IMG/VR virus record: IMGVR_UViG_3300037067_003476
Coordinates: 79,156 to 143,155 of that record
Length of the DNA: 64,000 bases
Strand: one strand, 5' to 3'
Source of the DNA: a virus
Lineage: Duplodnaviria > Caudoviricetes
Shown here: positions 1 to 64,000 of the stretch, in pieces
Layout of the letters: each line of letters begins with the position of its first letter
Position numbering within the stretch: the stretch's first letter is position 1
Notes under the pieces: model-generated
What the model was told of the DNA's origin: nothing
The model's input: only the letters and a program-made list of their open reading frames with translations
The model's database searches: none
Made by a program: the position numbers and the translations under genes

Positions 1-564
1 ACGCGCATTGACATCGTGTGTAATTCTAAACATCTGGCCTTCGCGACCTTCCATATCCTCGAAAGACCACGCCTCGCCAGCAGATTCTATGAGATCAAAA
101 TTGAACGTGTCTTCGTGGCTTAGAGTTCCGTTGATATACATCCAATCAGTTTGAAGCCTAATCGTGTAATCACATCTCTGTGTCCATATACCCTCTGTAA
201 AGCTAATATCCAGTACTCGTGGATTGCACTTAACGACAGGCTGACCAGATTGTGGCTGCCACTCTAGTGATTGTCCGTCATGAGAAAACAACCATCTGAT
301 AGCCTCTTGTTTACGTAGTATTGAATTAAAATCTTCGTTGTTTTCTGTATATAGTTCGTCGGGTGGATAATTAGACAATTCCCAAAACGCATTAGCTAGG
401 TTTGCGTAATGGCCACTCGGAGACCCCTTGAATGGCAACAATGTCCCAGTGAGGGTAATGTCGTAATTAGCACCAATCTTACCACCGTCCTCGGTAGTTT
501 GATAGGATTTGGTCATCGCCACCAATGGCGCTGGTATGATTGCCTTTCCGTTATATCGCAACAT
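1..564 (-). CDS. Tail-tip/baseplate-region protein, partial (runs off the window edge)
   Basis: Open frame from ATG at 564 (MLRYNGKAIIPAPLV...) preceded by GGAGA RBS; no stop before position 1; lies downstream of the tape measure and fibre gene. Confidence 0.6.
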   Translation of the reverse strand, partial: MLRYNGKAIIPAPLVAMTKSYQTTEDGGKIGANYDITLTGTLLPFKGSPSGHYANLANAFWELSNYPPDELYTENNEDFNSILRKQEAIRWLFSHDGQSLEWQPQSGQPVVKCNPRVLDISFTEGIWTQRCDYTIRLQTDWMYINGTLSHEDTFNFDLIESAGEAWSFEDMEGREGQMFRITHDVNAR

Positions 565-576
565 AACTATTCTCCG

Positions 577-3500
577 TTAGTATCCATGTTCATAGAAAAC
601 TATATGTCCAGATGACGGGGTTCCATATACTGTAAAGCCATACACAAATAGGTCGATGTCGTTTGCCGATACAGTATCGGTTCCTTTGGTGAATAGATTA
701 ATCCTGTTATTCTTAGTTGTGTGCCCGTGAACCACAAAATCTAAGTTATCATATGATGTGCCAGAAACTCCAAAGACATACAGGTTTGTTATTCCAGAAG
801 GCCATTCAAAGCCAGTTATGTGCATATCGACACACGATATTTCTCCGGCGTGTACATCAAGATATAGTGGCCAGCAGCCACTAATATCATACGACAATTC
901 ACCATCACCTATGGTGTAGAGATCGCACTCACCAGATGAGTTGACATCAGGACCACTAATGGATAAGTCTATACATCCACTTGGCCAAGACAACGTTTGC
1001 ATAAACAGTGGACACGTCATTCCACCGCTATACGTAATGCTTCCAGATTCTACATTTAAGAACAGATGCCAGGACTGATCCATCGTGGATGGCGTGGAGT
1101 CGTTATATATCGATAGGGACAATGATTTCAGTGTAAACCCAAGCGTCTGTCCAGACGGAGATCCATATATCATTAGATCTAGCGAAGAGTTTTCGTCGCC
1201 ATCGTATGTTTTTAGAAATAGTGGCTGGGTATATCCAAATATTCCGCTGATATATAAGTCAACAGAATCGGTTATTAGCTGAGCCTTTAGGAACAAATCA
1301 AAGAAATTTTCTGTTTGTCGCTGACTTATAAACAATGGCATTGACCCAGAATAACTATCCGGACCTTTCGCAAACAGGTGTATAGATTCGAAATATGGCA
1401 GGTGACCATTTTCGGTTATATCAATATTGCCAGACGATACGTCTGCCGACAACACAAACAGATCAACGTTGTCGCTTACAGATTCAACTCCGCCAATAAC
1501 CGCGTCAAGAAGTCCGCTTGATTTTTCATGTCCACCCAAGCATAGGTCAATCGTGTTGGCTGGATAAAAATCCATCGGAATAAGAGAAAGACCACATTGA
1601 TATATTTTTTGCAATTCATCATCAGTAAATCTTGGAATATTTTTCCATAAAACAACTTCGTCTGTTTTATATCCTGGTGAACTAACAAAGTTGGAATATT
1701 TGAAAAAGGCATGAGAAGCTATTCCGCTTGGATATCTTGTTTCTGGCAAAGAACCCATGCTTTGCCATCCACTACCGTTCATGCTAATATCGCCGGATGC
1801 AGTTGTTCCATCGAATACTAGACGAGATATAATTAAATGCCATCCACCGACAAAATTCGGTGTTAGAAACTCCGGTAATGAATAAGGGTTTGAACCAAGA
1901 TAATAACTCATTACGACATTGGAGTATACCCATGACGGATAAATACCTTCATCAATAACACCGCTATTGCTCCATCCAAATACACAGCCGTTTACTACAC
2001 CCTGTGTCCAGTACATTGACGTTATCGATATGGTACCAGACGAAGAGTCATAGAGTGGATTGACTTCGTGATAAAACGATGCGCCAACATCTGGATAGAA
2101 TCCATCGCCAGTAATTCCGCTTCCTATTAATCCACTGACGTATATCGCACCAAGTGTATCCCACTCAACAAGTTTCGTTTGTTCAATATTCCCTGATGTG
2201 AACGGATGATAATACACCACGTTGTCTGGATATAGTAAGTGTGGACCTATGAATCTAACATCGGGTATGTATCCAGAAATATAAGAGGGTATTGTTCCAG
2301 ACGATTGCTCCGGAACATCGACAAATAAGTCTATGCTTCCGCTAGAAGTAAGACATCCTTCTATGTACAAATCCTTTGTATTCGATGGATACTGGTCCAT
2401 AGAAAATTGCGATAGACCCATTTGGTAAAACGTCTTAAGTTGGTCTGCCGATAATTTTGGTATGTTGTGCCATAGGATTAATTCGTCGCAGGGGTATTTA
2501 TCGGTAGTTGTAAAATTATTTGGTTCAAATCGTACATGAGAACTTATCCCGGATGGTGTCCTAATTTCGGGCTTTGTTGGAAGAGAGACCCAATTACTAC
2601 CATTAACGCTAACATCTCCTGACGCGACGACCCCATTGAAATAAACTCGTCCTACAATTAAGTTCCATTGAGTTTGACTTACGAAGTCGCCGCTAGGAGT
2701 AAATATAATTGAGTTTTTGCCGTCAACCTTATATCCAACCGTACTCCTATACGATCCCGCATTAACCGCCAAAATAATCGAATTATATGTATCAACTAAA
2801 GCATCCCCCCAACCCACATCGTATTGTTTAGCAAAGATATTCGATCCACTAGACCATATGGCTGCTGTGTACGAAGTATCTCCATAGCAATCTGGATATA
2901 GCGGCCCCCTTTCTCTTACCACATACGGGATCAGCGACGTTGGTTTAATTCCACTTCCTATGAAACCGTTAGACACCATTTCTACGTTATAACTAGACCA
3001 CCACACGTTTCTTGTGTATTCTAACGCTCCAGATGTAAACGGATGATAGAACACAACATCATCTGGATACAACAAGTGCGATCCCATAAATCCCATGCCG
3101 TGTATGAATAAATCACATAACCCACTAGAGCAATCTTTGCCATTCACGAATAGTGGAATTTCTTCTGTGTCATACGCTGGTGTTCCACCGATAAAAAGAT
3201 TTAGTTCGTTTGATGGGTATTGAGATAGTTGTTGTCTGGAACGTCCTAGTTCGTACAGCGCCGATAGTTGATCATTAGTCAGTTTTGGAATATTTCTCCA
3301 CAAAGCAACTTCATCTGCCGGATATTGTTGTGTCGAGTATTTGTGATAATGGTACATCCTCAAATGCGAGTCTGTCCCAGTAGGATACGTTGTCTCGCTT
3401 AGATATCCAACGCTTGTCCACCCGCTTCCATTAATACTTAGGTCGCCAAAAACATCTGTTCCATCGAAGGATATTCTTCCAATTAGCAAAGTCCAGTCGC

Positions 3501-4737
3501 TGGTATCCGCATATGGTCCAGAAGTAGTAAAAAGAGTTGGTCCAGATCCGTTAACCCAGTATTGTAATCTAAGATTGTTTGATGCGTCTACATAGCATCT
3601 TAATCCGTTGTAGAAGTTGTTGTAGTTACCCCATCCGGCACCATATAACGTGTAGTTGTTAAAGCTACCGCTCGTCCAAACCATCATCGTAATAGATGTT
3701 GTACCTGATACGCCAGGATACAAAGATCCGCGCTCAAATAATAGTGTGCCATCGTTCCATAGTGGGGCTGCAACAACTCCGCTCCCAACAAGACCCTCTT
3801 CTGTGTATGCTATGCTATCGAGATACCCAGACCACGATACAGACTTCGCGTATTCAATTCCGCCAGACGTAAATGGATGGTAGAATACCATGTCGTCTGG
3901 ATAAATTGGATGCGCATTTAGCAATACCGAGCTTTTTACAAATAAATCGCAAGACCCAGAAGACACACTTGGTATTGGACCAGAGATGAATAGGTCGAGT
4001 GATTCGGACAATGGATATTGTGATTCATAATCGCTCATCGGACTATTGTATACGACAGCTAGGTCGTACAAATTCTGTAACTCTTCATTTGTAAACTGTG
4101 GTGCATTTTTCCATAGAACAAATTCGTCAATGGGAACCTGCCACACACCATTTTTTCTATTATTTTGGTAATATCTAAGATATGTGGTGTTAAGTGTTGG
4201 ATAATTAGCTTCGCTTATTGTTCCCAGGCTTTGCCATCCGCTACCATTGATACTAATATCTCCAGATGCGACAGATCCATCAAATAGGACTCTGGCCACT
4301 ATCAAGTGCCATGGAGTATTTGTTCCAACCGGCCCAACGATTGAGAATGAATCTAGAGACGTTGTTTTTGCATAGTATCCCAATTTAATATGAGATGTCG
4401 AATCTGTGTATATTTTGAGCCCATCTGTAAGATAACTAGCGACACTACCATATCCACCAGCTATATTCGTTTCGGCATTTGCATGGACACCACTGGTCCA
4501 AGCTGCTATTGTTAATGATGTTGTGCCACTAGACGTTGGATAGTCCGATAGCGTTTGCGTTTCTATATAGTTCTCGGAGTATCCCTGTCGTACACAAAAT
4601 CCGCTACCTATGAGTCCAGATGCTGTGGGATTAGCCCTGCCACTAACATCTGTCCATAATTTACCAACCATATACTCATGTAAACCAGACGTAAACGGCA
4701 GGTAAAATATTACGTTGTCATCATACAAAAGACCCAT
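577..4737 (-). CDS. Tail fibre/virion appendage protein with four LamG/concanavalin-like repeats and Ser-Gly-rich C-terminal repeats
   Basis: Four ~270-aa units starting (Y)PDD/NVVFYHPFTSG and ending DE-x-LW-N-P, each with W-L---R--FDG---G--S-NGS-W; many 'SSGxxDLFI' repeats; immediately downstream of the tape measure. Confidence 0.7.
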   Translation of the reverse strand: MGLLYDDNVIFYLPFTSGLHEYMVGKLWTDVSGRANPTASGLIGSGFCVRQGYSENYIETQTLSDYPTSSGTTSLTIAAWTSGVHANAETNIAGGYGSVASYLTDGLKIYTDSTSHIKLGYYAKTTSLDSFSIVGPVGTNTPWHLIVARVLFDGSVASGDISINGSGWQSLGTISEANYPTLNTTYLRYYQNNRKNGVWQVPIDEFVLWKNAPQFTNEELQNLYDLAVVYNSPMSDYESQYPLSESLDLFISGPIPSVSSGSCDLFVKSSVLLNAHPIYPDDMVFYHPFTSGGIEYAKSVSWSGYLDSIAYTEEGLVGSGVVAAPLWNDGTLLFERGSLYPGVSGTTSITMMVWTSGSFNNYTLYGAGWGNYNNFYNGLRCYVDASNNLRLQYWVNGSGPTLFTTSGPYADTSDWTLLIGRISFDGTDVFGDLSINGSGWTSVGYLSETTYPTGTDSHLRMYHYHKYSTQQYPADEVALWRNIPKLTNDQLSALYELGRSRQQLSQYPSNELNLFIGGTPAYDTEEIPLFVNGKDCSSGLCDLFIHGMGFMGSHLLYPDDVVFYHPFTSGALEYTRNVWWSSYNVEMVSNGFIGSGIKPTSLIPYVVRERGPLYPDCYGDTSYTAAIWSSGSNIFAKQYDVGWGDALVDTYNSIILAVNAGSYRSTVGYKVDGKNSIIFTPSGDFVSQTQWNLIVGRVYFNGVVASGDVSVNGSNWVSLPTKPEIRTPSGISSHVRFEPNNFTTTDKYPCDELILWHNIPKLSADQLKTFYQMGLSQFSMDQYPSNTKDLYIEGCLTSSGSIDLFVDVPEQSSGTIPSYISGYIPDVRFIGPHLLYPDNVVYYHPFTSGNIEQTKLVEWDTLGAIYVSGLIGSGITGDGFYPDVGASFYHEVNPLYDSSSGTISITSMYWTQGVVNGCVFGWSNSGVIDEGIYPSWVYSNVVMSYYLGSNPYSLPEFLTPNFVGGWHLIISRLVFDGTTASGDISMNGSGWQSMGSLPETRYPSGIASHAFFKYSNFVSSPGYKTDEVVLWKNIPRFTDDELQKIYQCGLSLIPMDFYPANTIDLCLGGHEKSSGLLDAVIGGVESVSDNVDLFVLSADVSSGNIDITENGHLPYFESIHLFAKGPDSYSGSMPLFISQRQTENFFDLFLKAQLITDSVDLYISGIFGYTQPLFLKTYDGDENSSLDLMIYGSPSGQTLGFTLKSLSLSIYNDSTPSTMDQSWHLFLNVESGSITYSGGMTCPLFMQTLSWPSGCIDLSISGPDVNSSGECDLYTIGDGELSYDISGCWPLYLDVHAGEISCVDMHITGFEWPSGITNLYVFGVSGTSYDNLDFVVHGHTTKNNRINLFTKGTDTVSANDIDLFVYGFTVYGTPSSGHIVFYEHGY

Positions 4738-4749
4738 ATCATCCTCGTG

Positions 4750-7700
4750 TTACGCAAGTTGTTGCGCCGCTACGCCAAATATACGAGCGCCTTCCATATC
4801 AGAGGCGTTGGCCAAATCTCTAAGAGTTCTGTATATGATTTGTTTTGCCGCATTTTTAGCAGCATCCTCAATAGCTGGCCGTAACTCATTCTGAATAGCC
4901 TCTGTCAGACCATTAACATTAACGTTAACCTGCTGTAGTGATTCAACCTTCAGTCCGATACCTTCTTGTATCGTCTTTGATGTATCCGCTAGTGTTTCAG
5001 TTAGCGCTTGCTGCTGTCCAGATATCTCTTGTAATGTGGCCGTATTATCGCGAGACGCAGAAGTGTTATCTCCGATACCAGGAATTTCAATAGCCACCAA
5101 TTTATCTATCGCCTCTTTGATAATCTGTGCATTTTCAGTATTTGCGGTCCCGATTGACGCTATCACTGCATCTATTCTAGAAACCAAATCTGATAGCTGA
5201 CTTACCTGCTGTGTCTGTTGTTGCCCATTTATTTCTGTCCTGCTAAAACCAGCGGCTGGATCGTTTACCGGAGACAAGTTAAATAGTCCACCAAGACTTT
5301 CTTTTAGTCGACTAAACGTATCAGAAATTGTATTTGTGGACTGAACAATATTTTGTACGGCTATGTCGCCAGACTCTCCAATTGTTACTGTTCTTCCACC
5401 GTATCCAGGGGCTGGCATTATAATACCACCACCAGTTTTTCCCGATTGCAACTCTTCAACAAACTTATTTGGATTAAAAAGTTCTTGCGCAACAATTTGT
5501 TGTCTAGTTGTATCTATCAGTGCTGTTGGCTTATATGTCGCTGGTCCGACAGATGGTGCTGTAACAGGAACAAAACCGGTAGATGGCTGTGTTGTCGCAA
5601 TATCAACTGGTCTGGATGCTGTGGCTAAGTCTGCTATGGCCGTTGTCGCCATGGTAGCAGAACGACCTAACTCGTTTATTGAATTGGTTGTTTCGGCATT
5701 GACTGTTCTTCCCTTTTCGAGAACATCAAATAACTCTGTAACGGCTGGGGTCACCTGGAATTCGTCTAGCTTCGCACCCTCACCAGCCGCTAGAATTGAT
5801 AGTATCCTACTCTTGATTTCTTCTTCGGTCCCAGGAGAAATAGCAGCCCTTTCTTTTGCTAAAACATCTGCAATTGCGGCAATGCCTTCTGTTCGTGTTT
5901 TTTGTGATTGTGATTCTCGAATCTCTTGTAGCGTTGATAGATTCTTCCCAGGACCAGTAATGGCACCGCCGTAATAACCAATTCCATAAACAGCCTTACC
6001 TGGTTCTTCAACACGAATCTTTTGTTGGGACAACAACTGGTTTGCTCTGCTTTCGAGTTCTTGTACAGACAATCCGCCAAACAATGCTCGCTCAAAGCTA
6101 GTTAACTGTCCGGGTGTCATTGTTTCAAGATTGGCTTTTGTTCCAGTAAATAATGGAGTTTGTCCTATCGGGGTCTCTTTGAGACCCATTTGAATAACAG
6201 CAGACTCAAATTTGTCAACGGCTTTGCTGAATTTGTTAGCACCAAACGGATCGTTCAGACCAGTCTCTTCGGCAATGATCCTTTCTTGTTCTATGCCTAT
6301 TTGGCCAAGTTGTCTTTCCAGTAATTGGATTTGTTCTTTTGTTAGCTCTGATCGCTGCTTTGATTCTAGTCTAAAAATCTCGGTAATCGTTTCGTTAAAT
6401 CCCGTTATAGCACTTTGCATCGATTCGCTAATGCCAGCAAATTGTGTTTTATCTATGGCAGTTGGTTCAACATTGATTTGTCTCTGATAGATTTCTTGTA
6501 ATCTTTTTTGTGACTCTATCAGAGAGTCGGTTAATCGGCGAGATGCTTCCTTATTAACCTCAAGTGGACCGCCAGCTATCTCTTTCGCAATGCTATATGG
6601 CTGTTCGATTTGACCACGGGTTTCCCTCATTAGTCGTAGTTGCTCATCGAGAACGGCTCTTTCTTCTTGCGTGCCAGCGGCAGATCTCCTGCCGACAAGA
6701 ACCATTTCGGTCTTGCGCATTCCCTCTATTTGAGCGCCAAGCTTTGTTTGCAGATTAACCGCCTCTTCCTGCTTCGTAATTCTTTCTTGTTCAAATTGGT
6801 CGTATGACGATAACGATCTCTTTAGTGATTCTATAGCCGCCTGTAATGCCAGAAAACGGCTTCTCGTATTTTCAAGGTCTTGAACCATTGCGATAAATGA
6901 CTTTTCCATACCAGTGTCGTCTATCGTTACGCCCGTTTCAGCGGCCCTATAAATGGCATTTAGCTGACTAGCCATCTCTCTTGTAATATTTGTCATGGCC
7001 TCTTGCAACGACGGAACCAGATTGGTTGATCTCAATAGATCTGTCGGTGTTCCGGTTTCTCTCGCTGGAGTTCTAATACCTGCTCGTCTTAGCATCTCCA
7101 TTGTAATTTCGAATTGTGTTTCCGGAGTATTGCCAATACCCACTTCTCGTTGTAGTTGTCGAGCTTCAAATTCCCCTCGTCTTTGCGATACCAATAACCT
7201 TGCGTTTAATTCCTGTTGTGTAATATTGACAATATCGTCTTGTGTTGGCATAATAATGCCGATATGTTTTTTAATCAGTTCGTTCATTTTATCGGTATTG
7301 ATTCCGGCACCAGACAGTTCAATACCTTCGAGCATAGCAATGCCGATATCTCTGAGCAACATACTAACACGACCCTTGAGTTTATCCGGAATCTCTTGTG
7401 ATTCAATAAACCGCTGGATGGTCTCGTCTATCTGATCTTCTTCCAGTGGTGGTAAAAATTTTCCTGGCTCTAGTTTTCCAGCGGTTGTCGCCTGGGCCTG
7501 TAGGCTGGAAATACTTTCTACGAACTTCTTTGTTATTTCTACGATATCATTGGTTGTTTTAACGTAATTTGCCAAATCTGGCTTTGCTGTTTCTAACCCA
7601 GCCAATCTTCCAGCACCAAGCAACTCTATCGTCGCTTGTTTTTCTAGTTGCTGCGGTAGTTTTGGTGCGCTGATACCCTCTATCGACCCAGTTACAGCAT

Positions 7701-10641
7701 CAAATGCATTGACACTGGCTGTTATGGATTTAGCTACTTCGTCGACAGCCTTTCCAAGAGTAATTAATTGTCCAGGAAGAGTTGGTGGTACCAAGACCAT
7801 AGATAGATTGCGCGCTGCTGTTCTAGCAGCCTCGTCAAGTCGCGATTGACGTATGGCAGCAGCCTGTTTATCAATAGCCTCTTTGATTGCAGACCATCCA
7901 CCAGCCCTTTGCAAAATCGTGTTGGTAATTTCGGTAGATAAATCCGCCGAAAATCTCATACCTCGTTGCTGTAGAAATTCTTGTACAGTACTTTGTAGGT
8001 TGCCATAGAAATCAGACCCGCTTTTTTGAACGGCAGACTCCATTATGGTATGTAGCAAATTAAGATTCTGTCCGAAAATATCAGAAACCATTTTAGAAGC
8101 ATCAATGCTTACCGCACTCGGATCAAATGCTTCTCCAATTTTTCTAATGTCAAAAGACAATATACCAGAAACCAGCGTATTTAATCTTCTACCTACTTCG
8201 GCAACGCCGCCAGCAAAACCTGAATAATATTCGACTGATTGCTTAATGGTATTCAGGGTTGAGTCTACCAATGTTTTAAGTGCGGCATCGGTATCGGCTA
8301 TGTTAGATGGATCTGGAACCTGAATCGCCTTGATTTTCGCAGCAACCTCATCCATCTTTTCTGTTATAGCAGTCTCTACTTGGTTCGCTCTTGTAGTAGC
8401 AGCCAGACCAATTAATGCTACCGCAGCACCGGCTGGACCAGCGAATCTGCCGATACCAGTCCCTCTCGCGCCAGGCGCAAATCCCCGAAGAGTTTGTCCA
8501 ACGCTTTGACCACGCAAGATAGATAATAGACCAACAAGCATTGTGGTTGACTTAATCATTCTTCCTGTGAATTCGGCGGTAGACTTTGCCGCACCATCCA
8601 ATTGATTTGAATAATTGTCAACCGCATCACCAAGAACAGACACAACACCAAGCCCAACCAACTGTGCCGCTGGACTTTGATAAAGTGGTACGGCAGTTGG
8701 TAGCTGTCCCTCTGGTAATCCCATGCGCCTACTAGCAGCGGTTAATCCTTGTGTTCTGCCAGACGCAAATTGTTGTCCCACTAAACCCAATAGGCCAACG
8801 CCCTGGACTCCACTTATCCCGCCAGCAGTACTTACTCGTCCAGCTAAACTCGCTAGTAGACCAACCCCCTTAACAGCAGCAGTTGCTGCACCAATAGCCA
8901 ATAGTGTTTTTAGCAACGGGGATAGTACTCCCGTCAACTTAGTTGCTGCATTACCAGCACTAATCATAAATTGGATAAATGGGGTAAAGATCTCCGGAGC
9001 CAATGTTTGAACAAGTTCGTTCATCTTGGCTTTCATAACGTCTATCTGCTTAGATAAAGCACTCATCCCCTTGGCAACGTCGTTCTGTACCGATCCAGCA
9101 GAAGACAGCGAAACGCCAAGTGCTTCATTAACAAGATTGAAGTTATCTAATATGGCTATGACTCTGCCTATTTGTCTCAAGCCGCCGAGACTTTCTGCTA
9201 TATCTCGTCGTCTCAGTTCATCTGCGCCTGCGAAGACTTTAGATGTTTGCTCTAATATTCTATACAATGACAGAACCTTACCGCTAGCATCTTCTGTTTG
9301 AACCCCAATGCTACGTAGAAATTCTAGCGTAGCTGGACGGGTAATTCTTGCAGATATTGTTCTAAGTCCGGTACCAATTGTTTCTGCGCTTTCTTGTGTT
9401 GTTTGTTTTGCTGCGGTTATGATAGCCAAGAATTCGTCGATATTACCACCAAGAGCAGACCATGCACCTCCACCACGCTTAATAGCCTCTATAAGATCTC
9501 CTGACGTTACCGCATATCTTTTAGCTACTTCGTTAACCTTATCGAACACTGTTGGTATGTCTTCCGCCTCTAACTTAAACTGACCCATAATGGCGATAAG
9601 ACCTTCTGTGGCCTGATCGATCCCTTCAAGAGACGGAAGCAATGGTACTTTGGAAATCATTTCTAGCGCGGCGCGCAATCTATCGCCCTCAAATCCAGCT
9701 TGCGCAAGAGTTACAGCAGCCTTGCCTAGCTCATTGGCACTGGTACCAGTTGCGACACTTAGATCTAATATCTCGTTTCGAAGACTGACCAATTCCATTC
9801 GTGTTGGCTGAAGGGTTTGGTCTAACTTAACCATCGTTAGATCAAAATCAATTACATTTTTAGTGGCCTCTCGTATTCCGGCCAATGCCACAAATGGTAT
9901 GGTGGTAGCAGCTAAAAATGCCCCGTATCTTTTTCCGGCTAGAAATATAGAATCACCAAAATCCTTAGCAGCCATAGTGGACTTGGCCATATTGCCAGTT
10001 ACAGCCGTAGCTGTTGTGGAACTAGATGCGCCAATTTTGTCGATTGTTAGCGCAGCCTGTTCCGTAGCTGCTTTTAGTTTTTCAATATTCGGTATTGTAT
10101 CTGGCGAAACCACGGATGGTATGTATGGCTTAGTAGTCATGGACGGTATCTTGGGCATAGTGGTTTGCTGTGCCGCTTGTACTATTAGTGGGCCAGCCTG
10201 AGCAATAGCATCCTTTGTTGATTTCGCAGCGCTGGATATTTGTTGAATTTGGGCATTAATGTTCGCCTGAGTTGCACCAGCACCAACCACTGGAGAGACC
10301 ACACCCTTGGTTGCTGCTATTGTTGGGGATATGCCTATGCCTTGTGCCTGTTTTAACTTGCCTATTAGCACATCAACAGAATTCGCAGCCTTTAGTACAG
10401 ATCCCTCAACCGATACCCCAACCGATTGTGCTGCCGTTGCAAGTCCTTGCATTTGTTTGATGGCGACAGCTATTCCGGCATTAAACTTAGTGATTGACTG
10501 TAGAGCGACGGGGTTTAATCCCTTGAAACCAGACAATTTACCAAGATCTACTCCCTTAGTAATACCAGCAAGTTGTTGCTTAATGTCAGCACCAACTATA
10601 ATTGACGATATTCGTAAGCTGGAATCAAGTACGAATCCCAT
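4750..10641 (-). CDS. Tail tape measure protein (TP901-family core)
   Basis: 1963 aa, Ala/Gln/Leu-rich helical; TP901-like segment (LAQAGF...TTQESAETIGTGLRTISARI); follows tail tube and chaperone genes. Confidence 0.9.
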   Translation of the reverse strand: MGFVLDSSLRISSIIVGADIKQQLAGITKGVDLGKLSGFKGLNPVALQSITKFNAGIAVAIKQMQGLATAAQSVGVSVEGSVLKAANSVDVLIGKLKQAQGIGISPTIAATKGVVSPVVGAGATQANINAQIQQISSAAKSTKDAIAQAGPLIVQAAQQTTMPKIPSMTTKPYIPSVVSPDTIPNIEKLKAATEQAALTIDKIGASSSTTATAVTGNMAKSTMAAKDFGDSIFLAGKRYGAFLAATTIPFVALAGIREATKNVIDFDLTMVKLDQTLQPTRMELVSLRNEILDLSVATGTSANELGKAAVTLAQAGFEGDRLRAALEMISKVPLLPSLEGIDQATEGLIAIMGQFKLEAEDIPTVFDKVNEVAKRYAVTSGDLIEAIKRGGGAWSALGGNIDEFLAIITAAKQTTQESAETIGTGLRTISARITRPATLEFLRSIGVQTEDASGKVLSLYRILEQTSKVFAGADELRRRDIAESLGGLRQIGRVIAILDNFNLVNEALGVSLSSAGSVQNDVAKGMSALSKQIDVMKAKMNELVQTLAPEIFTPFIQFMISAGNAATKLTGVLSPLLKTLLAIGAATAAVKGVGLLASLAGRVSTAGGISGVQGVGLLGLVGQQFASGRTQGLTAASRRMGLPEGQLPTAVPLYQSPAAQLVGLGVVSVLGDAVDNYSNQLDGAAKSTAEFTGRMIKSTTMLVGLLSILRGQSVGQTLRGFAPGARGTGIGRFAGPAGAAVALIGLAATTRANQVETAITEKMDEVAAKIKAIQVPDPSNIADTDAALKTLVDSTLNTIKQSVEYYSGFAGGVAEVGRRLNTLVSGILSFDIRKIGEAFDPSAVSIDASKMVSDIFGQNLNLLHTIMESAVQKSGSDFYGNLQSTVQEFLQQRGMRFSADLSTEITNTILQRAGGWSAIKEAIDKQAAAIRQSRLDEAARTAARNLSMVLVPPTLPGQLITLGKAVDEVAKSITASVNAFDAVTGSIEGISAPKLPQQLEKQATIELLGAGRLAGLETAKPDLANYVKTTNDIVEITKKFVESISSLQAQATTAGKLEPGKFLPPLEEDQIDETIQRFIESQEIPDKLKGRVSMLLRDIGIAMLEGIELSGAGINTDKMNELIKKHIGIIMPTQDDIVNITQQELNARLLVSQRRGEFEARQLQREVGIGNTPETQFEITMEMLRRAGIRTPARETGTPTDLLRSTNLVPSLQEAMTNITREMASQLNAIYRAAETGVTIDDTGMEKSFIAMVQDLENTRSRFLALQAAIESLKRSLSSYDQFEQERITKQEEAVNLQTKLGAQIEGMRKTEMVLVGRRSAAGTQEERAVLDEQLRLMRETRGQIEQPYSIAKEIAGGPLEVNKEASRRLTDSLIESQKRLQEIYQRQINVEPTAIDKTQFAGISESMQSAITGFNETITEIFRLESKQRSELTKEQIQLLERQLGQIGIEQERIIAEETGLNDPFGANKFSKAVDKFESAVIQMGLKETPIGQTPLFTGTKANLETMTPGQLTSFERALFGGLSVQELESRANQLLSQQKIRVEEPGKAVYGIGYYGGAITGPGKNLSTLQEIRESQSQKTRTEGIAAIADVLAKERAAISPGTEEEIKSRILSILAAGEGAKLDEFQVTPAVTELFDVLEKGRTVNAETTNSINELGRSATMATTAIADLATASRPVDIATTQPSTGFVPVTAPSVGPATYKPTALIDTTRQQIVAQELFNPNKFVEELQSGKTGGGIIMPAPGYGGRTVTIGESGDIAVQNIVQSTNTISDTFSRLKESLGGLFNLSPVNDPAAGFSRTEINGQQQTQQVSQLSDLVSRIDAVIASIGTANTENAQIIKEAIDKLVAIEIPGIGDNTSASRDNTATLQEISGQQQALTETLADTSKTIQEGIGLKVESLQQVNVNVNGLTEAIQNELRPAIEDAAKNAAKQIIYRTLRDLANASDMEGARIFGVAAQQLA

Positions 10642-10647
10642 TTGATA

Positions 10648-11514
10648 TTACCCCTTATTCCGACCCCTCTTCTTGGGTTTCGTTATGCTATCGCCGATTA
10701 GCTCTCCGGTTTCGTCGTCTATAAATGGTTTGACATCAATAACCAATTCACCATTTACATCAACCTTGTTACCATCAACATCAACAAAATTGCCATCCTT
10801 ATCGATATATCTACCATTCTCGTCAACGCGACGACCAGATCGATCTACAAAACTGCCACTTCTATCCGTTAGTCTTCCGCTTTGATCCATGAATCCATAC
10901 TTCTTCATCCATTGAATTTCTGGAAGTGTGTCGGCGAACCCGTCATCGTATCCATACATAATTTTCGCCAAAGTTGTTGCTACAAGTATAGCAACAGGTT
11001 CATCGCTCCTACTCAAATAATCGTCAACATCCATAAAATATGGATTACCATTATCTGCCCTAATAGCACATTTGGTAATAAGCCAATTGAATCGATAGTT
11101 CTCGGCAACAGATTCCATCGTCGCACTATCAAACTGCGATCTCTTGGCATGAAGTTGCATCAATTCGTTTCGAAGATCTCCAATATGTAATGCGAAACTG
11201 CGAGCCTCTGAAAGTTTAATGCCACCCTGTTTTAACGCACACTCGCATGCTCGTATCTCGATTTGTAGCTCATTGAATCGAACCGCGTCATCTCTTGTCC
11301 ACACACCCATGTTTTCAAGATGTTTGTCCAGTTCACTTCTTAACAGAAGCCTTTCATTTTTGTTTACGCCACTCCTCATAAGCTGGGCCAGTCGAAGACT
11401 GTACTGAAGTTGTGCTTCTTGCATCAACTTATGCCCAGGTTTGACAACAACCAAGTCAACATCTTTCTCCAAGAGATCCTTGCCTGTAACATCAATTTGC
11501 TTATCCATCCTCAT
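10648..11514 (-). CDS. Putative tail assembly chaperone
   Basis: Position just before the tape measure; C-terminal D-x-x-G-x-x-VD repeats. Confidence 0.5.
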   Translation of the reverse strand: MRMDKQIDVTGKDLLEKDVDLVVVKPGHKLMQEAQLQYSLRLAQLMRSGVNKNERLLLRSELDKHLENMGVWTRDDAVRFNELQIEIRACECALKQGGIKLSEARSFALHIGDLRNELMQLHAKRSQFDSATMESVAENYRFNWLITKCAIRADNGNPYFMDVDDYLSRSDEPVAILVATTLAKIMYGYDDGFADTLPEIQWMKKYGFMDQSGRLTDRSGSFVDRSGRRVDENGRYIDKDGNFVDVDGNKVDVNGELVIDVKPFIDDETGELIGDSITKPKKRGRNKG

Positions 11515-11827
11515 TCTCTCCTATTGGTTTCAGTGACATCCTATATCCTACGAACTCAACGGTGTGTAGGTCTATTTCCGCATTCAATGCCCTTACCTGT
11601 TTATTGCCATTATTCAAAACGCTTAACCGAAGTTGTTCCCATCTTTCTCTGTTGATTTTCTGTCGTGCTGTAATTTCATCTTCTGGCAAACCCATTCCCC
11701 ACAATTCCAATCCGAATACCTGTTCAAACTCAGCTATTGGAAAAATAAAGCTAGTGGTTATTTTCTTTGACGCTATCTGTTTTAGTCTGCCTCTTGATCG
11801 GCTATTGATCTGGTCTTTTCGATTCAT
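11501..11827 (-). CDS. Hypothetical protein (tail module)
   Basis: 108-aa ORF overlapping both neighbours, GGAG RBS. Confidence 0.6.
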   Translation of the reverse strand: MNRKDQINSRSRGRLKQIASKKITTSFIFPIAEFEQVFGLELWGMGLPEDEITARQKINRERWEQLRLSVLNNGNKQVRALNAEIDLHTVEFVGYRMSLKPIGENEDG

Positions 11828-12900
11828 CTCCGAATCCTTTCTCGGGACTTCGCCATAGCCAACTCCCTCATTTCTGCCTGACTATTTGGGAGATGCGCGT
11901 CGCTAATTTCATGCGACCCACTAATTATTTCCTGGTTTCTCTTAATTGTCCTCCTGGCCACAGGAGTATTCATGTCATAAACCCTACTGGCACTATTGCG
12001 ATCTGTAACCACAAATACTTCCTGTCTCCCACTCTGTGTATTGCTTATGTTTAATATTCCCTCAGATTCTTTTTGTTTTGTACTGGAATCAGATTTTTCA
12101 TTTTGTCGAATAATCCACGAGTCTAGCAGGTCGTCGTCGTTGACAACCAGACTGCTGGGTCTATCGTATGAATCAAATACCATGTCGTATAGATGAGACC
12201 ATCGAACCAACTCGGCTTGGTTATAACCCCATTCGATTGGATTGCCGTTAAAGATACGGCTAACTATTTTACCAGCATTCCACATAAATCTCCATGGATC
12301 TGTTCTTGCAATTTCTCTCAACACACGTTCAGAATATCGTGATGTAAGAAAGAAAATCGTAACAAGTTGCTTGATAATCGCATGTTCATTTGAAGTATCA
12401 ATATCATCAAAAAACTTACTACCATCAACCATATGGGCTACACACCCTATTAGATATCTTTGTTGCGCCATTGCCGAATACGACTCTATTGTGTCGTTAA
12501 GCAACGATGACCGTTGTTCGATCTTGTCAACCAACGCCTTTTCTGCCCGCCTAATTGCGCTCCTGGTTTTTTCAAGACGATCTGTGTTAAACAGGAAGTC
12601 TAACAACCCACGCTTCATTGTATAGATGTCTTTTTTCAACCCGGCTATCTGTGCGTCAAATTCGCTAGACCACGCACCAGTATTTGTATACAATGCCATT
12701 GCCTCTTCCTCTGACATAAGACCATTTGTTCGGGCGAATACATATGCTTCGTTATATACAATTGTGGCCATAGCCAGATCTTCCGATGTTGCAGGACGCA
12801 AAATAATGGTGACGCGCGACCCGTCATTAAGGGTAGAGTTCACAGATATTTTGCCCCATGATATCAATGCGATTAATCTTTCCCGCTCTGCGCGATCCAT
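11824..12900 (-). CDS. Hypothetical protein, possible tail assembly chaperone
   Basis: 358-aa helical ORF between tail tube and tape measure. Confidence 0.5.
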   Translation of the reverse strand: MDRAERERLIALISWGKISVNSTLNDGSRVTIILRPATSEDLAMATIVYNEAYVFARTNGLMSEEEAMALYTNTGAWSSEFDAQIAGLKKDIYTMKRGLLDFLFNTDRLEKTRSAIRRAEKALVDKIEQRSSLLNDTIESYSAMAQQRYLIGCVAHMVDGSKFFDDIDTSNEHAIIKQLVTIFFLTSRYSERVLREIARTDPWRFMWNAGKIVSRIFNGNPIEWGYNQAELVRWSHLYDMVFDSYDRPSSLVVNDDDLLDSWIIRQNEKSDSSTKQKESEGILNISNTQSGRQEVFVVTDRNSASRVYDMNTPVARRTIKRNQEIISGSHEISDAHLPNSQAEMRELAMAKSRERIRR

Positions 12901-12958
12901 CGTTCCTATCCCTTAAACCAACTAGACAAGTGCTGTCCAAGGTTACTTTCCTAACTAT

Positions 12959-12966
12959 TTATACAC
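12959..12966 (-). promoter_or_regulatory. Putative late promoter motif GTGTATAA
   Basis: Same octamer found upstream of six minus-strand gene starts. Confidence 0.6.
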
Positions 12967-12967
12967 C

Positions 12968-12999
12968 AAAAAAAGACCGGCCACTCATTGACCGGTCTT
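12968..12999 (-). terminator. Rho-independent terminator after the major tail gene
   Basis: AAGACCGG/CCGGTCTT stem followed by T7 on the minus strand. Confidence 0.85.
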
Positions 13000-13026
13000 C
13001 GTTGGTTCGCTGTCGTTTATTGTATA

Positions 13027-14076
13027 TTATTGATTTGCAGGATCTTCTGGGTGCGTTACATCTAGTTTGTTGAATGTTGAGAAATTGTATGTAGTAACCA
13101 CGTTACCACCGCCAGCATCGCCACCGCTATATGTGGTGGACGCAAGCTTGTTCTTACCACCAAGATCGATAACAGTACCCTCTCTCATACGAACCAAAAT
13201 GGTCTCGTTAGAAAGATTGGTTCCACCGACTGGATCTGCCAGCGCATCTACGTTATCCCCTTCACTAGCGGTTACGTCGATTGCGCATGTCACTTCTACC
13301 GGGAATGTTACATATCGGTAGTACGGACCACGCTTTCCAAGCTCGAACAACTGATCTCTGCCAAGATTCGCGGTGATGGTGACTGTTTGGATATGTGCCG
13401 CATACCCGTCGCCAGAAATGGGATTTGTACCAGACGAAGTAATGCCTGGAATATTTGTTGGCCATATGGATGAATCATCTGCCTCGCCCATCAAAACGTC
13501 TTCGCGTCTTTGAACACCACCAGATGATACGATAGAGAATGGCTGGTCTGTACCGTCGAAATTGGGGTCAAAGGTAATATAACCAGATACGCCCTTCCAT
13601 ACTTTGTCGTTGCCGACAAGAGTAACGTCTTCTGTACAATTACCATCGACATTGAGGGTATAGGTTAGCGCGGACAAGTACATCCCAGACATGCCAACCG
13701 AATTGATAGGAGTTCCCGATGCATTGTCGTTAGTGTCTGGATAGATATTAAGCGCAACGAAGCATCTGTTGTTCGATCTCCCAACCAATGTGGGGGATGT
13801 AGCCTGTTGCGTGGCAAGGTGATATAGCAGTGGATACCCGTCAAGAACCTTTTGCATCGTTACCTGAATATCAGGAATACCCTCGATATTCTCGTAAAGC
13901 TCTAGTTGTCCAAGTTCAAAAACCTGTTCCAGGTTGAAAGTTGTGGTTATGTTGATATTCTGGACACCGTGTGCTGCTATAAAACCGGAAGGTGATCCTG
14001 CGTCATCTGGATCTGCAACGCCATGCGGCGCAAACCCTGGTGCATGACAGGCGTAAAAGATACGATTATTTGTCAT
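13027..14076 (-). CDS. Major tail tube protein
   Basis: 349 aa with internal duplication (LEQVFELGQ / RDQLFELGK); own promoter motif, RBS and terminator; position between neck and tape measure. Confidence 0.75.
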   Translation of the reverse strand: MTNNRIFYACHAPGFAPHGVADPDDAGSPSGFIAAHGVQNINITTTFNLEQVFELGQLELYENIEGIPDIQVTMQKVLDGYPLLYHLATQQATSPTLVGRSNNRCFVALNIYPDTNDNASGTPINSVGMSGMYLSALTYTLNVDGNCTEDVTLVGNDKVWKGVSGYITFDPNFDGTDQPFSIVSSGGVQRREDVLMGEADDSSIWPTNIPGITSSGTNPISGDGYAAHIQTVTITANLGRDQLFELGKRGPYYRYVTFPVEVTCAIDVTASEGDNVDALADPVGGTNLSNETILVRMREGTVIDLGGKNKLASTTYSGGDAGGGNVVTTYNFSTFNKLDVTHPEDPANQ

Positions 14077-14115
14077 TTCTAGTCTCTCCTATATTTGCGT
14101 ACTATCTCTCTATTT

Positions 14116-14123
14116 TTATACAC
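14116..14123 (-). promoter_or_regulatory. Putative late promoter motif GTGTATAA
   Basis: Intergenic, about 40 bp upstream of the tail tube ATG. Confidence 0.6.
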
Positions 14124-15047
14124 TTATATACCTGGGCAATCTACTTCAATTTCCCACGTTACGCGACCACGGAATATATTAGGATTCAGCGAATCAATAC
14201 GCTGGACCTTTCCGTTCATTATGCGCATCTTTTTCCAGGGCTTGCTATTCGCCATGTCAACCCAATTTGTGGCCCCAGAAACCGGGCTACCCCACTCGTC
14301 TAAGGGGTACGACATTGAGTTTAGATCAGCCATGATAAATGCCGATCTGCTTTGGTAATCCAACCAATCCATAAGAAGATTTCTGTCAGCTTTATTATCG
14401 GCGAATACTTGTAATACTACAGTTCTACTTTTAATCTGACCACCACCAAGAGCCAGTCCTTTTTGTGTGCCCCGGTTAACATCTATAAATATCGCTGGTA
14501 ACCACACTTGCCTATCCCTATCTGGGATACCAGATGGTTCTATGCGAGACGCAAAATCAACGACGCTGTTTTGTAATAACTGGCTGTAATCGGGATGATC
14601 GGTGGATGACACAAATACCGATCTATGACAATATTCGGCTCGTATATCAGCGTCTGGGTCCATAGGGGTATCAAAGACAATTCTACCATGGCTATAATCT
14701 ACATGATACGAGTACGGTAATTGTGAATCCGTATCGTAAAAGTTGTTGTTGATATATATACCAGAAACCCGAAACGGAGAGCCACTAATCGAGACTCCCT
14801 CTTCCCATACCCATTCGTTTCCAAATCCATTCCAAACGCGACCTTCTTCGTATCTTTGATCTAAAACAGGAAGTAGTCGAGATTCTGTGTCATTAAATGT
14901 TGAGTAAGAATCGTAGTTAATTTGAGAAAATGCGCCGTGGTGTAGTAGACCCCAATCTAGCCATAGCTTGATATTTGTGGTTAGTTGATCGGTTAATTCG
15001 TATCCCCCGAATCCGCCACTATTGATTCCCTTGAATGTTAGAGACAT
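14124..15047 (-). CDS. Tail completion/terminator-like protein
   Basis: Immediately upstream of the tail tube; 'LPAIFID' motif typical of tail terminators. Confidence 0.55.
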   Translation of the reverse strand: MSLTFKGINSGGFGGYELTDQLTTNIKLWLDWGLLHHGAFSQINYDSYSTFNDTESRLLPVLDQRYEEGRVWNGFGNEWVWEEGVSISGSPFRVSGIYINNNFYDTDSQLPYSYHVDYSHGRIVFDTPMDPDADIRAEYCHRSVFVSSTDHPDYSQLLQNSVVDFASRIEPSGIPDRDRQVWLPAIFIDVNRGTQKGLALGGGQIKSRTVVLQVFADNKADRNLLMDWLDYQSRSAFIMADLNSMSYPLDEWGSPVSGATNWVDMANSKPWKKMRIMNGKVQRIDSLNPNIFRGRVTWEIEVDCPGI

Positions 15048-15048
15048 T

Positions 15049-15777
15049 TCACACCGTTCCTATTTGGGCCAACACGATTTTAACAACATCAATTGCCACA
15101 CTACTCTGGCCGATAGTATATTCAATGAAATTCGCACCAGAAATTGGTCGAGCTACATCTGGAACAACATAGCCACCTTCTCGGAATGGTGCTCCGGCTA
15201 CCTGAAGAAATTCTGTACTAGCCATAATCGCTCGTCCGCTGCGAGACCAAGACAGTAGGCTATCAAATCCGTGTCCCTTAGTGAATATGTCATATACCAG
15301 TGTTCTGCCCATCTCCATGTCATAGGCCACCTGCCCTATATCTATATCCGGATCAATTAGCATCCATCTTAATACGGGTATTATTTGATTCGATGGCTGG
15401 GATATATAAGACGCATTTGGTAATCCAAGATAGTCCTCCCAATAGTTGCTAGTACCATGTATCGATATCACAACATTAGACTTGCCAGGAATAATGGTAA
15501 CAGATTTTTTTATCATGTCTAGCAAACCACCAACCAGCGTCGATGCCGCACCATCGCTTAGCCCAAATTCGGCCTGTAGATCAGTAGACCCAATTCCGAG
15601 CAATGATTTGATTACATCAGTTTCTCTGAGTATTTTGGATAAATGATCACCGATAGCTCGTTGTATTATCGTCTTGCGACCATTGACTTTATTTCGAATT
15701 GCGACCATGACATCTGGCATAGCTTTTTCAAGCTGTGTCTTCAGGGGTGGTTTGATAATCAATTCAATACTAGCCAT
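15049..15777 (-). CDS. Neck/head-tail joining region protein
   Basis: Synteny within the head-tail joining cluster. Confidence 0.45.
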   Translation of the reverse strand: MASIELIIKPPLKTQLEKAMPDVMVAIRNKVNGRKTIIQRAIGDHLSKILRETDVIKSLLGIGSTDLQAEFGLSDGAASTLVGGLLDMIKKSVTIIPGKSNVVISIHGTSNYWEDYLGLPNASYISQPSNQIIPVLRWMLIDPDIDIGQVAYDMEMGRTLVYDIFTKGHGFDSLLSWSRSGRAIMASTEFLQVAGAPFREGGYVVPDVARPISGANFIEYTIGQSSVAIDVVKIVLAQIGTV

Positions 15778-17029
15778 TATCTACCAACTCCCAGAATGTT
15801 ATACAATACCTATCTTCTCTTAAACCGACCGGAATTGGCCCTCTCAACCTCCTAACTCTTAGCGTCAGCATGTCACTAATAGCAACGTTCATAAGCGCTG
15901 TTTTTGCCTTAACGATCAGAGGTGCTTCTGTCAAAAAACTTTTTGTTCTAACTATCGCGGACGGATCGTGTACTGCGACACCATATTTACGATAATCTTT
16001 GGGATTCCATTTCACCAGTGCCTTAATACATCTGGTTACGGAATCTGTAATCAAACCAGCACCTTTACAGTGAGGGCACTTGTGCCCTCTGGCAAATGGC
16101 GTTGGTCCGCCAGTCTTGTATATCCCCGTCGATCTATTATTAAGAGAGTCGTATGTGCAATTTGGACACGCACTCCTTGTTGGCTCAAATTCCAAGTACA
16201 TGTTTTTGCCAAGTTGATTGATAAGTGCGTCGATTCTTCCCTGATATATAGAGATCAATTCGTCGCTAATTTGAATTGCAGCATATGGATCTAAAATTGG
16301 ACACTCACTACTTGGTAATTCCTCAAAACCAAATATAACTAGGCCAATATCACCGGAAACCCCTGCTGATCCAGACAAGTAAAGGTCTATGCCAGACGAA
16401 CAAGGATCTCCACCGTTCAAATCAAAGTATCCGTATCGCGTTCTTGACGAAGCAGACAATGAGCCATCACCAGCAACAAATTCGAAGTATAGTAATTCTT
16501 CTGGTTTTTCTATTTCGAACTGCCTGAAAAGGATAAATTCCGATCCGTTGTGTAGGTATGCGTTAATGGTATCGCCGATACGATCAAATTTGACCCTGAA
16601 TCCATAATTATCACCTGCCTGATTATTTTGCCAGTTGAAAATTTCGTTTAGATCAAATATATAGTGTGTGTATCCATTGAAATATGAGAACCTTGAAGCA
16701 GGAATACCAAGCCATAATTTGTGGCTCTTTCCATATTGACCAGGATCGTCAATCCACTGATTAGCAGAACCGGCATGGTAGCATCCAAGCCACGCCCTCG
16801 CCAATTCGCCATTATACGTCGACGGAGTATACCACGATCTATCCCCGGAAACATCAATAGTGAATAAAGACCCAGACAAGGCAAATGTAGATACGTATCT
16901 GCCATGAGAATCATTCGGTGGATACACAATAAGTCTACCATCAGAGTATGTTGGTCCGCTAGGCCAGTCATATCCGTTTTGGTAAGACCATATTCCGCTT
17001 GGTGCGTCAAATGGATCAAATAGAACCAT
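15770..17029 (-). CDS. Head closure-like protein with Zn-finger and N-terminal accessory domain
   Basis: C-terminal CPNC...CPHCKG; N-terminal aromatic beta-rich domain joined through an 'SSGIDLYLSG' linker like those in the fibre proteins. Confidence 0.5.
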   Translation of the reverse strand: MVLFDPFDAPSGIWSYQNGYDWPSGPTYSDGRLIVYPPNDSHGRYVSTFALSGSLFTIDVSGDRSWYTPSTYNGELARAWLGCYHAGSANQWIDDPGQYGKSHKLWLGIPASRFSYFNGYTHYIFDLNEIFNWQNNQAGDNYGFRVKFDRIGDTINAYLHNGSEFILFRQFEIEKPEELLYFEFVAGDGSLSASSRTRYGYFDLNGGDPCSSGIDLYLSGSAGVSGDIGLVIFGFEELPSSECPILDPYAAIQISDELISIYQGRIDALINQLGKNMYLEFEPTRSACPNCTYDSLNNRSTGIYKTGGPTPFARGHKCPHCKGAGLITDSVTRCIKALVKWNPKDYRKYGVAVHDPSAIVRTKSFLTEAPLIVKAKTALMNVAISDMLTLRVRRLRGPIPVGLREDRYCITFWELVDNG

Positions 17030-17034
17030 TGAAG

Positions 17035-17589
17035 TTACCTCGGATAATCAAAAATTCGTGTTCTCGGATTGGCTATCGCAGCAGCGAATCTATCGTAAAA
17101 GTAACCGATAGAATATTGTCCGTCCTCACCTGCTGGACGATAAGCACCAACAATTACCCCGCCCACCGATGATGCCACATTAGAAACTTGGATTTGCCAC
17201 TTTAGTTTTTCATACACATTGCATGGACCAAGCTTCAGTATGTCTCTATAGCCACCAAATCCAACGGACGTATCAATTGAACTATCTCCGTCTCGCACTT
17301 TGATGGCTTGTCCTATCGAGCTTTGAAACTGACCAGCATTGATAATACACGCAGCTTTTAGCGGCAATAGCGCTTGTGCTATAATGTCACCGGATGTCAC
17401 TGGATCTGGACTAATGGTTAAATTTGCAATATCAAAAGAATATGTGTACGACAATTCAACGTCGTTGCTAACAATAATTCCAGCTGTAATCAACACCTGT
17501 TGCAAATACGAATCAGCGTGTTTCTGGGGTAACAGCACATCATTGATCAACACCCTTGTCATCGTCACTAGATCTGTTGTCCATGCCAT
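17035..17589 (-). CDS. Head-tail adaptor-like protein
   Basis: 184 aa; 'RVLIND' N-terminal helix typical of adaptors; synteny. Confidence 0.55.
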   Translation of the reverse strand: MAWTTDLVTMTRVLINDVLLPQKHADSYLQQVLITAGIIVSNDVELSYTYSFDIANLTISPDPVTSGDIIAQALLPLKAACIINAGQFQSSIGQAIKVRDGDSSIDTSVGFGGYRDILKLGPCNVYEKLKWQIQVSNVASSVGGVIVGAYRPAGEDGQYSIGYFYDRFAAAIANPRTRIFDYPR

Positions 17590-17603
17590 CTGCGTACTCC
17601 CTT

Positions 17604-17963
17604 TTATGGTCGTGGGTCCATTACATAAGATGAATTGTCTGTTAGTGATGGCATAACATTTGTTAGCTGCACCACCCTAAGTATGAAGTCGCCTTCGTCC
17701 GTATTTGTTCCGCCATCAGACATACGATAATGATATTGCTCCCTTGTGTGTGTTAATGGAGGAAGATGCGCTGTTGAAAATACGTATTTTCCAGTATTTC
17801 CAATTTCTGTACAGCCACTAGCCGCTGCCGTGACAGGAACAACGTCTCCGTCTCTCCATACTTCTACGACAACATTCAGTCCGCTTGTTAATACCCCTAT
17901 TAACGATGGAGGGGCACTTGGAAAATAGTCGTACTCTGGAATTGATGGTCCAACTACTGACAT
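17604..17963 (-). CDS. Small virion protein paralogous to the C-terminal domain of the 2556-aa protein
   Basis: SGCTEIGNTGKYVFSTAHLP...QYHYRM aligns with SGCYPIGNTGRWGWSTAYLP...QYYYRM. Confidence 0.65.
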   Translation of the reverse strand: MSVVGPSIPEYDYFPSAPPSLIGVLTSGLNVVVEVWRDGDVVPVTAAASGCTEIGNTGKYVFSTAHLPPLTHTREQYHYRMSDGGTNTDEGDFILRVVQLTNVMPSLTDNSSYVMDPRP

Positions 17964-17973
17964 TTTAATCTCC

Positions 17974-20900
17974 TTATATGTTCAGTGTATACTCACTTGC
18001 GTTTCTTGGCATTCTATTTCTGTTCATATTTGTGTTCATGAAAAACTGTCCTTCAAATATATTGCTATTGCTAGCTGTCATTCGATAGTAATACTGTGGC
18101 TTCAGTGATGGCCATGGGTCTGGTAAGTATGCGGTAGACCACCCCCACCTTCCAGTATTACCTATTGGATAACATCCACTATTGGTTATTTCGACAACAT
18201 CGTTATTGCCATCAGTGCAATACCAAACTTCTATATACACAGATCCGGATGCTGGACAATCTAATTTCCCAATAATTTGTGGGCTATAATCCATGGTCCT
18301 GAATAGGTTCTCGATAGTGAAATCGTAAACGCCAGATGCGCCTGATGGGGGTAGAACGTATCCGCTAACAAATAGGTCTACGCTTCCAGAAGAAGACCAT
18401 GGAACGCCATTCATAAAGAGTGTCATATAATCAAGAGACCCAGACGCCCCGTGACAAAATTGTCTTAGGTCGTCGTTTGTAAGATTGGTATTGGTCCACA
18501 TAATAACGTCGTCTAGCCACGCGCTAGTGTGACTACCAGACACTATTACATATGGATCTGTGTCTATGGTTGATAATGGACATGATCCACTATTTTGTAG
18601 ACCATAATCAACATACGGCCTACCATCTGTGGATATTTTCATCCACCAATTACCATCAATAATATGTGTAAATTCGAAAACTATACAATGCGCCTTACTT
18701 CCCTCAATTGAATCGAAAAGACTTGTGATATCTGAACTATACCACGATGCTATACCAGATTCCGTAGAGTTTGTTAAATAAATGTACGATGGACTACCAT
18801 ACTCTTTGGTGGTTGTTAGCGTATATCCACGACCGGTACTAATATACAATCCGCTATCTAGTGGTCTAAGAGCGGTCATGTGCCATGTCAATGTGCTAGC
18901 ACCGATTGTACTTGGGTATCCGCTAGCACTACCGATATCGCTACTTGGTTGTAACCCAGACACAGAGTCGCTTGGTACAAATCCGGCAACAACCCCAGAC
19001 CAATCGATATCAATAATCTTTTCTCTTAAGTCATCTAATGGATGTGTGTATATAGCATTTAATGGATACGGTATTCCAGAGTACGATGTAAAAAATGGAA
19101 TAGATAGATCTAATGATAACGAATATTCTGTGTGTCCATTCACAAATCCATCGACACAACCACTAGCGACCTCTGAATGATAAATGTATAGTGGGCACGA
19201 AGATTCTACGTGTAAACCAGATCCATCAAACACATCATGAAATTCATACAGGGGTTTTCGCAAATGCATCCCAAGATAATATAGCTGCTGAAGCTCATAT
19301 GGCGTAAATCTATCAATATTACCCCATAAGGCCAACTCGTCAGCGTTCAATTCTCCGGTTGGGTATGACTGTATTAGTTTTGCCCCAATAATGTTTCCGG
19401 AACTATCAAAGGTAGATATCGTAGTTTGTCCCATATCTACCCATGCATTACCATCTATACTGACTAGAGAAGTCGCTAGCCCACCACTAAACTCAGTCCT
19501 TACAATGGCTATGGTTGGATTATATTGTAGAGCGTAATAGGTACCAGACGACCACGAGACACCACTAGAATTAAGTACAAAACCCACTCCGCTCCCGGTA
19601 GTTTGAAACCCTACTGAGTTAACGGGTGTAATGCCACTAAACCATCCAAAGTCACAGTAAATTGGGGAATGCTGTACGCCGCTAATCCAGCACAATGCTG
19701 TTAGATCATATAGATCTCGTGGATCTTGATAGTCCGTATCAACATATGAGTAGAACCCGGTATCACCACCAGAAACCGACACACCCTCATCAATGAAGTA
19801 TGGGACGTGAATAGCCCCAGATAATGACCATTCCTTTCCCTTGACCCACTCCAAATTATCGCTATTACACTCGTGGTAATATATTAATCCACTAAAACTA
19901 ATGGGACATTTTGGTCCAGTAATATACAGGGGAATTTCCGAGTTTTTAGACAGCGATCCGATAAATAATGGAGCCCAATTGCTAACCTCTATTGGATCAA
20001 AACCATCAGCGGAATTACACGCTATAGTCAAACCTTGTAGACCAAGCATATACAGACCATTGAGTTCGTATTGACTAAATCTGTCGATGTCTTTCCACAA
20101 GATACTTTCATCAACCATACATGCTCTGTCAACACCAGGAGCAATATATGTGTATACGCCATATCTTGAAGAATTGTTATTTCTAGAACCAGCGTATGGC
20201 GTAGACCCAGAATACCACGGAGATCCATTAATCGATAGTAACCCGATAATTTCTCCGGTTACAAATTCAATGCGACCGGCCACAAATGCCTTAGACTGAT
20301 TAATGTCGGTTTGAATACTGTTAACTGGGTATGTTACCCCATTCGCTACTGCATTTAATATAAATCCGCTCGTCCCAGACGACTGAATTGTTAGACCGTG
20401 ATAAATAGGAGAACCCTGTCCAAGGCCAACAAAATCGCTTGATAATCCACCACCCCTATTGCAGTCCCACCATGTAACCATGGTATAGTTCTGACCATTA
20501 TAAAGTCTATCTCTGGCTGTCGTTGCGATGGGCTCATACCAGTACAAGGTACCATTAGAAGTTTGTAGTCCACCAGAACCGGCTACGCCGGATGTAAAAG
20601 CGGCTAAACTTGTGGTAGATGGAATCCATCCCTCTCCCAGTATGTGTTCATGCGCATTGCCAGAGCTTTGTGAGTCAAAGTATCTTTCATAGGTTTGGTA
20701 AAATACTGCGCCAGACGAAGAAATAAATGGGCATGCGCTTTTCAAAAATAGATCTATTGAGTTTGCGTTTGAAGCAGGGCTTGCACCGTAGTTATCTAAT
20801 CCTATGTGTTTAATAGCACCAAGACTGTACGCCTTTTCTATTTCGAACGTATTTAGATCAACGCCCTTTTGGCCAGCGTATAGATATACCTCGTCAAGCC

Positions 20901-23900
20901 ATATCGACGGGGCGTATTCCCTCTCTGGCGACATAAATATTTGTGCATTTGAGTTTCCGGATGGAGGTAGTTCTATGCCACTAGTTTGGACACCATGATC
21001 GACCCATGTTGTTCCGTCTAGCGAAGTGCGTAATGACCATATGCCATCACCGGAATGCTGTATATCTACGATTAGAAAGTGTGGTTGGCCGTTATTTATT
21101 GTGGATAGTAGCCCAGATAATTCAGTGGTTTCCCACTCGACCGTATTAGTACCAAATCTAACCTTATTATCTAATAACTGTATTTTGACATCTCGTTCAA
21201 CCCAAAATGTTGATCCACTAATTGATGGATTTTTGCTCCATAGCATGAGCATGAACTGTTCTTTGCCAATGGTGCTTTGGTATTGATCGCTATTTGGCGC
21301 AACTAGGGCACCGGATAATCCTGCATATATCCAGCCAACATGCAATCTATTATTCGGTAAACTAGAAACAACTCCATACGCAGCCCTGTCTTCTCCTACG
21401 TTAACTATGTGCGGCCTAGTTGATATTGGCCATGATGTCGGCAAATAATCACCTACACTAACCGTTCCACTTACTGGATCAAAGGTAATACATGTCGATT
21501 CAAAACCGAGGGCCGTTGACGAGTATCCAGCATATATAGCCCTATTATTCGATAACATCGCTAGGTCATTACTGACACCCGGTGCTTGTGTTTCTTGTGT
21601 TGGATCTAAAATTGGTGAAATTGTTAACCCTGACGTATCGATCCGAAGTGGTTGAAACCATACTGGATATGTTTGTGCTATAGTACCCGGTTGACATTGC
21701 CCATTAAGAATCGTGTTATCATTGATCTTGCACATACCATAATATAATTCAGTATACGCTTCCGTGTCTACCTGTCTACCAAATATGCGATCTCCAGAGA
21801 CACCGATTACGTCCTCATCTATCGTGCCCAGTTGGGCTATAGCATATCCTTGTGGCTCGGATGACAGTACGGTATTATCGCACCACGAAAAATATAGTTT
21901 GTTATTATCGTAGACTGGCGATACTCTCCAGCACGGGGAATATGTTGACGACGAATATTTGTTATAGGCAAGAATTGTTGTTTGTGTTGGGGAAAATACG
22001 ATAGTGTCTCCACTGACACTCGCTGTTATTCCAACAAAACCAGATCCAGAAACGCTATAATTTTTAGATCCAAAAATAGCTAAACTATTGTTACCCAAGT
22101 TTATCGCGTTTAGGTTAACGAGTGAATAACCGGCAGTACTTGTGTCAAAAACCGTTCCACTACCACACGACAAAGATGTTCCACTGACCGTTAATAGACA
22201 ATAACTTGCTTGTCCATTTGTATTGTTATAGAACACAGCGAATTTATCAGTGTCGATATTGATAATTTTTTGTGTCCAGCTATAATTATCCGAACGACCA
22301 TTATCGTATACAATCGGAGACGAAAAACTCATGGATAATCCACTAACAGAAGCGTATGTTGCCTTTAATGTATTTGCATCTGTCGTATCGTGATAACAAA
22401 TTATCGCACCAGATGTTCCATGATTTATTGCCGTAATGAATTTTGGCGCATTAGAGGTAAATACCGATAAATTACCAGAAATAGGCATGGAATCTTGAAT
22501 CGCAATGAATCGACACACTCCGGTATTGTCGCTCAGTCGCCTCCAGGCGAACAGCGCACCTCCTGGATTAAAATTAGACACCGTTGGATATCCAGCCCTA
22601 TCATCAGTTCCCCCAATCGGTTCGGCAGACAACAACCCAGATGTTATTACAGAAATACCGCTTTGATTATTTCTAAACCAATACCATTGATGTGACACAA
22701 GCGTATTGTTAAATGTTACAAAAGATGTTTCGTCGATTTTACACATTAGATTGTCTGGGATTGTGGAGTCATAGCTTGGATGTCCATAAAAGCCATACCC
22801 CATATCTAGGTTTGAGTACTGTGTTGATTCTGGCGGGTCGGATAATTTAATACCTGTGTCGGTTAACAATACCGGCACATAGGCGTTTTTGTTAACTGTA
22901 TTAATTTTGTGTGGATATGCCCATATACCACTTCCACCACCAAGATTTAATAAGTATGAATAGTGACATGTTATTGGCATGGAATAATCTCTAACATCTC
23001 GCCCATACGTTAATGAATTATCGTCGTTTAGGCGAATGACGTTCATTCTATTGTGCCTTCCATGACAAAGTATAAAGTGGCTATCATCTATTTTTGTAAC
23101 AACAGGAAGGGCTCGACCATAATTCCATCCATCATATGTCCCAGATTCTCTTCCAGTAACATACATGCCGGATGTAGTATATAGATAGATATTAGTTTGA
23201 TTTGTTGAATTTAAGAATGAAGCAACGACATTTTGTTCATACCCACCAGAAGCCCTTAGACAAATTGTATTAAATGGGTACATTCGTATTGCCCCGAATG
23301 TGGTCGGATAAAATCGCGTACCAGATGTAATACTAAGATCTGGATTCATTTTAACAACAAACGCATAATTGCCACCACCAAACGATGATAAAGAGAACGC
23401 CCTATCATCACCCAACGGAGACAAACTAAAACATGCTGCTGCGGTTAATCCAGTATTAAGCTCTATCCCGCTAGCAACTATTCCACCAGAAGCAGCGATA
23501 CCCATCCATCTATGCTGACTTCCTCCGCCTGTTAATGTAATTGCTCTGTCGTCGTCCATAGGCGCAATACGAATATAGGGAATTGTATAGGCTATTCCCA
23601 TGCGAATTGCGCCGGATGCTGGTATCGAGAAATTTTGCGACAAGTCAAAAGACAGTGCTCCGCTTACCTGTCCATCAACAAATGTGCCAGGACCATACCA
23701 TGTCTGCTTTTTAATCCATTCCTTTCTGTCGTTAAGTGGATGATAAAAAACAGCGCCACTTATCTCATATGGCAAATCTTCTGCCTTGACCAAACAAGGC
23801 ATTTCTCCCGTAATTTGAGTAGGTCCGTATAAGGTGAACGGTACTATTCCACTATACACAGCCTCTATTTTATCGGTATATGAACTTAGATTAAAACCAC

Positions 23901-25644
23901 TTCCAGTAAGGCCGTACATAGAAGTCGTTTGATAGTCACTAAACCTAACTGGTGTAAACCACATTGCATTTTCGTCTACCCAAGTATTCAGGGTAGACAA
24001 CTGATTTGTATATGCTAACGGAGTGTTCGCTGTTGAAATTGGCACATATCCAGTATCCTGTGTTCCATGTGATACATATCCACTTCCATCTATTGACGTA
24101 GTAAAATCCCATATTCCGCCACTAACATTAGAGAAATACATTGATAAAAAGTGCTTATCGCCATCATTCAACTGGCCCAATAGATAACTTATCGACGCGT
24201 CATCCCAATATGCAACAGATGTTCCAGATCCCAGCGTTATATGAGTAGGAATAATAGATACTTCATATCCACGACTTATTATAGTTCTTGATGAACCGAC
24301 AGAAGGATTTTGATACCATCCGACTACCGCAACACCTGTTTGCCCGACGGAAGATTTGGGTGCGGAATTAGTGGTCATTATCTTTGCTTCGCGCACTATG
24401 CTCCCAACACATATTCTTCCGATGTTATTTGAGTCGATACATCCAACAACAAATTTATCCCCGTCACATTTTGTTACCAGTAATGTATTACATGCCAGTG
24501 GATAGAATGTATCTGGATTAGACCAGTATACAAGATTATCTACAGAATTTGTTTGTCCTACAGACACAGATCCATATGTTTTTTGAAAGCCAACGACAAC
24601 AGTATCGTTATCTATCTGGATTATAGATGGTTTGGAAAATAGATTATACGAGTATGCGATCTGAGTGTACGAGGTGTCCCATGATAACGACCCACCAGTT
24701 AGGACGCCTCTTCGCGATGCTCCATGCGGCCATGTACCAGAAAACTGACCACGATACCAGCTAATAACTATCCTGTAATTGCCACCGACGGTTGTTCCGG
24801 CGGTTGATATGGCAACATTGGAGACCGGTCCAGAAGAGTCAAAAGTTGTTGCACTACCCCATGAAATAACGTTACCAGCTATTGTTCCTACTTTGGCCTT
24901 ACCGTTATTGCCTGAATTTCCATCTGTATATGCAACTATAACCTGTGCGGATGTTGTTGATGTAATCGCTATGTTAGTTGCAATGCCCGTAGAAAAAAAG
25001 TCTGTAACAGATCCAAAAGAAATATTGGTTCCATCAAAAATACCAACTCTTGACTTACCATGTTCTGAATCGACATTATCTTTGTATACCACAACGAAAC
25101 CACTTGTATGAATTCTGGTAGCATCTAGTGCTGCAAAGTTACCAAACGACGAATAGAATTCTGCTGTGTTTCCCCACGTAATGTCTGTTCCGGAGATAGA
25201 ACATACTCTGACTAGGCCATGTTCGCTAGCAGATCCGTCTTGATAACAGACAATTGCATTGGTGGGTGATAGAGCAATTACTTTTATTTGAGAAGCCGCC
25301 CCTCCACTCAGGAAAGTTGTTACTGCTCCAAACGAAATTGTGTCTCCAGATACAGACCCAATCACGGCCTTGCCGTAATTTCCGTCGTTACTATCAGCGT
25401 AGCAAATCAGTACCCGTGTAGCATCTATGTTACACATTGACGCAGATGATGTGGTTCCTGAGCAAAACACAGCCTGGGGACCAAAGATATTTCTAGCACC
25501 GATGCCAAGAAACGACTGTCCCAAAATACCAGATCCGAACGTGATAGCTCCGCTTAATGCAATGTTGTTTTTGTGGTCATATGGACCCAAAGCCCCATCG
25601 AATCGTGCGTATGATACACATTCATCTGATCTAAGTAATGCCAT
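17974..25644 (-). CDS. Giant virion fibre/appendage protein (beta-propeller-like repeats plus LamG-like domains)
   Basis: 2556 aa; N-terminal ~50-aa repeats (VxYxD...G...G.vSG..IsfGs); several FYHPL...DE..W LamG-like units; Ser-Gly rich. Confidence 0.7.
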   Translation of the reverse strand: MALLRSDECVSYARFDGALGPYDHKNNIALSGAITFGSGILGQSFLGIGARNIFGPQAVFCSGTTSSASMCNIDATRVLICYADSNDGNYGKAVIGSVSGDTISFGAVTTFLSGGAASQIKVIALSPTNAIVCYQDGSASEHGLVRVCSISGTDITWGNTAEFYSSFGNFAALDATRIHTSGFVVVYKDNVDSEHGKSRVGIFDGTNISFGSVTDFFSTGIATNIAITSTTSAQVIVAYTDGNSGNNGKAKVGTIAGNVISWGSATTFDSSGPVSNVAISTAGTTVGGNYRIVISWYRGQFSGTWPHGASRRGVLTGGSLSWDTSYTQIAYSYNLFSKPSIIQIDNDTVVVGFQKTYGSVSVGQTNSVDNLVYWSNPDTFYPLACNTLLVTKCDGDKFVVGCIDSNNIGRICVGSIVREAKIMTTNSAPKSSVGQTGVAVVGWYQNPSVGSSRTIISRGYEVSIIPTHITLGSGTSVAYWDDASISYLLGQLNDGDKHFLSMYFSNVSGGIWDFTTSIDGSGYVSHGTQDTGYVPISTANTPLAYTNQLSTLNTWVDENAMWFTPVRFSDYQTTSMYGLTGSGFNLSSYTDKIEAVYSGIVPFTLYGPTQITGEMPCLVKAEDLPYEISGAVFYHPLNDRKEWIKKQTWYGPGTFVDGQVSGALSFDLSQNFSIPASGAIRMGIAYTIPYIRIAPMDDDRAITLTGGGSQHRWMGIAASGGIVASGIELNTGLTAAACFSLSPLGDDRAFSLSSFGGGNYAFVVKMNPDLSITSGTRFYPTTFGAIRMYPFNTICLRASGGYEQNVVASFLNSTNQTNIYLYTTSGMYVTGRESGTYDGWNYGRALPVVTKIDDSHFILCHGRHNRMNVIRLNDDNSLTYGRDVRDYSMPITCHYSYLLNLGGGSGIWAYPHKINTVNKNAYVPVLLTDTGIKLSDPPESTQYSNLDMGYGFYGHPSYDSTIPDNLMCKIDETSFVTFNNTLVSHQWYWFRNNQSGISVITSGLLSAEPIGGTDDRAGYPTVSNFNPGGALFAWRRLSDNTGVCRFIAIQDSMPISGNLSVFTSNAPKFITAINHGTSGAIICYHDTTDANTLKATYASVSGLSMSFSSPIVYDNGRSDNYSWTQKIINIDTDKFAVFYNNTNGQASYCLLTVSGTSLSCGSGTVFDTSTAGYSLVNLNAINLGNNSLAIFGSKNYSVSGSGFVGITASVSGDTIVFSPTQTTILAYNKYSSSTYSPCWRVSPVYDNNKLYFSWCDNTVLSSEPQGYAIAQLGTIDEDVIGVSGDRIFGRQVDTEAYTELYYGMCKINDNTILNGQCQPGTIAQTYPVWFQPLRIDTSGLTISPILDPTQETQAPGVSNDLAMLSNNRAIYAGYSSTALGFESTCITFDPVSGTVSVGDYLPTSWPISTRPHIVNVGEDRAAYGVVSSLPNNRLHVGWIYAGLSGALVAPNSDQYQSTIGKEQFMLMLWSKNPSISGSTFWVERDVKIQLLDNKVRFGTNTVEWETTELSGLLSTINNGQPHFLIVDIQHSGDGIWSLRTSLDGTTWVDHGVQTSGIELPPSGNSNAQIFMSPEREYAPSIWLDEVYLYAGQKGVDLNTFEIEKAYSLGAIKHIGLDNYGASPASNANSIDLFLKSACPFISSSGAVFYQTYERYFDSQSSGNAHEHILGEGWIPSTTSLAAFTSGVAGSGGLQTSNGTLYWYEPIATTARDRLYNGQNYTMVTWWDCNRGGGLSSDFVGLGQGSPIYHGLTIQSSGTSGFILNAVANGVTYPVNSIQTDINQSKAFVAGRIEFVTGEIIGLLSINGSPWYSGSTPYAGSRNNNSSRYGVYTYIAPGVDRACMVDESILWKDIDRFSQYELNGLYMLGLQGLTIACNSADGFDPIEVSNWAPLFIGSLSKNSEIPLYITGPKCPISFSGLIYYHECNSDNLEWVKGKEWSLSGAIHVPYFIDEGVSVSGGDTGFYSYVDTDYQDPRDLYDLTALCWISGVQHSPIYCDFGWFSGITPVNSVGFQTTGSGVGFVLNSSGVSWSSGTYYALQYNPTIAIVRTEFSGGLATSLVSIDGNAWVDMGQTTISTFDSSGNIIGAKLIQSYPTGELNADELALWGNIDRFTPYELQQLYYLGMHLRKPLYEFHDVFDGSGLHVESSCPLYIYHSEVASGCVDGFVNGHTEYSLSLDLSIPFFTSYSGIPYPLNAIYTHPLDDLREKIIDIDWSGVVAGFVPSDSVSGLQPSSDIGSASGYPSTIGASTLTWHMTALRPLDSGLYISTGRGYTLTTTKEYGSPSYIYLTNSTESGIASWYSSDITSLFDSIEGSKAHCIVFEFTHIIDGNWWMKISTDGRPYVDYGLQNSGSCPLSTIDTDPYVIVSGSHTSAWLDDVIMWTNTNLTNDDLRQFCHGASGSLDYMTLFMNGVPWSSSGSVDLFVSGYVLPPSGASGVYDFTIENLFRTMDYSPQIIGKLDCPASGSVYIEVWYCTDGNNDVVEITNSGCYPIGNTGRWGWSTAYLPDPWPSLKPQYYYRMTASNSNIFEGQFFMNTNMNRNRMPRNASEYTLNI

Positions 25645-25659
25645 TTTGTGGCTCTCCGG

Positions 25660-26040
25660 TTATTGGATGATCATTTCTGTGAAATTGTGATTACAAAAGA
25701 ATTCGTTAAACTCTCTTTCCGAATACGATACTGCCATCGCTGTTCTATTGGATCTCATTGGGAAACCTATATTTTTGAATCGCTTAATTATCGTTGTTGG
25801 ATGTATGCCAAGCAACGTACCTATCTGAGAACATGATAAGCCAAGATTGTAAAGGGTAATAAGTGTGTTATCTGCTATTTTTTTGTTAGCCTCAGATCTG
25901 GATCTAAGTTTAATGCCGCTACTTTGTAGTATCAACCTAATAGTACTCTCGCTTCTTCCGTCTATTTCTGCTATATCAGCGCAGCTTAGTCCGGTATTGT
26001 ATAATCCGACAATCGTGTTATTCAAAAAAGGACTATTCAT
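25660..26040 (-). CDS. Tandem helix-turn-helix DNA-binding protein
   Basis: Two repeats LYN-GLS--IA/IG----S/TTI---L---G---RS; ATG at 26040 is more plausible than GTG 26055, which overlaps the promoter motif. Confidence 0.7.
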   Translation of the reverse strand: MNSPFLNNTIVGLYNTGLSCADIAEIDGRSESTIRLILQSSGIKLRSRSEANKKIADNTLITLYNLGLSCSQIGTLLGIHPTTIIKRFKNIGFPMRSNRTAMAVSYSEREFNEFFCNHNFTEMIIQ

Positions 26041-26047
26041 CACCTTA

Positions 26048-26055
26048 TTATACAC
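26048..26055 (-). promoter_or_regulatory. Putative late promoter motif GTGTATAA
   Basis: Directly abuts the capsid terminator. Confidence 0.6.
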
Positions 26056-26087
26056 AAAAAAAGACCCACCATAATTGATGGGTCTTT
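26056..26087 (-). terminator. Rho-independent terminator after the major capsid gene
   Basis: AAAGACCCA/TGGGTCTTT stem plus T-run on the minus strand. Confidence 0.85.
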
Positions 26088-26116
26088 CTTAACTACTTGG
26101 TTAGTTGATGATTAGA

Positions 26117-27124
26117 TTAGAAGCTACCCAGCAGTACGCGCCGCTCATCCAGGCACGCGAAACCGGCTTCCATCCAACCATAGAGACCAGCCCTACGTCG
26201 ACGATGCAGTGCGGGATCTTCAAACACCGATAGTGGCTCTTTAACTGGCATAACGAACGAATCGTTCTTGCTCAGGTCTAGGCCAACCACGATCTCGGTA
26301 TCTGATGTTCCCATAGAACCACTTAGTACATCATCAAAGTAATTCTGAAACTCTTGATCCTCGCCCAATTCGTCGATATCGTGAAGATTGACGCCGTAGA
26401 TCTGGCTAAGCATACCATCTCGTGCGGTGAAAATCTCTCTACGAGTCACGTCGTCAACATCGTCTTCGTCCCAGTCACGAATGTCTTCGAGCGCTTCTGG
26501 CGAAATGTAGAGGTCAGTCAAACGACCACGATTTTCTGACGCGGAGTTGCCTCCGGCAGTACGCCGCATACTGGTCTTCATAAGACTGACCAGTCGCTTG
26601 GTAAATTGACCCGCAGCAGCAGCGTTATCATAAATCAAGATCCCACGACCAACACCAGCAGCCAGCAAAACTCTCCAGCCATCAGTATTGAGTTTCTTGA
26701 TGAAACCGGCTTCGAGAACCTCCACGGCGCGAGCCACGATATTCCAACGAGCCTGACGACTGTATTTCAGTAGCCAGTCAATCGAATTGCCGATATCGTA
26801 GGTCTGTACGGTCACTAGATCGCCACCAATGTGTCGCTGTGGAACAGCGCCTTCTTGGGGTAGCGAATAAGCAACATAGTCATTTTCCATTCCTGGTTGA
26901 TAGAAATCTAGCGGATATTCTGCGGTAGCACTTGGATCAAGATTCTCTACCGTAAATATATCGCCAAAAATATCGCCAGGAAGGATACCCTGACGCAATG
27001 GTTCCTCCAACGCCTGGGCCAAAGCCCGCATGGCATTGACAGCCTCAGCCTGATCTTGTGAGCCAGTGGCTTTCAGGAGGGCGGTCATCTTTTCGTCTGG
27101 CTTAATAATTTTGTTGTCTTTCAT
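26117..27124 (-). CDS. Major capsid protein (HK97 fold expected)
   Basis: 335 aa; downstream of protease and decoration genes; GGAGG RBS; C-terminal 'GLYGWMEAGFACLD' typical of capsid proteins; terminator follows. Confidence 0.85.
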   Translation of the reverse strand: MKDNKIIKPDEKMTALLKATGSQDQAEAVNAMRALAQALEEPLRQGILPGDIFGDIFTVENLDPSATAEYPLDFYQPGMENDYVAYSLPQEGAVPQRHIGGDLVTVQTYDIGNSIDWLLKYSRQARWNIVARAVEVLEAGFIKKLNTDGWRVLLAAGVGRGILIYDNAAAAGQFTKRLVSLMKTSMRRTAGGNSASENRGRLTDLYISPEALEDIRDWDEDDVDDVTRREIFTARDGMLSQIYGVNLHDIDELGEDQEFQNYFDDVLSGSMGTSDTEIVVGLDLSKNDSFVMPVKEPLSVFEDPALHRRRRAGLYGWMEAGFACLDERRVLLGSF

Positions 27125-27139
27125 TGGTTTTCCCTCCTA

Positions 27140-27610
27140 TTACAGATCAACAAAGACCTTAACGAAACCATCTGGATCTGCGGTCGTTTCGAATTTGCCA
27201 ACGACAACTGAATAGCTACCGGAGGGCATCTCAGTGGCAAAATACCCACTGACACCCAGATATGCATCGCCGCCCGCCGTTGGTGTGCCGGTGATCATAT
27301 CGGTAACAACCCAGCCCTTCCTAATCAGGCAGACCTTTTCGCCTGGAAGAACTTCGCCATTATCAAAGTTCCGGTGGAACCTTGTGGTTGGTGTGTACAC
27401 AGCAACATCTGCTAGCATCACACCCTTGGGGACAGCACCCGACGGATCAGCAGCGTATTCTACTACGTTGTTGGTGTCATCAAGCGATACACCTGATCCG
27501 GCTGTAACCAGACTTGCACAGCCGCCCTTTTCTACTGTTGCGGCGGTATCAGTCCAGAAATAGCTGATGTCATCCATCGCATTGTAGTCGCGATCTGGTT
27601 TTAGAGCCAT
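27140..27610 (-). CDS. Capsid decoration/cement protein
   Basis: 156-aa Gly-rich beta protein between scaffold and capsid; GGAGG RBS. Confidence 0.7.
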   Translation of the reverse strand: MALKPDRDYNAMDDISYFWTDTAATVEKGGCASLVTAGSGVSLDDTNNVVEYAADPSGAVPKGVMLADVAVYTPTTRFHRNFDNGEVLPGEKVCLIRKGWVVTDMITGTPTAGGDAYLGVSGYFATEMPSGSYSVVVGKFETTADPDGFVKVFVDL

Positions 27611-27624
27611 TTCTATTACCTCCC

Positions 27625-28998
27625 TTACTCAATTACACTATTACGTTTTAACAAACATTCAGCGGTTGCCTTGGCAGCTTTGATAACAGATACAGTCTCT
27701 GTCTCACCATTGCCACCTTGCAAGTCCGGTGTTTCCTCTGTCTTGACATCATCAAGAACTTCGGCACTGGTAGAATCATCTGTCTTTTCGGTTTCCGCCT
27801 CTGTTCCTGCATTTGTCTTGGTTTCGCCAGCGTACTTCAGAATCAAAGCAAATGTTTCTTCGCTCATTTCTCGAAGTTCGGCCAATGTTTCAGCCTCATC
27901 AGAAATGCTTTTGACCTTGGCCAGTTCTGCCAGTCTTTGACGCGCTAGTTCATTCTTGCGAATACCAACTAGTTCAGCCTCTGCTGTTTCGGCGCGACCG
28001 GTCACTTCCGCGAGTTGCTTGTCAGACTCTAGAAGCTTAGCACTTACTTCGTCTAGCTTCGTTTGAACATCAACCAATTTGGCCTCAGACTCAGAAACCT
28101 TTTGTGTTAATTCGGCAATCTCAGCATCTTTGGTTTCTAGTGTCTTAGTCACCTCGTCGATTTTGTCCTGAAGAGCCTGCATATCAACGTTCTCTTCAGC
28201 CATAGTTTCCATACCTCCTACTTGTTCGTTTGCGGCAACCTTAGCGGCTACTTCCTTAATAACCGAATCTGGATTGGCAGGGTTACTGACAATACCCTTA
28301 CCAGCAAAAACGATATTCTTCAACACTCTTCCGATACGGATATTCTCGTACAAACCATTGCCACCATAAGCTCTCAAATACTTAGTCAAAAATGAGGTCT
28401 GTTCATTTCTCTCTATAACCTTGCTCTCACCGGTTGTGGGATTAATCATGGCGTATGCGAAATCATCAAACCAAGCCTCCATCGAAACAAAAATCTTGCC
28501 ATTTCTTGCCGCTTCTAAAATAGCCTCAATCTTTTCTCTATACGATGAAAGGTCTTTATATAGAACACCAACGACTTCAAGGTCATATGTCTCTGGTGTG
28601 TTGTCTTCTACTATGTCCGAGCCATCCTTGTTTACTGCCCTGCTGCTTATCATGTGACCAATGATTTCGGCATCCTTGTGTCCAATATTGATAGGCTTAT
28701 GTACTGGACTTTGGCGTGCAGACCAAACTTCTTCTGGCAAAAACACGTCATCGTTTTTGTTCCAGCCGGTGCTAACAAGGATCGATGTTATGTATGCCAA
28801 ATCGGGCTGGTTTATGTCATTCATAACTTCCTGTAAGTCTGCACTTGATAGAAGTTTTCTTATTGTCGTATCAAAATCGCTAGACTCACATTTGTAATCT
28901 GATACACAAACCAATCCATCAACAGAAGCAATGGATTTTTCAATAGAACCACCGATTCCAGCGTCTATCTCTGATTGGTAAACTGGTATTGTGCCCAT
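27625..28998 (-). CDS. Prohead protease fused to coiled-coil scaffold
   Basis: N-terminal NKNDDVF...KPINIGH...VSMEA...F.GKGIV.NPA protease-like motifs; acidic coiled-coil C-terminus. Confidence 0.75.
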   Translation of the reverse strand: MGTIPVYQSEIDAGIGGSIEKSIASVDGLVCVSDYKCESSDFDTTIRKLLSSADLQEVMNDINQPDLAYITSILVSTGWNKNDDVFLPEEVWSARQSPVHKPINIGHKDAEIIGHMISSRAVNKDGSDIVEDNTPETYDLEVVGVLYKDLSSYREKIEAILEAARNGKIFVSMEAWFDDFAYAMINPTTGESKVIERNEQTSFLTKYLRAYGGNGLYENIRIGRVLKNIVFAGKGIVSNPANPDSVIKEVAAKVAANEQVGGMETMAEENVDMQALQDKIDEVTKTLETKDAEIAELTQKVSESEAKLVDVQTKLDEVSAKLLESDKQLAEVTGRAETAEAELVGIRKNELARQRLAELAKVKSISDEAETLAELREMSEETFALILKYAGETKTNAGTEAETEKTDDSTSAEVLDDVKTEETPDLQGGNGETETVSVIKAAKATAECLLKRNSVIE

Positions 28999-29013
28999 AG
29001 TTTCCTCATAGTT

Positions 29014-29021
29014 TTATACAC
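29014..29021 (-). promoter_or_regulatory. Putative late promoter motif GTGTATAA
   Basis: 15 bp upstream of the protease ATG. Confidence 0.6.
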
Positions 29022-29054
29022 ACAACAAGTGCCAATATATTTGATTGTAAGGAT

Positions 29055-29366
29055 TTAACGAGGATTCATGACAAAAGACGCTACGTTGCCAGCTACCTCT
29101 GATGGCGTTTGATCTTTGCGCTGAGCTAGTCCGTGCTCGTTAAGAGATGCATTTGTCTCTTCTGGTTGTGGCAAATACCAGTATGTTACGCGATCAAGAC
29201 CGCTTTCATCTTTATCGTCCTTGCAATATGAAAGACTTAGCCTCGATACACCATCTGCGTCAACATACTTTTCGACCATAAAGCATTTGGCCGCAACAAT
29301 TTGGCCATCAACCGTGATAACACTTTCTCTGCTACTCGTATCAACTGCGATACTAATAATTGCCAT
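29055..29366 (-). CDS. Hypothetical protein
   Basis: 103-aa ORF with GGAGG RBS in the head module. Confidence 0.6.
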   Translation of the reverse strand: MAIISIAVDTSSRESVITVDGQIVAAKCFMVEKYVDADGVSRLSLSYCKDDKDESGLDRVTYWYLPQPEETNASLNEHGLAQRKDQTPSEVAGNVASFVMNPR

Positions 29367-29367
29367 T

Positions 29368-29751
29368 TTAACCTCCCCATTCTTCGGTGTTTAGATCAAA
29401 TTCCCTAATCAATTCTTCCGCCTCTTCCTTATGTGTCTTAAGTAGTGCTTTTGCATGACGAGCAAGGTGTGATTGTGCTCGCTTACGAAACTTAACCGCA
29501 CTTTCTTTAACTGGTTCAACCTGATTCACGCGGGCCAGTGCATTGCGCAGGTGCGGTAGGTCTACCGTGCCGTTATCGTTCGGATCTGTTACTGTCTTTG
29601 AGTGATGTGGTAGGTGACGGCATTTTTGCAGAGTCTTACCATCCTCGTCCTTCTCTGCGCCAGCCTCTACCACAAATGCTTCGTCTGGCCACGATTTATC
29701 GCCAAATAACGCAACTGCCCTATCGAACACCTCAATTATATTCATCGCCAT
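29368..29751 (-). CDS. Head-module protein (RHLPHH...VDLPHLRNALAR domain)
   Basis: Motif resembles a small domain seen in phage head-assembly loci; function unknown. Confidence 0.5.
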   Translation of the reverse strand: MAMNIIEVFDRAVALFGDKSWPDEAFVVEAGAEKDEDGKTLQKCRHLPHHSKTVTDPNDNGTVDLPHLRNALARVNQVEPVKESAVKFRKRAQSHLARHAKALLKTHKEEAEELIREFDLNTEEWGG

Positions 29752-31831
29752 CTCTCTTTATCGCATGTATAGCCCATGCAGTGGACATAAGTCGCCTTCG
29801 CTCTGGTAGTGTTGGTTGCTTGGAAACAATAGACATAAACTCGCTATATAGTTGTCTATATGTTTTATCGATCAACACCACTGTATCATCAGATGTTTTT
29901 GCCAGCGCAGCACTTATTGTTTCGTCTGTAACCCTATCGGTCAGTGATAAACAGCACAATATAGACCATTTAATATTTTCAAGTTCTGTCCGCTGTGCCG
30001 CAGAAGCCTTTCTGATATTACCGATTCCCTTTGACGATAAAAACATAGGGTCTACGCATTTATCGATCTCATCCAAGAAAGTTTCTGCTATATTCTCATA
30101 CACATAACTCAATGTCTTTGGGGTTCTGGTGTCTCTTGGCTTAGTGCTTGGTTGATTAGATGGCCTACCATTTTTCGGCGAAATAGAATCATCTTTAGGC
30201 TGGTCGCCGAATGGATTGTCCCCTCCGCCAGTACCGCCAGATTTGCTTTCTTCTAGCCTAATGGCGTTATCTGTCTGGCGGTCCATAACGCTGAACGGTC
30301 TGTTGTATGGCCCAGCCTTCTCAAGAACCGGCTTCGCCGCATCGCGTAAATCCTGTTCTTCTTTCAATCTCTCTAACTCAATCACAAAGTCGTGACCAAA
30401 TACTTTCAATACAGTTTCTATTGATATAATCCCGCGATCAAGCAACTGTATCACTAGGGCTTTTTCAGCGGCCTCGTCTCGTAAAGACATGGTGCCAAAA
30501 CGAATAGTCGGCATGCGCTTGAATCCCATTGCCTTGGTTACTAGAGTAAGCTCTGTCTCTAGCCATTCCAATGCCTTTGATCGAACGTACTCTAATCTTT
30601 CAACAAGGGTCTTCAGTTGAACAAACGCAGTTTGCCCATTCCTCGTTGCCATATCGGTGCCGCCCAAAAGTGCGTCTGGTACACCGAGCCCCCTAACAAT
30701 ATCCGTATTTACTGACTTATATTTACTGTCTCCAAGAATCTTATCTGTCGGTGGATACTCGACTTGTAAGTCAATCATATCATCCCAAACAATATCCATT
30801 GCACCGCCACCACAATTATTTTGTAGTATACCTATCAACTTAGAAACCGCAGCTTTGGTGGGTAATATCTGCTTATCGGATTTTCCAAGTTTCCAGACAC
30901 GTATGACGTTAATAATTCCATCTAACGCGGCTATGTCGGCTAGCCGCATTTTATCCTTAAGCATGATGTCTTCGAGCACAGAATACAAAAATGGCGTACC
31001 CCAATCATCCCAGTCATCCTTTTTGTAGTACGATACGTATGTTCTTGCGGGATCTAGAACAACTTCGCCCTTCTTGTTTTTAGCCGCTTTGATAATATCT
31101 GACGGTAACTTGTTAGCCAACTCTTTGTCGGCCGCACTTTTCGGATCTGAGATAGCACGACGAAGATCTGGTGATATTGTCATTACAATTGTGTCGTCTC
31201 CATAAAAACGAGCGAGAGTACCACCACCCTTCTTGCAAATAGCCGGAGATATGAATACGTATTTCCATGGAATAATCCACTTATTTAATGCTTTTTTGTC
31301 TTTGGTAACTCTTTCTGGTTTATCAATCTCAATATCATCCTCGGCCCTAACGAACTGCTTACGCGCCGGTTTGGATAAAAACCCAAACTTTCTATGAATA
31401 ATCACATTCCCGTCTCGTAGCATATTCTTCATAAAATCGTGAACGCGATCTTGTAATTTAACGCGTTTCGCCCACTCCTGGAAAAAATGCTGTTGAGCAC
31501 GAACCGGGTGGACTAACTCTATTCCCTCTGAAGCAAAATCGGCCATAAGATCGACGATGTTTCTAACCATACCATTTCGTCTATAAATAGATTGACAACC
31601 TAGAATTATATCCCCGTGCTCTGTCGGAATCCTATCTTCCAAGCGCGAGTTGTCTTTGTCATATCTATTGTACCCAGACCTTTGATGAACACTACTCGAT
31701 GACCCAACGGCTCGTACAATAAACGGATCATCTATGCTACCGGCCTTATTGAAGTCTTTTGTGTACAACCGATTATCCTTAGTTGGTTTAACAACTGGAA
31801 TAGATTTTGTGTCGATCTTTTTCTTGGACAT
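29732..31831 (-). CDS. Portal protein
   Basis: 699 aa directly after TerL; 'VRNIVDLMADF', 'WGTPFL', 'GLGVPDALLG' portal-like motifs. Confidence 0.85.
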   Translation of the reverse strand: MSKKKIDTKSIPVVKPTKDNRLYTKDFNKAGSIDDPFIVRAVGSSSSVHQRSGYNRYDKDNSRLEDRIPTEHGDIILGCQSIYRRNGMVRNIVDLMADFASEGIELVHPVRAQQHFFQEWAKRVKLQDRVHDFMKNMLRDGNVIIHRKFGFLSKPARKQFVRAEDDIEIDKPERVTKDKKALNKWIIPWKYVFISPAICKKGGGTLARFYGDDTIVMTISPDLRRAISDPKSAADKELANKLPSDIIKAAKNKKGEVVLDPARTYVSYYKKDDWDDWGTPFLYSVLEDIMLKDKMRLADIAALDGIINVIRVWKLGKSDKQILPTKAAVSKLIGILQNNCGGGAMDIVWDDMIDLQVEYPPTDKILGDSKYKSVNTDIVRGLGVPDALLGGTDMATRNGQTAFVQLKTLVERLEYVRSKALEWLETELTLVTKAMGFKRMPTIRFGTMSLRDEAAEKALVIQLLDRGIISIETVLKVFGHDFVIELERLKEEQDLRDAAKPVLEKAGPYNRPFSVMDRQTDNAIRLEESKSGGTGGGDNPFGDQPKDDSISPKNGRPSNQPSTKPRDTRTPKTLSYVYENIAETFLDEIDKCVDPMFLSSKGIGNIRKASAAQRTELENIKWSILCCLSLTDRVTDETISAALAKTSDDTVVLIDKTYRQLYSEFMSIVSKQPTLPERRRLMSTAWAIHAIKRDGDEYN

Positions 31832-31868
31832 TGATATCTCCTAGTGTAATTATAGTCCGACTACGGTT

Positions 31869-34394
31869 CTATTGATTATACACCTCTCCGCGTTTTACGG
31901 CAGCGACATTATTGCTTCTGGCCCACTCTGCATTTCTGAATCCTGCAATTCCTGGTCCGCGATACATACCCTCTGACGGGTCCACGTTAACAGCCCTGAT
32001 GTTACCTGGGACATCATCATAATCTATTATTGGAGGAGGAGTTATATCGTTGTCGTAGACATATCTGTGAGCAATCAACAAACTGGTATACCTATCCTTT
32101 CGCATCTTATGGGTTTTTTTCTTACCCTCAGATATGCTCATTTCTGTAACAGAAGGTGCTTCGAATTTTTCCTTTCCAGTCGGAGTCGATGTCATTTTGA
32201 TGGCACATAATTCGTTTTTAAGTTCTTCGATATTATGAACGATGTCTTCGTAAGTATCGGTTGTTATTCCGGCAAGATTTTCAACAGCCATTGCCGCCTG
32301 CATTTTAACGGTATTTATTCCTGGGAACAATAGTTTTCTGGTTTCAAAGCTCTTGTGCATAAACAAATTAGACTGACTATTCCATTCGGTCGATTGCGCG
32401 ATAAGATGTAATATATGTGGCCCATCCCTCTCTTCGTCCATTGCCTTTGGTGCATCAAAATCAATTACCTCATAAATTGGCATATCCCCTTTAGATGGAT
32501 CTAATAGCTTTTTATTCCTTAGCATCTCGGCTATAGCATATCCACCACCCTGACTATCCATCTCTATGCGAATAGGCGAAAACGCCTTAACGACATCTCG
32601 TATACGAGAGCAACAGTAATCGTAATAGTCTTTGTTTGTAACCAACCCTCGCTTCTTACGTTTCTCAAACTCTGGTTTGTTAACTGCCCAGCAATATACT
32701 ATTCTCCAGTGATTAGGCCAAACCTCTATTATGGTTATTGCCAAATTATCCCGTTCTGCTGCTGGGTCAATTCCGATCACGTACTTGACACCCTTCTGTG
32801 CTCGGGTTATTGGCGTAAACACAATATCTCCGTCTGGCGTCGTGATGGGTTTGCCTGGATATGTTGTACACGCCTCGATCAAACTTCTTTTATATATACC
32901 ATCCGAGTCTGCAACAAAGCAATTGTGATGAACAATGCCCTGGGCTAGATACGAATGGTCTTCTTCTACCTCTAAATTATAGACCCAGCCAGAATAATCG
33001 TATACCTCTATTTTGATTACATAAACAATATTTTGAACTGGTGATGAATCACCATCGTTACATACGAAAGACGATAGCTTATCACCAACCATCAAATGTT
33101 TCGCCGAAACAAATTTGCGACCATTCCATATCGGATGATAGGCTGTGACCTCGATAGGATTGTCAACATCAGTACTGATTTTGTATATAGACCCAGTGTA
33201 ATATCTATACTTTCTTCTAATTACCTTTCGTTGTAGTCCTGTGTGAGATATTACTAAATCGCCACAATTAACATCAACTATCCTCTTCGTTCCATTACTA
33301 GTGTAGACTTGTGTATTTTCGACTGCGCATGCACCGTATTCCATTAGATATATATTGGTGGGTAACGTTGCTTTGGCGTGTGCTAATTGTCTTTGATCAA
33401 GCAATCCCTCTTGGACACAATTGTGGGGAAGACGAATAACAGCATAGTCCTTCCAGTTAAAGTGCTCTGGTATGTTATCTTCGCCGCCAAAAATGTCGGC
33501 GATAATGTCTCTGTTACCACCACTTTGTATGATACTTTTCCACATCTCATATCGCTTGGCGAAATGATTGAACGCATAGTACGCCGTACCACTATATATA
33601 ATTTGGTTGGTACCTCGCGTGTCGCCAACAAGCCTATCTCGAACATGCTTGGGAACACCAGCCTTTGCTAGCTTTTTATCAAGAGCTATCTTCTGTGCTT
33701 CTTCTACTGGACTTTTTGATGTTGCGGCGAATCCGCGAACTACGATATCAAATACATCTGCTGGTATCGAAGCAAACTCGTCCGCTATAATACAATGGGC
33801 TCGAAGACCACGAATCTTTGTTCCGTCTCCCATCGGTGCAGCAATAATAACGGACTCACCGATCCTAAAGTAACAAAGATCTACACTCTGTTTTGGTCCA
33901 GCTTTACGGCCACCACCAACAATACTGCGTAATACTGGAGCAGAACTCCAGATATCTTCTATGTACTGAAAAACCAACTTTGCCTGTCTTAGCCCAGCAC
34001 CAACTATTACTATTTTTGATCCTGGCTCAAGTATCGCCTTTAATATTGCATAGACGGCCAATATGAAAGACTTTCCGGAACCACGAGATGCAATGAGCAT
34101 TGGAAACGAATGGTCCCACAATGTTTTTAGAATAGCAAGCTGCATAGGAAACAACGATGTGTTCAGAATAGACTTAACTGTCCATCCGATATATTCTGGA
34201 TCAAGTATCGCACGAATAACAAACTCGTCTGCCTTTTGCTTATCATGAACAATATCTTGAAATGGATGGTTGGTAATAACAGGAACATCGTCTCTGTTTG
34301 GGAATAAATATGCGTACCGGCCTTCGTCACCGTAGAGCAGCGCATTTATTCTATCTATTTGTTTTTTATTCTTTACTTTTGCTGAGGAACCCAT
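31869..34394 (-). CDS. terL: Terminase large subunit containing an intein
   Basis: Walker A SRGSGKS, Walker B IIADEF, nuclease IGIDPA and KDRY motifs. Confidence 0.92.
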   Translation of the reverse strand: MGSSAKVKNKKQIDRINALLYGDEGRYAYLFPNRDDVPVITNHPFQDIVHDKQKADEFVIRAILDPEYIGWTVKSILNTSLFPMQLAILKTLWDHSFPMLIASRGSGKSFILAVYAILKAILEPGSKIVIVGAGLRQAKLVFQYIEDIWSSAPVLRSIVGGGRKAGPKQSVDLCYFRIGESVIIAAPMGDGTKIRGLRAHCIIADEFASIPADVFDIVVRGFAATSKSPVEEAQKIALDKKLAKAGVPKHVRDRLVGDTRGTNQIIYSGTAYYAFNHFAKRYEMWKSIIQSGGNRDIIADIFGGEDNIPEHFNWKDYAVIRLPHNCVQEGLLDQRQLAHAKATLPTNIYLMEYGACAVENTQVYTSNGTKRIVDVNCGDLVISHTGLQRKVIRRKYRYYTGSIYKISTDVDNPIEVTAYHPIWNGRKFVSAKHLMVGDKLSSFVCNDGDSSPVQNIVYVIKIEVYDYSGWVYNLEVEEDHSYLAQGIVHHNCFVADSDGIYKRSLIEACTTYPGKPITTPDGDIVFTPITRAQKGVKYVIGIDPAAERDNLAITIIEVWPNHWRIVYCWAVNKPEFEKRKKRGLVTNKDYYDYCCSRIRDVVKAFSPIRIEMDSQGGGYAIAEMLRNKKLLDPSKGDMPIYEVIDFDAPKAMDEERDGPHILHLIAQSTEWNSQSNLFMHKSFETRKLLFPGINTVKMQAAMAVENLAGITTDTYEDIVHNIEELKNELCAIKMTSTPTGKEKFEAPSVTEMSISEGKKKTHKMRKDRYTSLLIAHRYVYDNDITPPPIIDYDDVPGNIRAVNVDPSEGMYRGPGIAGFRNAEWARSNNVAAVKRGEVYNQ
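31876..31883 (-). promoter_or_regulatory. Putative late promoter motif GTGTATAA
   Basis: At the TerL 3' end, about 45 bp upstream of the portal ATG. Confidence 0.55.
32922..33329 (-). mobile_element. Mini-intein (136 aa, Hint domain only) in TerL
   Basis: Starts C(AVENT), block B VTAYHP, block F VYNLEVEEDHSY, ends HN followed by Cys +1; no endonuclease domain. Confidence 0.92.
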
Positions 34395-34885
34395 AATGAT
34401 CTTTCTTGTTTTACAACCATATCAAAAATAATTTTTGAGACCTGCCTACCGCACTGTCCAACAAACATAATCGGAACAGAATACTCTGAACCAAGTTTCA
34501 TTAACCAACCGATAACCGCCTTACCTGGAACATGCGTTTTAATTTGTGATGGCGATAATTCAAAAGCCTCTCGGGTTAAATCGGTTTCTATTAAAACATA
34601 ACGATACTTAATTTCCGCCATCCTAATAAATTCATTCAATATTCTATCTTGATCATTCAGGTAATTATTCCATAACTCTGAAAAACCTGCTTTCCGCTCG
34701 ATACATAGTAAGTGTTCATAATTTTGAATAGAGTAGTCACCCGTTTTCAGGGTGTCTGTGGTCGTTCCCAGACATAACGGCGGGCGTTTCGTTGGGTGAC
34801 TGCGCGAAAATTCCCAATAACTTCCACACTCTTTCTCTCGTGTATCGCGAATCACAGTATATGATGGCATTATTAGTCTTGGCAT
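34373..34885 (-). CDS. ERCC4/XPF-family nuclease
   Basis: DTRE ... LKTGDYS ... IERK signature. Confidence 0.8.
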   Translation of the reverse strand: MPRLIMPSYTVIRDTREKECGSYWEFSRSHPTKRPPLCLGTTTDTLKTGDYSIQNYEHLLCIERKAGFSELWNNYLNDQDRILNEFIRMAEIKYRYVLIETDLTREAFELSPSQIKTHVPGKAVIGWLMKLGSEYSVPIMFVGQCGRQVSKIIFDMVVKQERSLWVPQQK

Positions 34886-34891
34886 GACTTG

Positions 34892-35898
34892 TTACCCATT
34901 AATTTCTATTCCAACTTGACGACAATCATGTATCACCATTTCTCGTATCAATTCGTGAAACGTAGTCTTTGGTTCCCACCCAATGATTCTCTTGGCTTTA
35001 GAAGCGTCTCCACATAATAGTTCTACATCTGCGGGACGAGAACATACTGCGTCATACCCGACATGATCTTCCCAGTTTAGGCCAACTACCCCAAATGCTT
35101 CTTCGAGCAATTGTTTAATAGACCATGTTTTCCCTGAAGCTATTACAAAGTCGTCTGGCTTTTCTTGTTGAAGGATAAGCCACATTGCTTCTACATAATC
35201 ACGAGCATGGCCCCAGTCTCTGCGCGCTGTTAGACTCCCTAGTTTAAGTTTGTCTATTTGTTTATTATGCTGTCTAGCTTGAAGCAGTCTAGCAATATAC
35301 ATAGTAATTTTGCGGGTAACAAAATCTTCGCCACGCCTAGGACTAGAATGATTAAAAAGGATGCCTGTGCAACCAAAGACCCCATATGCTTCTCTATATA
35401 ATCTACAGGAGTAATATCCTGCCGCCTTAGCTACTGCGTAAGGCGACCTTGGACGAATTTCGGTTCCTTCATTTTGTGGGGATTCTCGTACATCTCCGAA
35501 AAGTTCCGATGTTCCAGCGAAATACATCTTGGTAGTATTACTAGTTTGTCTAATAGCTTCAAGAATATTTAGAGTTCCCATAGCATCGGTTTGAAATGTA
35601 GCGTATGGCTCAACAAACGATACACCAACATTGCTTTGTGCCGCTAGGTGATATATCTCATCCGGCTTTATTCCAGATATTATTCTAAACATACATGACG
35701 CATCGGTTATATCCCCCTCAACTAAATGCAGTTTGGGATTAGCTAATAAATGGTTTATTCTTTCTTTTGTATTTGTAGACGATCTTCGTATTAAACCATA
35801 AACATTGTATCCCTTTTCTAATAGTAGCTCAGACAAAAACGATCCGTCCTGACCCGTAACTAAACGCCCGTGATTAGGGCTGTTTTAGTCCTGTTCAC
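34892..35898 (-). CDS. gmd: GDP-mannose 4,6-dehydratase; 5' end interrupted by a 5-nt insertion carrying an in-frame TAG
   Basis: PDEIYHLAAQS, YAVAK, GILFNH, RDWGHARDYV motifs; AGGAGG-GTG start gives MNRTKTALITGV*, then the frame resumes at (V)TGQDGSFLSELL after 5 nt. Confidence 0.85.
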
Positions 35899-36808
35899 GG
35901 GCATCCTCCTTTCGACACTGATTCCACTTGTATTCATATTGTTCTCCTATTGAAACACTTTGCCTAATCCACATAAGAAACGCCTTAGCAGACTTACTAC
36001 GAAGTCTTATCCTATGTGTATTTTCGCTATATATACAAGAAAATCCAAAACTCTCTAATTTAGAAATTAAGAACTCACAATCTTTTTTAGAAAAACGTTC
36101 CGTACATAATATTAAACCATATTTTAATGGCTTCCCATCCCCTATCGCCCACCAATAATATGATAATGGCGTCAATCTAATATCATATGGTATACACCTA
36201 GTTTTATCTTTATTATACCATCTAGTATGATGATCTCTAAAAAATTTATATGAATGAGATTTAATAAAATATTCACTATTACCACTATGCTTATCTACTC
36301 CTGTCCAAATTGGAGAAAAGTCAATCTTACTTAATGCTTTTTGTACTTGAAGAATTGTCTCTTTAAAACATGATCCATAGCAAAATCTACCGGATAAAGA
36401 CGACTGAGAAATATCTATGTGACCATCACCAAGCATCATTCCGTCAAGAATCTCTAAATCAGTATCGGATAGCTGAACATCTTTTAATCTATCAATATGG
36501 TGTTGCGAATTCCCGTCTATTATCATGTGTTTACTATGTTCTGTGTGTGTTCGTCCATAAAATGGATTATTTACACCAGAATTTGCAAAAGACATTTTTT
36601 GTTTCCACTCGTCGGTATGTTTTCTTCCTTTATTGCGCTTACCAATATTTCGCTTGGCACAAGTTCCAGAACAAAATTTACGCAGTCGATCTCTTTTGTT
36701 GTTGGGATTTACAGAAAATACACGATTGCATTCTTGACAAATCCTTTCTTCTAATATAGAACAATTATTTATCATTCCTTTCTCTCCAATAACGATTCCA
36801 CTTTCCAT
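35885..36808 (-). mobile_element. Free-standing LAGLIDADG homing endonuclease with N-terminal Zn-finger and NUMOD3-like motifs
   Basis: CQEC..FCSGTC, GRKHTDEWKQKMS/YGRTHTE, ILDGMMLGDGHI and WWAIGDG motifs; visibly more AT-rich than flanks; true start may be ATG 36775. Confidence 0.85.
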
Positions 36809-37848
36809 AAATGTTTGGTCGCAGCTTGTAATCCAATCCTGTTAATCTCGTCTACTATACTTTTCTGACCCAGCACGTTAAAGATATCTACCAATCTATT
36901 AAAGTAACTATGCTGCGTAGCTGTGTGTGTAACAAGAGACTTGATTATCCCCAATCGAACCTCTGGTCTAGAACCAATGGCCTCAACAAACTGAATAAAA
37001 GCTGTCACGTCGCTGACTACCGGTATCATATTTCCAAAATACTTGGCACCCAACGATGTATTGATAATCGGTAGTCCGCCACATATAGCCGATGCGAAAG
37101 TCCGCCCATTTAACACCGCACCCTCTTTTGCCTGATCGGTTGTGTGTAGGTTTACACAAACATTGGATCGACTATAAATGTTAGCTGGATTACCAGTAAA
37201 TGGCACTACGCCATTTATGCCTATTGTATTCCATGTATTATCACCATGGATGACAGTATTCAATCTTCCACTAATCCTCATCAACAACGGAAGAATCCAC
37301 TCTCTTAGTATATCCATGCGATGAGACATGTTGGCGATTATAGACACCCCGTGCGTTGGAGATAAGTCTTGTGGGGTCGATATCAATGAATCTCCGGCCA
37401 TTGGTAATTGCATCAGTGGAATATCCTGGTCAAACCATCTATGAAAATATTTTCCCCATACATGTGGTTCCGCAGACGTATGCACAATCTTGCGATTGAT
37501 CATGCCAGCTACAGAAACGTCGTCGTATGTCGCGCATCCAAACCTGTTGTCAAGACAAAATCCGTCGTTATTAAATGGAAGCGCCTCAATAATGACGCAT
37601 ATGCTACGCTTATTGATTAGATCTATTGGTAGATTTCGCAAACCACATACACATGACACAAAAATAATCGACACATCTAGTTGTTCAATAATACTAACTA
37701 TATCAGCCTTGCAAACTGGTTGATATGCAAAAACTTTCCACCCAACAGCACGAAGGGCATTGGCGTATCCACGACTAGCAACATTAGTTGTGACGTTATC
37801 GTTTAGTATGAATAGTGCAGAGTTATTCATCGTCCCGCCCTTCGACAT
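36772..37848 (-). CDS. Glycosyltransferase (GT-B, CgeB-like)
   Basis: IYSRSNVCVNLH...LNGRTFASAICGG...HSYFNRL C-terminal pattern; adjacent to gmd. Confidence 0.65.
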   Translation of the reverse strand: MSKGGTMNNSALFILNDNVTTNVASRGYANALRAVGWKVFAYQPVCKADIVSIIEQLDVSIIFVSCVCGLRNLPIDLINKRSICVIIEALPFNNDGFCLDNRFGCATYDDVSVAGMINRKIVHTSAEPHVWGKYFHRWFDQDIPLMQLPMAGDSLISTPQDLSPTHGVSIIANMSHRMDILREWILPLLMRISGRLNTVIHGDNTWNTIGINGVVPFTGNPANIYSRSNVCVNLHTTDQAKEGAVLNGRTFASAICGGLPIINTSLGAKYFGNMIPVVSDVTAFIQFVEAIGSRPEVRLGIIKSLVTHTATQHSYFNRLVDIFNVLGQKSIVDEINRIGLQAATKHLWKVESLLERKE

Positions 37849-38740
37849 CTGTCGTAATCACGTCTTCGTCGGCATCAACGGTTTCGCTATCGAGAATGAC
37901 ACAATCATTTTGTCCATCTGGAAACTCGACTGTCGTTCTGAACTGTTGCAACATATCGTCAGTAGCCAATCTCGTTAGTTCGGCATATTTGCCATGTTGT
38001 TCGCGACTCTTATCATTGGTTCGAATATCGGCAACTAAATCGAAAAATGTTTTGTTCCCAGTCTTTAGTTCATCAACCCTGTCCCTTCTTGTTGCCGCAA
38101 GATTCTGGTATATCTTTTGTCTTTCTGCAACCAGCTTATCATATCGTGTATTGGCTTCGTCCAGTGCTCGATTATGGTCTCCAAGCAACTTATACTTCTC
38201 CATTCGAATGGCCTTATCTTCTTTGCTATCGCTTTCTTTTGGAGAACTTAATTCTAGGAAACCCTTTATTTCGGAGATTGCAGTCTGTAACGCTTTCATT
38301 TTTTCAAGTTGTCGATTAATCAAAAGCCTGTGTTTCAAAAAGTCGTCAATCTGAAAATACTCACTAACAACTATATCTTCAAACTGGGTACAGATCTGTC
38401 CGTACTCCTCCATATAAGCACGTACTTCGTCTGTGTTAAACTGCTTAATTAGTGCGACATAAAGATGGCTCTTGCGAAATTGTTCTCTAAACCAATCGGC
38501 CTTATCATTATATGGTAAATTGGCAGGTGGCGTAGAAAATATGTGTCCACTAGCACTATCACAAACAGGTGCCATCCTGTTGCCAGTTTTCAGTTTTTGG
38601 CGCAATCGCCCTATGGTTACATGATGGAACTTATGGCCGATGACAGCTTCGATACGCTTGGCTATTTCAACATTGGTTATATTATTTGAGATTCCATCAA
38701 GAAAAATTTCCTTGGCCTTTGGGTTATCTAGCAATTTCAT
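37823..38740 (-). CDS. Putative terminase small subunit (N-terminal HTH plus coiled coil)
   Basis: N-terminal HTH-like segment, helical body, upstream of TerL. Confidence 0.4.
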   Translation of the reverse strand: MKLLDNPKAKEIFLDGISNNITNVEIAKRIEAVIGHKFHHVTIGRLRQKLKTGNRMAPVCDSASGHIFSTPPANLPYNDKADWFREQFRKSHLYVALIKQFNTDEVRAYMEEYGQICTQFEDIVVSEYFQIDDFLKHRLLINRQLEKMKALQTAISEIKGFLELSSPKESDSKEDKAIRMEKYKLLGDHNRALDEANTRYDKLVAERQKIYQNLAATRRDRVDELKTGNKTFFDLVADIRTNDKSREQHGKYAELTRLATDDMLQQFRTTVEFPDGQNDCVILDSETVDADEDVITTDVEGRDDE

Positions 38741-39279
38741 TGTTGATCCCTTTTTAACAAAATAGTGGCAATCCTTCTAATCTCTATCAAGTGATTCTTT
38801 GGAATCTGATAACCGTCAAGTAATTTGTGAAACGAATCAACCGTGTCTTCTGGTAATAATTTCTCGATTCGCTGCTTAAAGTCGTTACACTCTATCGTAG
38901 CCAATGGCTCACACCAACTTGGTGCGCAAATAAACTTAACCATTTTTGAAAGCGGTCCATCTCCCATTGGCAAAGCGTTCACTATATTGATTCTGTCTTT
39001 GATGTGCTTGTCATCGGGAAGGAATGGACTAAAGTACCTATCTCGTTTTAGATTTCTTAGTCTATTAGCGACACATCGTCGCAGAAAATGTTCTATAGAT
39101 CCCTTGGATGGTTTGTAGTTCTCAAGCGCCTGTATACAAATTACCCAAACCTCTTGGGCAATATCGTCCCATTCAAAATAAGCGAACGATCCGTTCAAAG
39201 AGTTTCCATGTGCTATGTCATTTATTATCGGTGTCGCTTTTTTCAATAGTTTTTTGCTGATCACTGGAACCATCCCCAC
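38737..39279 (-). CDS. Phage sigma70-like factor (region 2-like)
   Basis: DDIAQEVWVICIQALENYKPSKGSIEHFLRRCVANRLRNLKR resembles sigma region 2; likely start ATG 39273. Confidence 0.7.
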   Translation of the reverse strand: MGMVPVISKKLLKKATPIINDIAHGNSLNGSFAYFEWDDIAQEVWVICIQALENYKPSKGSIEHFLRRCVANRLRNLKRDRYFSPFLPDDKHIKDRINIVNALPMGDGPLSKMVKFICAPSWCEPLATIECNDFKQRIEKLLPEDTVDSFHKLLDGYQIPKNHLIEIRRIATILLKRDQQ

Positions 39280-39412
39280 TAATAATGGCTAGAACCAATT
39301 TCTTCTGTTCTTTTGATGGAGGGGGTTGTACCAAATCAGATATGGCATCCGAGTTTACCTTATCAGACCCTATAACCGCTAGGCGACAATCTATTCTGAT
39401 GTGCTCATTCAT
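39218..39412 (-). CDS. Hypothetical protein, first gene of the late operon
   Basis: AGGTG RBS, directly downstream of a GTGTATAA motif. Confidence 0.5.
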   Translation of the reverse strand: MNEHIRIDCRLAVIGSDKVNSDAISDLVQPPPSKEQKKLVLAIISGDGSSDQQKTIEKSDTDNK

Positions 39413-39427
39413 TTTACACCTACTGAT

Positions 39428-39435
39428 TTATACAC
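39428..39435 (-). promoter_or_regulatory. Putative late promoter motif GTGTATAA at the head of the virion operon
   Basis: In the divergent intergenic gap where the coding strand switches. Confidence 0.6.
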
Positions 39436-39518
39436 AGTCCCATAACCTCCACTAATATATACGCCTCAATCACTTATGTTTATCGCAAAAAACGTGTTGC
39501 CCAACGGTAAATATTAAT

Positions 39519-39809
39519 ATGCGACAAGGACTTGAAATCAGAAAAGCCTCGCTCCCATATTACAAACCATATATAATTATTGATACATCAAATAATACAA
39601 TTATAGGACACTACGACACATACGATCAGGCAAAGCGTGACTTGAATATGTTCGCTAATAACATGAAGATACCACATGAAAGCAATATAAAGAACAAGTC
39701 TAGTCCGCTTTCATCATATAAACAAAGACTAGATCTGCCCATTGGAGATAAACCTAATCCGGTGATAATTAAACCCGGCGATATAGGTAGGAGAAAAATT
39801 CAGCTATGA
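39519..39809 (+). CDS. Hypothetical protein
   Basis: First plus-strand ORF, overlaps the MTase start (ATGA). Confidence 0.55.
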   Translation: MRQGLEIRKASLPYYKPYIIIDTSNNTIIGHYDTYDQAKRDLNMFANNMKIPHESNIKNKSSPLSSYKQRLDLPIGDKPNPVIIKPGDIGRRKIQL

Positions 39810-40507
39810 TAGAATTAATTCGTGGGCAATTTGAAAATATAGATATACCACGACATATAGACATGATTTTAATGGACCCACCAGATAATGTGGGTCTAGA
39901 ATATGATTCATATGACGATAATTTGCCAGACGGTGAATACCAGTACCTACTAGAGAGATGGTTGCGCAAAGCCGTGTCGCTGACGAGTGGTCCGGTGTGG
40001 ATTACGTTCAATGAAAAATGGATCGGCACAATTGAGAATATTTTGTCGTCATGCAATATCAGGTTGATTCAGAGATGTTGGTGGCATTGGACATTTGGAC
40101 AGGCGTGCAAAACAAGGTATACGCCATCTATCCGACCGATCTACTGGTTAAACAACAACACTATATTTTCCAGTCAGATAAGAATACCATCCGCTAGGCA
40201 GACCAAGTATAACGATAAAAGAGCAAAGTCTGGTGGTAAGCTACCAGATAATGTCTGGGAATTTTCTCGTGTATGTGGCACATTCAATGAAAGGCGCAGA
40301 TGGCATGTTTGTCAGATACCAGAAGGGCTAATGGAACGAGTTATTCTGGGACATACATTGCCTGGAGCAACTATATTGGACCCGTTTATTGGATCTGGCA
40401 CTACTGCTATTGTGGCCAATCGACTAGCGAGAAATTGCATTGGAATTGATCAGTCACAAGTATATCTAGATAAGATAAGAACAGAGATAGACAAAAATGG
40501 ACGATAG
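39806..40507 (+). CDS. DNA N6-adenine/N4-cytosine methyltransferase (beta class), orphan
   Basis: DPP(D)N motif IV then LDPFIGSGTT motif I. Confidence 0.85.
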   Translation: MIELIRGQFENIDIPRHIDMILMDPPDNVGLEYDSYDDNLPDGEYQYLLERWLRKAVSLTSGPVWITFNEKWIGTIENILSSCNIRLIQRCWWHWTFGQACKTRYTPSIRPIYWLNNNTIFSSQIRIPSARQTKYNDKRAKSGGKLPDNVWEFSRVCGTFNERRRWHVCQIPEGLMERVILGHTLPGATILDPFIGSGTTAIVANRLARNCIGIDQSQVYLDKIRTEIDKNGR

Positions 40508-40763
40508 AACAAAAGACCTGTTGAGACGACTAGACACTCAGCAATTAGGTGAACTGCTAGACGAAATAGCTAAGGTGGCTGTCGAAGAAACCTGCTTGGT
40601 TGATAAAGGGGATAACGTTTGTAGTGTTGGATCAAAGCTTGCAAAACTAGGCATTAACCTTCTTGAGATAGTGGGTTGTTGTTGTAGTCTATCTGTAGTT
40701 CACCCGGAATGGAACCAACCAGTGATCTATGTAACCCCGGAGGGCATCAATGAGTTCGAGTGA
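40497..40763 (+). CDS. Hypothetical protein
   Basis: Overlapping-operon ORF. Confidence 0.55.
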   Translation: MDDRTKDLLRRLDTQQLGELLDEIAKVAVEETCLVDKGDNVCSVGSKLAKLGINLLEIVGCCCSLSVVHPEWNQPVIYVTPEGINEFE

Positions 40764-40932
40764 TATTAATCAAGATAGGCATCCAAATTTCCGTGACAAG
40801 AGCGGCAAGCTGTTTCTCGTCAGGTGTTTCGCGTGTGACCCCAAAAATGGTAGGGAGAATTATTGTATGGCCGTAGCCGCTGGAACATGCTCATGGTGCG
40901 GCTGGAAAGAGGAAAAGACCAATGACGATTGA
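40750..40932 (+). CDS. Small Zn-ribbon protein
   Basis: CFAC...CSWC. Confidence 0.55.
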   Translation: MSSSDINQDRHPNFRDKSGKLFLVRCFACDPKNGRENYCMAVAAGTCSWCGWKEEKTNDD

Positions 40933-41146
40933 AATCAACCTAATGTACGTGTTGTTCTACCTATTGTTTGGTATATGTTACAATTTTATCGAGCAACAGA
41001 AATCTTTGGAAGCGATGTTCGCAACTCCATTCTGTCGCCTTGTCGTTACTCTGATCATTATTGTTGCGTGGCCAATACATGCATTGTTGTGGCTTGAGTA
41101 CTGGTACTGGAAAATTTATTGGAAGAACCATGACATCCCAAAATGA
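40922..41146 (+). CDS. Small membrane protein
   Basis: Two hydrophobic stretches. Confidence 0.55.
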   Translation: MTIEINLMYVLFYLLFGICYNFIEQQKSLEAMFATPFCRLVVTLIIIVAWPIHALLWLEYWYWKIYWKNHDIPK

Positions 41147-41480
41147 TGTCAAACAACGCATAGGTATGTTACTGGATATGTGGGAACGAAGTATCCAGAG
41201 CAGCAGAAGTGTGTCCATACGTAACGCAAAGCGTATTTACGGTAGTACCGACACATATGTGCAAGATAAGGGAACCATTGTAACTAATCTAGAATACGCC
41301 AAAATAATCGATACGATTAGACAACAGATACGCTGCCTAATACCGGATCATCCTATAATGAACGACATAATGAAAGACCCTGTTTTTGTTGAAAAATGGA
41401 AAATAATCGACTACATAGATTTGTACTATGACTACTACGAGACATTAATAGTAAAGATCAGGAGATTTTGCTGTGAGTAA
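41130..41480 (+). CDS. Hypothetical protein
   Basis: ORF from MTSQND, overlapping both neighbours. Confidence 0.5.
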   Translation: MTSQNDVKQRIGMLLDMWERSIQSSRSVSIRNAKRIYGSTDTYVQDKGTIVTNLEYAKIIDTIRQQIRCLIPDHPIMNDIMKDPVFVEKWKIIDYIDLYYDYYETLIVKIRRFCCE

Positions 41481-42483
41481 TCACTGTGTAAGCATCGTCG
41501 AGATAGATAAAATAGAACCACACCCCAATGCTGATGCGCTTGAAATTGTAAGAATAAAGGGGTGGCAAACCTGTGTCAGGTTGGGTGATTTTAGCGTTGG
41601 CGACAAGGCAATCTGGATAGAGCCGGATTACAACGTACCGTTGAGCAATCCCTTATTCTCGTTCCTAAAAAATAAGGACAATGAAGGTAGGACATTTGAG
41701 CGGATACGTGTCCGCAAACTGCGAAAAGTCATTAGCCAGGGGCTTCTGATTAAAGTTCCAGATGAATTAAGTCGTTTTCCTGTCGGGTCGAATGTTGTAG
41801 ACCTATTGGGGATAGAACGATACGAACCACCAATGCCAACATCTAGCTATGCCTCATTTGATAGCTGCCCATCAGATCTTTATGTACCAGTGTTTGATGT
41901 CGAGAACTGGCAAAACTATCCAGATGTTTTTACCAACAAAGAACCAGTAATTATTGGCGAAAAGCTACACGGATCTAGTTCTAGATACGTTTGGTCAACA
42001 GACAAAAACGGTGTCGCACGATTCTTTATGGGCAGCAGAAAGAACTGGGTAAAAGACGATAACAAAAACTGGTGGTGCGTAACGGCAAAACAACATCCGG
42101 AAATTGAGCAATGGTGTCGACTGCATCCGGATACAATCCTGTATGGAGAAATATACGGACCAACACAGTATCTTAAATATGGAACAAAACCCGGTGAGTT
42201 CAAATTTGCTTGCTTTGCAATGCTTAATGATGGTGCATGGATAGACTACGATGAATGTGTTAGGCTACTGATAAACAGTGGAATCGATATGGTCCCACTC
42301 ATTTATAGGGGTGAGTTGAATATCGGCGATCTTGAGTCACTGTCAGAGGGAAATTCAACTCTTGCTCCTCATATACGAGAGGGTATAGTCATTATTCCAG
42401 AACACGAAAGACAGTGCGATCAGTTGCCAAATAATAGAGTGTGTTTGAAAGTCGTCTCGTCTCAATATCTGGCGAAGTCATGA
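41473..42483 (+). CDS. RNA ligase (Rnl2/DRB0094-like)
   Basis: N-terminal IEPHPNADALE OB-like domain; EKLHGS, YGEIYG, REGIVI and terminal LK motifs. Confidence 0.9.
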   Translation: MSNHCVSIVEIDKIEPHPNADALEIVRIKGWQTCVRLGDFSVGDKAIWIEPDYNVPLSNPLFSFLKNKDNEGRTFERIRVRKLRKVISQGLLIKVPDELSRFPVGSNVVDLLGIERYEPPMPTSSYASFDSCPSDLYVPVFDVENWQNYPDVFTNKEPVIIGEKLHGSSSRYVWSTDKNGVARFFMGSRKNWVKDDNKNWWCVTAKQHPEIEQWCRLHPDTILYGEIYGPTQYLKYGTKPGEFKFACFAMLNDGAWIDYDECVRLLINSGIDMVPLIYRGELNIGDLESLSEGNSTLAPHIREGIVIIPEHERQCDQLPNNRVCLKVVSSQYLAKS

Positions 42484-43070
42484 GCATACACAGGATCAAA
42501 GTAAAAAAGGTGATCAGGAAAAAGCCGATTGCCAAACCCAATGTAAGGCGTATTAGTAACCTAGACATAATTCCTATTATCAAGTCCGCAATAAGAAATG
42601 ATATATCAACAATTCTCGATATTGGTTGCGGTATGCTGTATCCGCCTTTCGATGCGCCTGGGCACGACATATTGGGGTCGTGTTTCGCACAATACCAAAT
42701 AACAGGGATAGATGCCTGCCAAACCTGTATTGATTGGCGATTAAAAAACGGCCCACCAGGAAACTATTATTTGCAGGACGCAAAATGTCTGGGTTCTGAT
42801 CAATGTTTTGATTTAGTCGTAGCCCATCATGTGATTGAGCATATGACCAAAGAGGATGGGCAACAACTAATTAACAAGATAGAACAGATAGCCACCAAAC
42901 AGATAATCATTGGCGCTCCGATTGGATTTTCAGACAATAGTGGTATGGAGAAGAAAAGACAAAATCCATACGAAAAACATTTGTGTGGATGGGAACCCGA
43001 GGAATTTGATAAACTAGGATATAAGGTAACTCGAATATATAATGTGTTTTTAGCAACAAAGGATAAATGA
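42480..43070 (+). CDS. Class I SAM-dependent methyltransferase
   Basis: ILDIGCG, FDLVVAHHVIEH. Confidence 0.85.
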   Translation: MSIHRIKVKKVIRKKPIAKPNVRRISNLDIIPIIKSAIRNDISTILDIGCGMLYPPFDAPGHDILGSCFAQYQITGIDACQTCIDWRLKNGPPGNYYLQDAKCLGSDQCFDLVVAHHVIEHMTKEDGQQLINKIEQIATKQIIIGAPIGFSDNSGMEKKRQNPYEKHLCGWEPEEFDKLGYKVTRIYNVFLATKDK

Positions 43071-43271
43071 TGGCGGTCCACAAAATGAGTAACGATAAGA
43101 AGCCCCACATAATTATCTGTCTAGCAAACGCGGATACATATTAAATGAATTTATCGATAAGATAGCTAAAACATTTGGTGGATCACAATGAAAATATCGT
43201 ATATATCAAAGAAGTTTAATAAGAGCAGTCTTTCTGTTATAGAACAAACCAATAGTATTGTCGAGGGATAA

Positions 43272-43788
43272 AATGACTAGTGGACAAGAATTGTCAAATA
43301 AGATTATCGAAGTAGTCTGCGTACCAGCGGAAAATAGTGGTACTGAATGGTGGATAGGACTAAATACGCATAACGGATTCTGGGATACAAGTTGTGGATC
43401 ACAAAAAATCGCAGAAACATGCGCGAACAGGGCTCGTGACGAACTAGCAACAATCATCGATAAACTTTTACCAATGAATACGTATCAGGATTTGGCCAAA
43501 CAAACCGCTGTTTATCCGGACATAGGCCGCAATTTGATATACACGATTCTGGGGCTCGTAGGAGAAAGTGGCGAACTTGCAGAAAAAATGAAAAAAGCCA
43601 TTCGTGACAACGGGGGTAATGTAGACACAGAAACAATGGTTAAAGAGTTGGGGGATGTTCTATGGTACGTGGCCATGATTGCAAGCGAACTCGGACTAAC
43701 CCTACAGGAAGTTGCACAAAAGAATGTCGACAAGTTACGGGACCGTCGAAAAAGAAATGTATTGCACGGATCTGGGGATAATCGTTAA
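43272..43788 (+). CDS. MazG-like nucleotide pyrophosphohydrolase with N-terminal extension
   Basis: LGLVGESGELAEKMKK...KELGDVLWY...GSGDNR; start position uncertain. Confidence 0.85.
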
Positions 43789-43818
43789 ACTGAATAATCA
43801 GTCGCGTATACTACTATT

Positions 43819-44199
43819 GTGATGTGTCCAGTCAGTGTGATGATAAGGTGTGTCTGCGTCGGGAAAAAAGCCGCCTCTTATGCCAATGTGAGGCGAGCCA
43901 AATTATGCGCCATAGCCGTTACCCTTAGCGGTAGGGTAGTGGCTGTGGCCCATAACCGCAGAACTGACGGGGACAAAAATCGTTGGACAGAACACGCAGA
44001 AGAATGCTTGATTAGAAAGATCAAAAGAACTAAAGCTATTGAGCGTTTTGGTAAACTCATTTTGTTAGTGATGAGAATCAATACTCGTGGACTAGTCATG
44101 GCCAAACCATGTGCAAGATGTCAGTCCATGATTGCTAAACTCGGCAACAATATTACTGTCTACTATACAGATAATGAAGGGAAAATAACTAGGCTATGA
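43819..44199 (+). CDS. Cytidine/deoxycytidylate deaminase-fold protein
   Basis: HAE...KPCARC zinc motif. Confidence 0.8.
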   Translation: MMCPVSVMIRCVCVGKKAASYANVRRAKLCAIAVTLSGRVVAVAHNRRTDGDKNRWTEHAEECLIRKIKRTKAIERFGKLILLVMRINTRGLVMAKPCARCQSMIAKLGNNITVYYTDNEGKITRL

Positions 44200-45263
44200 T
44201 ACGAGCGATAGACACTAATACTCATTTGACTTTCAATGATGTTCTGCTTGAACCATATGATTTAGATATATGCGCTATTCCGTCTCGCAGTGCTCCTGAT
44301 ATATCAACTAAGATAAGTTCAAACCTGTTTCTAGATGTACCTATCGTGTCATCACCCATGGATAGTATAACCGGCGTAGATATGGCCATAGCAATGTCTA
44401 ATGCTGGTGGCATGGGAATATATACCAGACACATTAATGATGAATACGAAGAACAAAAACAGTGTATTGCAGTACAAAGAATACGCGAATCAGTTGGTGT
44501 GGATGGTGTTGTCGCATGCGCTATTGGCGTAAAATGTGATATTGTTAAAAGAACAGAATTACTGCATAAGCACGGATCAATTAATGCCATATGTTTAGAC
44601 ATAGCTAATGGTAATCATATCTTTATGATAAATGCAATTAGGAGTCTTTTGCCACTTAAGGACAAGTATGGCATTACAATTATTGCTGGTAATGTTGCAA
44701 CACCAATGGCTGCGATAAGATTGGCCAATGCCGGTGCCGACTCAATTCGCGTAGGAATCGGGCCTGGCGCAGCGTGTACTACGCGACGAATAACTGGATT
44801 TGGCGTTCCTCAATTTTCTGCTATATTAGATTGTGCAAATGCACTAGAAAATAAAAATGTAACAATCATAGCAGATGGCGGAATCCGTTTTCCCGGAGAC
44901 GCTATTAAGGGTTTATGGGCTGGTGCCAGTGCCATAATGATGGGATATGTTTTAGCAGGACATCGAGAATGTCCAAAAATTAGCGATGTTCCATGGAAAG
45001 CTGTTGATATCCCAAGACGAATATATAGGGGAATGTCAAGTAGGAATGTAAGTAGAAGATTTGACGTAACGGCGGAAGGAGTAAGTTTCGATATTCCAGA
45101 GAAAGGGAAGGTTGGAGATACAATTCTTGAGTACGAAGGCTCGATAAAATCTGCGTGTACATATGCTAATGCCATGGATCTAAATGGACTACGCAATAAC
45201 GTTCGCGCCATCAGGGTGTCAACAATGAGCCAACAAGAATCAGATCCTATTAGAGGAGAATGA
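44196..45263 (+). CDS. IMP dehydrogenase/GMP reductase family (no CBS domains)
   Basis: SSPMDS, AGNVAT, GIGPGAACTTR, IADGGIR, YRGMSS. Confidence 0.9.
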   Translation: MIRAIDTNTHLTFNDVLLEPYDLDICAIPSRSAPDISTKISSNLFLDVPIVSSPMDSITGVDMAIAMSNAGGMGIYTRHINDEYEEQKQCIAVQRIRESVGVDGVVACAIGVKCDIVKRTELLHKHGSINAICLDIANGNHIFMINAIRSLLPLKDKYGITIIAGNVATPMAAIRLANAGADSIRVGIGPGAACTTRRITGFGVPQFSAILDCANALENKNVTIIADGGIRFPGDAIKGLWAGASAIMMGYVLAGHRECPKISDVPWKAVDIPRRIYRGMSSRNVSRRFDVTAEGVSFDIPEKGKVGDTILEYEGSIKSACTYANAMDLNGLRNNVRAIRVSTMSQQESDPIRGE

Positions 45264-45519
45264 AATGAGACAATTAATTATGGATTGGACCTATTACTAC
45301 CCGCTTATCATAACACGAGATTTTGTCGGATTGACAGGTCTCGCATTGGCACATGTCTTTTGTGTGTTAGACGATAAGGCCGAGCGATACGAAAGGGAAA
45401 GTTTTTGGGGGCGCAAATGATAATAGCATATGTATTGTCTATATATTACGCGTTGTTGTGGCTAATATTCCTTGGTGGAGACGGCCCATGGTCTCCCAAT
45501 TTCTTTTGAAGGTATCGTC

Positions 45520-46176
45520 ATGAAGATAGTAAAACCTAGTGTGGAATTGATATCTATCACTCCTGATGCTGAAAAACTAATCGAACGCGCAGGACGAACA
45601 TGTTATAAAAGCGAAGACAAAATAATCGGCGGATCTGCCGCTAAGTTTATCAAAATGATTCTTGAGAGAGGGCATGAGTCGGTAATTGAACATGCATCGG
45701 CGTCGTTCAAAATAGTTTCAGATCGCGGCGTACTAAATGAGGTAGTCAGACATAGAATTGCAAGCTATAGTCAAACCAGCACTAGATATGTTAATTACTC
45801 CAATGGTAAATTTAATAAAGAAATTTCTGTGATCGAACCGCCAGGATTATCACAATGTTACGATCCAAGATTTCATGGTTGTATTAGAACAGACCTGTCA
45901 TGTTGTCCATGGCACTCGTGGTCAGCATCTGTTCAAAGAGCCGAGGATTCGTATATGCAAATGATAGATCAAGGAATGTCTCCACAAATAGCCCGTTCTG
46001 TTTTACCATTATGTCTAGCAAGCGAACTGATTATGACCGCTAATATGAGGGAATGGCGTCACTTCATTAAACTGCGAACATCTAAGGCTGCACATCCACA
46101 AATGATAGAGATTGCAACAATGATTCGAGATAAGCTTATTGAAGTTGCCCCGAGCGTGTTTGGAGATCTAGCATGA
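45520..46176 (+). CDS. thyX: Flavin-dependent thymidylate synthase
   Basis: GHESVIEH, RHRIASYSQTSTRY, ARSVLP. Confidence 0.93.
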   Translation: MKIVKPSVELISITPDAEKLIERAGRTCYKSEDKIIGGSAAKFIKMILERGHESVIEHASASFKIVSDRGVLNEVVRHRIASYSQTSTRYVNYSNGKFNKEISVIEPPGLSQCYDPRFHGCIRTDLSCCPWHSWSASVQRAEDSYMQMIDQGMSPQIARSVLPLCLASELIMTANMREWRHFIKLRTSKAAHPQMIEIATMIRDKLIEVAPSVFGDLA

Positions 46177-46646
46177 TAGAAATCCTCGTTGGTGTTCCAG
46201 GGTGTGGAAAAAGCACATATGCAAAATCCAAAGCTAGGATTGGATGGATAGTTGTGGATTTAGACGCCATAGTAACTATGTTGCATGGTGGTGATTACAC
46301 GCAATACGACGAAAATCTTAATGGACTATATAAAGCGATACAGAACAATATTATCCAATCGGCATTGCTAGCTCATTTAGATATAGTTGTGGATAGGTGT
46401 AACAATCTTTCAAGCACTAGAAGGCAAATCATCGATCTGGCAAAACAGTTCAATGTCCCAGTCAACATTATTTATTGGCCATATTGCGACGAAAATTTTG
46501 ACTTACTTCTATCAAGGCGTATGAAAAATAGCCGTGGGTACGACAAACGAAGGTGGTCGGAAGTCATTCTTAGAATTGGTAATGCCATGGAACCGCCGAC
46601 AGATCAAGAGGTAGAAAGTGTGTGTGGACATGTATATATCGCATAA
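46173..46646 (+). CDS. P-loop kinase (polynucleotide-kinase-like, AAA_33)
   Basis: GVPGCGKST, IVVDRCN....R. Confidence 0.8.
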   Translation: MIEILVGVPGCGKSTYAKSKARIGWIVVDLDAIVTMLHGGDYTQYDENLNGLYKAIQNNIIQSALLAHLDIVVDRCNNLSSTRRQIIDLAKQFNVPVNIIYWPYCDENFDLLLSRRMKNSRGYDKRRWSEVILRIGNAMEPPTDQEVESVCGHVYIA

Positions 46647-46722
46647 TCGCGAAATTCAAACTGCGTAAGCGAGTATACATTGATGTGTCTGTGTAGTAGT
46701 CAAAACAAAGAGGAGTCCTGTA

Positions 46723-47658
46723 GTGTTGAAAAATCTTGTGTCAAAACTAGCCTTCGGTTTTCTTTTTATCCTGGTCGTAATTGGCGCGTCACCTTTTCTC
46801 GGACTAGCGATCCTAGAATTCGCGAATAATCTTGAGTCATCACAACCACTATCAAAGGTATCTACCGATATAGTCAATGATATCGCCGAATTATCGGTAA
46901 CAATAGATACTGGTTCGGCACAGGGTTCGGGGGTTATTATTAATCGTGGTAAGTATAGTTTTGTCTTGACGGCAGGACATGTGATTAGCGATTCTAAGAC
47001 AATTAGGAGAACAATCAACGACTGTGATGTGATTGAATTCGACGACGTTAACGTGTTACGAGACATATCGTCATATGGTCGAAAGGTAGGTCAAACATCA
47101 GTCGCCGCCAAGGTTGTATGCTATTCGGACCCAACATATGGCGAAGACTTAGCAATATTGCTCGTTCGACAAGAAGGTTTCTCGTATAAGGCAATTGAGT
47201 TTTGCGATACAGATAGCGTACCACAATACGGAGCTAAACTATATCACGTTGGTTCGTTTAAGGGGAAAAGCGGGTCTAATAGTTTGTCTGACGGCCTCAT
47301 TAGTTACATAGGGAGGGTCTATAACGGCAGTGTTTACGACCAAACTTCGTGTACCGCATTTCCAGGTTCTAGCGGTGGCGGCATGTTCATACGAGATACC
47401 GGGAAGTATGTTGGCATGATCGTGCTTGGTAGTGGGGAAACCTACAACCTTATTGTTCCGGTTCGCCGAATTAAGAAGTGGGTAGACAATATTGGTATGA
47501 GTTTTCTGTTAGACCCAACACTACCGGTCCCAAACGAGGACGCATTGTCTCTGGTTCCAATTGAGTATCCGACAAGCGAGAACAAAGTGGATTCCGAGAT
47601 AGATGTATTTGATACAAGCGAAAACGAAGGCTTTAAGAGGCTACCATATATCGAGTGA
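46723..47658 (+). CDS. Membrane-anchored trypsin-like serine protease
   Basis: N-terminal TM; LTAGHV, DLAIL, PGSSGGG triad. Confidence 0.88.
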   Translation: MLKNLVSKLAFGFLFILVVIGASPFLGLAILEFANNLESSQPLSKVSTDIVNDIAELSVTIDTGSAQGSGVIINRGKYSFVLTAGHVISDSKTIRRTINDCDVIEFDDVNVLRDISSYGRKVGQTSVAAKVVCYSDPTYGEDLAILLVRQEGFSYKAIEFCDTDSVPQYGAKLYHVGSFKGKSGSNSLSDGLISYIGRVYNGSVYDQTSCTAFPGSSGGGMFIRDTGKYVGMIVLGSGETYNLIVPVRRIKKWVDNIGMSFLLDPTLPVPNEDALSLVPIEYPTSENKVDSEIDVFDTSENEGFKRLPYIE

Positions 47659-47812
47659 ACGATGAGATACGAAATAGACAAAAGTAATCACAAAGAATAC
47701 ACAAAGTGCAGTATTTGTGGTAGGCAAATAAAGCCGTGGGAAATCACTAGGGTGGATGGTAGACCAGTGTGTAGAAAGTGTTTCGAGGAAAATAACGAAG
47801 AGGACGACGGAT

Positions 47813-48493
47813 ATGAACAAGGCCGATTTCGTTAAGATAACAGACTATACGCTACTATCGCCAGCAGCAACGTATCATGAGATTCGTCAATTATGTGACG
47901 AAGCAAGTAGGATAGGTTTCGGGGCAATATGTGTGCATCCGACACACGTATTGAAATGCAGTGGTTTTCTTGCAAAATCGCCGGTGCGCATCTGCTGTGT
48001 CGTTGGTTTTCCAATGGGTGCAAATCATCAGTCTACCAAGATTCGAGAAGCTGTACGGGCAATTAATGACGGTGCAACAGAAATCGATATGGTCATTAAT
48101 CTCGGCAAGTTGGTTAGTGGGGATACATTATCGGTAGCAAAAGAAATAGAACTTATATCGAATGAAGTACATAGCGCCGCCAAAACCAACGTACTTAAGG
48201 TAATCATAGAATCAGCCGCCCTCACAAGGAATCAAGTTATCGACGCGTGCCAATGTGCGGTTTATGGTGTCGCAGATTTTGTGAAGACATCGACTGGGTT
48301 TCACCCCGCTGGCGGTGCATCAGCAAATGATGTGTTACTAATTAAATCCCATTGCGAAAATCTTGGTGTCAAGGCGTCTGGCGGAATAAAAACATTGGTA
48401 GATGTAAGGGTCATGATAGCGGCTGGTGCGTCTAGGCTCGGTATCGGCCGTAATAGTAGTTTGGCAATACTAAAGGAATTTGAGCAGCAATGA
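47813..48493 (+). CDS. deoC: Deoxyribose-phosphate aldolase
   Basis: VVGFPMG, GATEIDMV, KVIIES, DFVKTSTGF, VKASGGI. Confidence 0.93.
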   Translation: MNKADFVKITDYTLLSPAATYHEIRQLCDEASRIGFGAICVHPTHVLKCSGFLAKSPVRICCVVGFPMGANHQSTKIREAVRAINDGATEIDMVINLGKLVSGDTLSVAKEIELISNEVHSAAKTNVLKVIIESAALTRNQVIDACQCAVYGVADFVKTSTGFHPAGGASANDVLLIKSHCENLGVKASGGIKTLVDVRVMIAAGASRLGIGRNSSLAILKEFEQQ

Positions 48494-48705
48494 CATATCC
48501 GACAATAGACGAGGTTTACGCCGCTGATCAACGAAAACTTGGTATCTGGTATAGATTTCTTCCATCTCCTGGACAATCTGCCGTTGGAACTAAAAACTTC
48601 GGAAACCAACTACGGTCAGAGGGACATATTATGGATGTTATATGTTATAGATTTAGAGCGATGGGTGGTATGACTCCAGCATTGAGCAAGGAAATCGGAT
48701 GGTAA
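48490..48705 (+). CDS. Hypothetical protein
   Basis: WYRFLPSPG...GGMTPALSKEIGW; overlapping-operon ORF. Confidence 0.6.
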   Translation: MTYPTIDEVYAADQRKLGIWYRFLPSPGQSAVGTKNFGNQLRSEGHIMDVICYRFRAMGGMTPALSKEIGW

Positions 48706-49385
48706 CAAAAAGGGCATTTGTCGCATGCACCAACCCGTTAACCGGGCAGTGGCTCCCTATAGGTATCTTGTCGCACGACGGAAAAGTATTTAGTTTTTGT
48801 TACACCAATGGGATAAAGTTCTGCGATGGTTTTTACCTACCAGGATTCAATGACCCGCTAGAGACATATGAGTCGGACGAACTGTTCCCTATATTTACCA
48901 ATAGGATTCTTTCGCCGTCAAGACCAGAGTTCGCTGATGTGCTAAGGTGGTGCGACCTACCACCAGACGCCGATCAATTAACGATACTGACGCGCACTGG
49001 GGGGAGAAGGGTCACCGACACGCTGGAGGTATTCCCCGACATAGATGTAGATCCAATTAACGGCGTATACTCCAGCACTTTCTTTATTCGTCGGGCCAAT
49101 CAAATAGTCCTTAATAGTCTTGACAAAAACAAACAATACAAAGTAACTATCGATCAGAATGGTGATAACTACGTAAGGCTATTACGAATTGACGGAAAAA
49201 TTATTGGGGAGTGCCCTATATATATAAGTGAATTATTTAACGAACAAACAAAGATTGAGATTGTCAAAATAAATTACGACTGTCCGGTATTAGCATTTTC
49301 TTTTTTGTGTAAAGTGTCGGTATCGCTACTAAAAAATAAACCATTCCAACATAAAATATTTGAGAAATACTCTTTGGAGATCTAA
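48699..49385 (+). CDS. HipA-N-terminal(HipS)-like/HIRAN-associated protein
   Basis: W.PIG.L....F.FCY...YESDELFPIFTNRILSPSRPEF...TGGRRVTDTLEVFP; degenerate HIRAN-like C-terminus. Confidence 0.6.
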   Translation: MVTKRAFVACTNPLTGQWLPIGILSHDGKVFSFCYTNGIKFCDGFYLPGFNDPLETYESDELFPIFTNRILSPSRPEFADVLRWCDLPPDADQLTILTRTGGRRVTDTLEVFPDIDVDPINGVYSSTFFIRRANQIVLNSLDKNKQYKVTIDQNGDNYVRLLRIDGKIIGECPIYISELFNEQTKIEIVKINYDCPVLAFSFLCKVSVSLLKNKPFQHKIFEKYSLEI

Positions 49386-49387
49386 TA

Positions 49388-49864
49388 GTGGATAACGAAA
49401 AACCAGTCTTGCTTCAGGGTAAAGTTTCTGTAGACAATCGTGGGTGCATATCCTTTGTTAACGACTTTGATATGAGCGATGTTAAGAGATTCTATATAGT
49501 CAAGAATCACCAGCCAAACTTTATTCGTGCGTGGCACGCGCACAGACGAGAACGAAAATACGTCATGGCAATTAGAGGTGCTGCGATAGTTGTTGCTATT
49601 CCGTTGTCTGAACTTGAAGTTGTCAATAATCATTTTCCAGAAGATATGATGGATGGAATGTATAACTTCACACAAGCTACTCTAAGCGGTGGTTCGCCAG
49701 CGATATTTTGTATCCCTCCTGGCTATGGAAATGGGTTCAAAACACTCACCCCGGACACAGAACTGATATTCTTTTCCAGTGCAACGCTCGAAGAATCAAA
49801 GAACGATGATATTCGGTTTAGCGCACAACTATGTAGGGACGCATTTGACGTAGAGGAAAGATGA
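49388..49864 (+). CDS. RmlC/FdtA-like cupin (nucleotide-sugar epimerase/isomerase)
   Basis: DNRG, IRAWHAH, IPPGYGNGFKTL. Confidence 0.8.
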   Translation: MDNEKPVLLQGKVSVDNRGCISFVNDFDMSDVKRFYIVKNHQPNFIRAWHAHRRERKYVMAIRGAAIVVAIPLSELEVVNNHFPEDMMDGMYNFTQATLSGGSPAIFCIPPGYGNGFKTLTPDTELIFFSSATLEESKNDDIRFSAQLCRDAFDVEER

Positions 49865-49865
49865 C

Positions 49866-50063
49866 ATGAAACAGTTCCCGGCAATTATTAGAATCATAAA
49901 AATCGATGATGAATACAGGGTGCAATTATGGGTAGACACCCAGGGCTTTACGATAGAGACCGGTGTATCTGAAAGTAATGCAAGATGGTTCGCCGACATG
50001 CTCTATAAGGCGATTAGCAAAACAGGGGCCGATGTTCTTGTTGAAGAAAGTGAAATAAAATGA
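49866..50063 (+). CDS. Hypothetical protein
   Basis: Operon-packed ORF. Confidence 0.5.
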   Translation: MKQFPAIIRIIKIDDEYRVQLWVDTQGFTIETGVSESNARWFADMLYKAISKTGADVLVEESEIK

Positions 50064-50707
50064 AAAAGGACTATACTGACATAACATTAATTCTTGACAG
50101 ATCAGGATCTATGAGAAGTGTCAAAGATGATACTATCGGTGGAGTCAATCAATATGTAGAGTCACAAAAAAACGGACCAGGAGAATGCAGGTTCTCTTTG
50201 ATACAATTCGATGACAGATACGAAGTGGTATATGACGGAAAATTAATCAATGAGGTCGAGCCATTAACTGAAGACACGTTTGTCCCACGTGGCTATACTA
50301 GGCTTCTCGATGCCATAGGAAAGACGGTTAATGATACTGGTCGTCGCCTAGCCAGTATGAGTGAGGGGAATAGGCCGGATAAGGTGATTATTGTAATAGT
50401 CACCGATGGAAACGAGAACTATAGTAAAGAGTTTTCCTGGGAACAAATCCGTAACATAGTGGATCATCAAAAGGTAACATACAATTGGGAGTTTGTTTTT
50501 GTAGGCGCAAATCAAGACGCGATATTGTCTGGCAATCAACTTGGTATTGGTCGTGATAGGTCGTTAAATTACACAGCAAATTCTATTGGCACACAAAGTC
50601 TTTATAAATCGCTGGCAACCAACACATTAGAGGTTCGATGTGGGGTGAAATCGGATATGTCATGGACAACAAACGACATAAGGGCTCAAAGCAATGCGTC
50701 GGCGTAA
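50060..50707 (+). CDS. von Willebrand factor A domain protein
   Basis: ILDRSGSM MIDAS, T.LLDAIG, VTDGNEN, FVGANQDA. Confidence 0.88.
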   Translation: MKKDYTDITLILDRSGSMRSVKDDTIGGVNQYVESQKNGPGECRFSLIQFDDRYEVVYDGKLINEVEPLTEDTFVPRGYTRLLDAIGKTVNDTGRRLASMSEGNRPDKVIIVIVTDGNENYSKEFSWEQIRNIVDHQKVTYNWEFVFVGANQDAILSGNQLGIGRDRSLNYTANSIGTQSLYKSLATNTLEVRCGVKSDMSWTTNDIRAQSNASA

Positions 50708-50826
50708 AGGGATAGATAGTATCTCTCTTTGCAAAATGTGTCTTGAAGAAAAAGAAGACACAATTACTTGTGTCTGTGGGATTGTGTTGTGTCAATCGTG
50801 TTATATCAAACACAAAGAGAAGTGTC

Positions 50827-51048
50827 ATGGACAAACCAGTAAACGGAAAAGGCGACAGGCCAAGACCAAAAAGTGTAACCGAAGAAGTGTTCGCAAAACG
50901 GTTCGATGATGCGTTCGGTCACAAGCCATCGTGGTTTGAGACAAGTGAACATAAAAAATTCTTAGAAGAAGTTGAAAAAGAGCGCAGAGAACAGGCACTA
51001 AGAGAATTGGTTAAACAAGGAGAACTTGATAATGATTACAAAGTTTAG
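50827..51048 (+). CDS. Hypothetical protein
   Basis: MDKPVNGKGDRPRP... Confidence 0.5.
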   Translation: MDKPVNGKGDRPRPKSVTEEVFAKRFDDAFGHKPSWFETSEHKKFLEEVEKERREQALRELVKQGELDNDYKV

Positions 51049-51217
51049 TCCCGGAGATATCGTTAGGTTCAAATCCGGTGGTCCTGCTATGACTATTGTG
51101 GGTAAGCAATCAGATGCAGTAAATGGATCATCTTATTTATGCGGGTGGTTTGATAAAGAAGAAAGATATAACTGCTGTTGGCTGTGCGTGGAGGGTATTA
51201 TCAAATGTCCTATGTAA
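51032..51217 (+). CDS. YodC/DUF2158-like small protein
   Basis: F.PGDIVRFKSGGPAMTI...CGWF. Confidence 0.75.
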   Translation: MITKFSPGDIVRFKSGGPAMTIVGKQSDAVNGSSYLCGWFDKEERYNCCWLCVEGIIKCPM

Positions 51218-51459
51218 CAATATGGGAAATCGGGAGCGAATCAAAACCAGTGACAAAGGATGATCTTGACCGATTCAAGAACTACATAACAACACACGAC
51301 GATATCTCTGTCGAGGATCTTGTGGATGAATTGTTGATAGACGTAAAAATACAAGGGATATGTCGTTCCGAAACAAAGTTACCGCAACACATGATTGTTG
51401 TCGTTGAAGAAACTGGAGTGCAATTCGATAAAGTTTCTTGCCATGGAAAAGATAGATGA
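51205..51459 (+). CDS. Hypothetical protein
   Basis: GGAGG RBS; MSYVTIWEIGS... Confidence 0.5.
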   Translation: MSYVTIWEIGSESKPVTKDDLDRFKNYITTHDDISVEDLVDELLIDVKIQGICRSETKLPQHMIVVVEETGVQFDKVSCHGKDR

Positions 51460-51601
51460 TTTACCTCGTGTTAGAATCGTCGTATTTCTATATAATTGAA
51501 ATACTGATATTCATGATCTTGATATGGATTTTGACATACTTTGGAATATAATGGATACGATATCGTTATCGGGAACAATAAATCCCAAGGAAACTAAACA
51601 T

Positions 51602-51823
51602 ATGAATAACCATCGCAGACCATTTCCTTGGAGATGTTTTGACTGTAAGACTTATACTGTATACGAATGTGTTATCAAGAATTTTGAGACAAAGGTTGGA
51701 GATCAAAGGGTAATTGTCCCGGAGTTTAGTGTCGCCAAATGCAGTACATGCGGAGGATTGCACATAGATATCTTTGCTGACAATCAGATAAGGAAGGCGT
51801 ATAACAATGTCAGACATCTGTAG
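51602..51823 (+). CDS. YgiT/MqsA-type Zn-finger protein
   Basis: RPFPWRCFDC...CSTCG; AAGGA RBS. Confidence 0.65.
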   Translation: MNNHRRPFPWRCFDCKTYTVYECVIKNFETKVGDQRVIVPEFSVAKCSTCGGLHIDIFADNQIRKAYNNVRHL

Positions 51824-52115
51824 GCCACGATGACATGTACTGGTAACAGTATATATAGATAAAGAATATATATCCAAATGTACTACAAACGGTTTTATAC
51901 AGGACTTATCACACGAACTTGCGCATGTGGAACAGTTCGTATCAGGTGGTATTTTAAGATGGATTTTCCGGACGTTACAGACTATTCGGTGGGCTGGCGG
52001 ATCACGCATTATCGCAAGACGAGAAAGAGCACCAAGTATTTGTTGCCCTGTACCCATCAATTGACAAATGGGGTAACTTGTTGAATGAAGCGTCAACCAT
52101 AGGAATATAGTAAAC

Positions 52116-52724
52116 ATGGACAAGCTAAGTGAAATAAAAGAACGAGAACAAAAGGCGACCAAGGGGCCGTGGAAATGGGATCTAAACTTCAAAGGGAAAT
52201 GTCTATATCTTAAATCCTGTGTTCGTTGTGGTGAATACGTAATGGATTTTGTTAGATGGGGCATGAATGGTGCGACTGCGCGATTCAGATCTCTCGGTTT
52301 AATGACAAGGGCTTTTGAATTTGGTAGCTCAATTCCTGGACAAGAACACAACAGTAGCTGGTTACAAACGATTGAACATCCAGACGCTAAGTTTATTGAG
52401 CATGCGAGAGAAGACGTATCGTGGCTAATATCTGAGGTAGAGCATCTACGTAAGCTAGTGCTGCGAGATAGAGAGGGTAAGGTCGTAACTCAAGGCGCGA
52501 TGAATATTCTTATGGACCAATATTACACATTGCTATCTTTAGTAAGTTTGGCGAAAAAACTGAATATTCAAATTAAATCCCATCCAGGAACTGGGCCAAA
52601 GAGATGGGAAACTATAGTATATTCTGAACCATTGATGAATCAAAATTTTTATCAAGGATTCGGCCACACGATAATAGATAGTATTAAAGATGCACTAAAA
52701 ACCATCGGAAAAGAAAATGAATAA
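52116..52724 (+). CDS. Ead/Ea22-like phage protein
   Basis: KATKGPWKW...DAKFIEHAREDV.WLI.EVE.LR. Confidence 0.6.
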   Translation: MDKLSEIKEREQKATKGPWKWDLNFKGKCLYLKSCVRCGEYVMDFVRWGMNGATARFRSLGLMTRAFEFGSSIPGQEHNSSWLQTIEHPDAKFIEHAREDVSWLISEVEHLRKLVLRDREGKVVTQGAMNILMDQYYTLLSLVSLAKKLNIQIKSHPGTGPKRWETIVYSEPLMNQNFYQGFGHTIIDSIKDALKTIGKENE

Positions 52725-53259
52725 AGCAACAGAAATTTGTTTCTTGGATATGGATGGTGTGCTAGCCAACTTTAACTTAAGTATGTCTAAACTATTTAAC
52801 GTTTCATATAGTGCAATGACACAACGCCAGTCATGGGGTATCCACCAATTTGTTGGTATCACCAAAATGGAAATGTGGGCGCTCGTGGACTTGGCAGGTA
52901 AAGCATTCTGGGCAAACATGGAACCATACCCGTGGGTTCCCGACCTATTACTCGCGATTGATAAACGATTCGGACTAGACCACACGTATTTGTTGACAGA
53001 CCCAGGCCATAGCACAAATTCTCCGTCTGGCAAACAAGAATGGGTAAATACAAATCTGCCAGAAATATTACACGATAACTTGATTATAACTCAACATAAA
53101 CATTTATTGGCTGGTGCTAACCGCGTACTCATAGATGATAGAGATAAAAATTGCGACCAATTTATAGAAGCTTGTGGTGGCGCAATCATATTCCCGCAGC
53201 CATGGAATAGAATGAGAAACGTTGCTGTTGAAGCCGTAATACGGGATATTGGAGAATGA
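52717..53259 (+). CDS. 5'(3')-deoxyribonucleotidase (HAD, NT5C-like)
   Basis: LDMDGVLANF, GK.EW, LIDDR. Confidence 0.85.
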   Translation: MNKATEICFLDMDGVLANFNLSMSKLFNVSYSAMTQRQSWGIHQFVGITKMEMWALVDLAGKAFWANMEPYPWVPDLLLAIDKRFGLDHTYLLTDPGHSTNSPSGKQEWVNTNLPEILHDNLIITQHKHLLAGANRVLIDDRDKNCDQFIEACGGAIIFPQPWNRMRNVAVEAVIRDIGE

Positions 53260-53582
53260 GAATACTATTAGATCTAGACGATACTGTAATAATCAACAAT
53301 AAGCTACACTCTAGATTCTTCGACTTTCAGAAATGGGTCAAGGATAACAATCATGAAGTAATAATCTGGAGTTCGCGAGACGATGGATCTGTGTTGGCGG
53401 CACTCATGGGATTCAGCGGTTTCATAAGTAAGGATAGCGGCGAGAGACCAACTGCCGACTACTTGATAGATGACGAGGCGGAGCACTTCTGTAAGTATTG
53501 CAATGTCCCATATTATTCAAAGTCGATAAGTAATTTCATGATAAAGTTGCTGAAATTGAAAGGATGTGAAAGGGATGGATAG
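53256..53582 (+). CDS. Capless HAD phosphatase
   Basis: LDLDDT, IIWSSR, K, YLIDD. Confidence 0.8.
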   Translation: MRILLDLDDTVIINNKLHSRFFDFQKWVKDNNHEVIIWSSRDDGSVLAALMGFSGFISKDSGERPTADYLIDDEAEHFCKYCNVPYYSKSISNFMIKLLKLKGCERDG

Positions 53583-54227
53583 TAGAATAATAAGGACGCC
53601 CTTTAATATTGATACATACATTCAATAACTGAACGCTGCAATATGTCGTGCGACCATTGTATGTTATCTGCAACATCTGTTGGCGATGACATGGCCCCGG
53701 ATATGGTGCGTCGTACATTAGATAGTGTTTGGAATAGTGGTTATATAACAATTGGCGGCGGCGAACCGACTATTCATTCGGATTTCTGGGAAATATTTGA
53801 GATAGTTGTTTCTCACCCAAAAAAGAAAAAAGTAAAGATAGTAACCAATGGAAGTATGACCGACACAGCATTGGAATTAGGTAGACTAGCCAAGAGAGGG
53901 ATATTAAGAGCAGGACTATCTCTAGACAAATACCATAACGTTATCGACCCCAGAGTATTAGAGATGTACTTAAACACCAAGAGAAATTCATTGCATGACG
54001 GAAGATATGTGTTAGCGATTAGTGACGATAAAGTGACGCATCTTGGTCGTTCCTCGTTTGGGTTGCAACATATTTGTCCTGCTGATTTTAGATTCATTAA
54101 ACCAAATGGGGAAGTTTATAGTTGTGTGTGGGGATGCTGTTTATTTGGGAGATATTCCGTAATGATGAGAATAAGAAGATTAATTAATTTGATAGTTTCG
54201 TTTTTCAAAACAACTAATTGTTATTAA
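53575..54227 (+). pseudogene. Radical SAM protein, frameshifted near the 5' end
   Basis: ATG 53575 gives MDSRIIRTPFNIDTYIQ*; the -1 frame continues ITERCNMSCDHC (CxxxCxxC), GGGEPT, VTNGS. Confidence 0.7.
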
Positions 54228-54442
54228 TAATTACTGGTGCGTGACGAGAAAATGTGTTTGTGCGAATATGAACGATAGGAGTGTCAATGGGCGGCACCGT
54301 TGACGGATGATGGTATGGAGCTTGATAGTCCCAGGAATCGGGGCCGTCGCGGAAATGGTGCTTTGTATCGTTATCCCATCCATGAGCAGATTGCTGGCGG
54401 AACGTCGATTTGCCCGCTATTCCGCGTATTTCAAGGTGAGGA

Positions 54443-54649
54443 ATGGACGTGATTGCCGAAATGATGAATTATAGGATTGGTGATGCGATAGTTTATATGT
54501 CAATAAATTTGATGCATATTGTAACTAGTATATATGATGGTGGTTGTGGAGAAATTACGTTGATGGGAGATACGTATTTTGTAGATAGTATTGATGATAT
54601 AAAGAGAATTGTTGAAGAGAATAGTGTTAAGAGAGTTTTTAGAATTTAG
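54443..54649 (+). CDS. Hypothetical protein
   Basis: GAGG RBS; last gene before the repeat-rich region. Confidence 0.5.
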   Translation: MDVIAEMMNYRIGDAIVYMSINLMHIVTSIYDGGCGEITLMGDTYFVDSIDDIKRIVEENSVKRVFRI

Positions 54650-55052
54650 CCCCCCGGATTTTTTTGACAAACACCATTTTGGCGAGATGCAATCGAGCCT
54701 ATTGATTAAGACCCCCACCCTAGACTGTAAATAGTTTGTGTATATAAACAAAGATTTTGTTTTTTGGGGCCGTTGAATGTTTCAAAAGGCCCCCGCGTTA
54801 TCGGACACATCACACCATTATCGGACGGACCTATAAAACCCCCATACCCCTATGGACGGATTATAGGACCAAGACCAGCCGACGCACCAAAGACCTATAA
54901 GATACATTTTGCTAGCCCGATAACTAATCACATAATCTATATTATAGGACTAGCTAACCTGGAACGGGAAACGCCTATAATATCTTCCCTCTCGCAATAA
55001 AAACGACGGACCTTAACTTAACTCATGAAACCACAACCACTTAAAAAAATAT

Positions 55053-55081
55053 TTGACAGAAAAACCATTATATGTTAAACT
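55053..55081 (+). promoter_or_regulatory. Sigma70-type early promoter
   Basis: TTGACA-17 bp-TAAACT with TG extension and an upstream A-tract. Confidence 0.8.
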
Positions 55082-55101
55082 CTTACAATCGCCGATGGAC
55101 A

Positions 55102-55260
55102 ATGATAAAAATGACGCCTATACAACAGTACAGACTGGACGTTGCCCGTGGATGGCTGACGATCAGCCGGGAAAAACGGGGCTTTAGTGCTCTTACCAGA
55201 GAGGCTGTAAGATTGGCACGGATTCGGTTTTCGGAACAAGTTGCCAAGAACAGCCGATAA
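55102..55260 (+). CDS. Small early protein
   Basis: First ORF after the promoter. Confidence 0.5.
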   Translation: MIKMTPIQQYRLDVARGWLTISREKRGFSALTREAVRLARIRFSEQVAKNSR

Positions 55261-55274
55261 CAAGGGGGTTGCCG

Positions 55275-55490
55275 ATGACTACTTATGAGACTAAATACGA
55301 AACTGACTATGGGACGTTCAAAGTGGCGATAACGAACAAAGGGGCAGTACGTTATAAGACGTTCAGTTACGATGGCAAGTACGGTTCGATAACCTGCAAC
55401 ACGCTGAATGGTTTGGTTTTAGGACTTACTAATGCGGGTTGCATTGTACCGATAAGTGATATGCGGGTTTTATTGGACCTTGGATATTAA
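55275..55490 (+). CDS. Small early protein
   Basis: AAGGGGG RBS. Confidence 0.6.
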   Translation: MTTYETKYETDYGTFKVAITNKGAVRYKTFSYDGKYGSITCNTLNGLVLGLTNAGCIVPISDMRVLLDLGY

Positions 55491-55501
55491 GGGGTGATAA
55501 T

Positions 55502-55705
55502 ATGAGATTGAAACCAGCAAGGGCGAGAATGATAGCACACCATATCAGATACTACAAAGGTTATCGGGGTATGGTGTTTGGTGGATTACCTGGCGAACCA
55601 ATGCAATCCGTTTATGGGACGGTAGTTGTAATGGTCGAATTATCGGACTATCTACTACTGGTCGTGAAACAGGATGATGGGACGTTCGTTGAAGTACGAA
55701 TATAA
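55502..55705 (+). CDS. Small early protein
   Basis: AAGGGGTG RBS. Confidence 0.6.
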   Translation: MRLKPARARMIAHHIRYYKGYRGMVFGGLPGEPMQSVYGTVVVMVELSDYLLLVVKQDDGTFVEVRI

Positions 55706-55717
55706 GGGGTAATAACA

Positions 55718-55882
55718 ATGTGGAAAAATATCGGACGGTATGGAAGTGAACGTGGTGCGATAACTGCTGCCAAGACAAGACGTAACAAGACGTATCAGTT
55801 ATCACGAGTGATACCTGCAACACTTATTATCGGTCATAGACCGATATGGTACGTTGAATCCTACATTCCAAGTAGCCGATAA
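55718..55882 (+). CDS. Small early protein (54 aa, below the ORF-track cut-off)
   Basis: AAGGGGT RBS; MWKNIGRYGSERGA... Confidence 0.55.
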   Translation: MWKNIGRYGSERGAITAAKTRRNKTYQLSRVIPATLIIGHRPIWYVESYIPSSR

Positions 55883-55899
55883 CATAAGGAGTGATAACG

Positions 55900-56052
55900 A
55901 TGAACGGACGGTTTATAGTTATTGTGACCAAACCACAGCCGTATGTTTATGGGACGTTCAGAAGTCCTGAGGAAGCTAGAGACTGGGCTTATAAAAACGT
56001 CGTTGGATACGACTATATAGTAGATGTGTTATACAGCGTTACCAAACAATGA
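55900..56052 (+). CDS. Small early protein (50 aa)
   Basis: AAGGAGT RBS; MNGRFIVIV...YGTFRSPEEARDWA. Confidence 0.6.
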   Translation: MNGRFIVIVTKPQPYVYGTFRSPEEARDWAYKNVVGYDYIVDVLYSVTKQ

Positions 56053-56319
56053 CTGATTTATAGGACCATGTAGCTAGTGGTCCTATAATTTTATACAGAA
56101 ACATTTGTTATCGGTCTAACTCAAGATGATACAAGATAGAGGTAACAAGAGGAATAGGTAGATAGTTCTATATGGTTGTGAGATGCTGTTTAGGTAACTA
56201 GTTCTATATACCATAAACATCATTCATGTAGAACAGACCCATAACTATTGTATATTATAAGACTAGCAAAAGATATCTTATCAGACTAAAGAAAAAAAAG
56301 AAAAAACACGGTTGACCCG

Positions 56320-56348
56320 TTGACTTGTTTCCGGCAGGGTGCTACTAT
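56320..56348 (+). promoter_or_regulatory. Strong sigma70-type promoter for the ORF-plus-ncRNA unit
   Basis: TTGACT-17 bp-TACTAT with TG extended -10 and an A-tract UP element at 56288-56306. Confidence 0.85.
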
Positions 56349-56505
56349 ACATCAGACAACAAAGCCCATCCAACGGGATGGGACGGACAACACCTGATAC
56401 ACCTTGCGAATTCGGGGCAATAGGTCTTGTGACCGAAAACCGAATAGTGAGTTATCGGGGCACTACCGGGAGATTGCCCAATACCCGATTATGGGAGTTT
56501 TGGGA

Positions 56506-56823
56506 ATGACAGAAGTGCAGCAGGATGCAGGTGTTGCGGTTACGAGTGAGGTGTTTTTGGCTAACCTGTCTGGTTACGCCAAGCACGCGCGGCTCGTTGA
56601 CGCAATTGTGGGGAGCCAGAACCCGACGGCCGACATTGAAGAGGCGTTCTCGGTAATCGAGTCGCTAAGGTCAATGGAAGCTTCGGGCAAGGGTTACACC
56701 CCAGCCGAGACGTTGGGTTTCGGCTCAGAGAATGCGTCGACAATCGCGATGGCCATTCTTGGCAAGCGAACCAGTACCGCACGTATTCGCGGTTTGGCGC
56801 GCAAGATCGGTCGCAGCGCGTAA
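56506..56823 (+). CDS. 105-aa hypothetical protein with Arg-rich C-terminus, cotranscribed with the large ncRNA
   Basis: GGGAG RBS 8 nt before ATG; ends RTSTARIRGLARKIGRSA. Confidence 0.7.
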   Translation: MTEVQQDAGVAVTSEVFLANLSGYAKHARLVDAIVGSQNPTADIEEAFSVIESLRSMEASGKGYTPAETLGFGSENASTIAMAILGKRTSTARIRGLARKIGRSA

Positions 56824-56834
56824 CGCAACGTCTT

Positions 56835-57890
56835 GGGGTATTGCGGGTTATAGCCGCAATTGGTAGGGGGTGCAAGTCCCTATACCCCTATAGGTAGTGT
56901 GTAATTGATAAAGAAACGATAATGCGCCAGATGTGGGCTAGCGTCGGGACAGAACGAATCGTTCGCCAATGGTAGCTCATTGGAAACAGTAACGCGCTGG
57001 GCACACTACTACCGGTTTTCGGACTACCAATAATCGCGCCGTCTTTTCCCGTCACACACCCGACGGCGCGCCTTTGGTCGCCCGTTCATAGCCGATAATG
57101 TTAGCGGTTTACTGCGGGTTATCAGGCGCGCGGAGCGCGTCAACACGGGTTATCGGTAAGTCCGGTAAATATAACGGATTATAGGGACAACAATACCGGT
57201 ATGTCCGTTCGTGACCGTATCACGTTGTATCAGCGTTATAGGGTCTTGCTAGCGCTTGGTCTTATAATGTTGAATATGGTTGGGTACGGTACGTCCCATA
57301 AGGGTAAGCGTCTAGGGGAGATTCCCTGCGCAAAAACAGATAATCCGCGCTGAAAAACAGATTTTCGGCGTAGGATGTTAGTCTGTCAAAACAGGGGTCG
57401 GTATACTGTAAGGTGTCCTGTTAGACTTGCAATTGTCTTGCAATGCGCATAGACCATAGGTCATGCCTAACACAAGGCTTATGTATTGCATAGTAGTCTT
57501 GCGGTCTCTGTATACCTATCCAAACCTAGAACGAAAGCGCTATTGGTGGTAGCCTTACCGGTCCACTAGATGTTAAACGGCGCACGGATGTTAGTTTCTC
57601 TAGTCGGTAGTGCCGATGTCTATGCTGTCGCGCTGGACATTAGGGTAACGCGAGATGACAATAGCGCATCGACGGAGCAAAGTCGAGTCAACTAAGCCGA
57701 CTCGTGCCGTGAAGATGTAAAAATGTTCATTCCTTAAGTGGCTTATTCCCATGTAGATACAGCGTCGAACGGTAGGCGCTTATAGCGCCCAATACCAACC
57801 TACAAGCGATAACGGTCAGACGATAATAACCGCTATTACCGTCACTATACCTAGTCGCGTAGGCCAGATTCGATCCTGTGTTTATATGTC
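56835..57890 (+). ncRNA. Candidate large (~1.05 kb) highly structured non-coding RNA, family not recognised
   Basis: No ORF of 60 aa or more starts or lies within it on the plus strand; many nested stems with G-U pairs; bounded by a promoter and a terminator. Confidence 0.7.
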
Positions 57891-57893
57891 TTT

Positions 57894-57936
57894 CGCCCCT
57901 GATGACTCACCATTGTCAGGGGCGTTTTCTTTTCTT
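57894..57936 (+). terminator. Rho-independent terminator ending the ncRNA unit
   Basis: CGCCCCTGATG/TGTCAGGGGCG stem followed by TTTTCTTTTCTT. Confidence 0.88.
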
Positions 57937-58056
57937 CGGTGTTTTTGACGTAAGTCCTTTTTCCCCGAGGTACTTAAGTATTGTTGAAAATTTCCTGGGT
58001 GACATTTTCGCCCTAGGGGAAACACTTTTCGCCCATCCTGAGTAGTCAAAACAAAG

Positions 58057-58176
58057 TAATTAACCAGTTAATCGGCGAATTAACCAGAAAGTGGTTAATC
58101 AGTTGACTAGTTAATCAGAAAAAACGCCAAGTGGTTAATCAGTTAATCGGTTAATCAGTGATCAAAAAACGGTTAA
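58057..58176. repeat. Cluster of GTTAATC(A/G)G/TTAACCAG short repeats (iteron-like)
   Basis: About nine copies in 120 bp, including two copies of AAGTGGTTAATCAGTT. Confidence 0.7.
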
Positions 58177-58498
58177 AGCCGATAAAGAAAGTGACATAAG
58201 TCGTTGTGTAGCAAGGTGTTAAGTGCAAAATGTGTGTACAAACCACCTTTCCCCACTTCCCCCACTTCGCCCCACTCGTCTCGTCCCCGTATAGTACTGT
58301 GTATGGGGTGTGTTATAGGGGAATGTAAGAGGTAGTAATATCAATATGTTACAACAACGACACAACCCGTAAATCAACAAACAAACCACAAGATGTAGTG
58401 GATCAAACCCAAAAAATGACACAACATGTATGGTGTATGATCACATCATACAGCGCATAGTTCTGTTATATATGTGCGCGCATATAGAGAAACAGGCA

Positions 58499-58699
58499 AT
58501 GAAACAACAATATGGGGTATGTGCCGTTTGTCAGTTAAAGGCAATGGTAAAACTGGTTGCGGCAACTCCAGAAGAAAAGGCCATAACCGGAGAAACGAGT
58601 ATAATCGTCATAGACGATCACAGATTCGGAAACATGGAACACTGCGCCGGTTCCGGTATTGTTCCGCAAACAGTGATAAACCACCATAGTTTAGGCTAG
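58499..58699 (+). CDS. Small Cys/His protein
   Basis: CAVC...H...HCAGSG. Confidence 0.5.
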   Translation: MKQQYGVCAVCQLKAMVKLVAATPEEKAITGETSIIVIDDHRFGNMEHCAGSGIVPQTVINHHSLG

Positions 58700-58711
58700 A
58701 CGGAGAAAATA

Positions 58712-59107
58712 ATGCCAAAACAATTCGCGGATGGTTCGTGGGGGGTTCGTGTAAACGAATATCGCCCACAAAAGAAGAATCCAACAAGCCTAGATAAGTC
58801 TGTCGGTGACAGGCATTTTGGTTATCGTGTAAGACCGCAACGGGATGGGGTGGTATTAGTTGATGGGGCTGATGGAAGTCCCATATTCAAGAGCGCGAGA
58901 AAAACTGCATGTCGAAAACGCAAGATGCCATCTCGGCTCTGTTCACGAGTCGACAGTGCTGTTGTTGATGAGGCGGTCAAAAAAGAACAGGAAATGGAAG
59001 TACTTGTTGGTAAACAAATAAGAAGGGATATGTTCCCTCGATTTCGGGCAAGGAAAGGACAAAAACCAGCAAGTCAGCAGCATTTCAAAAATCACACAAG
59101 TGATTAA
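58712..59107 (+). CDS. Basic hypothetical protein
   Basis: GGAG RBS; Lys/Arg-rich. Confidence 0.6.
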   Translation: MPKQFADGSWGVRVNEYRPQKKNPTSLDKSVGDRHFGYRVRPQRDGVVLVDGADGSPIFKSARKTACRKRKMPSRLCSRVDSAVVDEAVKKEQEMEVLVGKQIRRDMFPRFRARKGQKPASQQHFKNHTSD

Positions 59108-59109
59108 AT

Positions 59110-59221
59110 GGGGAGTGGAGTTAGGCGGCAATTATCGGCACCTTGAGAGGGTCGCAGTAGAAGGCAGGCGGTAGCGCTAAAACGCCAAGCCGGACGAATA
59201 ATTGCTAAGAGTTTCTTCCCC
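59110..59221 (+). ncRNA. Candidate structured RNA
   Basis: GGGGAG/CTTCCCC closing stem; GGCAATTAT/ATAATTGCT and CGGC/GCCG inner stems. Confidence 0.45.
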
Positions 59222-59368
59222 CTGGTCTGATATCTTCCAAAGTCAAATATATCAGGCTTTGGCAGACCTAAAACTCTAGTATCTCATGTTTTGTTGGTTT
59301 AAGACCTGAAAGTCAACAGTAATAGTTGAAGTACATAAAGCAATTCTCGTCTCGCTGAGTGTTGCTCT

Positions 59369-59728
59369 ATGTATTCCAATAACAAAAAAGATGATACGGG
59401 TTACAGTATAACGACTCTTTACAACGGAGTAGATATGCAAGCATTGTTGTTTATACGCGAATCAACCACGGACAAGCAACATGCCATTAGAACGTGGCCA
59501 TTTGCTACATCCGAAAGGCCGAAACGCGTCTGGACGTTGATTGGCCAGTGCGACGAAAACAAACCGCCAAGCCTTCCATACGTACCAAAACATCTAAACA
59601 ACGCTTTCTTTGAGGACTATATCCATGATTGGAATCTGATAAACAAAGTTGGTGGTGAAGAAAAGGTGTTTCACTACTATTCGCGTGTGTCAGACGGAGG
59701 TGTGTGGCTTCTTTTGGAGTGGAACTAA
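59369..59728 (+). CDS. Hypothetical protein
   Basis: Likely start ATG 59435 after GGAG. Confidence 0.5.
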   Translation: MYSNNKKDDTGYSITTLYNGVDMQALLFIRESTTDKQHAIRTWPFATSERPKRVWTLIGQCDENKPPSLPYVPKHLNNAFFEDYIHDWNLINKVGGEEKVFHYYSRVSDGGVWLLLEWN

Positions 59729-59859
59729 CAAATGATAACAAAAACTGTAATACAAGAGTTGTTCTTTGTGAACGAGCCTCTGAAAGACCAGGATCACGCC
59801 ATTGAAGTAGCGCTGCGGACATGCCTATTATGCTAAGTTTTGGCTATAATGTTTGATAG

Positions 59860-59898
59860 AGTCGGGGGTCAGCCGCAAGACTCCCGACTTCTTATTTT
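59860..59898 (+). terminator. Probable terminator hairpin
   Basis: AGTCGGGGGTC/GACTCCCGACT stem followed by TCTTATTTT. Confidence 0.65.
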
Positions 59899-60007
59899 GG
59901 TAATTATAAAATGACCCCGTAACTCTATAGGATTATTCTATAACTACCAAGATTTAAGATAGTTGGTCAATGGTGCTTCTAGTCGTCGACAATCAAGGAG
60001 AAGTTAA

Positions 60008-60082
60008 GGGCCTGTAGCTCAACTGGTTACGAGCACCGGTCTCATAAACCGGCGGTTCTGGGTTCGAGTCCCAGCAGGCCCA
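60008..60082 (+). tRNA. tRNA with CAT anticodon (Ile2/lysidine-type or elongator Met)
   Basis: GGGCCTG/CAGGCCC acceptor, CCGGT-CTCATAA-ACCGG anticodon arm, GGTTCGAGTCC T-arm; no encoded CCA. Confidence 0.9.
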
Positions 60083-60083
60083 T

Positions 60084-60157
60084 TGCGACGGAGTGGAACG
60101 GATTACCATACTAGCCTCATAAGCTAGAGATAGTGGGTTCGACTCCCACCGTTGCTA
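60084..60157 (+). tRNA. tRNA-Met(CAT), initiator-like
   Basis: 1:72 mismatch (T:T), CTAGC-CTCATAA-GCTAG anticodon arm, GGTTCGACTCC T-arm. Confidence 0.8.
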
Positions 60158-60160
60158 GTA

Positions 60161-60356
60161 TACGGCGGGGTATACACCGACCGTAGAGGGCTCCTGGGAA
60201 TAGCGCAGATAGCGCTTGGTGGGACCAGGAGAGGATATTAAATTCCACTATGTTCGTCTGTCTGGCATCGGCCACGGCCAGTAACTTGAGACTGGTTAAG
60301 GTTAACGACCTATTGTATCTAGGCCAGTCTCTCTCGCTGGGTAGGTGAAGCCCAGA
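60161..60356 (+). ncRNA. Candidate structured RNA directly after the tRNA pair
   Basis: TACGG/CCGTA, CTCCTGG/CCAGGAG, AGCGC/GCGCT, GAGACTGGT/GCCAGTCTC and CTGGG/CCCAG stems. Confidence 0.45.
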
Positions 60357-60566
60357 AATATTTGGGTAATTGCATCGTCAAAAGTACCACAAGATATGGT
60401 GTGTATGACGGATTAGTACGCACAATATATATGGTGTATAGTATAGCCATACACTATATAGTCCAATTGTGTATGTGTGATAACAATGCCAAGAGAATTG
60501 CGGGCTAGACGTATAGGTCTAGTTGATACCTAATCGCCCCAAAATCAGGAAAACAGGAAGAATAAA

Positions 60567-61097
60567 ATGTGCGAGTTTATTAGCGGCTGGATAAATCGAA
60601 AAGGCGAAATTTTGATTCGTGACTTTCGCAGTCACTCAGAAACAGAGAGTGCTCTTGGACGCAGCCTCGAAAAGGAGGGGTATCGTCCATGGGAGTGGAC
60701 ACGAGATGATGGTGGCGAATCGCTGACTGTACGCATCGTTCCAAACGAGGAATGGAACGAGGCTGCGTACAAGAGTCTTATTCTCTCGCGATACCAGAGT
60801 CGAGGCGACCTGATTTATAGCGTTGTCAACACCAAAGAGTTTCGCGACTACATCAAAGGCAGATCACTCAATTTAATGGGTTGTCAAAGTCTGGTTTCGT
60901 TACCAGACAACTTGAACGTCTGTGGGGATTTACATCTTAATGACTGCACAGCACTCAAATCGCTGCCAGATAAATTGAAAGTCGGCGAAAATTTAGATAT
61001 TAGTGGATGCACAGCACTTAAATCGCTGCCAAACAACTTGAAAGTTGGCGAAAGTTTATGCATTAATGGCTGCACGGCACTCAAATCCCACAAATAA
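60567..61097 (+). CDS. Leucine-rich-repeat protein
   Basis: 22-aa repeats LPDNLKVGENLDISGCTALKS (66-nt tandem repeats, about 60880-61089). Confidence 0.85.
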   Translation: MCEFISGWINRKGEILIRDFRSHSETESALGRSLEKEGYRPWEWTRDDGGESLTVRIVPNEEWNEAAYKSLILSRYQSRGDLIYSVVNTKEFRDYIKGRSLNLMGCQSLVSLPDNLNVCGDLHLNDCTALKSLPDKLKVGENLDISGCTALKSLPNNLKVGESLCINGCTALKSHK

Positions 61098-61132
61098 CCC
61101 AAAACTACTCTTTAAGAAGAAAGGAAACAATA

Positions 61133-61333
61133 ATGGAGATTACAATCAAGGATCACGAAAACCTGGTGCCGTTCGTATCTATCAGGCGCAACCATCTATT
61201 CTGTTGTGATGGTAATGTTTATGTCAAGCTTGATATGGCACTTTCTCGCCGAATTGGAAATAGTTCGACCGAGGACATACATTGGTGTGGAAAATTGGTA
61301 CAAGAAGTAAAAGGCCTAACAGTTGTGGTGTAA
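61133..61333 (+). CDS. Hypothetical protein
   Basis: AAGGA RBS. Confidence 0.5.
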   Translation: MEITIKDHENLVPFVSIRRNHLFCCDGNVYVKLDMALSRRIGNSSTEDIHWCGKLVQEVKGLTVVV

Positions 61334-61360
61334 CACCAGAACAAGTTACGTGATAGCTCT

Positions 61361-61505
61361 TGCAGAATAGTAGTACTAATTAACGACCATAACGAGGTTT
61401 TTGGATGTCTTCGCGGCAGTATTGATGGGTTTATGGACTGTTTCAAGAAGTATAACGAACGTCGGTCATAGGGTGAACCTAGTCGACAGACTACTAGAAT
61501 CTGTA
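61361..61505 (+). ncRNA. Candidate structured RNA before tRNA-Leu
   Basis: Nested TGCAGA/TCTGTA, TAGTAGT/ACTACTA, GACC/GGTC, TTTTGGA/TTCAAGA. Confidence 0.45.
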
Positions 61506-61520
61506 GTGCTACCAGCATTT

Positions 61521-61603
61521 GGCTCCGTGGTGGAACTGGAAGACACAAAGGTCTTAAAAGCCTTTGCCCTATGGGCGTGCAGGTTCGACTCCTGTCGGGG
61601 CTA
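61521..61603 (+). tRNA. tRNA-Leu(TAA)
   Basis: AAGGT-CTTAAAA-GCCTT anticodon arm, long variable arm GCCCTATGGGC, GGTTCGACTCC T-arm. Confidence 0.9.
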
Positions 61604-61605
61604 TT

Positions 61606-61887
61606 ATGGGAAGTCAAAGATTAAAACGAAGACTTTTGAGTCTATATAAACAAGACTCAAGATGTCATTGGTGTGGTGTTGAAACCACGTATTCTCGTAC
61701 TATTAGGCAGGCTGGTCAAAAATTGCCACAAATAGAAGCAACAATAGACCATCTTGTCTCTCGAAATAACAAGCAAAGACGGATAGCTGATCTACCAAAC
61801 AAACCAAGAACAGTATTGTCTTGTCACGCCTGTAATCAAAAGAGAAACAAAATAGAAATATCACTAATGACACAGAAGGAGTCGTAA
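61606..61887 (+). CDS. HNH endonuclease
   Basis: CHWCG...ATIDHL...CHACNQKR; starts 2 nt after tRNA-Leu. Confidence 0.8.
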   Translation: MGSQRLKRRLLSLYKQDSRCHWCGVETTYSRTIRQAGQKLPQIEATIDHLVSRNNKQRRIADLPNKPRTVLSCHACNQKRNKIEISLMTQKES

Positions 61888-62133
61888 GTGACTAAGAAAG
61901 ATGTCCAACTCGCTATGTCTATTGCAATAGATAGTAATATTGATCTATCTGGCGTAGACGACAGCATATTCAATGGATTTGGTTTACCTGGTTTTAATCC
62001 GGTAAGTGTCACGTTGCGCCAAGTCGCAAAGCTTATCAGGTGGCAAGCCATCATGTTTAATGGAGAGTTTGACGCCTACATGTATAATGAAATCGTGAGT
62101 ATTGGTCGTAAGAAATTCATTGTTTGTAACTAA
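61888..62133 (+). CDS. Hypothetical protein
   Basis: AAGGAG RBS, GTG start. Confidence 0.55.
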   Translation: MTKKDVQLAMSIAIDSNIDLSGVDDSIFNGFGLPGFNPVSVTLRQVAKLIRWQAIMFNGEFDAYMYNEIVSIGRKKFIVCN

Positions 62134-62135
62134 AC

Positions 62136-62235
62136 AGTGATAGAAAGATATCGGTAGCCGGAAAAGAGGCGTTACCCGAGAACGTGTCGGGGTGAACCCA
62201 GCTAGCAGACTGCCGGGAGCCACGTTGCTATCACT
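62136..62235 (+). ncRNA. Candidate structured RNA
   Basis: AGTGATAG/CTATCACT closing stem, TCGGTAG/CTGCCGG, CCCGA/TCGGG hairpin. Confidence 0.45.
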
Positions 62236-62310
62236 TATGTGTCTTGTAAGCGTTTTGATGTTCAAAGCGCGAGGTGTTTTCGTATAACCCTTTAGGTAAG
62301 GAGTATAGAG

Positions 62311-62580
62311 ATGTCTGAGGTTAACAAAACAGAGAATCCCATCAAACCGTTCCAGATCGATTCAATCGACATGAAAGACCGGGTTGTCACGTTGACGATT
62401 CGGTGTGATTGCATCGGATCGGTTGCCAATCAATTGAAGTCATGTCCCGATGAGCGACGAAGCGTGTCGGCCGTCAGAAAGCTCGGTCACGTCTTGTCTG
62501 ATGTCGGTAACGTAATATTTGGCAACGACGACATCAGCAAGTATCATTCCCTCGAAGGAATTGACATCATTAACGAGTAA
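62311..62580 (+). CDS. Hypothetical protein
   Basis: AAGGAG RBS. Confidence 0.55.
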   Translation: MSEVNKTENPIKPFQIDSIDMKDRVVTLTIRCDCIGSVANQLKSCPDERRSVSAVRKLGHVLSDVGNVIFGNDDISKYHSLEGIDIINE

Positions 62581-62612
62581 TTTCGCCCAAGAGCGCTCCA
62601 AAAGGAGCGTCT

Positions 62613-62684
62613 GGCCTCGTAGTGTAATCGGCAGCACATCAGATTTTCAGTCTGATTGTCCGAGTTCGAATCTCGGCGAGGTCA
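62613..62684 (+). tRNA. tRNA-Glu(TTC)
   Basis: GGCCTCG/CGAGGTC acceptor, TCAGA-TTTTCAG-TCTGA anticodon arm, CCGAG-TTCGAAT-CTCGG T-arm. Confidence 0.88.
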
Positions 62685-62704
62685 ATTATTTAGGGGCAAC
62701 ACAA

Positions 62705-62929
62705 ATGAAATCAATAGAAAAGTTTGAAATAATAAACCATGGTGTAGACCACGAGCAATATTTCTCTGGCTGTGGATGTGCTTTTACAGAATATACGAAT
62801 GTCGCAACTGGAATAGGTGATTCTGCTAATGAAGCCGCCGAAGATGCTCTTGAAATGCTGGCCCAAAACGAATGGGATGTAGACAATAACAAAAGTCTTC
62901 TACGAGACGTGAAAAGATTAACTAGATAG
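62705..62929 (+). CDS. Hypothetical protein
   Basis: AGGGG RBS; MKSIEKFEIINHG... Confidence 0.55.
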   Translation: MKSIEKFEIINHGVDHEQYFSGCGCAFTEYTNVATGIGDSANEAAEDALEMLAQNEWDVDNNKSLLRDVKRLTR

Positions 62930-62979
62930 ACCCATCGGATGGGTGACGATCATCATTTTTATGTATCGATCAGGGTCAA

Positions 62980-63210
62980 ATGATGGCATCTGGCAGAAGA
63001 AAACTGCACAACGATGACGAAATAGATCATCCTGTGCTGGGAAAATTAACGATTCGAGTAACCCATAGAGATAACTACATCCCACCAGATTTATGGGAAG
63101 TTATCAACGAAAAAGGTGAGATAGCGTGTCCGTGTGCGTATAGTGAACGCGGATTACATTTTATACTTAGAAGATCCACGACTCATTTCAACACATATTC
63201 GTTCGTCTAG
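62980..63210 (+). CDS. Hypothetical protein
   Basis: ORF with AGGG RBS. Confidence 0.5.
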   Translation: MMASGRRKLHNDDEIDHPVLGKLTIRVTHRDNYIPPDLWEVINEKGEIACPCAYSERGLHFILRRSTTHFNTYSFV

Positions 63211-63355
63211 CAGTATCCTTAATTTTTCATAAGGAAAATAGTGAACAAAATGAAACTGGTAGACATGTTAGAGGCATAGATCCCTCTGATTCAAAAAACT
63301 GTTGGTTAGTCCTTGACGACATGGCCGTAGCTGGCCAATTTCATTTTCCATGCAT

Positions 63356-63487
63356 CATATATCTAAGAGAGGGTGGAAATCCAATTGGTAAAGTAGGTCC
63401 AAACATGAGACAAGAAAGAAAGGTTTGGGCTGAAAACCACGATTGTCACAAAGATCCAATTTGTAATAGGATGTGCTTGGATGTGTG
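63356..63487 (+). ncRNA. Candidate structured RNA
   Basis: CATATATCTAAG/CTTGGATGTGTG 12-bp stem (3 G-U) enclosing GTCCAAAC/GTTTGGGC. Confidence 0.4.
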
Positions 63488-63516
63488 CGTAGACTATTGC
63501 AACAAGATAAAAGAGT

Positions 63517-63732
63517 ATGACAGGGAAAGAACTTCTCACTGAACTTAAGAAGATAGAGAAGGATAATCCAGAACAACTTGATCTTGAAGTTTTCCATATT
63601 CATACAGAGTATGGAGATCCAGAGGATTCTATGGGAGTTCATGTTGAACAAGAAATAGACTCTATAAGTGTAGAGTTTCATTCGCCAGGATATGGTTCTA
63701 AACCACGACCGATTATTAGGGTTGGATACTAA
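63517..63732 (+). CDS. Hypothetical protein
   Basis: MTGKELLTELKK... typical small phage protein. Confidence 0.5.
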   Translation: MTGKELLTELKKIEKDNPEQLDLEVFHIHTEYGDPEDSMGVHVEQEIDSISVEFHSPGYGSKPRPIIRVGY

Positions 63733-63873
63733 ATGGACAAATCTTGGAAAGGTTAAGTCTGGGAAATTGATTTACAAAAACCCGGAAGAGATAGACCAGG
63801 AAACCCAACCGATATTTGTCGTCTTGCCAATTGCAGTAGATCATGGGTTCGCATAAAAAACCAGGAGATAGCC

Positions 63874-64000
63874 ATGTGCGAGTTTATTAGCGGCTGGATA
63901 AATCGAAAAGGCGAAATTTTGATTCGTGACTTTCGCAGTCACTCAGAAACAGAGAGTGCTCTTGGACGCAGCCTCGAAAAGGAGGGGTATCGTCCATGGG
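63874..64000 (+). repeat. Exact 127-nt copy of the 5' end of the LRR gene (60567-60693); second paralogue, truncated by the window end
   Basis: Identical from the ATG onward; different upstream sequence with its own AGGAG RBS. Confidence 0.9.

Follow-up and report, generated by a model that had tools for sequence, protein, structure and literature searches.

The sugar-pathway gene gmd of an uncultured 143,155-bp IMG/VR phage (genome G000) is interrupted shortly after its start codon, within the motif that binds the cofactor. The gene lies on the minus strand in the window analysed here, a stretch of 64,000 nucleotides that forms the right-hand 64 kb of the genome. The minus strand reads GTG...ACG GGC GTT TAG, and the remaining 321 codons of the gene are 5 nt out of register. 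The genes and features at this locus are as follows:

36772 to 37848, minus strand: glycosyltransferase-like gene, 358 aa (PF13524, E 3.7e-8), whose TGA overlaps the endonuclease ATG (ATGA)
35885 to 36775, minus strand: putative free-standing homing endonuclease gene, 296 aa, with NUMOD3 and LAGLIDADG_2 matches
35920 to 35929, minus strand: second copy of a 10-nt direct repeat, AAGTGGAATC (first copy at 36794 to 36803)
35905 to 35910, minus strand: Shine-Dalgarno sequence AGGAGG of gmd, read directly, 6 nt before the GTG start
35863 to 35898, minus strand: gmd segment 1, the GTG start (35898 to 35896) plus 11 codons, giving MNRTKTALITGV and ending in the take-off codon
35863 to 35865, minus strand: take-off codon GTT, the last codon of segment 1
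35860 to 35862, minus strand: zero-frame TAG stop, directly 3' of the take-off codon, its G shared with the landing codon
35858 to 35860, minus strand: landing codon GTT, the same triplet as the take-off codon, 5 nt further downstream
34892 to 35857, minus strand: gmd segment 2, which begins TGQDGSFLSELLLEKGY and runs to the natural stop; 321 codons, intact (PF16363, E 1.4e-111)

Direct reading of the sequence places the Shine-Dalgarno sequence, the start, the stop and both GTT codons exactly where the preliminary description of this locus had put them. Segment 1 agrees with the family N-terminus KTALITGVTGQDGS of the viral relatives, and the first codon after the landing codon is ACG (35857 to 35855). 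The same description had claimed that removal of 5 nt restores the Gmd motif, and this holds: alignment with a 75% identical relative leaves a gap of 5 nt, the Epimerase profile match begins exactly at the landing GTT, and the GxxGxxG loop is complete only when the two segments are joined. The rest of the gene, also described as intact, is open to 34892 with no second stop or frameshift across its 321 codons, and the downstream frame matches profile positions 14-332 of PF16363.

By our own count, a codon, a stop and an identical codon result from 1/1024 of the possible 5-nt inserts at a codon boundary, or from 4/1024 if a synonymous landing codon is permitted, and where a junction forms on 3 nt of microhomology and 2 filler bases, a stop is expected by chance in about 1 of 16 cases. 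Because of these odds, the geometry alone is suggestive, not decisive. A genome-wide screen found a stop between matched codons in 52 cases at the 198 gene ends of G000 (some ends have more than one) and in 38 cases at 194 gene ends of the nearest relative, so a matched codon by itself is uninformative.

The gene upstream of gmd has two LAGLIDADG motifs and a NUMOD3 DNA-binding motif (PF03161, E 2.1e-17; PF07460, E 2.2e-12) and would encode a free-standing nuclease. As had been described, it ends about 20 nt before the break: its TAA is 20 nt upstream of the gmd take-off codon. The final 4 codons of the endonuclease gene and this stop share their bases, in another frame, with the first gmd codons, and the 3' end of the gene also overlaps the gmd Shine-Dalgarno sequence. 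The repeat AAGTGGAATC is the mark of a degenerate second copy of the glycosyltransferase 3' end, about 35 nt long, that makes up the 3' end of the endonuclease gene today. The 10-nt repeat is near chance level alone and takes its meaning from the fact that both copies align to the single junction in the nearest relative (L037). An Rfam scan of positions 34000-38500 returned nothing relevant, and a group I intron or another known RNA there was rejected on this ground.

The nearest relative, G001 (IMGVR_UViG_3300021603_000005), is a complete and collinear genome of 143,428 bp with about 80-84% nucleotide identity. Its Gmd (L037, L038 and L040) has 334 aa, is 75% identical and is uninterrupted, and where the GTT-TA-GTT site aligns between the two genomes, G001 is shorter by exactly 5 nt. 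There is no endonuclease gene in G001, and its glycosyltransferase gene overlaps the gmd start directly (L037). Thus, the endonuclease and the 5 nt are both absent from this relative, and a single lineage carries both. Between the two gmd genes pN is 0.18 and pS is saturated; since the gap is known from one lineage only, this signal may date from before the insertion.

All 34 viral Gmd relatives are uninterrupted, as is the closest relative, and no other interrupted gmd was found in viral contigs with either the exact-flank or the degenerate +5 pattern. In metagenome contigs a degenerate 8-nt-spacing pattern gave at least 120 matches, with no gmd among the matches listed; these are chance matches, so the pattern is uninformative. 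The phage GenBank collection yielded no close relative.

The endonuclease has only 2-3 relatives among 5.8 billion proteins. In two small contigs, the gene for the closer homologue (P0122, 37% identical) immediately precedes a gmd-like gene and overlaps it, a position consistent with a family homing to the 5' region of gmd. That gmd-like gene (L180) has the same overlap but is uninterrupted and without a hairpin. Therefore, the gap is not obligatory for coexistence with such an endonuclease, and the hairpin described below is not simply a coupling device of endonuclease-gmd junctions. The proposed link to the endonuclease is supported by synteny, though the association is not a fixed one. In the suggested comparison of relatives with and without the endonuclease, L037 lacks the endonuclease and the 5 nt, whereas L180 has a related endonuclease beside an uninterrupted gmd. 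An uninterrupted gmd next to the endonuclease, together with decay of the gene here, had been named as evidence against bypassing; L180 is such an uninterrupted gene, and the gmd studied here has no further lesion.

A second interrupted gene in the same genome

The same genome has a second site of this kind at G000:C1 63645-63705, 15 kb upstream of the window. It lies in a glycosyltransferase gene of a 565-aa family, which contains a mini-intein at ...YVQYSI/C...HN/CEG and is cut 3 codons after the intein. The break reads as follows in five alleles:

G000: GGT TAA CTA GGC, then TGG GGG ATG
G001: GGT TGA CTA GGC
Three more distant phages: GGC TGA ATT GGT; GGC TGA AT GGA; GGC TGA CC GGT

The layout is Gly, stop, 2 or 3 nt and Gly, with a gap of 9 or 8 nt and a TAA or TGA stop, and the downstream part is out of frame in two of the five alleles. 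Gly-stop-Gly followed by W/F-G-M-P is kept in all five, and a hop from Gly to Gly is the only one that would restore the E-x7-E motif in every one of them. A -1 slip at this site was rejected, as it fits only some of the alleles. The 232-233-codon ORF from the W/F codon onward is intact in 5/5. Over the downstream 232 codons the G000 and G001 alleles, both interrupted, give an omega of 0.059 at a dS of 0.98, and an interrupted allele compared with an uninterrupted, intein-less sister gives a pN of 0.084 and a pS of 0.81. The downstream ORF is under strong purifying selection.

The distribution of this break displays a clear pattern among 120 family members. The cut after CEG is present in 6/6 alleles with the intein type of this site, in none of about 27 with other inteins at the same site and in none of about 80 without an intein there. 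The six cut alleles are scattered on a tree of the N-exteins, where well-supported branches force at least three changes, i.e., at least three origins. This linkage (6/6 versus 0 of about 100) and the repeated origins suggest that intein and gap travel as one cassette.

The hexamer TAACTA on the plus strand is common to both gaps of the genome. It is not conserved in the relatives, and so, we treat it as a coincidence.

Predicted hairpins at the take-off codons

The preliminary description had also reported a hairpin of 10 bp that ends at the gmd take-off codon. Folding bears this out, with a slightly longer predicted stem:

35862 to 35906, minus strand: 5' hairpin of gmd, 11-12 bp; dG -21.9 to -23 kcal/mol, z -3.9 to -4.6, 0/200 shuffles
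35895 to 35906, minus strand: 5' arm, GGAUGCCCGUGA, which covers the gmd GTG start
35862 to 35873, minus strand: 3' arm, UCACGGGCGUUU, whose last bases are the take-off codon and the T of the TAG

The TAA of the endonuclease gene falls in the loop. For comparison between sites, the 50 nt ending at each take-off codon were folded and set against 200 shuffles each, and the equivalent stretches of uninterrupted homologues served as controls:

gmd, this window: dG -21.9 kcal/mol, z -4.6, 0/200 shuffles as good
Glycosyltransferase, G000: dG -24.6 kcal/mol, z -7.3, 0/200 shuffles
Glycosyltransferase, G001: dG -24.0 kcal/mol, z -6.1, 0/200 shuffles
Glycosyltransferase, L043: dG -25.6 kcal/mol, z -5.6, 0/200 shuffles
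Glycosyltransferase, L044: dG -25.6 kcal/mol, z -7.3, 0/200 shuffles
Glycosyltransferase, L045: dG -20.8 kcal/mol, z -5.4, 0/200 shuffles
Control, uninterrupted gmd of G001 (L037): dG -7.0 kcal/mol
Control, uninterrupted gmd-like gene behind the related endonuclease (L180): dG -1.1 kcal/mol
Control, uninterrupted intein-less glycosyltransferase (L179): dG -8.7 kcal/mol

Thus, a strong hairpin at the take-off codon is predicted for both sites of the genome but not for the uninterrupted homologues. When all 71,554 50-nt stretches of the 143-kb genome were folded on both strands, only 22 (0.03%) reached the -21.9 kcal/mol of the gmd hairpin, and the two take-off hairpins are among the approximately six most stable 50-nt loci. 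None of the other top-stability hairpins on either strand is followed by an in-frame stop.

In gmd and in all five glycosyltransferase alleles the stem's 3' strand either reaches into the take-off codon or stops directly before it. The hairpins of the glycosyltransferase alleles are located well within the ORF and contain no start codon. Their stem has one compensatory change (C-G to U-A, with a synonymous GAG to GAA) and several G-U/A-U alternations; covariation across the five sequences is not significant.

Explanations for the gmd break

We consider it likely that the gmd break is a programmed +5 stop-hop that is driven by the 5' hairpin and carried by the homing-endonuclease cassette. The twin-site layout, which is conserved in related phages, implies that ribosomes most likely hop over the break. 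The minimal bypass suggested earlier for this site is now the reading with the best support, all of it indirect: the exact motif-restoring geometry, the conserved twin cassette and hairpins in the top 0.03% of the genome.

In the proposed mechanism, ribosomes would start at GTG 35898, synthesise MNRTKTALITGV and pause with peptidyl-tRNA-Val on GUU and UAG in the A site. The upstream mRNA would refold into the hairpin as it leaves the exit channel and pull the message forward, and the tRNA would re-pair with the identical GUU 5 nt downstream. Decoding would then resume at ACG, giving the canonical ALITGVTGQDGS Rossmann loop of GDP-mannose 4,6-dehydratase, and the predicted junction peptide of the hop is TALITGVTGQDGSFLSELLLEK. 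The driver role of the hairpin is assigned by analogy only, because its 3' arm is inside the ribosome while GUU occupies the P site. At the 3' edge of the inserted NUMOD3-LAGLIDADG cassette lie the first 12 gmd codons, with the hairpin and the gap, and all three probably arrived with it. A likely role for the 5 nt would be to alter the endonuclease target in the conserved DNA that codes for the motif while Gmd can still be expressed.

Some other decoding events were ruled out. Reassignment of the stop codon does not apply, since the downstream frame differs and three different stops are present at the two sites. Slippage of -1, +1 or +2 in gmd also fails, as cognate re-pairing of tRNA-Val is possible only at +5. 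The tRNAs encoded by the phage (Met, Met, Leu-UAA and Glu) include no special decoder.

The most serious alternative, although we regard it as unlikely, is that gmd is a recent pseudogene that makes no full-length Gmd, with the 5 nt as a scar of the cassette or of break repair (GTT microhomology and 2 filler bases) and the loss made tolerable by a host pathway or another phage sugar pathway. The gap does occur in a single lineage, at the edge of an insertion and with an uninterrupted relative close by, the phage has many other sugar genes, and a recent event predicts an intact ORF anyway. However, gmd shows no further lesion, and a pseudogene leaves unexplained why a hairpin in the top 0.03% has its end precisely at the take-off codon when neither uninterrupted homologue has one, and why the same architecture is conserved in a second gene whose downstream ORF is under selection. 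Nor is the break easily ascribed to a sequencing or assembly error in a gmd that is really uninterrupted, which we think extremely improbable. Three contigs from two assembly pipelines (a 118,410-bp contig from the Logan assembly of SRR18595300 and two JGI contigs) agree on the 314-aa gene call and on the spacing of 48 nt between the endonuclease and gmd calls, although the JGI and Logan contigs may come from overlapping samples. The insert is not a homopolymer error, and when the proteins of all long ORFs in G000 and G001 were compared with the genomes, no other real gene turned out to be broken or frameshifted; the only splits were extra or larger inteins. The gmd break is, therefore, probably neither an assembly artefact nor the result of random decay.

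Two further readings are very unlikely in our judgement. The downstream part of gmd might be expressed alone, as a truncated or split Gmd, by reinitiation after the TAG or the endonuclease TAA or from TTG 35836, where gene callers do put the start of the 314-aa ORF; the glycosyltransferase also has an ATG 2 codons after its landing codon. Against this, gmd has no ATG, GTG or TTG between the landing codon and that TTG, a start there leaves out the first strand and, from the GxxGxxG loop, the residues TGQDGSF, and there is no well-spaced Shine-Dalgarno sequence. Across glycosyltransferase alleles whose synonymous sites are saturated, the codons ahead of the ATG, those of the landing Gly and of W/F-G, differ only synonymously or by W versus F. 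The hairpin could instead be a translational-coupling or occlusion device for the gmd start, opened by ribosomes that finish the endonuclease gene, with its adjacency to the gap coincidental. Its 5' arm does cover the GTG start and its loop does hold the endonuclease stop, but the other endonuclease-gmd junction (L180) has the same overlap without a hairpin, and the glycosyltransferase hairpins, which have the same end point at the take-off codon, contain no start codon.

Returning to the stop-hop, a broader claim has slightly better than even chances in our view, namely that the two sites are minimal bypass cassettes of an undescribed class that travel with homing endonucleases and inteins and are hopped efficiently enough to keep selection on the genes. 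The layout proposed for the class, put forward at the same strength, would be a 5' hairpin of high stability whose end is the take-off codon, followed by a stop, then 2-6 nt and then a landing codon synonymous with the first, with the most conserved motifs of phage genes as targets.

Comparison with known systems and implications

In the papers cited here, programmed bypassing is established for T4 gene 60 and for one yeast mitochondrial lineage. The T4 gene 60 bypass is carried by the MobA homing-endonuclease element (Huang 1988; Bonocora 2011). In that element, the endonuclease ORF and an N-terminal extension share sequence in different frames, and the bypass cassette is at the 3' edge (Manning & Atkins, 10.1101/2022.08.31.505936); the phage gmd is similar, in that the endonuclease ORF overlaps out of frame the N-terminal piece preceding the gap. 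Exit-side stem-loops have been proposed as drivers of forward bypassing in gene 60 (10.1101/2024.12.09.627546), and 5' hairpins are predicted here as well (-21.9 kcal/mol in gmd and -20.8 to -25.6 kcal/mol in the twin, compared with -1.1 to -8.7 kcal/mol in the controls). Further points of likeness are the apparent mobility of the twin cassette, the matched codons (GTT/GTT in gmd; GGY to GGN in the five glycosyltransferase alleles) and the stop directly 3' of the take-off codon (TAG in gmd; TAA or TGA in the five alleles).

However, the coding gap of gene 60 is 50 nt, whereas there are 2 untranslated nt (a +5 hop) in gmd and 5-6 in the twin, which leaves no room for an A-site stem-loop within the gap. 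Only 12 residues precede the gmd take-off, so a peptide signal of the gene 60 type (13-30 residues upstream) is unlikely. MobA is an HNH endonuclease, unlike the NUMOD3-LAGLIDADG protein here, gene 60 is split into two genes while gmd is not, and no sequence homology to the T4 element was seen. With the in-gap stem-loop and the peptide signal missing, the function would be gene 60-like without membership of that element family. On the stop-hop reading, the gmd case is likely to be a minimal analogue of T4 gene 60/MobA.

Three other systems bear a resemblance, as far as they are covered in the sources cited. Synthetic E. coli constructs gave +5/+6 and 9-nt stop-hops (Weiss et al. 1987, PMC5009743), in which the peptidyl-tRNA detaches from the codon before a stop and pairs again at a matched codon a few nt downstream, with the result that a single amino acid is encoded by 8-9 nt. 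Those hops are described as unprogrammed, low-level and without a stimulator, whereas here a natural gene lies behind a strong hairpin. The byps of Magnusiomyces capitatus mitochondria are also short mobile inserts in conserved coding regions that are bypassed (Lang 2014; Nosek 2015, PMC5009743), and their landing match may be imperfect, as is GGC to GGA in one glycosyltransferase allele. According to the same account, byps differ in being 27-55 nt long and mitochondrial, in needing an unused A-site codon and in having no link to an endonuclease or intein (PMC5009743). A candidate bypass in a Streptomyces phage terminase is likewise a short coding gap recognised from sequence (Smith 2013, PMC5009743, PMC10732093), but it involves a rare UUA codon and a proposed regulatory role, with no take-off hairpin or homing element described in these accounts (PMC5009743, PMC10732093).

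No natural stop-hop was known as of a 2016 review (PMC5009743), and no natural case of a ribosome hop at such short range has been reported. If our reading is true, the two sites would be the first natural stop-hops, and short-range bypassing would be a natural and recurrent solution in phages. They would provide a minimal system of about 60 nt for the idea that refolding of the exiting mRNA drives forward sliding, with a simple and predictable hop signal consisting of a hairpin, a stop and a matched codon. Genes of this kind are now annotated as truncated or split. The hops would also explain why homing elements can sit in the catalytic motifs of genes, and they would give selfish elements a general means by which insertions into conserved motifs are tolerated.

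A gapped glycosyltransferase gene and a second sugar-nucleotide cluster

A glycosyltransferase gene of the phage genome (G000), located 15.4-17 kb ahead of the window start, carries both a mini-intein and a gap.

G000:C1 62179-64398 (locus L041, 3180-5399): glycosyltransferase with mini-intein and a 9-nt Gly-stop-Gly gap

A hairpin of -24.6 kcal/mol precedes the gap, which is kept at 8-9 nt in four further phages, and the open reading frame downstream of it is under strong purifying selection. A second sugar-nucleotide cluster, also outside the window, encodes an SDR epimerase/dehydratase (330 aa), an RmlD-like protein (259 aa), a 2-epimerase-like protein (364 aa) and transferases.

G000:C1 35966-40462: second sugar-nucleotide cluster

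Other strong hairpins in the genome

Further strong hairpins of G000 lie at these positions.

Window 43906-43955 (G000 123061-123110): hairpin, -29.5 kcal/mol, 17-bp stem
Window 60723-60772 (G000 139878-139927) and G000 11438-11487: hairpin pair, -22.7 and -22.9 kcal/mol

The first of these is the most stable 50-nt hairpin in the genome; it sits within a 133-codon open frame and no in-frame stop follows it. The members of the pair are almost identical and have the same flanks, despite the 128 kb between them, and they may be part of repeated LRR loci.

Frames of the endonuclease, gmd and gmd-like genes

In the window, gmd segment 2 (34892-35857) lies in the frame of the endonuclease ORF, and one TAA (35885-35887) stands between the two. 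Readthrough of this stop would yield ...NSPNHGRLVTGQDG, in which the first glycine spacing is missing. The frame match, with a chance of 1 in 3, was judged to be coincidental.

On the 2.7-kb contig L180, which has a related endonuclease, the gmd-like ORF becomes Ala/Arg-rich in its 3' third (about 2400-2758), where it is accompanied by long antisense ORFs; this portion may be a chimeric assembly.

Inteins in G000 and its relative

Two genes of G000, for a glycosyltransferase and the large terminase, differ in their inteins from those of the collinear relative.

G001 locus L042, 1501-4188: glycosyltransferase with a second, endonuclease-carrying intein at DWKPD|C
Window 31869-34394 (minus strand): large terminase, 841 aa, with mini-intein

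The DWKPD|C intein is absent from G000. The relative's terminase is 1102 aa long, and where the G000 protein has its mini-intein it carries a larger one, which includes a LAGLIDADG_3 domain.
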